From: an archaeon | Lineage (GTDB): Archaea > EX4484-52 > B79-G9 | NCBI GenBank assembly: GCA_043813875.1 | Contig: JBDRKP010000023.1 | Coordinates: 1-39,548 of the forward strand | Length of the DNA stretch: 39,548 bases | Direction of reading: 5' to 3' | Shown: in pieces, positions 1 through 39,548 of the stretch | Position numbering within the stretch: position 1 is the first letter of the stretch | Layout: each line of letters begins with the position of its first letter | Notes under the pieces: generated by a model | Told to the model about the DNA's origin: nothing | The model's input: the letters and a program-made list of their open reading frames with translations, nothing else | Database searches by the model: none | Program-made: the position numbers and the translations under genes

Positions 1-61
1 TCTCAAGTTCCCTTAGAACAGATAACTTAAATTCCCTTGAAAATTGTCTTCTTATTCCCAT
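1..61 (-). CDS. IS3-family transposase OrfA N-terminus (partial)
   Basis: Own translation MGIRRQFSREFKLSVLRELE matches the RRxFSxEFK start of HTH_Tnp_1 proteins; SD GAGGTG upstream. Confidence 0.75.
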   Translation of the reverse strand, partial: MGIRRQFSREFKLSVLRELE

Positions 62-139
62 TTTCTGCACCTCATATTTAGCGTACTTTTGCTCACTTTT
101 ATTCGTTATCTATGTGTCCGCCTTTAGGGGTGCACTCCA
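1..139 (-). mobile_element. Left end of an IS3-family insertion sequence (continues beyond window start)
   Basis: Minus strand begins TGGAGTGCACCCCTAAAGGCGGACACA at 139, a 5'-TG IS3-like terminal repeat. It is followed by SD GAGGTG and an OrfA-like start. Confidence 0.75.
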
Positions 140-264
140 AACTTTCAATTATAGTTCACATCAAAAACATATATTATTACTTCATGATTTTATGCTTCGT
201 CGCTTATACGTTCGCGACATTTGTTTTTAGAAAGATTTAAATTATCTCTCCCCTAACTGTTTGC

Positions 265-849
265 ATGGTCTGTCAGATATGCGGTGAAAAATCTGGTTTT
301 TATCCACTATGCCTTGAATGCAATAAATTGAAAGAGGAAGGCAAAATCACTAAATGCGAAACTTGCGGAAAATGGAAAAAAGGCGACAAACCGCAATGCT
401 ATGACTGTTGGCTGAGCAGCAAGAAGGAGAAAGAAAAGGAATCAAATTCATATAAGCCCTCTGAAAGTGAAGTAGAGGAAAACAATTTCAGAAGCAAATT
501 TCCTGCAACTTTCCGTGCAGAAGATGGCCACTCCGTAAGATCAAAAGCCGAACAGATAATCGATAACTGGCTATATCATAAAGGCATAGTTCATGCTTAT
601 GAAAGGCGAGTTCCGATTGAAGAAGAAGTTTATTGTGATTTTTTCATACCTATTGGACAGAAGGTTTGGATTGAGTTTTGGGGTTTAGAAGAAAAGAAAT
701 ATCTCAAGAGAAAGGAGCTAAAAAAAGGCTACTATAACAACAACAAGAAGAACCTTATTGAACTGACCGATAAAGACATTGAAAATCTGGACGATGTTAT
801 GCCAATCAAATTAAGACCATTCTTACCGCCCAGATTCAGTTTTGATTAA
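265..849 (+). CDS. Zn-ribbon plus PD-(D/E)xK/Vsr-like nuclease-domain protein
   Basis: Four CxxC pairs in the first 50 aa; C-terminal GHSVRSKAEQIIDNWL...AYE...CDFFIP...WIEFWG pattern of restriction-endonuclease-like folds. Confidence 0.6.
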   Translation: MVCQICGEKSGFYPLCLECNKLKEEGKITKCETCGKWKKGDKPQCYDCWLSSKKEKEKESNSYKPSESEVEENNFRSKFPATFRAEDGHSVRSKAEQIIDNWLYHKGIVHAYERRVPIEEEVYCDFFIPIGQKVWIEFWGLEEKKYLKRKELKKGYYNNNKKNLIELTDKDIENLDDVMPIKLRPFLPPRFSFD

Positions 850-868
850 GGCCTTGAAACAATACTTT

Positions 869-1462
869 TCACTTCAAAACCTTATATTTCAAAACAACCA
901 CATCATCAAGCCGGATGACATCATAAAGCCCAAACTTCACATCTTTGCTAAGCTCCTTTTCGACAAACCTCACACCGCGCCCCAAAACAACCGGCGCGAC
1001 CGCCACACACACCTCATCAACCAGCCCCGAATCAAGCATAGCAGAAATCAGCGTCCCACCGCCCTCGACCATCAGCTTCCTGACACCCATTTTAGACAAC
1101 TCTGAAACAAGCATCTTAAGGTCGACCTCATCCGTCCCACAGACCACGACTCTTGCCTTCTTTGAGATTTTCGATGTATCCGCGCCAGAACAGACACCGA
1201 CAACCACATCACCCTCAAAGACCCGCGCTGAAAGCGGTATCCTGCACCGCGAATCAACAACAACGATCATCGGATCCTTTCCATATCCGTGCGCAGAAAG
1301 CCGCGGATCATCCTTGATGACCGTATTGATCCCGGCCATGATGGCATCACACTCAGCCCGTAGCGCATAAACCCTCTCCCAATCTAGATCATTCGAGAAC
1401 TCTCCCTCGATTCTGCCATCAAGGCTCATAGCGCAATTAACAACAATGTACATATTAGCCAT
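869..1462 (-). CDS. RibD_C/Rib7-type 2,5-diamino-6-ribosylamino-4(3H)-pyrimidinone 5'-phosphate reductase (no deaminase domain)
   Basis: AMSLDGRI, DAIMAGINTVIKDDPRL, VVDSRCR, LMVEGGGTL motifs. Confidence 0.9.
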   Translation of the reverse strand: MANMYIVVNCAMSLDGRIEGEFSNDLDWERVYALRAECDAIMAGINTVIKDDPRLSAHGYGKDPMIVVVDSRCRIPLSARVFEGDVVVGVCSGADTSKISKKARVVVCGTDEVDLKMLVSELSKMGVRKLMVEGGGTLISAMLDSGLVDEVCVAVAPVVLGRGVRFVEKELSKDVKFGLYDVIRLDDVVVLKYKVLK

Positions 1463-1587
1463 TTTCCTCTGATATTGACATTAAACATCATCCAGCAACA
1501 GGCGCTTCACCCGTCCATTTTAATTATAGTTAACGTCGTAAGTTCAATGACAAATTTAATCAATGAACAAAAGGCGTTAATCTATAT

Positions 1588-1623
1588 GTCAAAGACATTA
1601 GTCTAAAGAGTTATGTCTTTGAC
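1588..1623. repeat. 11-bp inverted repeat (possible terminator or operator)
   Basis: GTCAAAGACAT (1588-1598) and ATGTCTTTGAC (1613-1623) with a 14-nt spacer. Confidence 0.6.
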
Positions 1624-1740
1624 TTTACCTTTTACAGGGTCATTTACAGGGTCATTTACAGGGTCATCCAGTACATAATAGCCAGTCTTCGGCGCCCCTA
1701 GGAACCGGATAATCTTCTTATCTTTTAGATTATTATTAAT
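1603..1740 (-). pseudogene. C-terminal winged-HTH remnant of a Fic/AlbA-HATPase-type protein
   Basis: Start-less frame INNNLKDKKIIRFLGAPKTGYYVLDDPVNDPVNDPVKGKVKDITL*; the LKxKxII..GxxKxGY wing and DPVN repeats are typical of such C-termini. Confidence 0.5.
1631..1666. repeat. 12-bp tandem repeat x3 (TTTACAGGGTCA)
   Basis: Three perfect copies; they encode DPVN repeats on the minus strand. Confidence 0.95.
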
Positions 1741-2992
1741 CATCTTTATCGAGGTCGTCACACAACAATTCAGGCATATTCAGGCTTTTTATTTCAGGTA
1801 ACGAAGAGCCTATAACTCCTTGCATACCTCCATACATTTTTGCAATGCCATAAAAAGCTTGCTCTATTTGTTTTTCTCTCTTAGACCATATTTTTGTCAT
1901 AGCTCTTTTCTCTTTTTGAAGGTCATTCATCATTTGAGCAAAAGCTTCACCTGTAGATTCCACTGTTTGTCTAAACTCTCTTCCGGTTATATAATTATAC
2001 AATAATTCCATTTTTTCATTCCTGCCAACATTAAAACTTTTGGTTCTTGCAATCTCAAATAGCTGGTTCCTTAATAATGTTGTTACAGGGATAATCGATT
2101 TGTAATGTATAATTATTATTCCTTCAACACAATCAAAATTAGAAATGCTCTCGGGAAGTGCTGTTGAAACTATGACCCCCATATCTGCTTTGGCTTCCCG
2201 TTGATCCTTTTTAAGTTTTGAAATCCAATTATTGTTCCATTTCTTTGCATTTTTGGATTCTATTAAAATAGTTCCACAAATTTTTCCAGAATTTGAACAT
2301 ACTTTTTGTAGAATATCTGCCCCACTGATACCAGAAGATATAGGTTCAATTTGGTCATAAATAAAATTTTCTTTTAAAACATACTCTAATTCCAGTTCGA
2401 GAACTTCACCCTGTAACTTTTGGGAGCCTTGCTCAGCTTTCATCTTCCACTCAGTAATTTGTTTTCTCAAATCGTCAATCTGTTTCTGCTTTTCTCTATC
2501 TTTCAATTCGTGTTCTTCGGATACATTTTTAACTGCATCCTCATAAAGTTTTGTCTTACTCTCATCCAATTTTCTCTCAATTTCAAGTTCAAAATTCCTC
2601 TTATCTTCTTCAAGCTTTCGCTGTTCTTTTCTTAGTTTAAGTTCCTCATTTTGAGACTTTTCTAACAGTTCATTTTTTTCATTGATCTGTTCCTGTAAAT
2701 CCTTTAGTTCTAACCCCATAGATTTGACTGCTTTCTTTTTTGCTTCCTTTTCTATTTCTTCTCTTTTTGACTCTAATGCATCTTCTATTTTCTCTGCGAA
2801 TGATTTTTTTAAATCATTTAACTGCTTATTTTTTCTATCTAGTTCAGAAGTGTATTTTTCTTCTGTTTTCTCCAACTCAGACTCAAACTCTCTACGTATC
2901 TTCTCTTCAATTGAATTGGTGAGAACTGTATCCAAAATTATATTTTTTTTACAATATGGACAAGTTATTTCCATTTTTTTCTGTTTTGGCAT
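1736..2992 (-). CDS. DUF2130-like coiled-coil protein with C-terminal PD-(D/E)xK-like domain
   Basis: N-terminal CPYC, long coiled coil, SQKLQGEVLELELE, GADILQ, ILIESK, WISKLKKDQR; SD AGGAGGT. Confidence 0.8.
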   Translation of the reverse strand: MPKQKKMEITCPYCKKNIILDTVLTNSIEEKIRREFESELEKTEEKYTSELDRKNKQLNDLKKSFAEKIEDALESKREEIEKEAKKKAVKSMGLELKDLQEQINEKNELLEKSQNEELKLRKEQRKLEEDKRNFELEIERKLDESKTKLYEDAVKNVSEEHELKDREKQKQIDDLRKQITEWKMKAEQGSQKLQGEVLELELEYVLKENFIYDQIEPISSGISGADILQKVCSNSGKICGTILIESKNAKKWNNNWISKLKKDQREAKADMGVIVSTALPESISNFDCVEGIIIIHYKSIIPVTTLLRNQLFEIARTKSFNVGRNEKMELLYNYITGREFRQTVESTGEAFAQMMNDLQKEKRAMTKIWSKREKQIEQAFYGIAKMYGGMQGVIGSSLPEIKSLNMPELLCDDLDKDD

Positions 2993-3031
2993 TTTAATAC
3001 CTCCTTATGTCCTAGTCTCTAGCGGAGTTAA

Positions 3032-5443
3032 TCACGCATTATTTGCTTCTATTGTGATTGTGTCGATAAGTGTTGGATAGAGGATCTTACAGGATCGTTT
3101 ATCATAGAAAATATAGTATGTGTGCGTAGACTCTATATTTTGTGTTGTGATAATAACGTACTCCTTATTTTCATTATCAACATCATACGCAGTATAATGG
3201 TATATGCCGTATTCGTTTCTCACAAACTCTTTTATTTTCAAAATTGAGGGATAATTATTATTGTCCATTAAAATTTGCAAGAAAACAGAAAGATTTTCTA
3301 GTAGTTTTTTAGTTTCTGTTTTATTACAGTTTTCCATTCTGCCATGTGCAAAATCGTTTCTGTATTTGACTATATCCTCAATTGTTTTGAATAAATCAAC
3401 TTTCTCTGAATCATAGTTGAATATTGTTTCTCTTTTGAAATAGTCTTTAAAACGGATATGAAATGCCTTGCTTTTGTTTAACAATTTAGAGAGTAAAGAT
3501 AAACAAAGACTACAATCACCTAAGCTTAGAAGCTTTTTTTGCATATTTTTTATTTTCGGATTAGCCAGAAATACATTTGAATTGAAATATAAATCAGAGA
3601 AGTCTTCATCTTTCTTAAGTTTTTCGAGAACAATAGATTCAATTTTATTCTTATAGAATTCTAAAATCAACTTTTTGGTAATATTATTTTTCGTTTTAAG
3701 ATGTTTTTTAAAGAAATTAAGAGTTTCATCGTCTATATCTTTTATTTCAATATTGTATTTTAATACATAGTGTTTTCTGAATAATTTCTCAAATTGCCAT
3801 GCTACTAGGAAGTTAATCTCTGAATCTCTATATATCTCATAATCCAGTTTCCAATCATCGCATATCGATTCATAACATATGTCGACCATACCGAATGTTC
3901 CATCTCCGGAATCATCGAATTGTGTGCTAATCGCTTGATAGAGAGGGTCAAAAAATAAAAAGTATAGCTTTTTTAATATTTTATCAAATGAATCAAGAAT
4001 GTCTTTAATCGTTGATTTTATTTCCTGTCCATATATCTCATTATCTTTCGCAATATTTGTCAATACATTCAATCTATACAAGTCTGATTTTTTAGTGGAA
4101 CCAACTGATGGGACAAAATGAAAGTATGCTAAATAGATTGACTTCAATAGCAACATGTCATCTTCGGTTACATCTTCCACATTAAAGAATCCCAAAATTT
4201 CCAGCATTTTCTTGAATTCATACTGTGAGATTGATTTCGGATAAAAAAACAATGGGTTTTTTGTAATGATATTGTATAGCTCTTCATCTTCAAGAGACTC
4301 TTTTAATCTTTTTGTTGGGATTTGTTTTTTAATAAAGCAATGATAGTTATTTATAGTATTAAATGAGCTACGTTCATCATGTGAAAAAATAAGAGGTCTA
4401 TTAGATGCTAAATCGAGAAATGTGTGGGTCTTAACAATGCCATAATTTGAGATGATTATGCGATCTTTTTCATTAATGTCATAGAATTCAAATCTGAGTG
4501 TGATTTGCTTTTTTTTCAATGAGTTATTCAAACAACTGATTAATATATTGTCATCAACACTAAGAAGGTACTGATTTAGCTTATATATTGTATCTGTTTT
4601 TTTGAATTTCTCTTGATAATAAATGATGTCTTTTTTTGGAAAGTTGAGCTTGTTAGAATCATTTAATTCGGCCAATATCTCTTTCATATTATCTTTGTTA
4701 ATTAATCCTGTACTTATTAGCTTTTCAGAGAAGAACACATCGTTTCTCAATTTTATTTTTTCAATACTTGAAATCAAAGGCAATATTCCCAAAGGACCTA
4801 ATACATATTTTTTGTTTTTTTTGTCGTTGTTTATTTCTATATTCTCAAGTCGCCAATGAGCAATATTATTGTTGTAATATTGATGGTTGATTACGCCCGG
4901 TTCAGACAAATTTTCAAATTCTTCGGAAGATAATACTCCTTGATTAGATTTAACATTTCCAATCTCTTGCCCCAATAACATTTCTTCACGAAAAGCAAAC
5001 TCAAAAATAAGGTTTTTGTCTGTGTTTTTTAACATATCTTCTATTTTCTTAGATTTACTGCGCTTTAGAATACTTCTTAACTTTTCTATGTTCTCTTTGT
5101 CCTGAAGAAGTTCATAATAAAATTGGGCTTTATGATAACTAATCACATTTATTTGAGATACTGGCTGAGGTAAAACAGATTCTATCCATTTGTTCTTTAT
5201 TTTGTTCTCTAAAATATCTAAGTATGTTGAAAAACCAGTACTTTCAAGTCTATTTAATCTCTTTTTAAATTCAACTTCATCAATTTCGAGAAATCGTAGT
5301 ATTTCCCAAAAATAGGCATTATTTATAATCTTTTTTTTGGTATTATTGTCGTACTTTTCCAATAATTCTACATTAAAAACATTTTTTCTTAATTGGTCTA
5401 AAAATATCTGAGCCGTTTCTGCAATATCGTTCATATTTATCAT
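3032..5443 (-). CDS. Large AT-rich hypothetical protein with C-terminal HEPN-like RxxxxH motif
   Basis: 803-aa ORF; LSLGD...IEDIVKYRNDFAHGR near the C-terminus; no other recognised domain. Confidence 0.55.
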   Translation of the reverse strand: MINMNDIAETAQIFLDQLRKNVFNVELLEKYDNNTKKKIINNAYFWEILRFLEIDEVEFKKRLNRLESTGFSTYLDILENKIKNKWIESVLPQPVSQINVISYHKAQFYYELLQDKENIEKLRSILKRSKSKKIEDMLKNTDKNLIFEFAFREEMLLGQEIGNVKSNQGVLSSEEFENLSEPGVINHQYYNNNIAHWRLENIEINNDKKNKKYVLGPLGILPLISSIEKIKLRNDVFFSEKLISTGLINKDNMKEILAELNDSNKLNFPKKDIIYYQEKFKKTDTIYKLNQYLLSVDDNILISCLNNSLKKKQITLRFEFYDINEKDRIIISNYGIVKTHTFLDLASNRPLIFSHDERSSFNTINNYHCFIKKQIPTKRLKESLEDEELYNIITKNPLFFYPKSISQYEFKKMLEILGFFNVEDVTEDDMLLLKSIYLAYFHFVPSVGSTKKSDLYRLNVLTNIAKDNEIYGQEIKSTIKDILDSFDKILKKLYFLFFDPLYQAISTQFDDSGDGTFGMVDICYESICDDWKLDYEIYRDSEINFLVAWQFEKLFRKHYVLKYNIEIKDIDDETLNFFKKHLKTKNNITKKLILEFYKNKIESIVLEKLKKDEDFSDLYFNSNVFLANPKIKNMQKKLLSLGDCSLCLSLLSKLLNKSKAFHIRFKDYFKRETIFNYDSEKVDLFKTIEDIVKYRNDFAHGRMENCNKTETKKLLENLSVFLQILMDNNNYPSILKIKEFVRNEYGIYHYTAYDVDNENKEYVIITTQNIESTHTYYIFYDKRSCKILYPTLIDTITIEANNA

Positions 5444-5483
5444 TTGTATTTATAAGATAAATAATTATGCTGTCATAGCGCAA

Positions 5484-6530
5484 TTAACAATGATATACAT
5501 ACTTCCCGCCAATCATGACTTCAAACCTCTGCGCCGCCATCCTCAAGACCGCCGTAGCATATGGATCATCCGTCTTGAGAAACTCCTCGTCAAAAAGCAC
5601 AAGATTCGCATCCGCGCCCTTCTCGATGAACCCGGAATTCCACCCGAACACCTTTGCAGGATTGACCGTCGCCATCTTCAGTATCTCTCTGGCATCGACC
5701 CTTCCGATCAGCATCCTGAACGCGTATTCCATCTCAGACATCATAGAAGCGCTATTACTCATCGCATTATCCGTCCCAAGACATACCAGGACACCTTCAT
5801 CGATCATCAAAGCAATATCCGGCATCTTAAGCCTGAAATATCCATTAGACCTCGGGCACACGACAATCGGTATCCTCAAAGAGCCGGCCCTTCTGATCTC
5901 ATCAACGCTTGCAGAATTCATATGCACCAGAAAGTCAGGCTTAAACCCAAGCGCCGCCTCAAGTTCACCTGATTTCGTTTCACATACATGGATACCTAAA
6001 AGCTTGCCGTAAGAATCATCTCTCTTCTCAGCCCTCACACTTCGCGCTCCATAACCGTCGCATTGCAAGAGAAACTCTTCACCTGGATACTCTGGCCTTC
6101 CGAAAATATTGACCCGGACATTAGAGAACTCAGTACATGCCATCTTGAGCAGATTTATCCCCTTGACGCCTCCCTCCCGGAAATCAGCAAAAGCACAAGT
6201 ACCTGTTCGCACCATCTCGGCGATTGCAGTCCTCATACCAGAAACAATGACCTCATCACTGGCAGTTTTAAGATATTTCTCCTTGATCCCGTCCTTGCCA
6301 CATACATTAACTAGATCCATCTCGAAAAACTTCTCACGCAGAAAATAGTCTCCCACATGCGTATGCGCATTTATGAACGCAGGAACGACAGACCTCTTCA
6401 GCCCGCCATCAACAGTCCCCTCACCGCAATCGGCAATCTTTCCATCCTCAACAACAACAAAGCCCTCATCTACATATTTAAGGTCGCGCCCAAGAAACAC
6501 AGGGCCACAGAACACATGTCTCTCAGTCAT
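5484..6530 (-). CDS. Metal-dependent amidohydrolase/deaminase
   Basis: FINAHTH (HxH), GIHVCE (HxxE), LVHM, LGTDN; start overlaps the ribBA stop. Confidence 0.85.
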
Positions 6531-7747
6531 AATCCCAGCTCATGCCCTAGTTTCTCCTGCTTGGCAAGAAGATACTTCTCATTATTCTTGTTCGGCTTCA
6601 CCCTAAGCGGCACGGTCCCTGCGATATCAATCCCGTAGCCCGAAAGCCCGGATATTTTGCGCGGGTTGTTCGTGATAAGCCTGATCCTCTTAAGCCCAAG
6701 GTCAGAAAGAATCTGCGCCCCGATCCCATACTCCCGTAAGTCTGCCCCGAACCCGAGCTTCTCGTTCGCCTCTACAGTATCAAGCCCGCCGTCCTGCAGT
6801 TCATAAGCGCGCATCTTATTAAGGAGCCCGATGCCTCTCCCTTCCTGGCGCATGTAAAGCACCACGCCGCATCCTTCCTCATTCACCAGTTTCATCGCCC
6901 GCTCGATCTGGTCCCCGCAGTCGCATCTAAGCGACCCGAAAACATCACCTGTGAGACACTCGGAATGCACCCTCACAAGCACCTCCTTCTCTTTTTTGAC
7001 ATCACCCATGACAAGCGCAAGATGGCACTGTCCATCGATCTTAGACTCATAAGCGACAGCCCTGAATTCACCGTATTTCGTAGGCATCCTGACATCAGCC
7101 GCGCGCTCGACAAGCACCTCATTTCTCCTCCGGTACTCAATCAGATCCTTGATTGTCGCGACCTTAAGACCATGCTTCCTGGCAAACACAAAAAGTTCAG
7201 GAACACGAGCCATCGTTCCGTCATCATTCATGATCTCACAGATAACGCCGGCGGGCTTTAGTCCGGCAAGCCGCGCAAGATCGACAGCCGCTTCAGTATG
7301 CCCTGTCCGCACAAGCACACCGCCTAAAACAGCCCTGAGCGGAAAGATATGCCCTGGCCTCGAAAAATCAGTGCCTTTTGAATCAGTATCTATCGCCTTA
7401 AGTATAGTGGTCGCCCTGTCATGCGCAGAAATCCCTGTAGTCGTACCCTCTTTCGCATCAATAGACACAGTAAAGCCGGTCTCATGCTTATCAGTATTAT
7501 TGGCGACCATCTGCGATATCTCAAGTTCATTAAGTCTTTGTGCAGTCATAGGCATACATATGAGTCCCCTGCCATGTTTTGCCATGAAATTTATGATATC
7601 GGGAGTGACTTTTTCAGCGGCGCATACAAGATCTCCCTCGTTCTCCCTGTCCTCGTCATCGACGACAACAAGGATTCTCCCGCTGCGTATCTCATCAATA
7701 GCTTCATCTATCGTCGCAAAATCGTACTTCCTCATAATTGTCCCCAT
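6527..7747 (-). CDS. ribBA: Bifunctional DHBP synthase / GTP cyclohydrolase II
   Basis: [49 protein letters not shown]. Confidence 0.97.
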
Positions 7748-7776
7748 ACTTTTCTAGTTCTATATAACGCTAATGC

Positions 7777-7872
7777 CATTGTTCTACTAAGATATTGTTC
7801 TATATTACACCATTGCTATTGGACTATTTCTCTATTATTCTATATGACAATATTGCTATCTCACCATATTGT
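7777..7872. repeat. Degenerate 8-bp periodic tract, about 12 units (consensus TATnnnnC)
   Basis: In-register units cattgttc, tactaaga, tattgttc, tatattac, accattgc, tattggac, tatttctc, tattattc, tatatgac, aatattgc, tatctcac, catattgt. Confidence 0.55.
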
Positions 7873-7904
7873 ACTATCACAATAACACAGCATCAAGACA
7901 TGGC

Positions 7905-8321
7905 TTACCTGAACTTCCTGGCAAGCTTCACCGCCGCTTCAACTGCATTCTTCGCGTTCTTGATCCTCTGGTGCCCTTCAAGCCTGCTCATGCCGGGCCC
8001 AGTGATACCGAAACCAATCGGCTTGTTATATTCAAGAGACAAGTCCATGATCTTCCTTGCCGAATGCTGCGCCACAAGCTCGTCATGGTCCGTCGCTCCC
8101 TCGATCACCGACCCGAGCGCGACAAGCGCATCGATATCCTTTCGCTCGATAAGGTTCCTGCACGCGAACGGTATCTCGAAACATCCCGGCACTAAAACAG
8201 TCTCCACAACCTCGCAGCCAAGGAACTTGGCATGCTCAGTAGCGAGATTGATCATCGCCTGCGAGAGATCGAAATTGAACTCCGCGGCAACGATACCTAT
8301 CCTCAATTTTTTATCATCCAT
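7905..8321 (-). CDS. ribH: 6,7-dimethyl-8-ribityllumazine synthase
   Basis: IGIVAAEFN, VPGCFEIP, LGSVIEGATDHDE; SD GGTGAT. Confidence 0.95.
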   Translation of the reverse strand: MDDKKLRIGIVAAEFNFDLSQAMINLATEHAKFLGCEVVETVLVPGCFEIPFACRNLIERKDIDALVALGSVIEGATDHDELVAQHSARKIMDLSLEYNKPIGFGITGPGMSRLEGHQRIKNAKNAVEAAVKLARKFR

Positions 8322-8338
8322 AAAATCACCTGTTCTAT

Positions 8339-9458
<1,120 letters not shown>

Positions 9459-9497
9459 AGTAATAGATAGCGCACCAAAAACTTAAATATGTTATGC

Positions 9498-9513
9498 TAC
9501 TCATTTTTGAGTA
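9498..9513. promoter_or_regulatory. Candidate RbkR operator TACTCA-N4-TGAGTA
   Basis: Perfect palindrome just upstream of the TATA-like TATTTAAG (9489-9482, minus), which lies about 30 nt before the ribK ATG. Confidence 0.75.
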
Positions 9514-9572
9514 TATTTTTATCAGGGGTAAGTTTTATAAGATTATAATGATTATTATTCGCAAGTGGTAAT

Positions 9573-9824
9573 ATGGATATAGATCAGATAGGAAAGGTGA
9601 CTTCAAGTTACAGAGTTAAAGAATCTGGAGGTAAAGATAGGTGTACCTTAAGTTTTTGTGGTGGTCCGAATGATGTTGATTTCCTCGAAGGGGCACATGC
9701 TGGTGAAAAAATCATTGACAAATATACTGCTATGGTAGAAAAGAATGCCGCTAAACCTATGTATTTAGATATTGTGAAAATATTGATTGAAAAAAATAAA
9801 AGCTACAATGTGACTAAATTATAG
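9573..9824 (+). CDS. Hypothetical protein (83 aa)
   Basis: ORF in an otherwise empty interval, with TTTTATAA about 35-40 nt upstream; no recognisable motif. Confidence 0.45.
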   Translation: MDIDQIGKVTSSYRVKESGGKDRCTLSFCGGPNDVDFLEGAHAGEKIIDKYTAMVEKNAAKPMYLDIVKILIEKNKSYNVTKL

Positions 9825-10054
9825 GATTTCATACAATACACATGAGTGATCCAATTCCCGCCAAAAACATTTATAAACATTCCCCGTCAAAAAGATACTT
9901 GGGTCATTATGATCGGTGAACGCTTTACAATTCAGAAACTCTGAAACCCTTCATTTCAATAGCTTTTTCTATAAATCCATCGTTTCTTATTTAAGCATTA
10001 TCCACATACTTATTTCTATCATTATTGACAATCAAAAACTTAGCGAGGCGATTT

Positions 10055-11968
10055 ATGATGAGTGAGATAACCGTGACTCTTCCCGACGGAAACAAGATGA
10101 AGATTAAAAAAGGATCAACTGTCCATGACGTAGCAAAAAAAATAGGCGAAGGCCTTGCGCGCGCAGCCCTCGCAGGAAAGCTCGACACCATCCCGGTCGA
10201 TTTGGCCACAAGAATAGAAAAAGACGCAAAAATAGAGATAATCACCCCCAAATCAAAAGAAGCATTAGAAATCCTGCGCCACTCGGCAGCCCACGTCCTG
10301 GCAGAAGCAGTGATCGAGCTCTACCCGGACGCAAAACCCACGATCGGCCCGGCAATAGAAAACGGCTTCTACTACGACTTCCACGTCAAAAAGCCATTCA
10401 CCCCCGAAGACCTCGAAAAGATAGAAAAGAGAATGGCCGATATTATAAAAAAAGACAACAGATTCGAGCGCACCGAGATGGAAAGAAAACAGGCGATAGA
10501 CTACTACAAAAAACAACAGAACAAATTCAAGCAGGAAATAATAGACGACCACAAGGAAGACAAAGTCATATCCTTCTACAAAAGCGGCAATTTCCATGAC
10601 CTCTGCCGCGGCCCCCACATCCCATCCACATCAAAGATCGGCGCAATAAAACTAACGAAAATATCAAGCGCGTACTGGCGCGGCAGCGACTTGCGCGAAA
10701 GCCTCCAGCGCATATACGGCGTCGCATTCTTCACAAAAAAAGAATTAGAAGCCCACCTGAAGCTTCTTGAAGAGGCAGAAAAACGCGATCACAGGAAACT
10801 CGGAAAACAGCTGGACCTCTTCAGCGTCCACGACGAAGCCCCGGGATTCCCATTCTTCCATCCCAAAGGCACGATCATCTGGAGCGAGATAGAGAAATTC
10901 TGGCGCGAGCTCCACACAAAACGCGGCTACGTCCTCATAAAGACCCCGTTGATATTGAACAAGAAACTATGGCTGCAGTCCGGTCACTGGGACCACTACA
11001 AAGACAACATGTACTTCACAAAAATCGACGGCGAAGACTACGCTGTAAAACCCATGAACTGCCCCGGCGGCATGCTTTTATACAAGGAAAAGAGCCACAG
11101 CTACAAAGAATTCCCGATGCGCGTCGCAGAACTCGGCACAGTCCACCGCCACGAGCTATCCGGCGTCCTCACCGGCCTCTTCCGCGTAAGATGCTTCACC
11201 CAGGACGACGCCCACATATTCATGATGCCATCCCAGATAAAAGAGGAAGTCCTCGGCGTCATAGACCTTGTGGATTACCTCTACAAAATATTTGGATTTG
11301 AATACCACATAGAACTCTCAACAAAACCCCAAAAAGCCATGGGCTCCGACGAGATATGGGAAACCGCGACAAACGCCCTGAAAGATGCCCTGGAATCAAA
11401 ATCAATCCCCTACAAGATCAACGAAGGCGACGGCGCATTCTATGGCCCGAAAATCGACTTCCATCTGACCGACTGCATCGGACGTACATGGCAATGCGGC
11501 ACAGTCCAGCTCGACTTCCTCATGCCCGAACGTTTCGATCTTACGTACGTAGGTGAAGACAACGAAAAACACAGGCCCGTCATGCTCCACCGTGTGGTGC
11601 TGGGCAGCTTCGAGCGATTCATAGGGATTTTGATAGAGCATTATGCAGGCGCATTCCCCCTCTGGCTCTCGCCCATCCAGCTGAAAGTGATACCAGTCGC
11701 AGACCGCCACAGGGACTACGCAGAAAAAGTCAAAGAAAAGCTCCTGGATTCCGGTTTCAGGGTAGAGTCCGACTACCGCCAGGAAAAAGTAGAGCACAAG
11801 ATACGCGACGCCCAGCTAGAGAAAATAAACTACATGCTCGTCGTCGGCGACAAAGAGATAGAAAAAGGCACAATAACCTCCCGCACAAGAGAGGGCATTG
11901 TGACCTTCAACATCAAACTGGACGAATTTATAAAAAGTTTAGACAAAGAAATAGAATCAAAAAAATAA
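10055..11968 (+). CDS. thrS: Threonine--tRNA ligase, bacterial type (TGS and editing domains)
   Basis: RHSAAHVLA, DLCRGPH, RDHRKLG, KPMNCP, GAFYGPKID, WQCGTVQLDF; SD GAGGCGAT before ATG 10055. Confidence 0.98.
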   Translation: MMSEITVTLPDGNKMKIKKGSTVHDVAKKIGEGLARAALAGKLDTIPVDLATRIEKDAKIEIITPKSKEALEILRHSAAHVLAEAVIELYPDAKPTIGPAIENGFYYDFHVKKPFTPEDLEKIEKRMADIIKKDNRFERTEMERKQAIDYYKKQQNKFKQEIIDDHKEDKVISFYKSGNFHDLCRGPHIPSTSKIGAIKLTKISSAYWRGSDLRESLQRIYGVAFFTKKELEAHLKLLEEAEKRDHRKLGKQLDLFSVHDEAPGFPFFHPKGTIIWSEIEKFWRELHTKRGYVLIKTPLILNKKLWLQSGHWDHYKDNMYFTKIDGEDYAVKPMNCPGGMLLYKEKSHSYKEFPMRVAELGTVHRHELSGVLTGLFRVRCFTQDDAHIFMMPSQIKEEVLGVIDLVDYLYKIFGFEYHIELSTKPQKAMGSDEIWETATNALKDALESKSIPYKINEGDGAFYGPKIDFHLTDCIGRTWQCGTVQLDFLMPERFDLTYVGEDNEKHRPVMLHRVVLGSFERFIGILIEHYAGAFPLWLSPIQLKVIPVADRHRDYAEKVKEKLLDSGFRVESDYRQEKVEHKIRDAQLEKINYMLVVGDKEIEKGTITSRTREGIVTFNIKLDEFIKSLDKEIESKK

Positions 11969-11977
11969 AGTGTTACT

Positions 11978-12478
11978 ATGAGAGTATCAATCGATGTCAT
12001 GCCAAAAGACACACCAGGTGAACTGATACGAATACTTGCACCGATATCAGAATTGGGCGGGAACATAATCACCGTCATTCACAGGCGCGATGAATTATCC
12101 GCAAAAGGAAGACTCCCGGTACACCTCGTATTCGAGATAGACAGCAAGGAGCAATACGAAAAGATTCTTGAGCGCTACAATGATGAAAACATCAAGGTTA
12201 TCAAAATGGACGAACTCAAGCGTTTTAACAGTCTGGTGATCGGCATGATAGGCCACATAGTCCGCACCGACTTGAGCGAGACAATAAACACAATAGATTC
12301 CCTGGGTTTTTGTAAAGTTGTGGACCTACAGATAGAGATGCCCGAAAAAAAGAGAGAATCATGCGCGATATTCCATATAGAATTCGATGATTCAATCAAT
12401 GGCGGCAAAAGCATTGTGATGTCAAAAATAAAAGAGATATGCAAAAGGAAAAGCATCCAGATTGTAGAGGCAGCATAA
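11978..12478 (+). CDS. ACT-domain protein, likely allosteric partner of homoserine dehydrogenase
   Basis: KDTPGELIRILAPISELGGNIITVIH, IGHIVRTDLSETI; directly upstream of hom. Confidence 0.85.
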   Translation: MRVSIDVMPKDTPGELIRILAPISELGGNIITVIHRRDELSAKGRLPVHLVFEIDSKEQYEKILERYNDENIKVIKMDELKRFNSLVIGMIGHIVRTDLSETINTIDSLGFCKVVDLQIEMPEKKRESCAIFHIEFDDSINGGKSIVMSKIKEICKRKSIQIVEAA

Positions 12479-12485
12479 GAAGGTA

Positions 12486-13466
12486 ATGATTATGAGAATA
12501 TGTATAATTGGCTTTGGAACAGTAGGACGTGGTGTCACAGAACACATCCACAGGAAAAATCTTGACATAAAAGTTGTTGCCATATGTGAAAGAGACTGCT
12601 CTGTGTATGACAAAAACGGTATTGATTTAGGCCATCTTATAGAACACACAAAAGGAAAACCACTGGTTGAATACCCAAAAGCAGACAGGAACCTTGATAC
12701 GAACAAAATAATAGAATCAAAATGTGCAGACATATACGTCGAACTGACGCCGACCAACATCAAGAACGCTGAGCCCGGCTACTCATTCATAAAAAAGATA
12801 CTCTCCGGCGGCCACCACGTCGTCACATCGGACAAAGGCCCGCTCGTGCTCCACTACCGCGAGCTCAAGGATCTTGCAGAAAAGAACAATGTGAAATTCT
12901 TCTACGAGGCGACAGTAGGCGGCGCGATGCCCGTCCTGAACATGGCAAGAGATAATCTTCGCGGCAACACGATATTGAGCGTCCGCGGCATCCTGAACGG
13001 CACCACCAACTACATACTGACACGCATGGGTGCAGAAGGCGCGCCATTCGACCAGATCCTGAAAGAAGCCCAGGAGCTAGGAATTGCAGAAAAAGACCCC
13101 TCTTATGATGTAGAAGGCATCGACGCAGCGGCAAAAGCGGTTATACTTGCAAACGAGTTCTTTTCAAGAGACGTGAGCATAAAAGACGTCGACACGACAG
13201 GCATAACAAAGATCACCCCCGAATTCGTCTCCCTTGCAGAAAAAAACGGCTACAAAGTCAAGCTCATCGTAGAAGTGAGCGACAGGATATTGAAAGTCGC
13301 TCCCCGCCTAATAGAAAAAAACCACCCATTGGCCGTTGACGGCACCTTGAATGCCCTGAACTTCACGCTCGACATGGCAAACGAGATAACCGTTGTCGGC
13401 TACGGCGCAGGCAAATACGAGACCGCCGGCGCAGTAATTTCAGACATCATGAGCATAAAAGGCTGA
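12486..13466 (+). CDS. hom: Homoserine dehydrogenase
   Basis: IIGFGTVG, YEATVGGAMP, GILNGTTNYIL, AEKDPSYDVEGIDAAAK; the true start may be ATG 12492. Confidence 0.96.
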   Translation: MIMRICIIGFGTVGRGVTEHIHRKNLDIKVVAICERDCSVYDKNGIDLGHLIEHTKGKPLVEYPKADRNLDTNKIIESKCADIYVELTPTNIKNAEPGYSFIKKILSGGHHVVTSDKGPLVLHYRELKDLAEKNNVKFFYEATVGGAMPVLNMARDNLRGNTILSVRGILNGTTNYILTRMGAEGAPFDQILKEAQELGIAEKDPSYDVEGIDAAAKAVILANEFFSRDVSIKDVDTTGITKITPEFVSLAEKNGYKVKLIVEVSDRILKVAPRLIEKNHPLAVDGTLNALNFTLDMANEITVVGYGAGKYETAGAVISDIMSIKG

Positions 13467-13506
13467 TTTCTCAAAAATTTATATATCTCGCACCCTAAAT
13501 ATCCCT

Positions 13507-14094
13507 ATGATTCTCATAATAAACAACCACAGCAAAAACATTCCTCTGATAGAAAATATACTGAAAAAAAACAAAGTAGCCTACGACATAAAAGACCAGA
13601 AGACAATGCTGAAATCAATCGACGAAAGCCGCTACAATGGCATAATCCTGTCCGGCGGCATACCTGTACTTGACAAAGAGATCCATTTCAACACAATAAG
13701 AGCAGACATAGCCTGCCTGATCAACTGCGACGTCCCGATACTCGGCATCTGCGTCGGCCATGAGATAATAGGCGCCGCATGCGGAGCAGAACTCATAAAA
13801 TTAAAGACGCACTCATGGATACCCGACCTGAAGATAAAGATATTGGAAAAAACCGGAATCTTCAAAGGCCTCCCGGACGAGATAATAGCCTACGAGCACC
13901 ACTCAAGATACCTAAAAAACGTCCCCTCTGACCTCATAGTCGCTGCATCCTCAAGAAAAGACCGGATTGAGGCGATATTTCACAGGAAAAGATCGATCTT
14001 CGGCCTCCAGTTCCACCCGGAAAAAAGCGGCAAGCATGGCGAAAAGATATTCAAAAACTTCCTTGACATCTGTTATCGCTCAGCCAGAGATTAA
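13507..14094 (+). CDS. Class I glutamine amidotransferase (GMP synthase subunit A-like)
   Basis: GIILSGG, PILGICVGH (catalytic Cys), GLQFHPE (His-Glu). Confidence 0.85.
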   Translation: MILIINNHSKNIPLIENILKKNKVAYDIKDQKTMLKSIDESRYNGIILSGGIPVLDKEIHFNTIRADIACLINCDVPILGICVGHEIIGAACGAELIKLKTHSWIPDLKIKILEKTGIFKGLPDEIIAYEHHSRYLKNVPSDLIVAASSRKDRIEAIFHRKRSIFGLQFHPEKSGKHGEKIFKNFLDICYRSARD

Positions 14095-14540
14095 TCTCCA
14101 AGATGCTTCTTCCTAAGTTCGTAGGCTGTTATCGTCGGTATGTAGAACACGACATCTGCGCTTATTTTTCCGATAAATACTCCGAGCAGCACATTTCCAA
14201 GGATTATAGGGAAGACATACATGAAAAACGGCCTGATAAAGAAACTGTCAAGTGTTTCAGAAAACCCGAATTCAATAATCAGGTTGCGTATATTTTTAAG
14301 AAAAGATATGAGCCCGTATTTTTTGTTATTGATTCTATGATGCTTCCTGCTGTGTGCGATATCTCTGATAGAAATAAATGCATAGTATCCTATGGTCTCG
14401 CTCCATACCCCGGCCAATGCAACAACAATCAGATTATCTGTTAACATATATGCAACGCCTGCACCAGTCAGCGCAGAGATCATCCCTGCAATTTCAGCAG
14501 GGAGATACCTCTTGATCCATTCCTTTAGTTTATGTTTCAT
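14091..14540 (-). CDS. Hypothetical membrane protein
   Basis: 149 aa with 3-4 hydrophobic segments; convergent 4-nt overlap with the amidotransferase. Confidence 0.7.
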   Translation of the reverse strand: MKHKLKEWIKRYLPAEIAGMISALTGAGVAYMLTDNLIVVALAGVWSETIGYYAFISIRDIAHSRKHHRINNKKYGLISFLKNIRNLIIEFGFSETLDSFFIRPFFMYVFPIILGNVLLGVFIGKISADVVFYIPTITAYELRKKHLGD

Positions 14541-14710
14541 TTAAAGATAGATTATTATTATTGGTATATAAATTTGTAATAGATATTCATGCACATCTCA
14601 ATATATTCTAACCAGAAAGCAAACACATTGATGATAAAAATATCTCATCTGAGAGATAAATTCAATCCCACAGTCATCATATAAAAATATGATGATTGAT
14701 AATAATTGTT

Positions 14711-15370
14711 ATGGACCAGCACATCAATGAAAAAGATTCTGATAGAGAGCATAAGGAATACCACACCTACATCAAAAAATTCTTTGCAGGCTGGGCTCCA
14801 TATTACGACCTGACATGGGTTTTCATATCTGGCATCCGTAAAATTGTGGCAGACTTTTCAGATGCAAAAGAAGGCTCACGCATATTAGACATCGCGACAG
14901 GCACAGGCGCCCAGGCATTCGAATTCTCAAAAACATCAAAATACGTCACCGGGACAGACTTATCAAAAGACATGCTCAAAGTGGCAAAAAGGAAAAACCA
15001 GAAAAGAATCACCATATCAATCTCTGACGCCACAGCCATGCCGTTCAGGGACAACACATTCGACATCGTATGCATATCATTCGCCCTCCACGAGATGCCG
15101 GAATCAATACGAAAAGACGTACTAAAAGAATTGAAGCGCATCACAATCCCGAAAGGCGCCTTGATCATTGTCGACTACTCATTGCCAAAGAACAGATTAT
15201 TCAGCTTCTTTGCATACCGTCTCATAAGAATTTACGAGTCAAGATACTATCCCGGATTTATACAGTCCGATTTCCGAAAAGAGCTCGATAAATCAGGTAT
15301 AAAAGTAGTCAAAGAACGCAGTATCCTGTTCGGCATAGGAACAATTTACAAAGAAACAAACGATAAATGA
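14711..15370 (+). CDS. Class I SAM-dependent methyltransferase (UbiE-like)
   Basis: ILDIATGTG, GTDLSKDML, DATAMPFRDNTFD, SFALHE. Confidence 0.88.
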   Translation: MDQHINEKDSDREHKEYHTYIKKFFAGWAPYYDLTWVFISGIRKIVADFSDAKEGSRILDIATGTGAQAFEFSKTSKYVTGTDLSKDMLKVAKRKNQKRITISISDATAMPFRDNTFDIVCISFALHEMPESIRKDVLKELKRITIPKGALIIVDYSLPKNRLFSFFAYRLIRIYESRYYPGFIQSDFRKELDKSGIKVVKERSILFGIGTIYKETNDK

Positions 15371-15416
15371 ACCCTAATCGCCATCTTCTTAAATATATCA
15401 TCCACACAAAACAATC

Positions 15417-17381
15417 ATGACAGACTTCATGCTCCACTCAGAATTCCAGCCCGCAGGCGACCAGCCAGAAGCCATAAACAAGCTCACAGACGGATTGAAA
15501 AAAGGCCACAGAGCCCAGACATTACTCGGAGTGACCGGCTCCGGCAAGACCTTCACAATGGCAAACGTCATAAAAAACATCAACAAGCCGACTCTCATAA
15601 TCAGCCACAACAAGACCCTCGCCGCCCAGCTCTACAACGAGCTCAAAGTTTTCTTCCCGAAAAACCACGTCGGATACTTCGTCTCCTACTACGACTACTA
15701 CCAGCCCGAGGCATACATACCACGGACCGACACCTACATAGCAAAAGACGCATCCATAAACGAAAAGATAGACCGCCTCCGCCTCTCGGCAACATCATCC
15801 CTCATAACCTCGACAGATGTCATAATCGTCTCAAGCGTCTCATGCATCTACGGCCTCGGCTCACCCAAAGAATACAAGGAACTGACAATCGGAATAGAAA
15901 AAGGCATGAAAATCACAAGAAAAGAACTCTTATCAAAACTGGTAAAGATCCAGTACTCCCGAAACGACAAGACCCCCAAGCGCGGCAACATCCGCGTCAT
16001 GGGCGACACGCTCGACATATTCCTCGGCTACGAAGACACGATATTGAGGATAGAGATGTTCGGCGACGAGATAGAAAGGATAAGGATGCTTGACATAATC
16101 ACCCTGAAACCCATCGAAGAATACGGCCATCACCTCATCTTCCCGGCAAAGCACTTCGTCATGCCAGAAGAAAAGATAGGGCAAGCTCTCCGCTCGATAG
16201 AAGAAGAACTGAGCGAGCGCCTCATAGAACTCACAAGACAAGGCAAAATCCACGAAGCGAAACGCCTCGAAGAGCGCACCAACTATGACCTCGAGATGAT
16301 CCGTGAAACCGGCTACTGCTCAGGCATAGAGAACTACTCGCGCCACTTCGACGGCCGGAAATCTGGCGAGCCCCCAAGCACACTCATAGACTTCTTCCCA
16401 AAAGACTTCCTCATGATAATCGACGAATCCCATGTCACACTCCCCCAGATCCACGGCATGTTCAAAGGCGACCATGCAAGAAAACTGAACCTTGTAGAGC
16501 ACGGCTTCCGCCTGGGGTCCGCCTTCGACAACCGCCCGTTGAAATTTCCCGAATTCGAAAAGAAGGTCAACCAGATAATCTACGTCTCAGCCACCCCGGA
16601 CAAATACGAACTCAATACAAGCGCACAGGTCGCAGAACAGATAGTAAGACCCACCGGCCTCCTCGACCCCGTAATCACCGTAAAAAAAACGCATGACCAG
16701 ATGGACGACCTCCTCGAAAACATAAAAAAAGAGATAGAATCTGGCTACAGGACACTTGTCACGACCCTCACAAAAAGGATGGCAGAAGACCTCACCGAGT
16801 ACCTTGCCACAAAAGGCATAAGAGTCCAGTACCTCCATTCAGAGATAGACACACTTGAGCGCACCGAAATCATAAGAGACCTGCGCATCAAAAAATTCGA
16901 CGTCCTCGTAGGCGTAAACCTATTGAGAGAAGGCCTGGACATCCCGGAAGTCGCTCTAGTAGCGATCCTTGACGCAGACAAAGAGGGCTTCCTGAGAGAC
17001 AAAAGATCCCTCATCCAGACAATCGGGAGAGCATCGCGAAACAGCAGAGGCCGCGTCATCATGTACGCAGACAGAATCACAAAATCAATTGACGGCGCAA
17101 TAGAAGAGACAGAAAGAAGAAGAAATCGCCAGTTTGAATACAACAAAAAGCACGGCATAACCCCGAAATCCATAGAAAAAAAGATACAGGAAAAGATAAT
17201 CAAAGAAGAGGAACTCGACCTGAGCGAGATGGAAACCGTCCCCAAATCAGACATCCAGCCATTGATCGACATGCTCGAATTCGACATGAACGCAGCAGCC
17301 GAGCAGCTGGAATTTGAAAAGGCGATAGAATTAAGAGAAAAGATAGCAGCCCTGAAAAAGAGGCTGAAACCAGTTATTTAA
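15417..17381 (+). CDS. uvrB: Excinuclease ABC subunit B
   Basis: [42 protein letters not shown]-terminal UVR domain. Confidence 0.98.
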
Positions 17382-17436
17382 ACACGTTGACCTTCTTTTT
17401 AGAATAGATTATTCTGGATTAATCGAATCAAAATCC

Positions 17437-17601
17437 ATGTTAAAGATGGCAAAAATGCGCCTTGAGATGCTCGAAACCATAGATTCGACAAATCCTTCAA
17501 TGCTTGCTGAGGGCTATTACGAGGCAATAAAAGAGCTCATAACATCTCTTCTTTCATTGGACGGTTATAAGACAAAAGGCGCGGGCGCACACAAAAGATA
17601 G
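17437..17601 (+). pseudogene. Truncated HEPN-domain (MNT-HEPN toxin-like) fragment
   Basis: Own translation MLKMAKMRLEMLETIDSTNPSMLAEGYYEAIKELITSLLSLDGYKTKGAGAHKR*; it resembles the N-terminal half of archaeal HEPN proteins and stops early. Confidence 0.45.
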
Positions 17602-17771
17602 AATCGCAGTTGGACTGAGATATTATTTGAAAGTCAGTGCATTATATACAATTCCTAAAAATCTAATCTCACAAAAACATCATCAAACGTCGAACTATTT
17701 CTCTGGAATATGTGAACCTTTATAAACCTGTTCCGTTCCAATAAACTGATACATTATAAATATGTGATATT

Positions 17772-19175
17772 ATGCGCAAGACAAAAATCGTATGCACTAT
17801 AGGCCCTAAAACAGAATCCTTAGAGGCCTTGAAAAAACTCGCAAAAGCCGGCATGAACGTCGCCCGCCTGAACTTCTCCCACGGCACCTACGAGGAACAG
17901 GGAAAAAAAATCAAAAACTTAAAAGAACTGAACCAGCACCTAAAGAACCCGATTGCAATTCTCCTCGACACCAAGGGTCCTGAAATAAGAACCGGCGACC
18001 TCAAAAACGACATTTCCTTAAAAAAGGGCGACACATTCACATTCTCAGTAAAAGACACAACCGACATCGAAATGGGCACAACTCTTAGTTACAGGCAGAT
18101 AGTCGACCACATAAAAAAAGGCGACATGATCTATGTCGACGACGGCATGCTCGAATTCCAGGTAAAAGAGATTAACGGTCACAATATAATCTGTAAGGTA
18201 AAAAACGACGGCATCCTCTGCTCAAGAAAAGGTGTCAATGTCCCGGGGATAGAGGTCGACCTTCCCTCCCTGACCGAAAAAGACATAGAAGACATAAGCT
18301 TCGGCATACTCCATGATGTCGACTTCATAGCAGTCTCCTTTGTGAAACACAAAAACGACATCATCAAACTAAGAAAATTCCTGAAAGAAAAAGGTGCATC
18401 CACGCAGATAATTGCGAAAATCGAGCACATAAAGGCCGTTAATGATTTCAATGAGATACTGGAAGTATCAGACGGCATAATGGTCGCGCGCGGCGACCTT
18501 GGCCTTCAGATGCCGTTCGAAGAGATTCCGATGATCCAGAAAGAGATAATCGAAAAATGCAACGCTCTAGGAAAGCCGGTAATAACCGCAACCCACATGC
18601 TCAACTCAATGGTCGAGAACCCAAGACCGACCCGTGCGGAAGTCACCGACGTCGCGAACGCAATACTCTCCGGCACAGACGCCGTCATGCTATCGCAGGA
18701 GACAGCGAAAGGCAAATACCCTATAGAATCAGTAGAAGTCATGAGCAAGATATGTATAGCGACCGAAAGGAAGATGCCATCAAAAGTAAGTGCAACATTG
18801 GCCAAAAAGAGCGCAACCGACATCGTTGCACAGGCAGTTGCACTCATATCAGAAAACATCAGTTCAGACGCCATACTGACCTTCACCCAGACAGGCAAAA
18901 CCGCAAGCTCACTATCGAAATTCCGTGTAAAATCACCCATATATGCCCTCACGCCAGACGAAAAGATATTGAGGACAACATCCCTCATGTGGGGCGTCTT
19001 CGCGCACAAGATCGCTGCAGGATACAAATCAACAGACATCATGGTAAACGACGGCATAGAACAGCTGAAAGAAAAGGGATTATTGAAATCAGGCAACACC
19101 GTGATAATAACCGCCGGAACACAGATAGGCGTAAGCGGCACGACAAACCTCGCAGAAGTAAGAAAAATACACTAG
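17772..19175 (+). CDS. pyk: Pyruvate kinase
   Basis: RKTKIVCTIGP, RLNFSHG, LDTKGPEIRTG, AKIE, GIMVARGDLG, PRPTRAEVTDVANA. Confidence 0.98.
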   Translation: MRKTKIVCTIGPKTESLEALKKLAKAGMNVARLNFSHGTYEEQGKKIKNLKELNQHLKNPIAILLDTKGPEIRTGDLKNDISLKKGDTFTFSVKDTTDIEMGTTLSYRQIVDHIKKGDMIYVDDGMLEFQVKEINGHNIICKVKNDGILCSRKGVNVPGIEVDLPSLTEKDIEDISFGILHDVDFIAVSFVKHKNDIIKLRKFLKEKGASTQIIAKIEHIKAVNDFNEILEVSDGIMVARGDLGLQMPFEEIPMIQKEIIEKCNALGKPVITATHMLNSMVENPRPTRAEVTDVANAILSGTDAVMLSQETAKGKYPIESVEVMSKICIATERKMPSKVSATLAKKSATDIVAQAVALISENISSDAILTFTQTGKTASSLSKFRVKSPIYALTPDEKILRTTSLMWGVFAHKIAAGYKSTDIMVNDGIEQLKEKGLLKSGNTVIITAGTQIGVSGTTNLAEVRKIH

Positions 19176-19206
19176 ATTTATATTTCCCGCATCCCATCAA
19201 AATGAC

Positions 19207-20502
19207 ATGGGCAAAAAAACAAAACTAAACATCGGCTGCGGCATAATCTACCGGCCAGGCTACATAAACATAGACAAATATGAAGATTCTGTAGCAGACA
19301 TGACTCACGATGCAGACGACCTGCCATTTGAATCAAACACCATTGACACCATAGAAGCTCTTCATCTAATAGAGCATTTCGATTATATTCACTCAATTTA
19401 TGTTCTATCCGAATGGTTCCGAATATTAAAACCAGAAGGTACACTAACACTTGAAACACCCGACCTGAACAAATCATTCAAAAAACTCAAAAAAGAATCC
19501 CTAAAAAACCAGAAAACAACACTTCAGTGGCTCTATGGCATAGATTCATGCGGCATGCAGCACAAGACAATATTTACATTTGAATTACTAAAAAAACATC
19601 TGGAAGATATCGGTTTTCAAAACATAGTAAAAGAGCCGCAAAAAACACACAAATACGAACCTGGGCTGCGCATCATATGTAAAAAACCCATCAACTCGAG
19701 AAAAAAAGAGACATTCGCAACATTTCGCAAAAACCTCAAAAAACAACTAAAAATTGATGATTCCGACACTCTTTTAAGCCTTGAAAACCACTGTATCATC
19801 AAAATATCAGACCTATTCTTCAGCAACACTAATTTTAGCAAAAATGAATCCTTAATCAAACTGATCTCAAAATCAGCAATATGCAACCCGAAAATATCCC
19901 TCGTTCTCTGCAACACACTTCTTGAATCTGGTGAAATAACAAAAGAGGAATATGATTCAAAACTAAGTCCCCTAAACACACTAATAAATATGGAATTTCA
20001 CAAAAAGCTGTTCACACTTTGGTCCAAACACAAAAAGACCATTCAAAATACAGATTTGGATTACAGGACATTTATAGAAAATACAGAATCACGGTTGATT
20101 TCATTTATCAAAAACAGTGACATGGAGCAAGTAGTATATATTGATTCACAAAATCCGTCTGATATCGTTCTTTTCAATCGTCATGTAATCGAACTGCAAG
20201 CAAGAATATTATTCAATCGGGCCGTAAAACAGTTTTCAAAAAAAAATCATCACGAATCCCTAGAACTATTTAGGGGCTCAATAAAGCTCAACCCTCAGAA
20301 CCCCTTATCATACTGGAACATCGCAAGACTAGCCATGATTCTAGACCATCAAACAGAATCAATACTAGAGGGCTACGAAAATGCTCTACTCGCAATAAAA
20401 GACAAAAAAATCAAGAATCTAATCAAAAAAGAATTCGATCAATACACAACAAACAAAATTCAAATAATACCAAAAGAACCGATATCCGAAGATGTGCTAT
20501 AA
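19207..20502 (+). CDS. SAM-dependent methyltransferase (type 11-like) with C-terminal TPR-like repeat
   Basis: LNIGCG, GYINID, DLPFESNTID, HLIEHF, WFRILKPEG; C-terminal LFNRAVKQF...SIKLNPQNPLSYWNIA. Confidence 0.8.
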   Translation: MGKKTKLNIGCGIIYRPGYINIDKYEDSVADMTHDADDLPFESNTIDTIEALHLIEHFDYIHSIYVLSEWFRILKPEGTLTLETPDLNKSFKKLKKESLKNQKTTLQWLYGIDSCGMQHKTIFTFELLKKHLEDIGFQNIVKEPQKTHKYEPGLRIICKKPINSRKKETFATFRKNLKKQLKIDDSDTLLSLENHCIIKISDLFFSNTNFSKNESLIKLISKSAICNPKISLVLCNTLLESGEITKEEYDSKLSPLNTLINMEFHKKLFTLWSKHKKTIQNTDLDYRTFIENTESRLISFIKNSDMEQVVYIDSQNPSDIVLFNRHVIELQARILFNRAVKQFSKKNHHESLELFRGSIKLNPQNPLSYWNIARLAMILDHQTESILEGYENALLAIKDKKIKNLIKKEFDQYTTNKIQIIPKEPISEDVL

Positions 20503-20522
20503 TCTGTCAAATCAACCATGGA

Positions 20523-20534
20523 AATATATATATA
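20523..20534 (+). promoter_or_regulatory. TATA-box candidate for the paralog-rSAM operon (leaderless)
   Basis: AATATATATATA about 26-37 nt upstream of ATG 20560; no SD before that ATG. Confidence 0.5.
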
Positions 20535-20559
20535 CGTGATTCGTCATTAATTATAATCA

Positions 20560-20943
20560 ATGCGTACTGATAAACTTATTCGAATTGGCAGCAAATTGAA
20601 TATCTCATCTGAGGACATAAAAAACATCAAAAAAACCACGTTGATTTCAAACCTGAAATATTATATCGCCACAGCCGTAATCGCAATATTGACCTTCATT
20701 CTGGGGTTTTTTGCCGGAAGCGGCACATGCCCCGTCACATCCTCTATATCTTCTGGTTATCCTTTCGCAGGCGGTCTCACCGCTTTTGGAGCATCTGCTA
20801 GCCAAAAACGCACCACAAAAATCGCGGGAATAATACTGGTAGCAGCAGGTTTTTTTATTGCTCTGAAAACATCACCAATATTTGGCGAGGCTATAAAGTA
20901 TAATGTCTTCAGTAAATATAGACAAGGAGGTAATTCTCATTAA
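20560..20943 (+). CDS. Small membrane protein, paralog 1 (candidate rSAM substrate)
   Basis: KLIRIGSKLNISSEDIKNI; TM IAILTFILGFFAG; loop GTCPVTSSISSGYPFAGG; second TM; PIFGEAIKYNVFSK. Confidence 0.85.
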   Translation: MRTDKLIRIGSKLNISSEDIKNIKKTTLISNLKYYIATAVIAILTFILGFFAGSGTCPVTSSISSGYPFAGGLTAFGASASQKRTTKIAGIILVAAGFFIALKTSPIFGEAIKYNVFSKYRQGGNSH

Positions 20944-21316
20944 CGAAAAGATACTTCAGATAGGAAGCAAACTAAACATTTCAGCACAGGACATCAAAGA
21001 TATTCAAAATCACAATACTAAAAACAGTATATTATCTCCGATTACCGGCGGTATTATCGCAATATTATCCACAATACTGGGTTTTTTTATTGGAATGACC
21101 ACCGCAGGTTGTACAAACTGCAATGGCTACCCATTTGCATCAGCAGGTCTTGCATCAACTGCCCAAAAAACAGGCAGCAAAAAATATCTCACTCCTGCTG
21201 TAATAATAACAGCTTTAGTGTCAATAATGGGATTTGCAGTCGCTTATAGTGTAGCGCAAAATATGTTTGGTTATGGCATAATGTATGATGTTTACAAAAA
21301 GGAGGTCATAAGATGA
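20939..21316 (+). CDS. Small membrane protein, paralog 2; probable ATT start (alternative ATG 20903)
   Basis: (I)NEKILQIGSKLNISAQDIKDI; TM IAILSTILGFFIG; loop GCTNCNGYPFAS; MFGYGIMYDVYKK; SD GGAGGT at 20926-20931. Confidence 0.8.
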   Translation: MNEKILQIGSKLNISAQDIKDIQNHNTKNSILSPITGGIIAILSTILGFFIGMTTAGCTNCNGYPFASAGLASTAQKTGSKKYLTPAVIITALVSIMGFAVAYSVAQNMFGYGIMYDVYKKEVIR

Positions 21317-21666
21317 TGAATCAGAAACTACAGGAAATAGGAAACAAACTGGCTGTATCAGAGCATGACATAAAAACTATCCAAAAAACACATACATTAT
21401 CAAATATCAAATATTATATTACGGCAGTCATAATCGCAACACTCGCATTCATTCTCGGCTTTTTCGCAGGACAAGGCACATGTCCGGCATCGCCCGCGGG
21501 TTATCCTTTCGCAGGTGGTCTCACTGCTCTGGGCGCATCAGGCAGCCAAAAGCGCACCACAAAGCTCGCAGGACTTCTACTGGCAGCAATCGGCTTTTTC
21601 ATTGCACTCAAAACCACACCAATTTTCGGTCAGGCGATAGACTACAACGTCTACTCAAAAAAATAA
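21313..21666 (+). CDS. Small membrane protein, paralog 3
   Basis: MNQKLQEIGNKLAVSEHDIKTI; TM IATLAFILGFFAG; loop GTCPASPAGYPFAGG; PIFGQAIDYNVYSKK; SD GGAGGT and ATGA overlap with paralog 2. Confidence 0.85.
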   Translation: MMNQKLQEIGNKLAVSEHDIKTIQKTHTLSNIKYYITAVIIATLAFILGFFAGQGTCPASPAGYPFAGGLTALGASGSQKRTTKLAGLLLAAIGFFIALKTTPIFGQAIDYNVYSKK

Positions 21667-21678
21667 AAACAGATACTT

Positions 21679-22701
21679 ATGAGCTATAAACTCGAATGTG
21701 CCGTCTGGGAATTCACCCTTAAATGCAATCTCCGCTGCTCTCACTGCGGCTCAAGCGCAGGCACAGCAAGGCCAGACGAACTAACCACCAAGGAATGTAT
21801 CAAGCTCTGCGAAGACCTTGCCGAACTCGGATGCAGTGACGTATCCCTTATGGGCGGCGAACCCTTTCTAAGAGATGACTGGACACAGATAGCCCAATGC
21901 ATAACGGATTTAGGCATGAATTTAAACTTTGTCTCAAACGGTCTCCTGATTGACAAATATATAGACGACATCGCAAAACACAACCCAAAAGTGATCGGCA
22001 TAAGCTTAGATGGCACAGAAAAGACACATGATCGCATAAGAGGTAAAATAGGCGCATACAAAAAAGCAATTGACTCGATAGACATGCTCATCGACCGTGG
22101 CATTCAGACAACCGCAATCACAACAGTAAGCAAGATGAACTTTGATGAATTGCACGCTATCAAAGACGTCGTCTACAAAAAAGGATGCAACTGGCAGATT
22201 CAGGTCGCAATGCCATTCGGCAATTTTGATAAAAAATATCTGATAACCAAAGAAGAATACTATGCTGTAGCATTATTCATAGCATCGCAAAGAATAAAAA
22301 CAAGCTTTGACGACCTGCCCGTAATAGGAGCGCACTGCTTCGGATATCACTCAAAGATACTTCCTGGCTGTCATGGCTGGAAAGGATGTACCGCAGGTAT
22401 GAAAAGCATAGGCATAACAAGTGACGGCGGAATACTCGGATGCCTCTCAATGGGCAACAATTGCTTTATAGAAGGAAACATAAAAGACACACCGCTAAAA
22501 CAGATATGGCAGGATCCAGACGCATTCGGATACAACCGGAAATTCAAAAAAACAGACTTTGGTTCCAACTGCAAAGACTGCAAGCATGGCACCATCTGCA
22601 AAGGGGGGTGCAATTCCGTATCACAGACAATTACAAAACAGTTCCACAACAACCCATACTGTTTCTACGCAATAGAAAAAGACATAATAAAAATCAGGTA
22701 A
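21679..22701 (+). CDS. Radical SAM protein with SPASM domain (peptide/protein maturase-like)
   Basis: CNLRCSHC (CX3CX2C), MGGEP, ISLDG; SPASM GCTAG...GC...CKDCKHGTICKGGC (CX2CX5CX3C)...PYC. Confidence 0.93.
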   Translation: MSYKLECAVWEFTLKCNLRCSHCGSSAGTARPDELTTKECIKLCEDLAELGCSDVSLMGGEPFLRDDWTQIAQCITDLGMNLNFVSNGLLIDKYIDDIAKHNPKVIGISLDGTEKTHDRIRGKIGAYKKAIDSIDMLIDRGIQTTAITTVSKMNFDELHAIKDVVYKKGCNWQIQVAMPFGNFDKKYLITKEEYYAVALFIASQRIKTSFDDLPVIGAHCFGYHSKILPGCHGWKGCTAGMKSIGITSDGGILGCLSMGNNCFIEGNIKDTPLKQIWQDPDAFGYNRKFKKTDFGSNCKDCKHGTICKGGCNSVSQTITKQFHNNPYCFYAIEKDIIKIR

Positions 22702-22742
22702 TGACTATAAGACTTCAAATACCGACCTGACAATAATTCAAT

Positions 22743-22934
22743 CTAGAACTTCTTATTCCTGACGATATGCACGATAGAGCCTGCGACCTTGTTTCTCACA
22801 TGCGCGCTCTCGATGACATCAAGCTTCTTGATTGCATCCTTATTCTTATTGAAATCTTTTGAGAACTCTTCAGGGAACTCTTTGACCAGTTTCGCTGCAG
22901 CCCCTTTAATATATCTCTGTTTGATAGCTCCTAT
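22743..22934 (-). CDS. rps17e: 30S ribosomal protein S17e; probable ATA start
   Basis: GAIKQRYIK, FSKDFNKNK, VRNKVAG; the listed GTG (22943) lies inside SD AGGTGAT. Confidence 0.93.
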   Translation of the reverse strand: MGAIKQRYIKGAAAKLVKEFPEEFSKDFNKNKDAIKKLDVIESAHVRNKVAGSIVHIVRNKKF

Positions 22935-23109
22935 GACAATCACCTTTGTTTAACTATCTAAGTAAGCACAATTACCTTTAAAAAGTTAATGCAAGCAATA
23001 TAAGAAATCATGAAAATGTCGGTCATATAGTATCATTTTCAAGCTTTTTTATTGCAGAGAGAAGCTTATATGCAATAAAAGATCAGTCAGTTCTTTGGAG
23101 TTGAAAAAG

Positions 23110-23847
23110 ATGGTATGCATAAAAGAGATATTCACAGGCAACATCCAGCACACAGAAACAGTCACAGAACACTTCTACACGCCGCATCTGTCAGGCCAGT
23201 CCCCTGCACTATGCGTCATCTACTGCTCAGACTCACGGGAAAACATACACATCATCTCGAACCTTGAACCGAAGATGGGCGAGATATTCACGATAGAGAA
23301 CGCAGGAAACATTATTGACGGCTCGACCTCCGCCATCGGTTCAATAACATACTGCCTTGCACACCTGAAGACAAAAGAGCTCCTCATCATCGGTCATACG
23401 TCCTGCGGCGCAATAAAGGCAGTATTCCAGCCATACGAAAAAGACCACAAAGAGATAGCGGATCATATAAGATGCTTAGAGAACGTAAAAAAGATTACAC
23501 TCCACACAATCTCAAAAATGGAAGGAAAGAATATCACAGTACAGGATATAATCGCAAGCGACAGATACCTCGCGAACGCATCAGAGATAAACGTCGACTA
23601 TCAATGCGAATTCATGAAGGCTCTCCTCAAAAAGCAAGGTATAGAGGGCATAAAAATCTACGGGGCAATCCACGACCTGAACGGCATATATGGAAAGAAA
23701 AACGGAGCGCTCATCATGACAAACGAATCCGTGCCCGCACAGGTACCATCATCCCGAAAATCAAAACTTGCAGATTACGGCAAAGAGAGGTCAATCAAAG
23801 ACTTAATAGAAGAGCTCAACATCGCTTTCTTTAGTACTCACATATAA
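23110..23847 (+). CDS. Beta-class carbonic anhydrase
   Basis: CSDSR, ENAGN, GHTSCGA zinc-ligand motifs. Confidence 0.88.
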   Translation: MVCIKEIFTGNIQHTETVTEHFYTPHLSGQSPALCVIYCSDSRENIHIISNLEPKMGEIFTIENAGNIIDGSTSAIGSITYCLAHLKTKELLIIGHTSCGAIKAVFQPYEKDHKEIADHIRCLENVKKITLHTISKMEGKNITVQDIIASDRYLANASEINVDYQCEFMKALLKKQGIEGIKIYGAIHDLNGIYGKKNGALIMTNESVPAQVPSSRKSKLADYGKERSIKDLIEELNIAFFSTHI

Positions 23848-23912
23848 AAACACCTTCGTTTCCCCGGCACCGACCATAATCTATATTAGGGCGAACAATC
23901 AAATATTTGTTA

Positions 23913-24059
23913 ATGGAAGAGGTACTTATAGGTCTGATAAACATCTCGTTATTGTTCTACTTAATCTCAGTAAGCCACCTGATGCCCAAAAAAACAAAAA
24001 TCGAGCAGACAGCGCCAAATATAAACATCATAGAGTTGAGGGAAGCCATTCTCAGATGA
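23913..24059 (+). CDS. Small single-TM protein (48 aa; not in ORF track)
   Basis: MEEVLIGLINISLLFYLISVSHLMPKKTKIEQTAPNINIIELREAILR*; TATA-like TATATTA about 30 nt upstream. Confidence 0.45.
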   Translation: MEEVLIGLINISLLFYLISVSHLMPKKTKIEQTAPNINIIELREAILR

Positions 24060-24127
24060 TATGTACCCCCACAAAATAAGGCCATGATACAACAATAAAT
24101 ATAAAACTACTTCAAGATAAAGACTAT

Positions 24128-25654
24128 ATGATTTACATCACCACATCCCCCCTCGGTCTCTTTGCGACAGATGAAAAAGGAAACGAAGTCGCATGCATGC
24201 TCTTTTCAAAAGACCCTAAGATCGCAAAAAAGCAATACTCAGATTCACTGAAAAAAGAACTCTTCAAAGAAGAAAATGAACTGATAGGCAAACTCAAAAC
24301 CAGTGATTTGATTTTCGAGATAAAAAAAGACGCATATAAACACATATTCCCTAATCCCGCAGGCATTTATGTGCGAAGCAATCTTCTGCGCCTCGCACAA
24401 AAAAATAGCTTCAAGCCAGCCGAATTCAATCGGTTCTTGTATGACATCAACTTCGAGATCACAGCAGACGCCATGCGCAACCAGCGCACAGACGACAAGC
24501 TCATAATCCAGGCCGTGACCGCCATAGACGACCTTGACAAGGCCATAAACGTCATGTGCATGCGCCTGCGCGAATGGTACGGCCTCTACTTCCCCGAAGC
24601 CAGCGAGAGGATAAGCGACAACGAAAAGTTCGCAAAATACATCTCCGAGACACTCTACAGGACAGACATAAACAACATCAGCATCGAAGATACCGTCGGC
24701 TCGGAAATGAAATCCGATGACTTGAAGGAGCAGAAGATGTTCGCGCAATCAATCGAAAACCTCTTTGCTGAGCGCAAGGAACTCGAGAAGTACATCAACA
24801 GGAAGTGCTTGGAAGTCATCCCCAACATGACCGCGATAATCGGTGCAGAGCAGGCATCACGCATCTTGGCGCACGCAGGCAGCACAGAAAAGCTCGCCAA
24901 ATTCCCCTCATCGACGATACAGATACTCGGCGCAGAAAAAGCCCTCTTCCGCTACCTTCACAACGTCGGCACAAGCCCCAAGCACGGCATAATCTTCAAC
25001 ACCGGCTACATCCAGCGCACCCCGAAAGATTACAGGGGAAAGATTGCCCGTATCCTTGCAAGCAAACTGTCGCTCGCATCAAAACTCGATTTCTACAAAG
25101 GCGTATTCAGAGGCGACAGTCTGAGAGCTGACATGGACAAAGCCCTGGAAGAGGTACTCAAAGCAAAGCCCAAAAAAGACAGGTCACAGAGAATCCAGGC
25201 TCAAGGGCGATTTCAGGAAAAAAAGCAGTCAGGACAAGATACAGGCTTAAAGAAAGATAGCCGTCCTCCGTTCCAGCAGCCATCTAAAAATAAAGACCGC
25301 AACTCAAAAGTTTATGCAAGAGCTCAATATTCAACACCAGGAAGACAATCTCAACCCTCCCAAGGCCGCTACAAAGAACCTCAGCCGGGATTCCCGACAA
25401 GACAATCGCCTGCAAGATCTCAATATTCAACCCCTGTAAGACAATCTCAACCATCCCAGGACCGATACAAAGAGAATCATGCTGGTTTCCCTGCGAGACA
25501 ATCACCCGCAAGAGCTCAATATCCAACACCCGGAAGACAATCTCAACCCTCCCAAGGCCGCTACAAAGAACCTCAGCCGGGTTCCCAGGACAGACCAAAG
25601 CGCAATGAAGATCCATTCAGGAGATTCAAGAAAAAGAAGCACAAGAGAAGATAA
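24128..25654 (+). CDS. nop5: C/D box RNP subunit Nop5 (aNop56) with long repeat-containing C-terminal tail
   Basis: RLREWYGLYFPE, PSSTIQILGAEKALF, SPKHGIIF, RGKIARILASK. Confidence 0.95.
   Translation: MIYITTSPLGLFATDEKGNEVACMLFSKDPKIAKKQYSDSLKKELFKEENELIGKLKTSDLIFEIKKDAYKHIFPNPAGIYVRSNLLRLAQKNSFKPAEFNRFLYDINFEITADAMRNQRTDDKLIIQAVTAIDDLDKAINVMCMRLREWYGLYFPEASERISDNEKFAKYISETLYRTDINNISIEDTVGSEMKSDDLKEQKMFAQSIENLFAERKELEKYINRKCLEVIPNMTAIIGAEQASRILAHAGSTEKLAKFPSSTIQILGAEKALFRYLHNVGTSPKHGIIFNTGYIQRTPKDYRGKIARILASKLSLASKLDFYKGVFRGDSLRADMDKALEEVLKAKPKKDRSQRIQAQGRFQEKKQSGQDTGLKKDSRPPFQQPSKNKDRNSKVYARAQYSTPGRQSQPSQGRYKEPQPGFPTRQSPARSQYSTPVRQSQPSQDRYKENHAGFPARQSPARAQYPTPGRQSQPSQGRYKEPQPGSQDRPKRNEDPFRRFKKKKHKRR
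25316..25582 (+). repeat. 96-bp (32-aa) coding tandem repeat, about 2.8 copies, in nop5
   Basis: Units start at 25316, 25412 and 25508: ARAQYSTPGRQSQPSQGRYKEPQPGFPTRQSP and variants. Confidence 0.95.
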
Positions 25655-25759
25655 TATCAATTTCTCCTTATTATTTCTATCGGCATGATATACGGATTAT
25701 CTATATATAACTAAAACCCTCAAAAGAAATTGAAATTAAAATTCGTTGAGGCGTATAAA

Positions 25760-26688
25760 ATGGATTCAAAGGATGCATTGGTTGTTTTTCAGGGTAATAA
25801 GATAAGAAGGATATGGCACGAATCAGAGTGGTATTTTTCTGTAGTTGATATTGTTGCTGTCTTGACTGATAGCGCAAATCCAAATAATTACTGGAAAGTT
25901 CTAAAGCATAGAGAATCTCAGTTGGTTACAATTTGTAACCAACTCAAATTACCGTCAGCAGATGGTAAATATTATGGTACTGATTGTGTAAATACTAGAA
26001 ATGCTTTTCGCCTTATCCAGTCAATCCCCTCAAAAAAAGCAGAGCCCTTCAAGCAGTGGCTGGCAAAAGTAGGCTATGAAAGGGTACAGGAAATAGAGAA
26101 CCCCGAACTTGCGCAAGCAAGGATGAAACAGATATATGAACAAAAAGGATACTCAAAAGGCTGGATCGAAAAAAGGCTAAGAGGAATCGCAGTACGGCAG
26201 GAACTGACAGAAGAGTGGAAAACAAGAGGCGTAAACAGCAGTATAGAATTTGCGATACTGACAAACGAGATATCAAAGGCGACCTTCGGAAAGACAGTTG
26301 AAGAGTACAAACAACACAAGAGCCTGAAAAAAGAAAACCTGCGCGACCATTTTCAAGGTTTAATCAGCTGCGATGCATAACGAACCTTGAAAAGCTTGAA
26401 ACTCACAAAAGTGTAAAGAAGTTTCATGACATGACCGATCTTGAACTCATATTCTCAATGTTGGGGGAAGCATCGACAACAAAAATAGCACGAAACAAAG
26501 ATGCTCGCGGTTTTGAAGAGAACAGATACGCAGCCAACGAAGGCGGAACAGTAGCAGGAATCGCAAGAAAAGAACTGGAAAAAAGAATCGGCGAGGAGAT
26601 TGTTACAGATGAAAATTACCTGGAAGAACCAGAGAAAGTAAAACGGCTTGGAAAACAATCAGACACAAGCGATATTGATAAAAAATAA
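25760..26688 (+). pseudogene. BRO-N-domain (phage antirepressor-like) gene interrupted by an 80-nt insertion
   Basis: IRRIWH..EWYFSVVDIV, RLIQSIPSKKAEPFKQWLA...ENLRDH continues naturally as MTDLELIFSMLGEAST in another frame at 26431. Confidence 0.8.
26351..26430. mobile_element. Small double-hairpin insertion (REP/MITE-like or intron-like)
   Basis: Stem 1 TTTTCAAGGTT (26350-60) / AACCTTGAAAA (26383-93); stem 2 TGAAACT (26397-403) / AGTTTCA (26420-26). Confidence 0.6.
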
Positions 26689-26748
26689 CCACAAATCCCA
26701 CGCAAACCTATAAAAAACAATCTCTCCATCATCTTAAATAAGATCATC

Positions 26749-27399
26749 ATGTCAGACAATAACATACACCGGATTGGCCGCGAATATGCGACATTAAGCA
26801 TAGCGCCCAAAAAGAAAGTCTACGACGAAAAGATAATCCGTCGCGGAAAAGACGAATTCCGTATCTGGGACCCGACGAAATCAAAACTGGGCGCAGCCCT
26901 TGAAAAAGGCCTCAAAAACACCCCATTCTTCAAAGGGATGAAGATACTCTACCTTGGCGCAGCCAACGGCACGACGCCATCCCACATATCAGACATCGTA
27001 ACCGAGACCGGCCTCCTATACTCCGTAGAATTCTCGCCCCGCTCGATGCGCGACCTCATCTCCGTCTCACGCTCACGCAAAAACATAATACCTATCCTTG
27101 CCGACGCAAGGATGCCAGACACCTACGCAAACAGGCTGGAGCAAGTAGACCTCATATACTGCGACGTGGCCCAGCCCGACCAGACAGAGATACTATTAAG
27201 GAACGCTGAAATATTCCTGAAGAAAGGCGGCTACATAATGATCGCCATAAAAGCGCGCAGCATAAACGTCGTAAGAAACCCCAAAGAGATATACGCAGAA
27301 GAAAGGGAAAAACTAAAAAAAGGCTTCGACATCCTCGAGGAAATCAACCTCCACCCACTCGAAAAAGACCATGCATTCTTCGTCGCAAAACAGAGATGA
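26749..27399 (+). CDS. flpA: Fibrillarin-like rRNA/tRNA 2'-O-methyltransferase
   Basis: RIWDPTKSKLGAA, LYLGAANGTTPSHISD, VEFSPR, DVAQPDQ, IKARSI. Confidence 0.97.
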   Translation: MSDNNIHRIGREYATLSIAPKKKVYDEKIIRRGKDEFRIWDPTKSKLGAALEKGLKNTPFFKGMKILYLGAANGTTPSHISDIVTETGLLYSVEFSPRSMRDLISVSRSRKNIIPILADARMPDTYANRLEQVDLIYCDVAQPDQTEILLRNAEIFLKKGGYIMIAIKARSINVVRNPKEIYAEEREKLKKGFDILEEINLHPLEKDHAFFVAKQR

Positions 27400-27406
27400 G
27401 TTCAAG

Positions 27407-27763
27407 TCAGAACGATTGGCACTCAATCGTATCGATTCTGAAAAACTCTTTCGTGACCTCAACCGCCTTATTCTCATCAAAGCTTTTGCACGTATAGATG
27501 ATCAGCGACAGGAACCGTGCATTGGACCACACATACAAAGATATGCCCGAATCAATAAGCGGGGCAAACGCATCATAGCCTTGATTCACATCCTTGCCCT
27601 CTCCACCAGGCGAAAATATGATCGGCTTCCCGTACATCCTAAGATTCAGGGACTCCGTGATTCTTCTGAAATAGCTCTCAATGAATGGCTTATCAACATC
27701 AGCCTTATAGAACCCCTCAATCAGCAGTCTCTGCCTTTTGATATCCGGCGCCAGATTTTTCAT
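27407..27763 (-). CDS. Divergent S-adenosylmethionine decarboxylase-like (pyruvoyl) proenzyme
   Basis: LIDSGISLYVW...IIYTCKSFD aligns with the class 1 AdoMetDC pattern LAESHISIHTW...DIFTC. Confidence 0.65.
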   Translation of the reverse strand: MKNLAPDIKRQRLLIEGFYKADVDKPFIESYFRRITESLNLRMYGKPIIFSPGGEGKDVNQGYDAFAPLIDSGISLYVWSNARFLSLIIYTCKSFDENKAVEVTKEFFRIDTIECQSF

Positions 27764-27768
27764 GATAT

Positions 27769-28437
27769 TCACCCGATGGCATTCCCTTTTTTCTTGATTT
27801 TAATTAGACAGCCATTATCCAGATCGCCATAGGAACTGACATAAACTCCATATAAAAAATCAGCCACATTATGCTTCTGTTTGCCTCCATGTTCATTCCA
27901 TGAAGGGTCATTGACATAGACATATCTCTCATCAATCCCTGTGATGACATTAAAATTAAAATCAAAATTTGGATTGGGACCAACCAGAAAATTAGATGTC
28001 ATTAACGCCATAAGAGGTCGTTTTTCCTTTATTTCCACGAGGATGTCCTCTTTATCTGGAATCTTGACTTTGATGGATCCGCCCATTTTCAAGAAATCAA
28101 TAAAATAAAACAAAGCTTTTTTATTTCGTTCTGAATTTAAACAATCAGACATACTGTTTAAATGCGCCATTATTTCATCCGGTTTTTTTCCTCTATCCAT
28201 ATTTGTAAAAAGAGCAGGATGCAGAAAGACAATTTCAACATCAAATCCTTTTTTTATTAGATAAGAACCGAGTTGGGGCGCATATGTTCCTACAGAATCC
28301 GCCTCAATTTCATCTTTTAACTTATCAAAAGAAATAGTGATTCCATAATATTCAAGAACCATGTTTAAGCAAGCAATTCCGCAGTATACAGAATCTTTTG
28401 GTTTCCTGATCAACGCAACATCAAGCATCATAATCAT
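27769..28437 (-). CDS. Peptidase C39-like (papain-fold) protein
   Basis: YCGIACLNMVLEYYG; NFNVITGID..YVYVNDP (the expected His is not evident). Confidence 0.7.
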   Translation of the reverse strand: MIMMLDVALIRKPKDSVYCGIACLNMVLEYYGITISFDKLKDEIEADSVGTYAPQLGSYLIKKGFDVEIVFLHPALFTNMDRGKKPDEIMAHLNSMSDCLNSERNKKALFYFIDFLKMGGSIKVKIPDKEDILVEIKEKRPLMALMTSNFLVGPNPNFDFNFNVITGIDERYVYVNDPSWNEHGGKQKHNVADFLYGVYVSSYGDLDNGCLIKIKKKGNAIG

Positions 28438-28476
28438 AGAATGGACAATCAGGTATAATAATATTGCTCAAGACCC

Positions 28477-30687
28477 TCATGACATCCCGCTCATATTCGC
28501 AATTCCCAGGAGCGGCGAAAATACCATCATTATGATAATCAGGATAACAATATAGCTGACCGTCCCGATAGTCACAAACTTCCATATCGTGTCCGACTCC
28601 CTGATTTCATCAACACCTACCTCAATTCTGTTAACAAAGATCGCAAGAAGCACAAGGATTTGAACAACATAAACCCCGACAACAATCTGCAGAAGTTCTG
28701 CAGGCATAGATTCCTTGACATTTATAATCGATAGCGGGCTAAGTCCGGAAGCCTCTCCCGGCATATTTCTGGTCAGATTCTCAAAAGTGCTCGAAAGCCC
28801 GGTAAGCATCTTGATAATCAGGTCCGATACCGCGATGACAACCCCCGATATCGCAGGCACAAGTACATACGCCTGGAACTTCATCGAAGACACCGTAGAC
28901 GACAACAGGTCATTGATCTTCTCCTGGGTGACCCTTAGAGTCCTAAGATACTTAGCGATCGTAAGCATCGTCACAGCGCCATACTTGCTGCCGCGCTCAA
29001 GCGTCCCTGCAATCGACCTCATGATCGTGTGTATCAAAGGCGACGGATATTCATTAAGAGCGCCGTATTTCGGATCAAAAAGCGAATCTTCAAAACTCAT
29101 GCTCAAACGGTTCATATTCTTCAGGCTGACCTCAAAAAGTTTCGAAATCGAAAGCTCCTGAGTATCCTCAATAGCCTTCTCCAAAGCGAACTCAATCGGT
29201 ATCCCGGACACAAGCCTGTTGCCCAAAGCAAACATTGCCTGCTCAAACTCTTCCTCAATCGATGATACCCTTTCTCTGACCTCGAGAGTCTTATAGCACT
29301 TCCCTTTATGATATATTACAAAAATAACCGCCAGCCCGACAACAACAAGAAGGCTCATCATCATAGTGCCCATAGTATGCACAAGTGTGGTATCATCATC
29401 AGCGCAGGCGGCAAACATCTCGCCCGGCGCGCAATTTTGAAACATGTTCGTTGCAATAAGATATTTTAATCCAGGAACAAGAAAGATCATTCCCCCGACA
29501 ATTGAAAACAGAAGAATGATCCTCTTCATGTTAAGCATATTTCTTATAGAAAATCCTCGCTCAATTTCCATTGATTTATTCAACGCAACCTCCACGCTGG
29601 AATGCGTCGACGGTCTTGTTCCAAGTATTTGCCTTATAAATATATAGACAACAAGAGGCAGGAATATGTCATACCCTAAAAAAAGATACAATGGTATGTT
29701 TGGGCTATCAGAAGCAAGAAAAATCGAAAGAAGCGGGAACACGATCATCCCCATGACAGGCAAAAGTATACCCAGCCCGTGCAGCACCATAATCGGAGTC
29801 TCAAGATTTCTCGCATACATCTTCATCTTTTCATCCATGCCGTCCAGCACGACATTGATAGCCTTATCAAGCATCGATGTCCTTCTTACTTCATCAGACT
29901 CAAGCATAGATTCCCTGATAAGATGCATCCCCTCAAGAAACTCCTTGTTGTAATTCTTCCATCCTTTAAGATACTCCATTAACGCATCTTCAATCGAATT
30001 ATGGATCCCGACCTCTACTTTCCAAAAAACCCTCTTCAGATCCCACTTCAATTTACCCGTAACATTCTTGGCAGCGAACCTGACCGCATTCTCAAGATTC
30101 GGCGTCGATCTGAGATACACCACAATATATAAAAGAGCTGTGATCAGCTCACGCCCCTCCCTTATTCTGACCGTGTTTGCATAATTGAATGGATACGTCA
30201 ACATAAAATAAGCCACAAGAAGCGGCACAAATAATATCAGGATCAATTTGAGAATAATAGTGCCGACCGGCAGAAAAAATGTAAACACAAGCAACAGGAA
30301 AGAAAGCAGCGCAGCAACAACACTGGCCCCTGTGACATCTTCCGGTGTGCTGTGCATCCCGCTGAAATTGATCGCATTCTGCAACTTTGTCTTCGTATCA
30401 TCATCAGGAGGCAATCTTAGGATCTTTCCGGAATAATAGCAGAATTTTTCATAGGCAGTATGTGGTTCCTTTGAATATTTCTCTTCCTCCTGGTACAGTT
30501 TATATTCCTGGGATCCCAAGTCTATTCTTCTTTTGCCCGTCTTATTGAACTCATATTTTTCAGGCATACTGTAATTTAATTCAGATTCGTTTTTTTTCTC
30601 ATCCATGATTCTTTTGATTAAGTCATCTCTCTCCTTTTTTATGATTTCTTCCTCAGTCAGCTTCTTTTTTTTCTCAAACAGGCCCAT
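28477..30687 (-). CDS. Type IV pilus/T2SS-F (TadC-like) membrane platform protein A
   Basis: Many TMs; two T2SSF-like units (YLRSTPNLENAVRFAA; LGNRLVSGIPIEFAL); downstream of the ATPase. Confidence 0.82.
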   Translation of the reverse strand: MGLFEKKKKLTEEEIIKKERDDLIKRIMDEKKNESELNYSMPEKYEFNKTGKRRIDLGSQEYKLYQEEEKYSKEPHTAYEKFCYYSGKILRLPPDDDTKTKLQNAINFSGMHSTPEDVTGASVVAALLSFLLLVFTFFLPVGTIILKLILILFVPLLVAYFMLTYPFNYANTVRIREGRELITALLYIVVYLRSTPNLENAVRFAAKNVTGKLKWDLKRVFWKVEVGIHNSIEDALMEYLKGWKNYNKEFLEGMHLIRESMLESDEVRRTSMLDKAINVVLDGMDEKMKMYARNLETPIMVLHGLGILLPVMGMIVFPLLSIFLASDSPNIPLYLFLGYDIFLPLVVYIFIRQILGTRPSTHSSVEVALNKSMEIERGFSIRNMLNMKRIILLFSIVGGMIFLVPGLKYLIATNMFQNCAPGEMFAACADDDTTLVHTMGTMMMSLLVVVGLAVIFVIYHKGKCYKTLEVRERVSSIEEEFEQAMFALGNRLVSGIPIEFALEKAIEDTQELSISKLFEVSLKNMNRLSMSFEDSLFDPKYGALNEYPSPLIHTIMRSIAGTLERGSKYGAVTMLTIAKYLRTLRVTQEKINDLLSSTVSSMKFQAYVLVPAISGVVIAVSDLIIKMLTGLSSTFENLTRNMPGEASGLSPLSIINVKESMPAELLQIVVGVYVVQILVLLAIFVNRIEVGVDEIRESDTIWKFVTIGTVSYIVILIIIMMVFSPLLGIANMSGMS

Positions 30688-30800
30688 AAAAATCAACAAT
30701 AATTAATTCTCCCGCGTCACAGGTTCAGACCACAAGGTAACTCCAATAAAAATATGTGCATATCTACTACTTAAAATTATCAAAAGATTATCAAAAATTA

Positions 30801-33065
30801 TCAGGAAGGATATCTCCCAATTTTCTCTTTGATCTCATTTTTCAGCCATTCATCCCATCTTGCAAAAATCCTCTGTGAGTCCAGAGTGCCGTATTCGTCC
30901 TTCACTTTCTCAGTAATGACATGGAACTGGTCATTGGAATTCGTAGTGAACTCAGCTTCAAGAATACTCAGATCACCGACTTTTCTGGCATAATTACAAA
31001 GAGTCTCCTTCACCTTCGCCCTCAGCTGGATATTATCCCATACAGCTTCCCAGTTGTCTCTCCATTCTTTGACACGGTTAGCGATCTCATTTATGATGAA
31101 GCTTTCCCCATTAAGAAAAGTCTCCGTCGGCTCCAGGATATCCTTTTTAGAATTATATTCCATAAGAGGAACAAACGCCTTCTCTTTTTGCGGGTCGTCG
31201 CTCCATTCCTTTGTGACTTCAGTAATACTCATCATCCTCCTGAAAGTGTGAAGCCCGTCAGCGGAACGCAATCTGTTGTTCATGACGATGATATCTGTTG
31301 CCTTAAAGCTTGTAGGAGGAACCTCGAGGTCATTGACAACCCTGTCAAACACACCATAAGGCGAATCGCCGTGTATGGTGCCTGCAACGACATTGGCAAG
31401 AGCGCCGATTCTCATGGCTTCATACAATGCTTTAGCCTCAAGAGACCTTACTTCCCCGATTATAAGACAAGAATCACCTAACCTTAGCGACGTCCTGATG
31501 GCTTCATCTGTGGGCAGTTCGATCTCGACATGCGTGATGACCGACCGTGACTTCAATCTGACTATATTGAACCCCATATTACTTAACGCCTCAACAGGCA
31601 ATTCAAGCGTGTCTTCGACAGTAAGGATCCTGTACCTTTTCATGATCTCAGTAAGCGTCGCGCCAAGCATACTCGTTTTCCCGCTGGACCTCGTGCCGGC
31701 AAAAAGCAAGGTCCTAGCGCCATCTATGATAAAGCTCAAAAGGCCAGCGGCAAGCGGCGTCAGCATATTGGCATTAATCATGAGATTATACGTCCACGGC
31801 TTATCCCTGTGTCTTCGAAGCGCTAAAGCAAGCCCGTCCGGGCTCAACGTTCTTGTGATAGCGGCGACTCTCGCCCGCCCCCCCGGCAGGTCAATTTCAG
31901 TATCAAGTACCGGATTCGCTTCATCAAGCGGCCTCCCCGACGCGATCCTGAATCTTGTCGACCATGCATCCGCATCCTCTTGGGTAGGTATGATGTTCGT
32001 ATCGCATTCCTCGTGCCGCGCATGGAAAAGATAGAACGGCATCTGTCCGACAGGCGCATTCAGATACAAGTCCTGCACATTCTCATCCGCAAGAATCACT
32101 TCAAGCATACCGAATCCCGCCGTATATCGCGTAAGGATTTCAGCCAGCTCATCAATCTTTTTCGGCGAAAGAGTGATATTCATCGTATCAGAGATATCGG
32201 TGATCATATCCCTTCCGATATTATAGAATATCTCTCTTGTCCTTTCAGGCTCAGTAAACTCAGACCTGTTCGGCTTATGCGCAGCCATATACCTTCTCGC
32301 GGTATCAAGTATAGAATACTCCGTCTCCTGCAGATTGAATTCCGGCGGAATGATATGATACCTCACATTCACCCTTCCAGGTATCCTAAGGCACAGCACC
32401 TCAGTTTTCCCGACAAAATATCTCTCTACCTGCACAGCTCCCATCGGTATAGCCGTCATATATTTCGTAAGCATGAAATTCGGCTTGATAGTAGGATGGA
32501 ACAACTCCCTGTATATTTCACGCGAACCGATATGATACCCGACCAGCCTGTCTTTGACCTTCTGTATCATCTCAGTCTTATCAAGAACCTCTTTAATCAT
32601 CAGAAGCTTATTATTGATGAAATCATCATAGCATTTGGCACAATTAGGATAGCTGTCTTTTGACTTCTGCGTAAGATACTTTATCTCCCTGATAAGCCTC
32701 ACATAAGCGCCCACAGGATCCCTCTTCATCTGATACCCCACAAGATTCTGCACAAATCCTACTCTTTCAGGGATGCACCTTTCACAATTATCCGGCCCTT
32801 TTTCAATCACAAACAGCTTCTTTGTTCTGGCAAGGCTCTTGATAGCATTTGCTACATCCTTAAGCATCTTTGTCTGGTAATAATCATATTCGAACTCCCT
32901 GTTAGCAGAAAGAACAACGTTTGCGACAGTTCCGACCTCGATAAGTTTATCTATTGTCCTTGACATGCATATTTCGAAATCCTCGATACTTGACCCGTAG
33001 AAACAGCCCCTGCAATTAATCCTCAGCCTCTTCTGCTCACGGTCATATTCATAATCACAGACCAT
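30801..33065 (-). CDS. Type II/IV secretion-pilus assembly ATPase (VirB11/TadA/FlaI family) with Cys-rich N-terminus
   Basis: Walker A AGTRSSGKTS, Asp box TVEDTLEL, Walker B LIIGEVR, His box GTIHGD; start placed at ATG 33065 to avoid overlap with the divergent gene. Confidence 0.92.
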   Translation of the reverse strand: MVCDYEYDREQKRLRINCRGCFYGSSIEDFEICMSRTIDKLIEVGTVANVVLSANREFEYDYYQTKMLKDVANAIKSLARTKKLFVIEKGPDNCERCIPERVGFVQNLVGYQMKRDPVGAYVRLIREIKYLTQKSKDSYPNCAKCYDDFINNKLLMIKEVLDKTEMIQKVKDRLVGYHIGSREIYRELFHPTIKPNFMLTKYMTAIPMGAVQVERYFVGKTEVLCLRIPGRVNVRYHIIPPEFNLQETEYSILDTARRYMAAHKPNRSEFTEPERTREIFYNIGRDMITDISDTMNITLSPKKIDELAEILTRYTAGFGMLEVILADENVQDLYLNAPVGQMPFYLFHARHEECDTNIIPTQEDADAWSTRFRIASGRPLDEANPVLDTEIDLPGGRARVAAITRTLSPDGLALALRRHRDKPWTYNLMINANMLTPLAAGLLSFIIDGARTLLFAGTRSSGKTSMLGATLTEIMKRYRILTVEDTLELPVEALSNMGFNIVRLKSRSVITHVEIELPTDEAIRTSLRLGDSCLIIGEVRSLEAKALYEAMRIGALANVVAGTIHGDSPYGVFDRVVNDLEVPPTSFKATDIIVMNNRLRSADGLHTFRRMMSITEVTKEWSDDPQKEKAFVPLMEYNSKKDILEPTETFLNGESFIINEIANRVKEWRDNWEAVWDNIQLRAKVKETLCNYARKVGDLSILEAEFTTNSNDQFHVITEKVKDEYGTLDSQRIFARWDEWLKNEIKEKIGRYPS

Positions 33066-33085
33066 TGAAAATCTTTGGTCAAACA

Positions 33086-33095
33086 TATATAAATA
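33086..33095. promoter_or_regulatory. Candidate shared bidirectional TATA box
   Basis: TATATAAATA lies about 29-31 nt from ATG 33117 (+), and TTTATATA 28 nt from ATG 33065 (-). Confidence 0.55.
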
Positions 33096-33116
33096 GGGTT
33101 CGCCTACTAATAATCT

Positions 33117-35252
33117 ATGTTCAACCCCTTCAGGAAAAGACAGCAAAACACCTCAAACATATCCAATGATCCACGTATCTTGAGTGCTGACTACAAAAAA
33201 TACAGGACCGACGAGAAACTAAAATCCGACTCAAGCCTTTTTGAAAAGATGTGCTTCTTCTCAGGCAGGATAGTTCAGTTAAAATTCAGCCAAAAGATGC
33301 AGGAGAAATTAGAAACAGACATACGTGTCGGTCGTTTGGCAATAAAAGCAGATGATGTTGGCGGACTTTTGGTTATATCGTTGGCACTGATGTCATTATT
33401 GCTCATACCATTATCTTTATTTTATTTTGACAATTCGATGCGTTATGGTATTTGGATATTTCCGATGGCATGGTCATACTACGTACTCACGTATCCTGCA
33501 TTCCGTGCCCAGGTCATAAAAATACAGGCAGCAGATGAAAGCTTGAAAGTAGTGCTGTACATGGCCATGTATCTTGAACTGAATCCGAACCTTGAAAATG
33601 CCGTCCGGTTCGCTGCAGAACACATTGAAGGCCCTCTCGAAAAGGATCTTTCAAAACTGCTTTGGGACCTCGAAATAGGGGTATATACCGACATCCATCA
33701 GGCACTTGGGAAGTACATGCAATTATGGCTCGACTGGAACGTCGAATTTGTAAAATCCGTAGAGCTTCTGATCGATTCCCTCTCCCGTCCTGACGAAGAC
33801 CGCAAAAAATTACTTGAGAAAGCCTTGACATACATTCTGGACAATTCCTATGCAAACATGAGAGAGTACTCCCGTGCCCTCGAGAATCCGATAAAGCTGA
33901 TACAGGCAATGGGTGTGCTTCTTCCCTTGATGGGCCTGATAATGTTTCCGATGGTATCTATATTTTTGAACGGTGACGGACAGACTGTTGATCCTATGTT
34001 TATCGGTGTGGGATACACAGTTATCCTTCCGATGATTCTTTTCTTCCTTATGAGGCGCATACTTATGACACGGCCTGGCGCCTTTGCATACCCGTCGCTT
34101 AAGAACGCACGGGGTCTGCCTCCGGACAACGTTTTCCCGCTGAAGCTAGGCGGCAGGTATTTTTACCTTCCACTGAAAGCGACCGCAATCCTTTTGGCAA
34201 TTATAGTTATGGTCCCGGGCGTTTTCCAGCTATACGGCTATAACGAACAGGTCAGTTACATACAGCGTATCTGCGGTAAATCACCAGATTGCTTTAAGGC
34301 CAATTGGGCTGGTTTTATGGAAAAACAGTATGATCCGGATGTAATATTCAACAACATGCTGCTGGTAATGACAATAATGTGGGGTGGCGCTCTTGGTATA
34401 ATAATCTTTTGTTATGGCCGCAGCGCCAAAAAACAGCAGATTCGTAAAGAGATAACAGAGATAGAGCGCGATCTCTTCATCGGTCTCACCGAACTGGAAA
34501 ATTCTCTCAGTCGTGGCACGCCGATTGAGCGCAGCATATATCATGTGCTTGGCGAATACGAACGCATGCGGATGAAAGAATCACCCTTGTTCCGGTTCTT
34601 CATGGACGTGGTAAACAACATGCAGAAGATTGGTGACACATTTCCGAATGCTCTTTTCGACAAAAATCACGGCTCTGTCATAAAATATCCCTCGATCCTT
34701 CTGCACAACATAATGAAGATGATAGTGGATGCCATCCCTAGAGGGAGCGCAGTCATCACGCGGAACATCTCGATAATCACACGCTATATCGTAAACACCC
34801 GAAAAGTAGAAGAGCTCATCAAAGATCTGCTCGAACAGGTCGCAGGTGCCATGAAGATGCAGGCATCATTCATTGCTCCCATGATCTCTGCCGTCTGTGT
34901 TGCGATGGCTGCGCTGATTGTTCAGATGCTCCAGAAAATATCAGAGAAACTGGAAGATATAGACGATGGTATTGGTATGGGTACCTCTAGCGGAGGCGGC
35001 ATGTCCGAGAGTTTAGGGTTAGTGAACATGAGAAACGTCATGCCGCCGACAATACTCTTGTTGATAGTCGGCGTATACCTTCTGGAACTCATCGTTCTGT
35101 TGTCATACTTTTCAAACGGGATAGAGCACGGTTTTGATGAGATCAATCGTGATATGCTGACAGTAAAAAGCATGTTCATCGGGATGTCCATATTTTCAGG
35201 ATTGGTGATAATGGCTTTGTGGTTATTTGGTTCATTTGTCTACACCCTTTAA
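33117..35252 (+). CDS. TadC-like membrane platform protein B (paralog of 28477-30687)
   Basis: YLELNPNLENAVRFAA, GVLLPLMGLIMFP, LSRGTPIERSI, MKMQA patterns shared with paralog A. Confidence 0.82.
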   Translation: MFNPFRKRQQNTSNISNDPRILSADYKKYRTDEKLKSDSSLFEKMCFFSGRIVQLKFSQKMQEKLETDIRVGRLAIKADDVGGLLVISLALMSLLLIPLSLFYFDNSMRYGIWIFPMAWSYYVLTYPAFRAQVIKIQAADESLKVVLYMAMYLELNPNLENAVRFAAEHIEGPLEKDLSKLLWDLEIGVYTDIHQALGKYMQLWLDWNVEFVKSVELLIDSLSRPDEDRKKLLEKALTYILDNSYANMREYSRALENPIKLIQAMGVLLPLMGLIMFPMVSIFLNGDGQTVDPMFIGVGYTVILPMILFFLMRRILMTRPGAFAYPSLKNARGLPPDNVFPLKLGGRYFYLPLKATAILLAIIVMVPGVFQLYGYNEQVSYIQRICGKSPDCFKANWAGFMEKQYDPDVIFNNMLLVMTIMWGGALGIIIFCYGRSAKKQQIRKEITEIERDLFIGLTELENSLSRGTPIERSIYHVLGEYERMRMKESPLFRFFMDVVNNMQKIGDTFPNALFDKNHGSVIKYPSILLHNIMKMIVDAIPRGSAVITRNISIITRYIVNTRKVEELIKDLLEQVAGAMKMQASFIAPMISAVCVAMAALIVQMLQKISEKLEDIDDGIGMGTSSGGGMSESLGLVNMRNVMPPTILLLIVGVYLLELIVLLSYFSNGIEHGFDEINRDMLTVKSMFIGMSIFSGLVIMALWLFGSFVYTL

Positions 35253-35289
35253 AGGTTAAAGGTAAGTTAAAGGTCAAAGGTAATGATTC

Positions 35290-35724
35290 ATGAAAGGTTT
35301 CAACAGTCCCCAGGAAACTATATTCACAATTTCAGTCATATTGATTGTGGCAGTCTCGGTGATGATGACTTACATCTACCTGCAGACCATACCGATTCCA
35401 CAGAAGTTCGAAAACAATATTGCAGGTGATGCGAAATATATCTCTGGCGAGTTTGCGAAATATGTTGTAGCCTGTTACCAGTCCTACAAATCATCAAAAG
35501 AGACGCGGCAAGACTGCTATGTGCTCCACATCAGGGCAAAAGAGACAGTCCAGAAAAATGATATATTAAATAAGATACCCGAAAATTTAATATCGCGCGA
35601 ATACATACACTTTTCAGATGACAACACATATCTTGCAAAAAAAAACACAAACACTACATTCAAAATAACCTATTACGGGCCGGAAAGCAGATTAGAGATA
35701 ACAAAAATGGATGAGATTATATGA
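35290..35724 (+). CDS. Pilin-like protein, probable class III signal peptide
   Basis: MKG|FNSPQE followed by a hydrophobic helix; two Cys; in the pilus locus. Confidence 0.6.
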   Translation: MKGFNSPQETIFTISVILIVAVSVMMTYIYLQTIPIPQKFENNIAGDAKYISGEFAKYVVACYQSYKSSKETRQDCYVLHIRAKETVQKNDILNKIPENLISREYIHFSDDNTYLAKKNTNTTFKITYYGPESRLEITKMDEII

Positions 35725-36386
35725 AAAATCATGAAATTTGGGCGCGATTTTGGAATTCCAGGCTTTTTAACTGGGGAGAGAATTTGCGCCCAGTTAAAAA
35801 AGGTATTTCACCCGAGAAATTAGCGTATCTTATATTCGCTCTGGTCGGCGCAGTGATCATGCTTGCGATTTATCTGAACTATTACAATCAGCCGCAAGGC
35901 GGTATTTTTTGCACAGTATACGGTGGTGTTTATAAGATACTTCCGACCGGAGACGAGCCCCCGCCCTTGCCCCGGTCCTGCATCCAGGCTCCCCTGGTTG
36001 CACCGGATTCAACGAACATATATGAGAAAGAGAAGTCCGTTGTAGAAGATCGCCTCGTAGAATACATTGTCAGCTGTTACCAGAACAACAAGGATTACTC
36101 AAATCTGACGATGCTATGTTATCACATGCAAATTTCTTCACTAATTGGTGAGATATCAGAGATAGACATAACAAACAACATGGAGCGCACAGGTTACATC
36201 TGCGATGCCCTTGAGAATTCAGTTGTGATTGATGCCAAAGGAATCGCAAGAGATTATTCCTCAATAGAAGAAAGGACCTGCGGCACCAAAGATCAGATCC
36301 TTTGGCTTGTCAATGAAAATATGATCAAAAAAGGAGATGTGGTTGAGATAAAATACTTTGATAGAAAAGTGAAAGTAATCACATGA
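35721..36386 (+). CDS. Pilin-like protein, class III signal peptide (alternative TTG start 35784)
   Basis: KKG|ISPEKLAYLIFALVGAVIML; six Cys. Confidence 0.65.
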   Translation: MKNHEIWARFWNSRLFNWGENLRPVKKGISPEKLAYLIFALVGAVIMLAIYLNYYNQPQGGIFCTVYGGVYKILPTGDEPPPLPRSCIQAPLVAPDSTNIYEKEKSVVEDRLVEYIVSCYQNNKDYSNLTMLCYHMQISSLIGEISEIDITNNMERTGYICDALENSVVIDAKGIARDYSSIEERTCGTKDQILWLVNENMIKKGDVVEIKYFDRKVKVIT

Positions 36387-36494
36387 ACCGGGTAACAGTA
36401 TGGAGGGAATCTTTATATACTACTTTATCCAAATAAGCACATAAATTCAAATCTATGATATATTTTGATTAATAAACAGGCGAGGGTGATAGCA

Positions 36495-37148
36495 ATTTTC
36501 AAACTAAAAAAACATAAGAAAGCACAGATGTCTCTAGAGATGATTATAGGATTAATTATTTTGCTGGTAGTGGCCGCAGTTGTCATCAAGATATTCATGG
36601 ACAAGATGAGTCCGCAACAACTGGAAGGACCCGAAACCCTTGAGCTTGAAGCTTATCGCCAGCATTGTGATTCCTTATGTTCAAGGTATGTGGATACCAA
36701 TTTCGCTGCTGCAGAAGGGCTTGCATATTGCGAGAAATACTTTGAGATTGATCTTAACAAAAACGGAAAGATTCCAGGAGAAGCAGGTAAACTAAACGCT
36801 TTCGGTGTATGTGAGGAAAGAGTATATTGCATGAACATAAAAGAATGTAACTGGGGTTCAAGTAAAAACAGCCGTCTGACACCGCAAAAGTGTAGGGATA
36901 TTATGTGTGATATATATACAGAGCGTCAGGGTGGTGTAACTACTGTGGGTGCTAATGCCTCTGCAGCAGTATATATTGAAAATAAGATTGAATTCGGAAC
37001 ATGTGATCAGTATGATTCTGAAATATCCTTTGAAGATACTTCAACAACTCCATCAACTTCAGTATCACTGGCCGCTTGGCACGTAAGCACATTCCTTCCG
37101 GTTGCTGATGGTGGCTTGGGAGTCCACTGCCGTGGACTAACTGGTTAA
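36495..37148 (+). CDS. Pilin-like protein, class III signal peptide; probable ATT start
   Basis: KKHKKA|QMSLEMIIGLIILLVVAAVVI (+5 Glu); Cys-rich; SD GAGGGTGAT at 36482-36490. Confidence 0.8.
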   Translation: MFKLKKHKKAQMSLEMIIGLIILLVVAAVVIKIFMDKMSPQQLEGPETLELEAYRQHCDSLCSRYVDTNFAAAEGLAYCEKYFEIDLNKNGKIPGEAGKLNAFGVCEERVYCMNIKECNWGSSKNSRLTPQKCRDIMCDIYTERQGGVTTVGANASAAVYIENKIEFGTCDQYDSEISFEDTSTTPSTSVSLAAWHVSTFLPVADGGLGVHCRGLTG

Positions 37149-37176
37149 ATCCGGAAAATAGGATATAACTTATATA

Positions 37177-37206
37177 GGGGCTTTCACCCCGTTTTTTCTT
37201 TTTTTT
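37177..37206 (+). terminator. Hairpin plus oligo-T terminator
   Basis: GGGG-ctttca-CCCC followed by GTTTTTTCTTTTTTTT after the pilin stop. Confidence 0.65.
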
Positions 37207-37339
37207 ATTGTATATAAAGCTAAAGTTGTTATGTTGGATTTGATGTCTGAACCGGCTGCGTATAGGCTTCTGCTTGTTAAATCCTTAGGAATAAAGAGAT
37301 GCGATCTAGATAGCCGTTTATCCAAACAGGTCACTTAAA

Positions 37340-38452
37340 CTAAAACTTCACTTTCTCTCTAAGCGACTCGATGCTTTCTCTATTAGAAATATTATCCATC
37401 CGTATTCCTCTTGTCACAAGCCATTCCCGGGTCCTGCCCGTGATAACGACATCCTTCTTCTTAAGTTCAGAAACGTTAGTTGCCCCGACCAAAAACATAG
37501 CCGTTTTCATCTCATCAATCATTTTCTGAAGAACTTCAACTACATCTATATGCGATCTGGTAGCAGCTTTAAGCAGCGGCAGTGCTAAACCGGCATAATC
37601 CGCGCCAAGCGCAATAGCCTTTGCGGCATCGACCCCGTTTCGTATCCCTCCGGATGCGATGATAGGTATATTGACAGCATTCCTGCACTCCACAATAGAA
37701 CACGCAGTCGGGATTCCCCAGTTCTTAAACAACAATCCGGTATCCTTTTTATCCCGGTAATATTCAACCATGCTAAACGTTGTGCCGCCGAGTCCAGCCA
37801 GATCAATCATCGAGGCGCCCGCTCTTTCAACAGCAATCGCCGTCTCCCTCGAAATGCCTGCGCCCGTCTCCTTGACAACAACCGGCACACCAAGATTATG
37901 GCAGAAATATTTCAGTCTTGCGACAGAGCCCTTCCAGTTTACATTCCCCTCCGGCTGGACAACTTCCTGCAATGGGTTCAGGTGTATTGCAATAGCATCC
38001 GCTCCGATTTCTTTGATGGAATCCTTGATCTCGCGGATATCATATTCCTCTATCAGCTGCACAAGACCTATATTAGAAATAATCGGTATATTCGGCGCAA
38101 CATCCCTCACCTTGTACGTGCCCCATAGCTTATCATCAACCAAAGCAGCCCTGACCGATCCTACTCCGAAAGCGACACCAACCTCTTCAGCTGCCTTTGC
38201 AAGATTCTTATTGATCTTTTCACCGATCTTGGCGCCACCTGTAATCGCTTCAATAACAATCGGCGCATTCAGCTTTTTACCAAGAAAATTCACTGATAGA
38301 TCAATCTCATCCTTATTCAGGTCGACAAGCGCATGATGGACAAGAACGACATCATCAAAACCAGCGGTTATATCTGACTCGATATCCTTCTCAAGACAGA
38401 TACTGATATGGCTCTCCTTTCTGGATTCAACATCACTCTTTTTACCTGCCAT
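37340..38452 (-). CDS. fni: Type 2 isopentenyl-diphosphate delta-isomerase
   Basis: RKESHI, AITGG, GVGS, IHLNPLQEVVQPEG, VKETGAG, GLGGT, WGIPT, ASGGIRNG. Confidence 0.96.
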   Translation of the reverse strand: MAGKKSDVESRKESHISICLEKDIESDITAGFDDVVLVHHALVDLNKDEIDLSVNFLGKKLNAPIVIEAITGGAKIGEKINKNLAKAAEEVGVAFGVGSVRAALVDDKLWGTYKVRDVAPNIPIISNIGLVQLIEEYDIREIKDSIKEIGADAIAIHLNPLQEVVQPEGNVNWKGSVARLKYFCHNLGVPVVVKETGAGISRETAIAVERAGASMIDLAGLGGTTFSMVEYYRDKKDTGLLFKNWGIPTACSIVECRNAVNIPIIASGGIRNGVDAAKAIALGADYAGLALPLLKAATRSHIDVVEVLQKMIDEMKTAMFLVGATNVSELKKKDVVITGRTREWLVTRGIRMDNISNRESIESLREKVKF

Positions 38453-38528
38453 ATATACGCCCGAACATAAATAATATATTCAATATCTTCTTGATAGGCC
38501 GATCATGCCTATACATTACTTCGTTTCA

Positions 38529-39548
38529 TCAAAATGTCACTAGCATCTTTTTCTTTTTATCCTTATTATACATGGAACTTATATCATACAATGTCTTTTG
38601 ATTAGGGCTTTTTTTCTTTCTTGCGAACAGCCCGGTTATTCTTTTGATGACACCCTCATTTTTTCTGTTATTATATGATGCAGTACCATGATTTCCATAG
38701 TTAAAAACAGCAGGTTTCAAAGGTTTCGATATATTTTTTCCTTTTATCATCATTTTCAGCACACTGATATCTCTAAGCAGGTTTTCATTAAATGTCCCCT
38801 TCTTCTCTTTTATTCTGAATCCTTTCTGAGGATGATATCCGATGCTGCTTGTTCGTTGATTTTCATTGTAATATTGGAATCCGAATAAACCTGCTATTAC
38901 AATTATGATCAATATCGCGCCATTCCTGATCCAATGGCTTCCCGTCTTGCTTGCGTCAATCTCCTCTTCATCGAGCTTCGATTTAATCTCAATCATCAAA
39001 GACTCCGCAGACATTTGGTATTCATATGCGGCAAGGTAATTTCCATCAGCAATAGCCATTCTTGCTTTCTCCAGATGGTCTTTTACCTTTGCGATCGTAC
39101 TCTTCAGTTCAGTAAGATTTGTATTATTCTGATATTTATGCAATAGTACCTGCAGTCTATCGAACAGTTCAATGTAATCTGAATTTAGCTTAATGATTGT
39201 GCTATTTATCACTGTCTTTTCATCATCATTTGGCAGGACTTTCATAGTGAATGTCAGATCCGCTTTAGCATCATTGGACTCCGCATGAGCGATCATTTCA
39301 TAATTCCCGATGGAATAATCAGTCGTATTTATTTCCAGTTTGATAGATTCAATGACTCCTTTTTCAAGAGTTTTCAGATACTCTGAAATAATCTGATAAG
39401 ACTCGGATATATCGGCAGTGTTGTCTTTCAGTTTCAGCTCAAATTTCAGGTCAGTTAACGTCTTTTCACCATCATTCTTAATCTTGAATGTGATATTGCG
39501 CGATTCACCATGATTGATTTCAAGATTTTCCGGCGCTCCAATTATGCT
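38529..39548 (-). CDS. C-terminal part of a large cell-surface protein (CARDB/Ig-like domain, helical region, TM anchor); 5' partial
   Basis: Frame is open to the window end (SIIGAPENLEINHGESRNITFKIKNDGEKTLTDL...); N-glycosylation sequons; TM AILIIIVIAGLFGF followed by a basic tail. Confidence 0.7.
   Translation of the reverse strand, partial: SIIGAPENLEINHGESRNITFKIKNDGEKTLTDLKFELKLKDNTADISESYQIISEYLKTLEKGVIESIKLEINTTDYSIGNYEMIAHAESNDAKADLTFTMKVLPNDDEKTVINSTIIKLNSDYIELFDRLQVLLHKYQNNTNLTELKSTIAKVKDHLEKARMAIADGNYLAAYEYQMSAESLMIEIKSKLDEEEIDASKTGSHWIRNGAILIIIVIAGLFGFQYYNENQRTSSIGYHPQKGFRIKEKKGTFNENLLRDISVLKMMIKGKNISKPLKPAVFNYGNHGTASYNNRKNEGVIKRITGLFARKKKSPNQKTLYDISSMYNKDKKKKMLVTF

Follow-up and report, generated by a model that had tools for sequence, protein, structure and literature searches.

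A mobile archaeal cassette in which a radical SAM/SPASM enzyme and a methyltransferase are predicted to modify small membrane proteins

Introduction

The five-gene archaeal cassette described here, at positions 19207-22701 of the window (the whole 39,548-nucleotide stretch of contig JBDRKP010000023.1 that was analysed), is probably a self-contained, horizontally mobile unit whose radical SAM/SPASM enzyme and methyltransferase modify small membrane proteins at a tyrosine in their C-terminal tails. By sequence, it appears to be a widespread relative of bacterial backbone-splicing systems. The first-pass annotation had proposed that the tandem membrane paralogs are the substrates of the radical SAM enzyme, a proposal now supported both by sequence evidence, namely gene linkage and the maturase relatives of the enzyme, and by co-folding. 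Indeed, gene linkage, family relations and predicted docking were all computed, and they are presented in turn below.

Organization of the locus

The five open reading frames were confirmed, all on the + strand (Table 1), and Pfam identifies the flanking genes as pyk (PF00224) and rps17e (PF00833), in agreement with the co-oriented unit between these two genes seen in the first pass. The translational coupling proposed for the small genes is likewise borne out: gene B, for which the ATG at 20903 is the sole standard start, overlaps A by 41 nt, gene C overlaps B by 4 nt, and the enzyme gene starts 12 nt past the end of C. The first of two A+T-rich TATA-like runs begins 2 nt past the pyk stop; the promoter scan relied on a bacterial consensus and is uninformative on such archaeal candidates. 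None of the five genes encodes a protease or an exporter.

Table 1. Features of the cassette (positions in the window)
Feature	Position	Strand	Description
A+T-rich TATA-like run	19177..19185	+	candidate promoter, sequence reading; 22 nt before methyltransferase ATG
Class I methyltransferase-helical repeat gene	19207..20502	+	431 aa
Second A+T-rich TATA-like run	20522..20535	+	candidate internal promoter, sequence reading; 25 nt before small gene A
Small membrane protein A	20560..20943	+	127 aa; N-terminal amphipathic helix, two hydrophobic helices, loop G-Y-P, tail Y114-N-V-F
Small membrane protein B (divergent paralog)	20903..21316	+	137 aa; loop G-Y-P, tail Y128-D-V-Y
Small membrane protein C	21313..21666	+	117 aa; tail Y111-N-V-Y114
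Radical SAM/SPASM enzyme	21679..22701	+	340 aa

The first gene had been read as a methyltransferase-TPR gene. Its class I domain is recognized by Pfam (PF13489, PF08241) and spans about residues 1-160, while the TPR-like matches of the all-helical domain that follows (about residues 165-415) are weak. An AF2 model (pLDDT 93.9) consists of a beta/alpha domain and then 13 helices, and Foldseek searches with it return only generic class I methyltransferases. Across 24 homologs, the motif residues G10, G12 and D23 do not vary.

Linkage, distribution and mobility

The enzyme clade is present in 7 of 401 archaeal genomes, and the methyltransferase accompanies it in 7/7, which supports the latter as part of the unit, as first suggested from its position. 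A near-full-length methyltransferase is found in 8/401 genomes, that is, the enzyme's seven and G003, whose contig ends inside a small gene. The small-protein family itself is detected in 6/401 genomes; in the two enzyme-bearing genomes that yield no match to it, divergent small genes adjoin the enzyme, so that small genes lie next to it in all seven. The first-pass annotation had asked whether homologs of the small proteins mostly lack a neighbouring radical SAM gene: one adjoins them in 6/6 assessable genomes. The order methyltransferase, one to five small genes, enzyme is repeated in three further genomes of the genus, with different flanks on the methyltransferase side in one, as well as in an Aenigmatarchaeota-labelled MAG and two other archaeal genomes. 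Metagenomes give a similar picture. Of 54 loci, 49 were tabulated and five weak ones at 23-31% identity left out; an enzyme of at least 58% identity is encoded at 30 loci, 19 of which retain at least 1 kb of upstream DNA, and of these, 17/19 have small-family genes immediately upstream in the same orientation and 16/19 have the methyltransferase upstream.

Genomes of the genus either carry or lack the 3.5-kb unit precisely at the junction of pyk and rps17e, which abut in G001, G002 and G006 and are parted by the cassette in G000 and G005. Moreover, homologs carry the labels Thermoplasmatota, Asgard and Chloroflexi, while the host here is a DPANN archaeon. Judging from these distributions, the cassette appears to move between archaeal phyla.

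The radical SAM/SPASM enzyme and its relatives

The reading of the last gene as a CX3CX2C and SPASM enzyme holds. Indeed, Pfam finds both Radical_SAM (E 1e-24) and SPASM (E 3e-8) domains, and the cysteines of the CX3CX2C motif at residues 16-23 (C16/C20/C23) are, together with C220, C237, C255, C298, C301, C307, C311 and C328, invariant in 68 homologs. The enzyme is devoid of an N-terminal peptide-recognition domain, for which there is no room because the CX3CX2C motif begins at residue 16. Sequence searches against solved structures retrieve only SkfB, PqqE, SuiB and CteB (E 4.5e-22 to 4.6e-7). Like the enzyme of the window these are SPASM maturases, and all four act on ribosomal peptides; they are nevertheless distant, have the N-terminal peptide-recognition domain that is missing here, and form thioether or C-C bonds at other residues.

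Among NCBIfam families, TIGR04103 ranks first (227.6 bits, E 2e-67, profile positions 3-344 of 412) and TIGR03913 second (198.3 bits), with both scores falling short of the curated cut-offs of 725 and 591.75 bits, respectively. TIGR04103 (nif11-class maturase-3) is what we take to be the PlpX family, the counterpart of the InterPro entry in which a review places the splicease PlpX. The likeness to GDL-motif peptide maturases proposed in the first pass thus stands in part: TIGR03913 ranks high, but only behind TIGR04103. In a quick-search tree of 41 rows with one annotated TIGR04103 member, the archaeal enzymes form a clade of 32 rows (SH-aLRT 99), from which a group with the Nostoc TIGR04103 member and the GDL enzymes is separate (SH-aLRT 99); the archaeal clade, the TIGR04103/TIGR03913 group and an Agathobacter enzyme join at a deeper node (SH-aLRT 95) that also takes in a long-branch TIGR04133 row. 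The enzyme therefore appears, on this phylogeny, to belong to a clade of its own, not nested among annotated TIGR04103/TIGR03913 members.

A grouping with cofactor enzymes of the AhbC/AhbD or NirJ type, which the first pass had named as evidence against its proposal, is not borne out. Scores lie below the cut-offs (AhbD 134.7 against 500, AhbC 128.8 against 650, NirJ 126.1 against 515), and MftC, TIGR04053 and NirJ fall outside the maturase group in the tree; by both NCBIfam score and phylogeny, the enzyme groups with peptide maturases.

The small membrane proteins and their tyrosine motifs

Proteins A and B are 67% and 38% identical to C, and a search of their own genome with C as query returns A at E 6e-47 and B at E 6e-17 and no further copies, which establishes the three tandem genes as true paralogs. 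No Pfam or NCBIfam match exceeds threshold. Each protein contains two hydrophobic 19-residue windows with Kyte-Doolittle means of 1.8-2.2. The AF2 model of C has helices at 4-12, 17-55 and 83-101, with the loop that bears Y64-P65 and the tail with Y111-N-V-Y114 both disordered, and the N-terminal helix follows the consensus K-L-x-E-I-G-x-K-L-x-V-S-x-x-D-I.

Conservation was assessed in 133 family representatives. At the two positions of the loop Y-P, 128 and 126 of the 133 conform, and the tail tyrosine is found in 114 of the 115 that reach its column. Cysteine-based chemistry, considered in the first pass, is unlikely, since the loop cysteine varies while the two tyrosines are conserved. The residue after the tail tyrosine is less constrained: it is G in 67/115 and N in 30/115, the window tails have Asn (A), Asp (B) and Asn (C), and the five tails of the G005 cassette have N, G, G, G and N. 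By comparison, position +2 is Val in 106/115, with Thr or Ser in most cores of the sister clade, and position +3 is aromatic. This pattern bears on the possibility, which we regard as unlikely, that the same substrates undergo another chemistry, in which a tyrosine cross-link or side-chain modification is installed and capped by the methyltransferase with no splicing of the backbone. Examples would be a three-residue cyclophane from Tyr to a beta-branched +2 residue (Y-x-V or Y-x-T), a Tyr-Tyr link or a C-H functionalisation. A variable +1 residue fits a chemistry that has no need for Gly, the enzyme falls outside the curated splicease family, and the cross-linking SPASM maturases WgkB, StsB and DynA match it at E 1e-22 to 1e-34. 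However, these families score only about half of TIGR04103, and the nearest bacterial relatives adjoin peptides with the X-Y-G motif given for splicing in PMC11414181 and PMC11626197.

A point against editing of the tail is that the loop Y-P motif is conserved at least as well as the tail tyrosine and is left unexplained by a model of tail editing. The two motifs are parted by a hydrophobic helix and may face opposite sides of the membrane, in which case the radical SAM enzyme would either reach the cytoplasmic side only or act before insertion.

Predicted docking of protein C on the enzyme

Co-folding of the enzyme with a paralog, a check proposed in the first pass, gave a score of 0.88 for protein C (runs of 0.88, 0.90 and 0.88) against 0.06 for the best control. 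This mark was attained by 58/80 solved complexes and 2/110 mismatched pairs, a calibration that is only rough because our own alignments were used and partner pLDDT is only about 60. At least 69% of contacts agree between runs, with a partner pLDDT of at least 59. Confident contacts join residues 3-34 of protein C to three enzyme segments (155-159, 192-207 and 336-339). The contact list also places residues 103-116 of the tail alongside barrel residues 83, 104-107, 143-147, 171-173 and 214-232 of the enzyme; Tyr111 is absent from the confident contacts, and the loop Y-P motif makes no enzyme contact in this co-fold.

Docking of the N-terminal helix would also fit small proteins that act as membrane anchors or regulatory subunits, with the enzyme-methyltransferase pair modifying a lipid or another membrane component. 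The small proteins are indeed integral to the membrane, the cassette is free of protease and exporter genes, and archaeal radical SAM enzymes acting on tetraether lipids have been described. Yet such a role seems improbable, as the co-fold puts the tail at the barrel, the enzyme groups with peptide maturases, a cassette may hold anywhere from 1 to 5 copies, and sister cassettes encode soluble peptides with up to four tyrosine-core repeats and no membrane helix, a pattern of substrate and not of anchor.

Related cassettes and proposed mechanism

The five genes belong to an unnamed archaeal cassette type, which combines an enzyme from the 32-row clade with a homologous methyltransferase/helical-repeat gene and with neighbouring small genes. 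The products of the latter have a helix at the N-terminus, a Y-P motif and, at the C-terminus, Y-x-[V/T]. In the sister cassettes (metagenome loci L051, L055 and L058 and genome G333), the enzyme is of the same clade (45-51% identity) and is accompanied by a homologous methyltransferase/helical-repeat gene, although the gene order is often enzyme, peptides, methyltransferase. Their products are soluble or one-helix peptides with one to four repeats of a Y-P/x-Y-G-T-I-S core; all have both tyrosine motifs and most the same kind of N-terminal helix. The two motifs are adjacent there and often repeated, whereas in the window type a hydrophobic helix is inserted between them.

Our inferences on substrate identity, target site, chemistry and methyltransferase function are as follows. 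The enzyme would recognise each small protein via its conserved N-terminal amphipathic helix, which would dock on a conserved enzyme helix (residues 192-207), and the flexible C-terminal tail would then enter the barrel, where radical chemistry would take place on the tail tyrosine (Y-[G/N/D]-V-[Y/F]; Tyr111 in C). The methyltransferase would act second and most likely methylate either the modified tail or the loop Y-P tyrosine; in addition, the substrate may be held by its helical domain. The products would remain in the membrane as modified small proteins, with no release of a peptide.

By contrast, a classical RiPP pathway would cut off the modified C-terminal piece and release it as a bioactive peptide, such as a protease inhibitor or an antimicrobial of the episymbiont. 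Several ingredients are in place, namely an N-terminal helix that resembles a leader, a modification enzyme and variable paralogs in tandem, and spliceotides are protease inhibitors according to PMC11626197. This outcome is nonetheless improbable: nothing in the cassette points to a cleaved, exported peptide, none of the inspected loci has a protease, exporter or immunity gene that accompanies it, and the tail past the last helix has only about 16 residues. Finally, the hydrophobic helices are kept across the whole family, and this conservation speaks for the membrane-bound form as the end product.

Comparison with spliceases and GDL systems

As for the chemistry on the tail tyrosine, we tentatively consider backbone splicing that leaves an alpha-keto-beta-amino residue the single most likely possibility, though in itself less likely than not, because the nearest named relative by score is the nif11-class maturase-3 family, which we link to tyramine spliceases. 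Tyramine splicing corresponds to the loss of C8H9NO (about 135.06 Da) and yields an alpha-keto-beta-amino residue. The peptides next to the bacterial relatives contain M-Y-G in Agathobacter and L-Y-G in Nostoc, where the annotation is nif11-class maturase 3. Known spliceotide systems (PMC11414181, PMC11626197) comprise PlpX/PcpX with PlpY (type I) and the binary RhaX/RcsX/RasX type.

The likenesses to these systems are several. In both, a radical SAM/SPASM enzyme adjoins ribosomal substrates, often tandem paralogs, with a tyrosine-centred core motif near the C-terminus; TIGR04103 is the best curated family, with the Nostoc member near the archaeal clade in the tree. In the co-fold, a substrate leader helix is predicted to dock on the enzyme, which resembles the leader-helix binding described with AlphaFold for spliceases in PMC11414181. 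There are also differences. The enzyme has 340 aa as compared with 420 aa in Nostoc, the cassette lacks the PlpY-like gene of type I systems, and its substrates are two-helix membrane proteins instead of Nif11/NHLP peptides. The splicease sites reported in the consulted passages of PMC11414181 and PMC11626197 are all X-Y-G, with one D-Y-G site left unprocessed (PMC11626197), whereas the putative sites here are Y-N or Y-D; nor do these passages describe a counterpart of the obligate methyltransferase/helical-repeat partner.

GDL-motif (DUF1843) systems (TIGR03913; Azospirillum, Aureibacter) also have tandem small substrates upstream of the enzyme, and at the Aureibacter locus a class I methyltransferase follows it. 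This methyltransferase has no detectable similarity to that of the window, and the x-Y-[G/A] motif of the Azospirillum and Aureibacter peptides lies near the N-terminus, the opposite end from the tyrosine motif here. Pfam finds no DUF1843 in the small proteins, since these have no Pfam match at all.

Implications

The substrates known for radical SAM/SPASM maturases are soluble leader-core peptides, whereas the cassette ties an enzyme of that superclade to integral membrane proteins and to a methyltransferase from which it is inseparable. Editing of the tail tyrosine, if real, would be a new kind of post-translational modification on archaeal membrane proteins, and if the edit is splicing, a natural enzyme that takes Tyr-Asn/Asp sites would be of use in protein engineering. 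In its boldest form, which we consider rather unlikely, archaea would splice integral membrane proteins by excising tyramine at Tyr-Asn/Asp and Tyr-Gly sites in cytoplasmic tails, with the reactive alpha-ketoamide then fixed or tuned by the methyltransferase. If true, the enzyme would be without precedent among spliceases in three respects, namely membrane-protein substrates, relaxed +1 specificity and an archaeal origin, and it would arm small-genome episymbionts with a covalent warhead anchored in the membrane and directed, for instance, at host or viral proteases.

A co-oriented cassette between two housekeeping genes

The cassette (19207-22701) consists of five ORFs on the same strand, flanked on one side by the gene for pyruvate kinase (pyk) and on the other by that for ribosomal protein S17e (rps17e). 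The ORF coordinates and Pfam matches confirm the co-oriented unit that the first-pass annotation had described between these two genes. A methyltransferase gene comes first, followed by the genes of three small membrane proteins (A, B and C), and the gene of a radical SAM/SPASM enzyme starts 12 nt downstream of the last of them. A and B, with 67% and 38% identity to C, are paralogs of it; each of the three proteins contains two hydrophobic 19-residue windows, and a search of the 1.64-Mb genome itself found no further copies. G+C content is 0.36-0.38 across 19001-21000 as compared with 0.46 just upstream. On direct reading of the sequence, candidate TATA-like A+T-rich runs precede both the first cassette gene and the first small gene; a promoter and terminator scan, whose consensus is bacterial and not applicable to archaea, returned sites not in excess of shuffles, and Rfam and tRNA scans of the window gave zero matches.

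The source genome is a metagenome-assembled genome (MAG) of 90 contigs, 91.5% complete. Among public genomes, those most closely related to it bear the label Candidatus Nanohalarchaeota, and a more remote relative is labelled Aenigmatarchaeota; the host is therefore a DPANN archaeon. The sequencing runs listed for the 3.5-kb cassette stretch are three from groundwater DNA, with word shares of 0.47, 0.17 and 0.07, and none of them is an RNA run.

Coordinates of the cassette genes and of other features discussed in the text
Feature	Sequence	Position	Strand	Description
Methyltransferase gene	window	19207-20502	+	431 aa; class I methyltransferase domain (PF13489, PF08241)
Small ORF A	window	20560-20943	+	small membrane protein
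Small ORF B	window	20903-21316	+	41-nt overlap with A
Small ORF C	window	21313-21666	+	4-nt overlap with B
Radical SAM/SPASM enzyme gene	window	21679-22701	+	340 aa; PF04055 (E 1e-24), PF13186 (E 3e-8)
Low-G+C segment	window	1736-5443	-	DUF2130 protein (418 aa); 803-aa ORF without Pfam match
Nop5/Nop56 gene	window	24128-25654		low-complexity C-terminal tail
Bro-N gene and 85-aa ORF	window	25730-26688		Bro-N 216 aa (PF02498, E 4.5e-12); 85-aa ORF without family
Fibrillarin gene	window	26749-27399		
GDL-type cluster	L079 (Aureibacter plasmid)	1150-3920		DUF1843 peptides (three in tandem), radical SAM enzyme, methyltransferase
Opposite-strand ORF	L036	2597-2998	-	133 aa
Paired radical SAM genes	L058	3310-6026		sister-clade locus
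Paired radical SAM genes	L050	2291-6011		sister-clade locus
Small-protein homolog	L090 (G163:C51)	1121-1546	-	poly-Thr run before loop G-Y-P

The enzyme among the peptide maturases

The best NCBIfam scores of the enzyme were all below the family cut-offs: TIGR04103 (nif11-class peptide maturase 3), which we take to be the counterpart of InterPro IPR026482, reached 227.6 bits (cut-off 725) and TIGR03913 (GDL-motif peptide maturase) 198.3 bits (591.75), followed by TIGR04133 (144.0; 425), AhbD (134.7; 500), the mycofactocin enzyme MftC (130.4; 265) and NirJ (126.1; 515.45). Its relatives of solved structure are the peptide maturases SkfB, PqqE, SuiB and CteB. A review assigns PlpX, the tyramine-excising splicease, to IPR026482 (PMC11002830).

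A tree of 41 sequences was then obtained by a quick IQ-TREE search with SH-aLRT support only, and comprised three enzymes of this genus, the full-length ORFs of 27 metagenome loci (of 54 in all), two second copies and nine named bacterial proteins, the annotated bacterial family members being drawn from plasmid records. The archaeal cassette enzymes form one clade of 32 sequences (support 99), divided into a half of 17 that includes the window enzyme and a sister group of 15. This clade joins Agathobacter, a Nostoc TIGR04103/GDL group and a long-branch TIGR04133 sequence (support 95), while MftC, TIGR04053 and NirJ fall outside the archaeal-Agathobacter-TIGR04103/GDL grouping. On the NCBIfam ranking and this tree, the enzyme is placed by sequence within the splicease/GDL superclade, in neither of the curated families. 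It thus groups with peptide maturases and apart from NirJ, and both AhbD and NirJ score lower than the two peptide-maturase families, in line with the early suspicion of a peptide maturase.

Of the nearest bacterial enzymes, the Agathobacter enzyme adjoins a 35-aa peptide ending in M-Y-G-T-G-V-R-M, and the Nostoc enzyme a Nif11 precursor ending in L-Y-G-L-P-P-E-L-F. On an Aureibacter plasmid, three tandem DUF1843 peptides starting with x-Y-[A/G] are followed by a GDL-type radical SAM enzyme and, after it, a class I methyltransferase; this layout parallels the cassette in bacteria, although the methyltransferase is unrelated in sequence to that of the cassette.

Conservation of the gene set

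The order of genes is maintained in the genus. One genome (G005) has pyk, the methyltransferase, five small genes, the enzyme and rps17e; a second (G004) has the methyltransferase, one small gene, the enzyme and rps17e, without pyk on the other side; and in a third (G003) pyk, the methyltransferase and one small gene are followed by the contig end. The set recurs, with two small genes between the methyltransferase and the enzyme, in an unrelated genomic context of an Aenigmatarchaeota-labelled MAG. Among 42 genomes of the phylum, the small family turned up in this genus alone, where it occurs in four of eight genomes including the window's own.

With the enzyme as query, 54 loci were found on metagenome contigs, of which 49 were tabulated and five, at 23-31% identity, left out. 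Thirty tabulated loci have an enzyme of at least 58% identity, and in 19 of these the contig extends at least 1 kb upstream of it. In 17 of the 19, the enzyme is directly preceded on the same strand by one to three genes of the small family, and in 16 of the 19 the methyltransferase lies upstream. There are also three short loci in which the methyltransferase is downstream of the enzyme. The two exceptions for the small genes are L036, with methyltransferase and enzyme abutting, and L039, with a small gene on the opposite strand. In L036, where the pair has no small gene beside it, a 133-aa ORF on the opposite strand contains I-Y-P-K-G-L-W-A-S-N-V-K-L-E-D-L, like a sister-clade core with Trp replacing the second Tyr. 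Some sister-clade loci hold two paralogous radical SAM genes per cassette (L058, L050); in L058 these flank two of three peptide genes.

Among 401 archaeal genomes, profile searches found the small family in six and the enzyme clade in seven. The methyltransferase is near full length in eight, out of 12 matches at E 1e-20 or better, the remaining four covering the methyltransferase domain only. The three sets coincide except for G003, due to its truncated contig, and G276/G333, whose adjacent small genes are plainly present and too divergent for the profile. The enzyme adjoins the small family in all six assessable genomes (the window's own G000, together with G004, G005, G073, G163 and L020). 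Both the co-occurrence and the neighbourhood expected in the first-pass annotation are thus borne out. A 26-residue weak match was also found in a bacterial MAG (L021).

The methyltransferases found with the two halves of the enzyme clade are homologous to each other, and a comparison of 24 homologs, from 5 genome loci and 19 metagenome loci, shows no variation in the SAM-motif residues. The model of the window's methyltransferase (pLDDT 93.9) has a Rossmann-type domain and then 13 helices; a Foldseek search against the PDB matched generic class I methyltransferases only, with no specific match to the helical domain. As judged from its co-occurrence with the enzyme in the genomes searched, the methyltransferase is an obligate partner.

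The small membrane proteins as putative substrates

With the small-family profile, 204 cluster representatives were recovered at E 1e-3 or better, 85 of them also at 1e-10 or better, and 133 of 148 representatives, chosen for a length of 95-165, were aligned. An N-terminal helix (K-L-x-E-I-G-x-K-L-x-V-S-x-x-D-I) and a Gly-rich first hydrophobic helix are conserved, as is a loop Y-P (Tyr in 128 of 133, Pro in 126). The tail motif Y-[G/N]-V-[Y/F] has its Tyr in 114 of the 115 representatives that reach the column; of these 115, 67 have G and 30 have N at the following position, and 106 have Val after that. The window tails are Y-N (A), Y-D (B) and Y-N (C). A Cys-based (sactipeptide or ranthipeptide) chemistry was rejected, because some paralogs lack the loop Cys, whose column is not a conserved one.

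Protein C was modelled with AlphaFold2 from 100 sequences (12 close homologs and 88 of the 148 representatives). The model has a mean pLDDT of 73.9 and places helices at 4-12, 17-55 and 83-101, with disorder in the loop (56-82) and the tail (102-117). ESM Atlas gave unnamed clusters only (best score 0.78), and the structural neighbours are generic membrane hairpins.

The small proteins might instead serve as membrane anchors, and the sister clade bears on this alternative. Most adjacent genes there encode an N-terminal helix of the same kind with different bodies: in L058 and L051, soluble peptides contain Y-[P/K]-x-x-x-Y-G-T-[I/V]-S in one to four copies, the four-repeat L051 peptide being devoid of the N-terminal helix, and L055 and G333 have one-helix proteins ending in Y-P-x-G-x-L-Y-[S/G]-S-I-S-x-K-D-F. 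Since the repeated cores occur without a membrane part, the small proteins resemble substrates rather than anchors. That they are substrates of the enzyme, as first proposed for the paralogs, is supported by these sequence patterns and appears quite probable, somewhat more so than the model as a whole.

Poly-Thr runs are typical of extracellular linkers. In one homolog (L090), a stretch of some 20 Thr, with two Ile in it, directly precedes the loop G-Y-P, a hint of an extracellular or glycosylated loop. If the loop were outside, only the N-terminal helix and the tail would be on the cytoplasmic side, which would fit the docking described below.

Predicted docking and possible chemistry

Co-folding, also suggested in the first-pass annotation, was run on the enzyme (a 68-sequence alignment from 120 listed homologs) and protein C (99 sequences), and gave scores of 0.88, 0.90 and 0.88 against 0.06 for the best of three controls. 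In the calibration, which is rough here because of the custom alignments, 58 of 80 solved complexes attained this mark, as did 2 of 110 mismatched pairs. Contact agreement between runs was at least 69% and partner pLDDT at least 59. The most confident pairs join residues 5-23 of C with enzyme residues 192-203, 158 and 337; E192, Y195, A198, F200, I201 and R205 of the enzyme are conserved. In the tail, residues 103-104, 106 and 113-116 appear in the contact list alongside enzyme residues 83, 104-107, 143-147, 171-173 and 214-232, many of them invariant, which in the model may be read as the barrel interior. Tyr111, the tail tyrosine, and the loop Y-P are absent from the confident contacts. According to Richter et al. 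(PMC11414181), the leader or Y-protein helix of spliceases binds and activates the enzyme and the X-Y-G site enters the active centre, a picture that the predicted helix docking and tail placement match.

Splice sites reported in PMC11626197 are X-Y-G, with one D-Y-G unspliced, whereas the window tails are Y-N, Y-D and Y-N. As the G005 cassette contains tails of both types, Y-G and Y-N, one enzyme evidently accommodates both. Were the small proteins the substrates, tyramine splicing would be a tentative possibility; taken overall, it seems unlikely.

Possible spread of the cassette

In three genomes (G001, G002 and G006), a dozen or two bases separate the pyk stop from the rps17e stop, and it is precisely this spacer that the 3.5-kb cassette occupies in G000 and G005; no direct repeats were seen at its borders when occupied and empty sites were aligned. 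The enzyme search gave 880 matches at E 1e-20 or better among 2118 candidates, and among the 120 listed, homologs at 57-70% identity carry the labels Thermoplasmatota, Asgard lineages and Chloroflexi. Given the range of these labels and the presence/absence pattern at pyk-rps17e, the data fit an accessory cassette that is horizontally spread.

Other features of the window

Nop5/Nop56 and fibrillarin genes are usually adjacent in archaea. Here, they are separated by a Bro-N domain gene and an 85-aa ORF, which look like a small mobile or viral-type insertion. The Nop5/Nop56 homolog has a long low-complexity tail (residues ~345-508) with about three Q/S/P/R-rich repeats. The low-G+C segment (0.29-0.31, against ~0.42 for the window) is probably acquired DNA.

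Significance of the cassette

No paper on this cassette emerged from the literature search, whose coverage did not extend to Scott et al. 2022 (Chem 8:2659) or the supplements of that survey; PMC11626197 cites it, jointly with graspetide surveys, for BGCs numbering in the thousands across the genomes of bacteria and archaea, and the review PMC10849128 credits the 2022 splicease survey with PlpX-like enzymes in 189 bacterial genera. All in all, we lean towards a model in which the cassette modifies the small membrane proteins through the radical SAM/SPASM enzyme and the methyltransferase. Judged from sequence, the cassette is a putative new and widespread variant of radical SAM/SPASM peptide maturation, aimed at small membrane proteins, with the window as its DPANN instance, carrying Tyr-Asn/Asp tails.

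Follow-up and report, generated by a model that had tools for sequence, protein, structure and literature searches.

Small membrane proteins as candidate tyrosine-motif substrates of an adjoining radical SAM/SPASM enzyme in a three-part archaeal cassette

The window analysed here, a 39,548-nt stretch of archaeal DNA, encodes a compact cassette in which three paralogous genes for small membrane proteins lie between genes for a methyltransferase-TPR protein (MT-TPR) and a radical SAM/SPASM enzyme (rSAM; Table 1). We infer that the small proteins are rSAM substrates that are modified at tyrosine motifs and present their N-terminal helix as a handle to the enzyme, a reading to which we give slightly better than even credence. 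The rSAM and the methyltransferase most likely act on two invariant Tyr motifs of these proteins and not on their cysteines. A literature search returned no prior description of an MT-TPR/small-gene/rSAM cassette; a study said to list spliceotide clusters of bacterial and archaeal genomes (Scott et al. 2022, Chem 8:2659) could bear on this novelty.

Table 1. Features of the cassette, with positions in the window
Feature	Coordinates	Strand	Basis and remarks
MT-TPR, 431 aa	19207..20502	+	Pfam; ortholog alignment
AT-rich TATA-like run aaatatatatatac	20522..20535	+	Read from the sequence; 25-38 nt before the paralog 1 ATG
Paralog 1, small membrane protein, 127 aa	20560..20943	+	ORF
Paralog 2, divergent type, 137 aa from ATG	20903..21316	+	ORF; alternative start at ATT 20939 would perhaps give 125 aa
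Paralog 3, small membrane protein, 117 aa	21313..21666	+	ORF; ATG overlaps the paralog 2 stop
N-terminal helix-turn-helix segment of paralog 3 (K5-I23)	21325..21381	+	Regex; conservation across homologs
Equivalent N-terminal segments of paralogs 1 and 2	20572-20628, 20948-21004	+	Regex
GYPFA of paralog 3, with Tyr64-Pro65	21499..21513	+	Regex
GYPFA of paralogs 1 and 2	20755-20769, 21125-21139	+	Regex
C-terminal FGQAIDYNVYSK of paralog 3 (Tyr111-x-Val113-Tyr114)	21625..21660	+	Regex
C-terminal FGxxIxY[ND]V[FY]xK of paralogs 1 and 2	20881-20916, 21266-21301	+	Regex
rSAM, 340 aa	21679..22701	+	Pfam; 23-sequence alignment

The three paralogs

The original prediction described a scaffold common to the three proteins, and a regular-expression check recovered every one of its motifs in all three: the N-terminal K[LI]xxIGxKLx[IV]SxxDIKxI, the membrane-helix end ILGFFxG, GYPFA, a basic patch (KRTTK in paralogs 1 and 3, KTGSKK in paralog 2) and the C-terminal FGxxIxY[ND]V[FY]xK. 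The intervening loops of paralogs 1, 2 and 3 (GTCPVTSSISS, AGCTNCN and GTCPASPA) hold one, two and one Cys, respectively, and GG follows YPFA only in paralogs 1 and 3. These two had been called near-identical outside the loop, which overstates their identity of 67%; paralogs 1 and 2 share 38% identity. The resemblance far exceeds chance expectation: searched against its own genome, paralog 3 retrieves paralog 1 with an E value of 6.3e-47 and paralog 2 with one of 6.4e-17.

A Shine-Dalgarno-like octamer, AAGGAGGT, lies at 20924-20931, 7 nt 5' of an in-frame ATT, and recurs 6 nt 5' of the paralog 3 ATG; translation of paralog 2 may start at this ATT (20939), later than the ATG at 20903. The run aaatatatatatac ahead of paralog 1 is a possible archaeal promoter. 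Among the sequencing runs matching the stretch, three DNA runs cover part of it and no RNA run is listed.

Cassette linkage and distribution

The cassette order is MT-TPR, then one to five small genes, then rSAM, with MT-TPR 5' of the small genes in every locus that has enough upstream DNA. The genes are separated by 12-57 nt or overlap, so there is no room for another candidate substrate gene, and in all loci read the cassette consists of these three kinds of gene only; neither a leader protease nor an exporter is part of it at any of these loci. A C39-like peptidase (27769-28437) was considered as a further partner and rejected: a search with it as query found it in only one of eight genomes of the genus (G000) and not in the cassette-bearing G004 and G005.

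Within the genus, small genes and rSAM occur together in G000, G004 and G005, and G003 has a small gene at a contig end. In G001 and G002 the carbonic anhydrase gene comes immediately after that for pyruvate kinase, with no cassette in between; the cassette is gained or lost as a unit within the genus. Neither small gene nor rSAM was found in the other 34 genomes of the order and phylum that were searched; weak family matches in G011, G015 and G019 (E 0.003-0.01), which lie within open frames of 186-2428 aa, were lost at E<=1e-5 and were taken as noise.

The cassette gene order is present in MAGs labelled Nanohalarchaeota and kept, from MT-TPR through small genes to rSAM, in one labelled Aenigmatarchaeota. 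A Dehalococcoidia-labelled MAG has MT-TPR followed by one small gene and then the contig end, and a Thermoplasmata-labelled MAG has small genes and rSAM together with MT-TPR on a separate contig. This broad-range search used one pattern from a narrower alignment (A5) and is limited to its five genome loci, so that the taxonomic range is under-sampled.

A metagenome scan, seeded with the enzyme rather than with the small protein, yielded 80 loci, in 21 of which the rSAM is at least 56% identical. One to four family genes directly adjoin the enzyme in 18 of these 21; two others have less than 140 nt of upstream DNA, and in the last (L046, a 3.6 kb contig) MT-TPR abuts rSAM with no small gene between them. 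The arrangement is therefore found in 18 of 19 informative loci, with L046 counting against the substrate reading. None of the 59 loci with a more distant rSAM has a small or MT-TPR gene.

Conservation and topology of the small-protein family

The family comprises 194 representatives at E<=1e-3, that is at least 194 sequence clusters, all without annotation. Its members are membrane proteins of 115-170 aa, and Pfam, NCBIfam, PHROGs and PADLOC gave no consistent match to them. Membership in a known transporter, holin or immunity family, which the original prediction had named as grounds for abandoning it, was not found: no holin, claudin-like, ECF S-component or MtrG model is matched at the Pfam gathering score, all matches lying below it. 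One homolog (P0159) is named MtrG in one source and lacks a match to the MtrG model at E<=1. A Protein Atlas search returned unnamed clusters only (scores 0.78 and 0.76, under the lead level of 0.9). We discarded P0082 (2112 aa, 12 matched stretches) as the translation of a low-complexity repeat. Three of 136 members show a likeness of the N-terminal segment to an HTH (Sigma70_r4; best E 0.0028).

The alignment of 136 homologs has a precursor-like pattern, with a fixed N-terminal helix, a variable middle and two near-invariant Tyr motifs. Eight positions of the N-terminal helix (K5, L6, I9, G10, L13, D19, I20 and I23) are each 60-83% conserved, which bears out the family-wide conservation expected for a leader-like docking segment. 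The Tyr-Pro of GYPF is 100% conserved and [YF]66 95%. The C-terminal Tyr motif, proposed earlier as an alternative target, proves to be among the two best-conserved elements as Y-x-V-[YF], with Y111 at 99%, V113 at 91% and [YF]114 at 94%. The residue preceding Y111 is highly variable; at the position after it 80 of 135 homologs have G, 35 N, 9 S, 8 D, 2 A and 1 E, and window paralogs 1, 2 and 3 have N, D and N. Two to ten residues lie C-terminal of the V-[YF], so that the motif is not the end of the protein. In one subfamily GYP[FY] and a P[VI]FGQAIxYNVY module are both repeated inside a single protein.

Conservation supports the helix and the Tyr tail of the earlier interpretation and does not support its Cys-bearing loop as a diversified core. 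Cys accounts for 10% at its loop column and is wholly absent from 70 of 145 homologs, and one of the five copies in the sister genome G005 has a Cys-free loop. Elsewhere in the family the loop takes the form of a poly-Thr or Pro/Thr-rich linker and looks like a spacer. Of the two elements whose loss in wider homologs would have told against the prediction, Cys is unconserved and GYPF is kept.

The AF2 model of paralog 3 (pLDDT 87-94 over residues 1-40) has helices at residues 4-12, 17-54, 69-74 and 84-100, and the family proteins are predicted to have two or three helices in the membrane. By charge counts and in a three-helix AF2 model of a longer homolog, the loop, YP[FY] and tail come to lie outside the cell, upholding the earlier caveat that the positive-inside rule could make the loop extracellular; modification would then have to precede membrane insertion. 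Foldseek against the PDB with the paralog 3 model gave nothing at E<=0.001, and a wide VIA-align search with the three-helix model returned generic helical hairpins only (best Z 7.4). The predicted complex of MT-TPR, rSAM and paralog 3 was equalled in score by a control with chain 1 replaced, and we give it no weight for or against an interaction.

The adjoining enzymes

MT-TPR begins with a class I SAM methyltransferase domain, which matches Pfam Methyltransf_23 (31.4 bits, cut-off 27) and Methyltransf_11 (28.3 bits, cut-off 21.2), and has a C-terminal helical/TPR part (TPR_2, 15.7 bits, under cut-off). All of 16 orthologs keep the SAM-motif residues G10, G12, D23, D31, E56 and H57.

The rSAM passes the Pfam cut-offs of both Radical_SAM (87.8 bits) and SPASM (34.5 bits). 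Across 23 sequences the cluster cysteines 16, 20 and 23 of its CxxxCxxC (residues 16-23) and seven SPASM cysteines (237, 255, 298, 301, 307, 311 and 328) are invariant; against the seven-Cys motif CX9-15GX4C ... CX2CX5CX3C ... C the first spacing is CX17C, with GX4C, and we count the motif as present. Only 15 residues precede the cluster motif, and the best solved relatives (SkfB, the closest, and PqqE, SuiB and CteB) align only from their residue ~104-111 onward. Neither rSAM nor the other cassette proteins have a PqqD or RRE match in Pfam or NCBIfam.

The best NCBIfam models of the rSAM are peptide maturases, led by TIGR04103 (Nif11-class peptide rSAM maturase 3) at 227.6 bits, which is so far under the cut-off of 725 that the enzyme is not a member of that family, and next by TIGR03913 at 198.3 bits. 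It is far under the cut-off of every NCBIfam model, and tetrapyrrole-modifying models of the AhbD/NirJ type score as well, at 118-135 bits (AhbD 134.7, NirJ 126.1), so that a non-peptide substrate is possible.

Substrates, subunits or neighbours

We posit that the small membrane proteins serve as dedicated substrates of the adjoining rSAM, helped by the upstream MT-TPR. Their N-terminal cytoplasmic helix-turn-helix would be the handle through which the RRE-less rSAM engages, or is activated by, its substrate, working like the leader helix of binary tyramine spliceases. The rSAM would then target YP[FY], where the second hydrophobic stretch begins, and/or the tail x-Y-[G/N/S/D]-V-[Y/F], and the methyltransferase would add a methyl group, or its TPR part would hold the hydrophobic substrate. 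As the cassette lacks a protease and an exporter, the end product would be the modified protein itself, seated in the membrane. The chemistry might be tyramine excision of the splicease kind, cross-linking of Tyr or another reaction. This reading is favoured by the gene linkage in the genus, across MAGs and in the enzyme-seeded metagenome scan, by the compactness of the cassette and its gain or loss as a unit, by the precursor-like conservation with its variable residue before Y111, by the peptide maturases that lead the rSAM matches and by the subfamily that duplicates both Tyr modules in one protein.

Several of these observations also suit an arrangement in which the small proteins are membrane anchors or subunits whose cytoplasmic N-terminal helix recruits rSAM and MT-TPR to the membrane, with the enzymes acting there on a lipid, a tetrapyrrole-like compound or another membrane-bound molecule; we think this rather unlikely. 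Strict linkage agrees with a complex no less than with an enzyme and its substrate, the overlapping and apparently translationally coupled genes suit subunits of a complex, and a GxxxG in helix 1 (G49 94%, G53 82%) suggests helix packing or oligomers. Two paralog types, moreover, share several cassettes (the divergent type of paralog 2 is also one of the five copies in G005), and the AhbD/NirJ-type scores of the rSAM point the same way. Against it, a single enzyme pair is accompanied by anything from one to five copies, an anchor would have no evident need of the invariant Tyr motifs or of their duplication within one protein, the best rSAM matches are to peptide maturases and no lipid or cofactor gene accompanies the cassette in the genome loci read.

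The Cys in the loops of all three window paralogs, and the relatedness of the rSAM to the thioether makers SkfB and CteB, would agree with a classical RiPP, with the N-terminal helix as leader and the variable Cys loop as a core bearing a sactionine- or ranthionine-like thioether; we regard this as very improbable given the scarcity of that Cys among homologs, the Thr-rich linkers that take the place of the loop elsewhere and a cassette with neither protease nor exporter. Small hydrophobic proteins next to RiPP enzymes are sometimes immunity proteins, and scattered sub-threshold Pfam matches to holin, claudin and ECF models could likewise mark the family as functionally separate neighbours (an immunity protein, a holin-like pore or a transporter piece) of enzymes whose target is not encoded here, which is hardly to be expected when at most 3 of 136 members match any one Pfam family, PHROGs and PADLOC yield no match, the compact cassettes hold no other substrate gene and the linkage spans phyla.

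Comparison with known systems

For the substrate reading, the nearest studied relatives appear to be the tyramine spliceases. These are rSAM/SPASM enzymes that excise tyramine at X-Y-G sites, with variable X, of Nif11-type precursors. Removal of the tyramine equivalent (C8H9NO, 135.06 Da) leaves an alpha-keto-beta-amino residue, and the reaction also works on whole proteins. The named systems are the ternary PlpX/PlpY/PlpA and the binary RhaX/RhaA, RcsX and RasX; binary spliceases dispense with an RRE and are bound and activated by an alpha-helix in the leader of their precursor. As in these systems, a rSAM with a SPASM domain adjoins its (here putative) ribosomal substrates, Y111 follows a variable residue and precedes G in most homologs, the rSAM lacks an RRE while the candidate substrates have a conserved N-terminal helix, and TIGR04103, judging from the names probably the PlpX family, is its best model; a literature search for TIGR04103 found no paper. 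Unlike the soluble Nif11/NHLP-type peptides, the substrates here would be membrane proteins, nothing there corresponds to the second invariant motif, YP[FY], MT-TPR is a fixed partner and the hosts are archaeal. A point against the reading is that the window copies have Y-N or Y-D in place of the Y-G of a splicease site, and that in RcsA even a true DYG site stayed unmodified.

Triceptides, three-residue cyclophane RiPPs, resemble the family in the aromatic-X2-X3 motifs that their rSAM/SPASM enzymes (3-CyFEs) cross-link, represented here by YP[FY] (100/100/95%) and Y-[G/N]-V (99/84/91%), although the presence of such a motif alone is no proof of a cross-link. They are peptides released by proteolysis, unlike the membrane proteins of this protease-free cassette. 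No 3-CyFE model was recognised among the best 25 of 79 NCBIfam matches of the rSAM, and a daropeptide-type model scores low (DynA, 78.9 bits).

That rSAM/SPASM enzymes can modify whole proteins is known from CrpC/CrpA (Methanococcus), and QhpD/QhpC and the anaerobic sulfatase maturase belong to the same comparison. CrpC and QhpD depend on an RRE and form thioethers at Cys, whereas the rSAM here has no RRE and the small proteins no conserved Cys. The model of the anaerobic sulfatase maturase is absent from the best 25 of 79 NCBIfam matches of the rSAM. With that enzyme, exported proteins are modified before export.

In mycofactocin biosynthesis (MftA/MftC) a rSAM/SPASM enzyme acts on a Val-Tyr at the precursor tail, recalling the G-V-Y of many members here, and a methyltransferase, MftM, takes part, whose model is the weak top NCBIfam match of MT-TPR (27.5 bits, cut-off 200). 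In contrast to mycofactocin, the V-Y is not C-terminal, the MftC model TIGR03962 gives the rSAM 130.4 bits against a cut-off of 265 and MftB, D, E and F genes are absent. The cassette further departs from classical RRE-dependent RiPPs in having no RRE fused to the rSAM or encoded beside it, from classical RiPP natural products in having no leader protease or exporter at the loci read, and from sacti- and ranthipeptide precursors in having no conserved donor Cys.

Implications

A bolder form of the substrate reading, which we consider unlikely but worth stating, is a horizontally mobile three-part system in which a splicease-related rSAM rewrites the backbone or side chain of invariant Tyr residues in integral membrane proteins of MAGs labelled as DPANN archaea and Thermoplasmata, and perhaps of bacteria too. 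Its site would be relaxed to X-Y-[G/N/S/D], an activating N-terminal helix would replace the RRE, the TPR-methyltransferase would be an obligatory partner and the product might present a reactive or redox-active group at the cell surface. These would then be the first ribosomal membrane proteins to bear an alpha-keto-beta-amino residue of the splicease type or some other new group derived from Tyr.

Nearly all known cases of peptide maturation by radical SAM enzymes concern short soluble precursors. If the substrate reading is true, a dedicated and widely transferred system would carry RiPP-type chemistry over to membrane proteins and into archaea that have received little study. The reading would also provide a new pair of enzyme and substrate in which the recognition helix is built in and an RRE is lacking, usable for protein engineering as spliceases are, and would give a function to an unannotated family of at least 194 sequence clusters.

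Organization of the cassette and its surroundings

The window contig comes from an archaeal genome bin of 1.64 Mb that is 91.5% complete, and it also carries Nop5/56, fibrillarin and S17e genes. The gene order is pyruvate kinase, a methyltransferase-TPR protein (MT-TPR), three small membrane-protein genes, a radical SAM/SPASM enzyme (rSAM), S17e and beta-carbonic anhydrase. All three paralogs display an N-terminal K[LI]xxIGxKLx[IV]SxxDIKxI segment, ILGFFxG, GYPFA, a basic patch, a second hydrophobic stretch and a C-terminal FGxxIxY[ND]V[FY]xK, each where the original prediction had placed it, and their loops (GTCPVTSSISS, AGCTNCN and GTCPASPA) also read as it gave them. Its description of paralogs 1 and 3 as near-identical was overstated, their identity being 67%; in a search of the same genome the paralog 3 query matches paralog 1 at E 6.3e-47 and paralog 2 at E 6.4e-17. 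The ATG of paralog 3 overlaps the stop of paralog 2. The element AAGGAGGT is found upstream of paralog 3 and also of an in-frame ATT (20939) of paralog 2, to which its distance is 7 nt (window 20924-20941), and in the related genome G005 the homologous copy begins, at the aligned position, with MMYNEK. The non-canonical ATT, and not the ATG at 20903 within paralog 1, is the probable start of paralog 2.

Features of the window (coordinates in nt)
Feature	Position	Strand	Length
MT-TPR	19207-20502		
Paralog 1	20560-20943	+	127 aa
Paralog 2	20903-21316	+	137 aa
Paralog 3	21313-21666	+	117 aa
rSAM/SPASM	21679-22701		
Nop5/56 homolog	24128-25654		
Bro-N domain gene and following ORF	25730-26688		216 aa; 85 aa
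Fibrillarin	26749-27399		
Peptidase_C39-like protein	27769-28437	-	222 aa

Nop5/56 and fibrillarin genes are usually neighbors in archaea; here they are separated by a Bro-N domain gene (Pfam Bro-N, 46.9 bits) and the ORF following it, which may reflect insertion of a mobile element or a split gene. A long low-complexity tail, with three near-repeats of about 35 aa (...AQYSTPGRQSQPSQGRYKEPQPGF...) and a Lys-rich end, forms the C-terminus of the Nop5/56 homolog. The stand-alone Peptidase_C39-like protein (Pfam, 45.1 and 43.5 bits) was rejected as a part of the cassette, being present only in the window's own genome among the eight genus genomes searched with that query.

The cassette as a present-or-absent unit

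Within the genus, the same cassette occupies the same place in three further genomes, with one small-gene copy in G004, one at a contig end in G003 and five in tandem in G005; an rSAM ortholog is found only in the window's own genome, G004 and G005 among the genomes searched. In two others (G001 and G002) the carbonic anhydrase gene directly follows pyruvate kinase, which indicates that the cassette is a present-or-absent unit. Among the other 34 order/phylum genomes, the small-gene family has no match at E<=1e-5.

Beyond the phylum, a scan of species genomes with one pattern recovered five loci. One is the G005 contig, whose label is Nanohalarchaeota. An Aenigmatarchaeota MAG has MT-TPR, two small genes and rSAM, and a Thermoplasmata MAG has three small genes of a three-helix type and rSAM, its MT-TPR gene lying on a different contig. 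In a Dehalococcoidia-labelled MAG, MT-TPR and one small gene are followed by the contig end, and all three components are present on a Patescibacteria-labelled contig of 2.7 kb; both bacterial labels are provisional, being based on binning. In L034, the locus from the Thermoplasmata-labelled MAG, a membrane-anchored protein (4509-5291, minus strand) separates the first small gene from the second; by eye it resembles a right-handed beta-helix of the NosD-like kind.

A metagenome scan was begun from the rSAM, and all stop-to-stop ORFs were scored with the family HMM. The rSAM is at least 56% identical in 21 of the 80 loci, and one to four family genes adjoin it in 18 of these, always upstream, with one extra copy downstream in L042; two of the other close loci have less than 140 nt of upstream DNA, and in one (L046) MT-TPR abuts rSAM. 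Of the 21 close loci, 14 include MT-TPR; the other seven have no more than about 140 nt of contig before the first small gene or rSAM. Among the other 59 loci, whose rSAM is more distant, none has a small gene or MT-TPR. The linkage idea of the original prediction holds: the small genes are tied to the rSAM and MT-TPR across phyla, and the cassette is lost or gained as a unit.

Conservation shifts the candidate target to the Tyr motifs

None of the paralogs reaches a Pfam or NCBIfam cut-off or matches PHROGs or PADLOC, and no Pfam family is matched by more than three of 136 members. The annotation of one homolog (P0159) as MtrG by JGI lacks Pfam support. A word-indexed search returned only seven proteins, two of them from the window itself, and a full HMMER profile search, run against 1.84 billion representatives, yielded 194 matches at E<=1e-3, of which 80 reach E<=1e-10 and 10 reach E<=1e-30; one listed match, P0082, was dismissed as a repeat artefact.

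Motifs were counted in 145 homologs of 100-180 aa: YP[FYLM] is found in 140 and a Y-x-V-type tail motif in 139, and 70 are Cys-free. In an alignment of 136 sequences, from which four apparently truncated ones were excluded, Cys makes up 10% of the loop Cys column, whereas Y64 and P65 (paralog 3 numbering) are invariant and [YF]66 reaches 95%. One of the five G005 copies also has a Cys-free loop. The proposal of the Cys loop as a diversified core therefore fails, and of the Cys and GYPF elements only the latter persists in wider homologs. The C-terminal Tyr motif, originally an alternative target, is now the better candidate (Y111 99%, V113 91%, [YF]114 94%); the residue preceding Y111 is highly variable, and that following it in 135 homologs is G (80), N (35), S (9), D (8), A (2) or E (1). 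The N-terminal segment (K5, L6, I9, G10, L13, D19, I20 and I23, each 60-83%) supports the suggested leader, and helix 1 bears a GxxxG motif (G49 94%, G53 82%). In one subfamily (P0014, P0156-P0159, L036, L038, L039) there are two GYP[FY] motifs with a Pro/Thr-rich linker between them and two copies of a P[VI]FGQAIxYNV[YF] module, before which the basic patch and helix are also repeated in P0156.

Predicted topology

The AF2 model of paralog 3 (136-row alignment, pLDDT 75.9) has a confidently predicted helix at 4-12 that a turn joins to the long helix 17-54. The loop after it is poorly defined; helices at 69-74 (a short one) and 84-100 then lead to a floppy tail. Hydropathy shows two strong hydrophobic segments in 110 of 136 members, and 24 others have an additional one immediately behind YP[FY]. 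The model of one such three-helix member (pLDDT 78.2, pTM 0.63) has helices at 17-54, 68-100 and 106-132, the second beginning exactly at YPY. These 24 members bear a net charge of +1 to +6 in the loop after the extra helix and a mean of about -1 in the tail, which would fit an N-in, loop-out, basic-patch-in, tail-out arrangement; the poly-Thr or Pro/Thr linkers that precede YP[FY] in some members likewise look extracellular. The caveat that the positive-inside rule could place the loop outside the cell is thus supported for the three-helix members, and the two-helix window paralogs may have an N-in topology with the tail also inside.

The enzymes and their predicted substrates

The CxxxCxxC motif of the rSAM (residues 16-23) and its full set of seven SPASM cysteines are invariant in 23 sequences, and the SAM-binding residues of the MT-TPR methyltransferase are kept in 16 orthologs. 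The best NCBIfam model for the rSAM is TIGR04103, the Nif11-class peptide rSAM maturase 3, at 227.6 bits against a cut-off of 725, a score that excludes membership; TIGR03913 follows (198.3 bits against 591.75), then TIGR04133, AhbD, MftC and NirJ types at 118-144 bits. Its best solved relatives are SkfB, PqqE, SuiB and CteB, and no RRE domain was found by comparison with Pfam, NCBIfam and solved relatives. A sister rSAM/SPASM clade, 39-41% identical, equally unnamed and below all NCBIfam cut-offs (L056:1843-3274, L059:445-1909), lies downstream of a soluble protein of about 108-127 aa in both loci with upstream DNA. This protein has a conserved tail, ...RAGDYIAIQ[GN]Y.[RK]..., and may represent a second, soluble Tyr-tail substrate family.

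The small proteins and the rSAM would fit dedicated protein substrates with their enzyme, because their linkage is strict across phyla in a cassette gained or lost as a unit, compact cassettes hold no other possible substrate gene, each enzyme pair comes with one to five small-gene copies, a variable middle accompanies a conserved N-terminal helix, and two near-invariant Tyr motifs are both duplicated inside single proteins of one subfamily. Spliceases are described in a review as rSAM/SPASM enzymes acting at XYG sites in Nif11-type precursors, and Richter et al. 2024 report binary spliceases without a Y/RRE protein, in which an alpha-helix of the leader binds the enzyme and activates it. The family tail around Y111, often Y-G with a variable preceding residue, resembles the XYG of tyramine spliceases, although the window copies read Y-N, Y-D and Y-N rather than Y-G. 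Cyclophane formation of the triceptide type, which takes place on aromatic-X-X motifs, is an equal candidate for the chemistry. Our literature search, which did not extend to Scott et al. 2022 and the spliceotide clusters from archaea that this paper reportedly lists, found no published description of the cassette. The cassette is probably an uncharacterized variant of the rSAM-dependent modification of ribosomal peptides or proteins, with predicted membrane-protein substrates.
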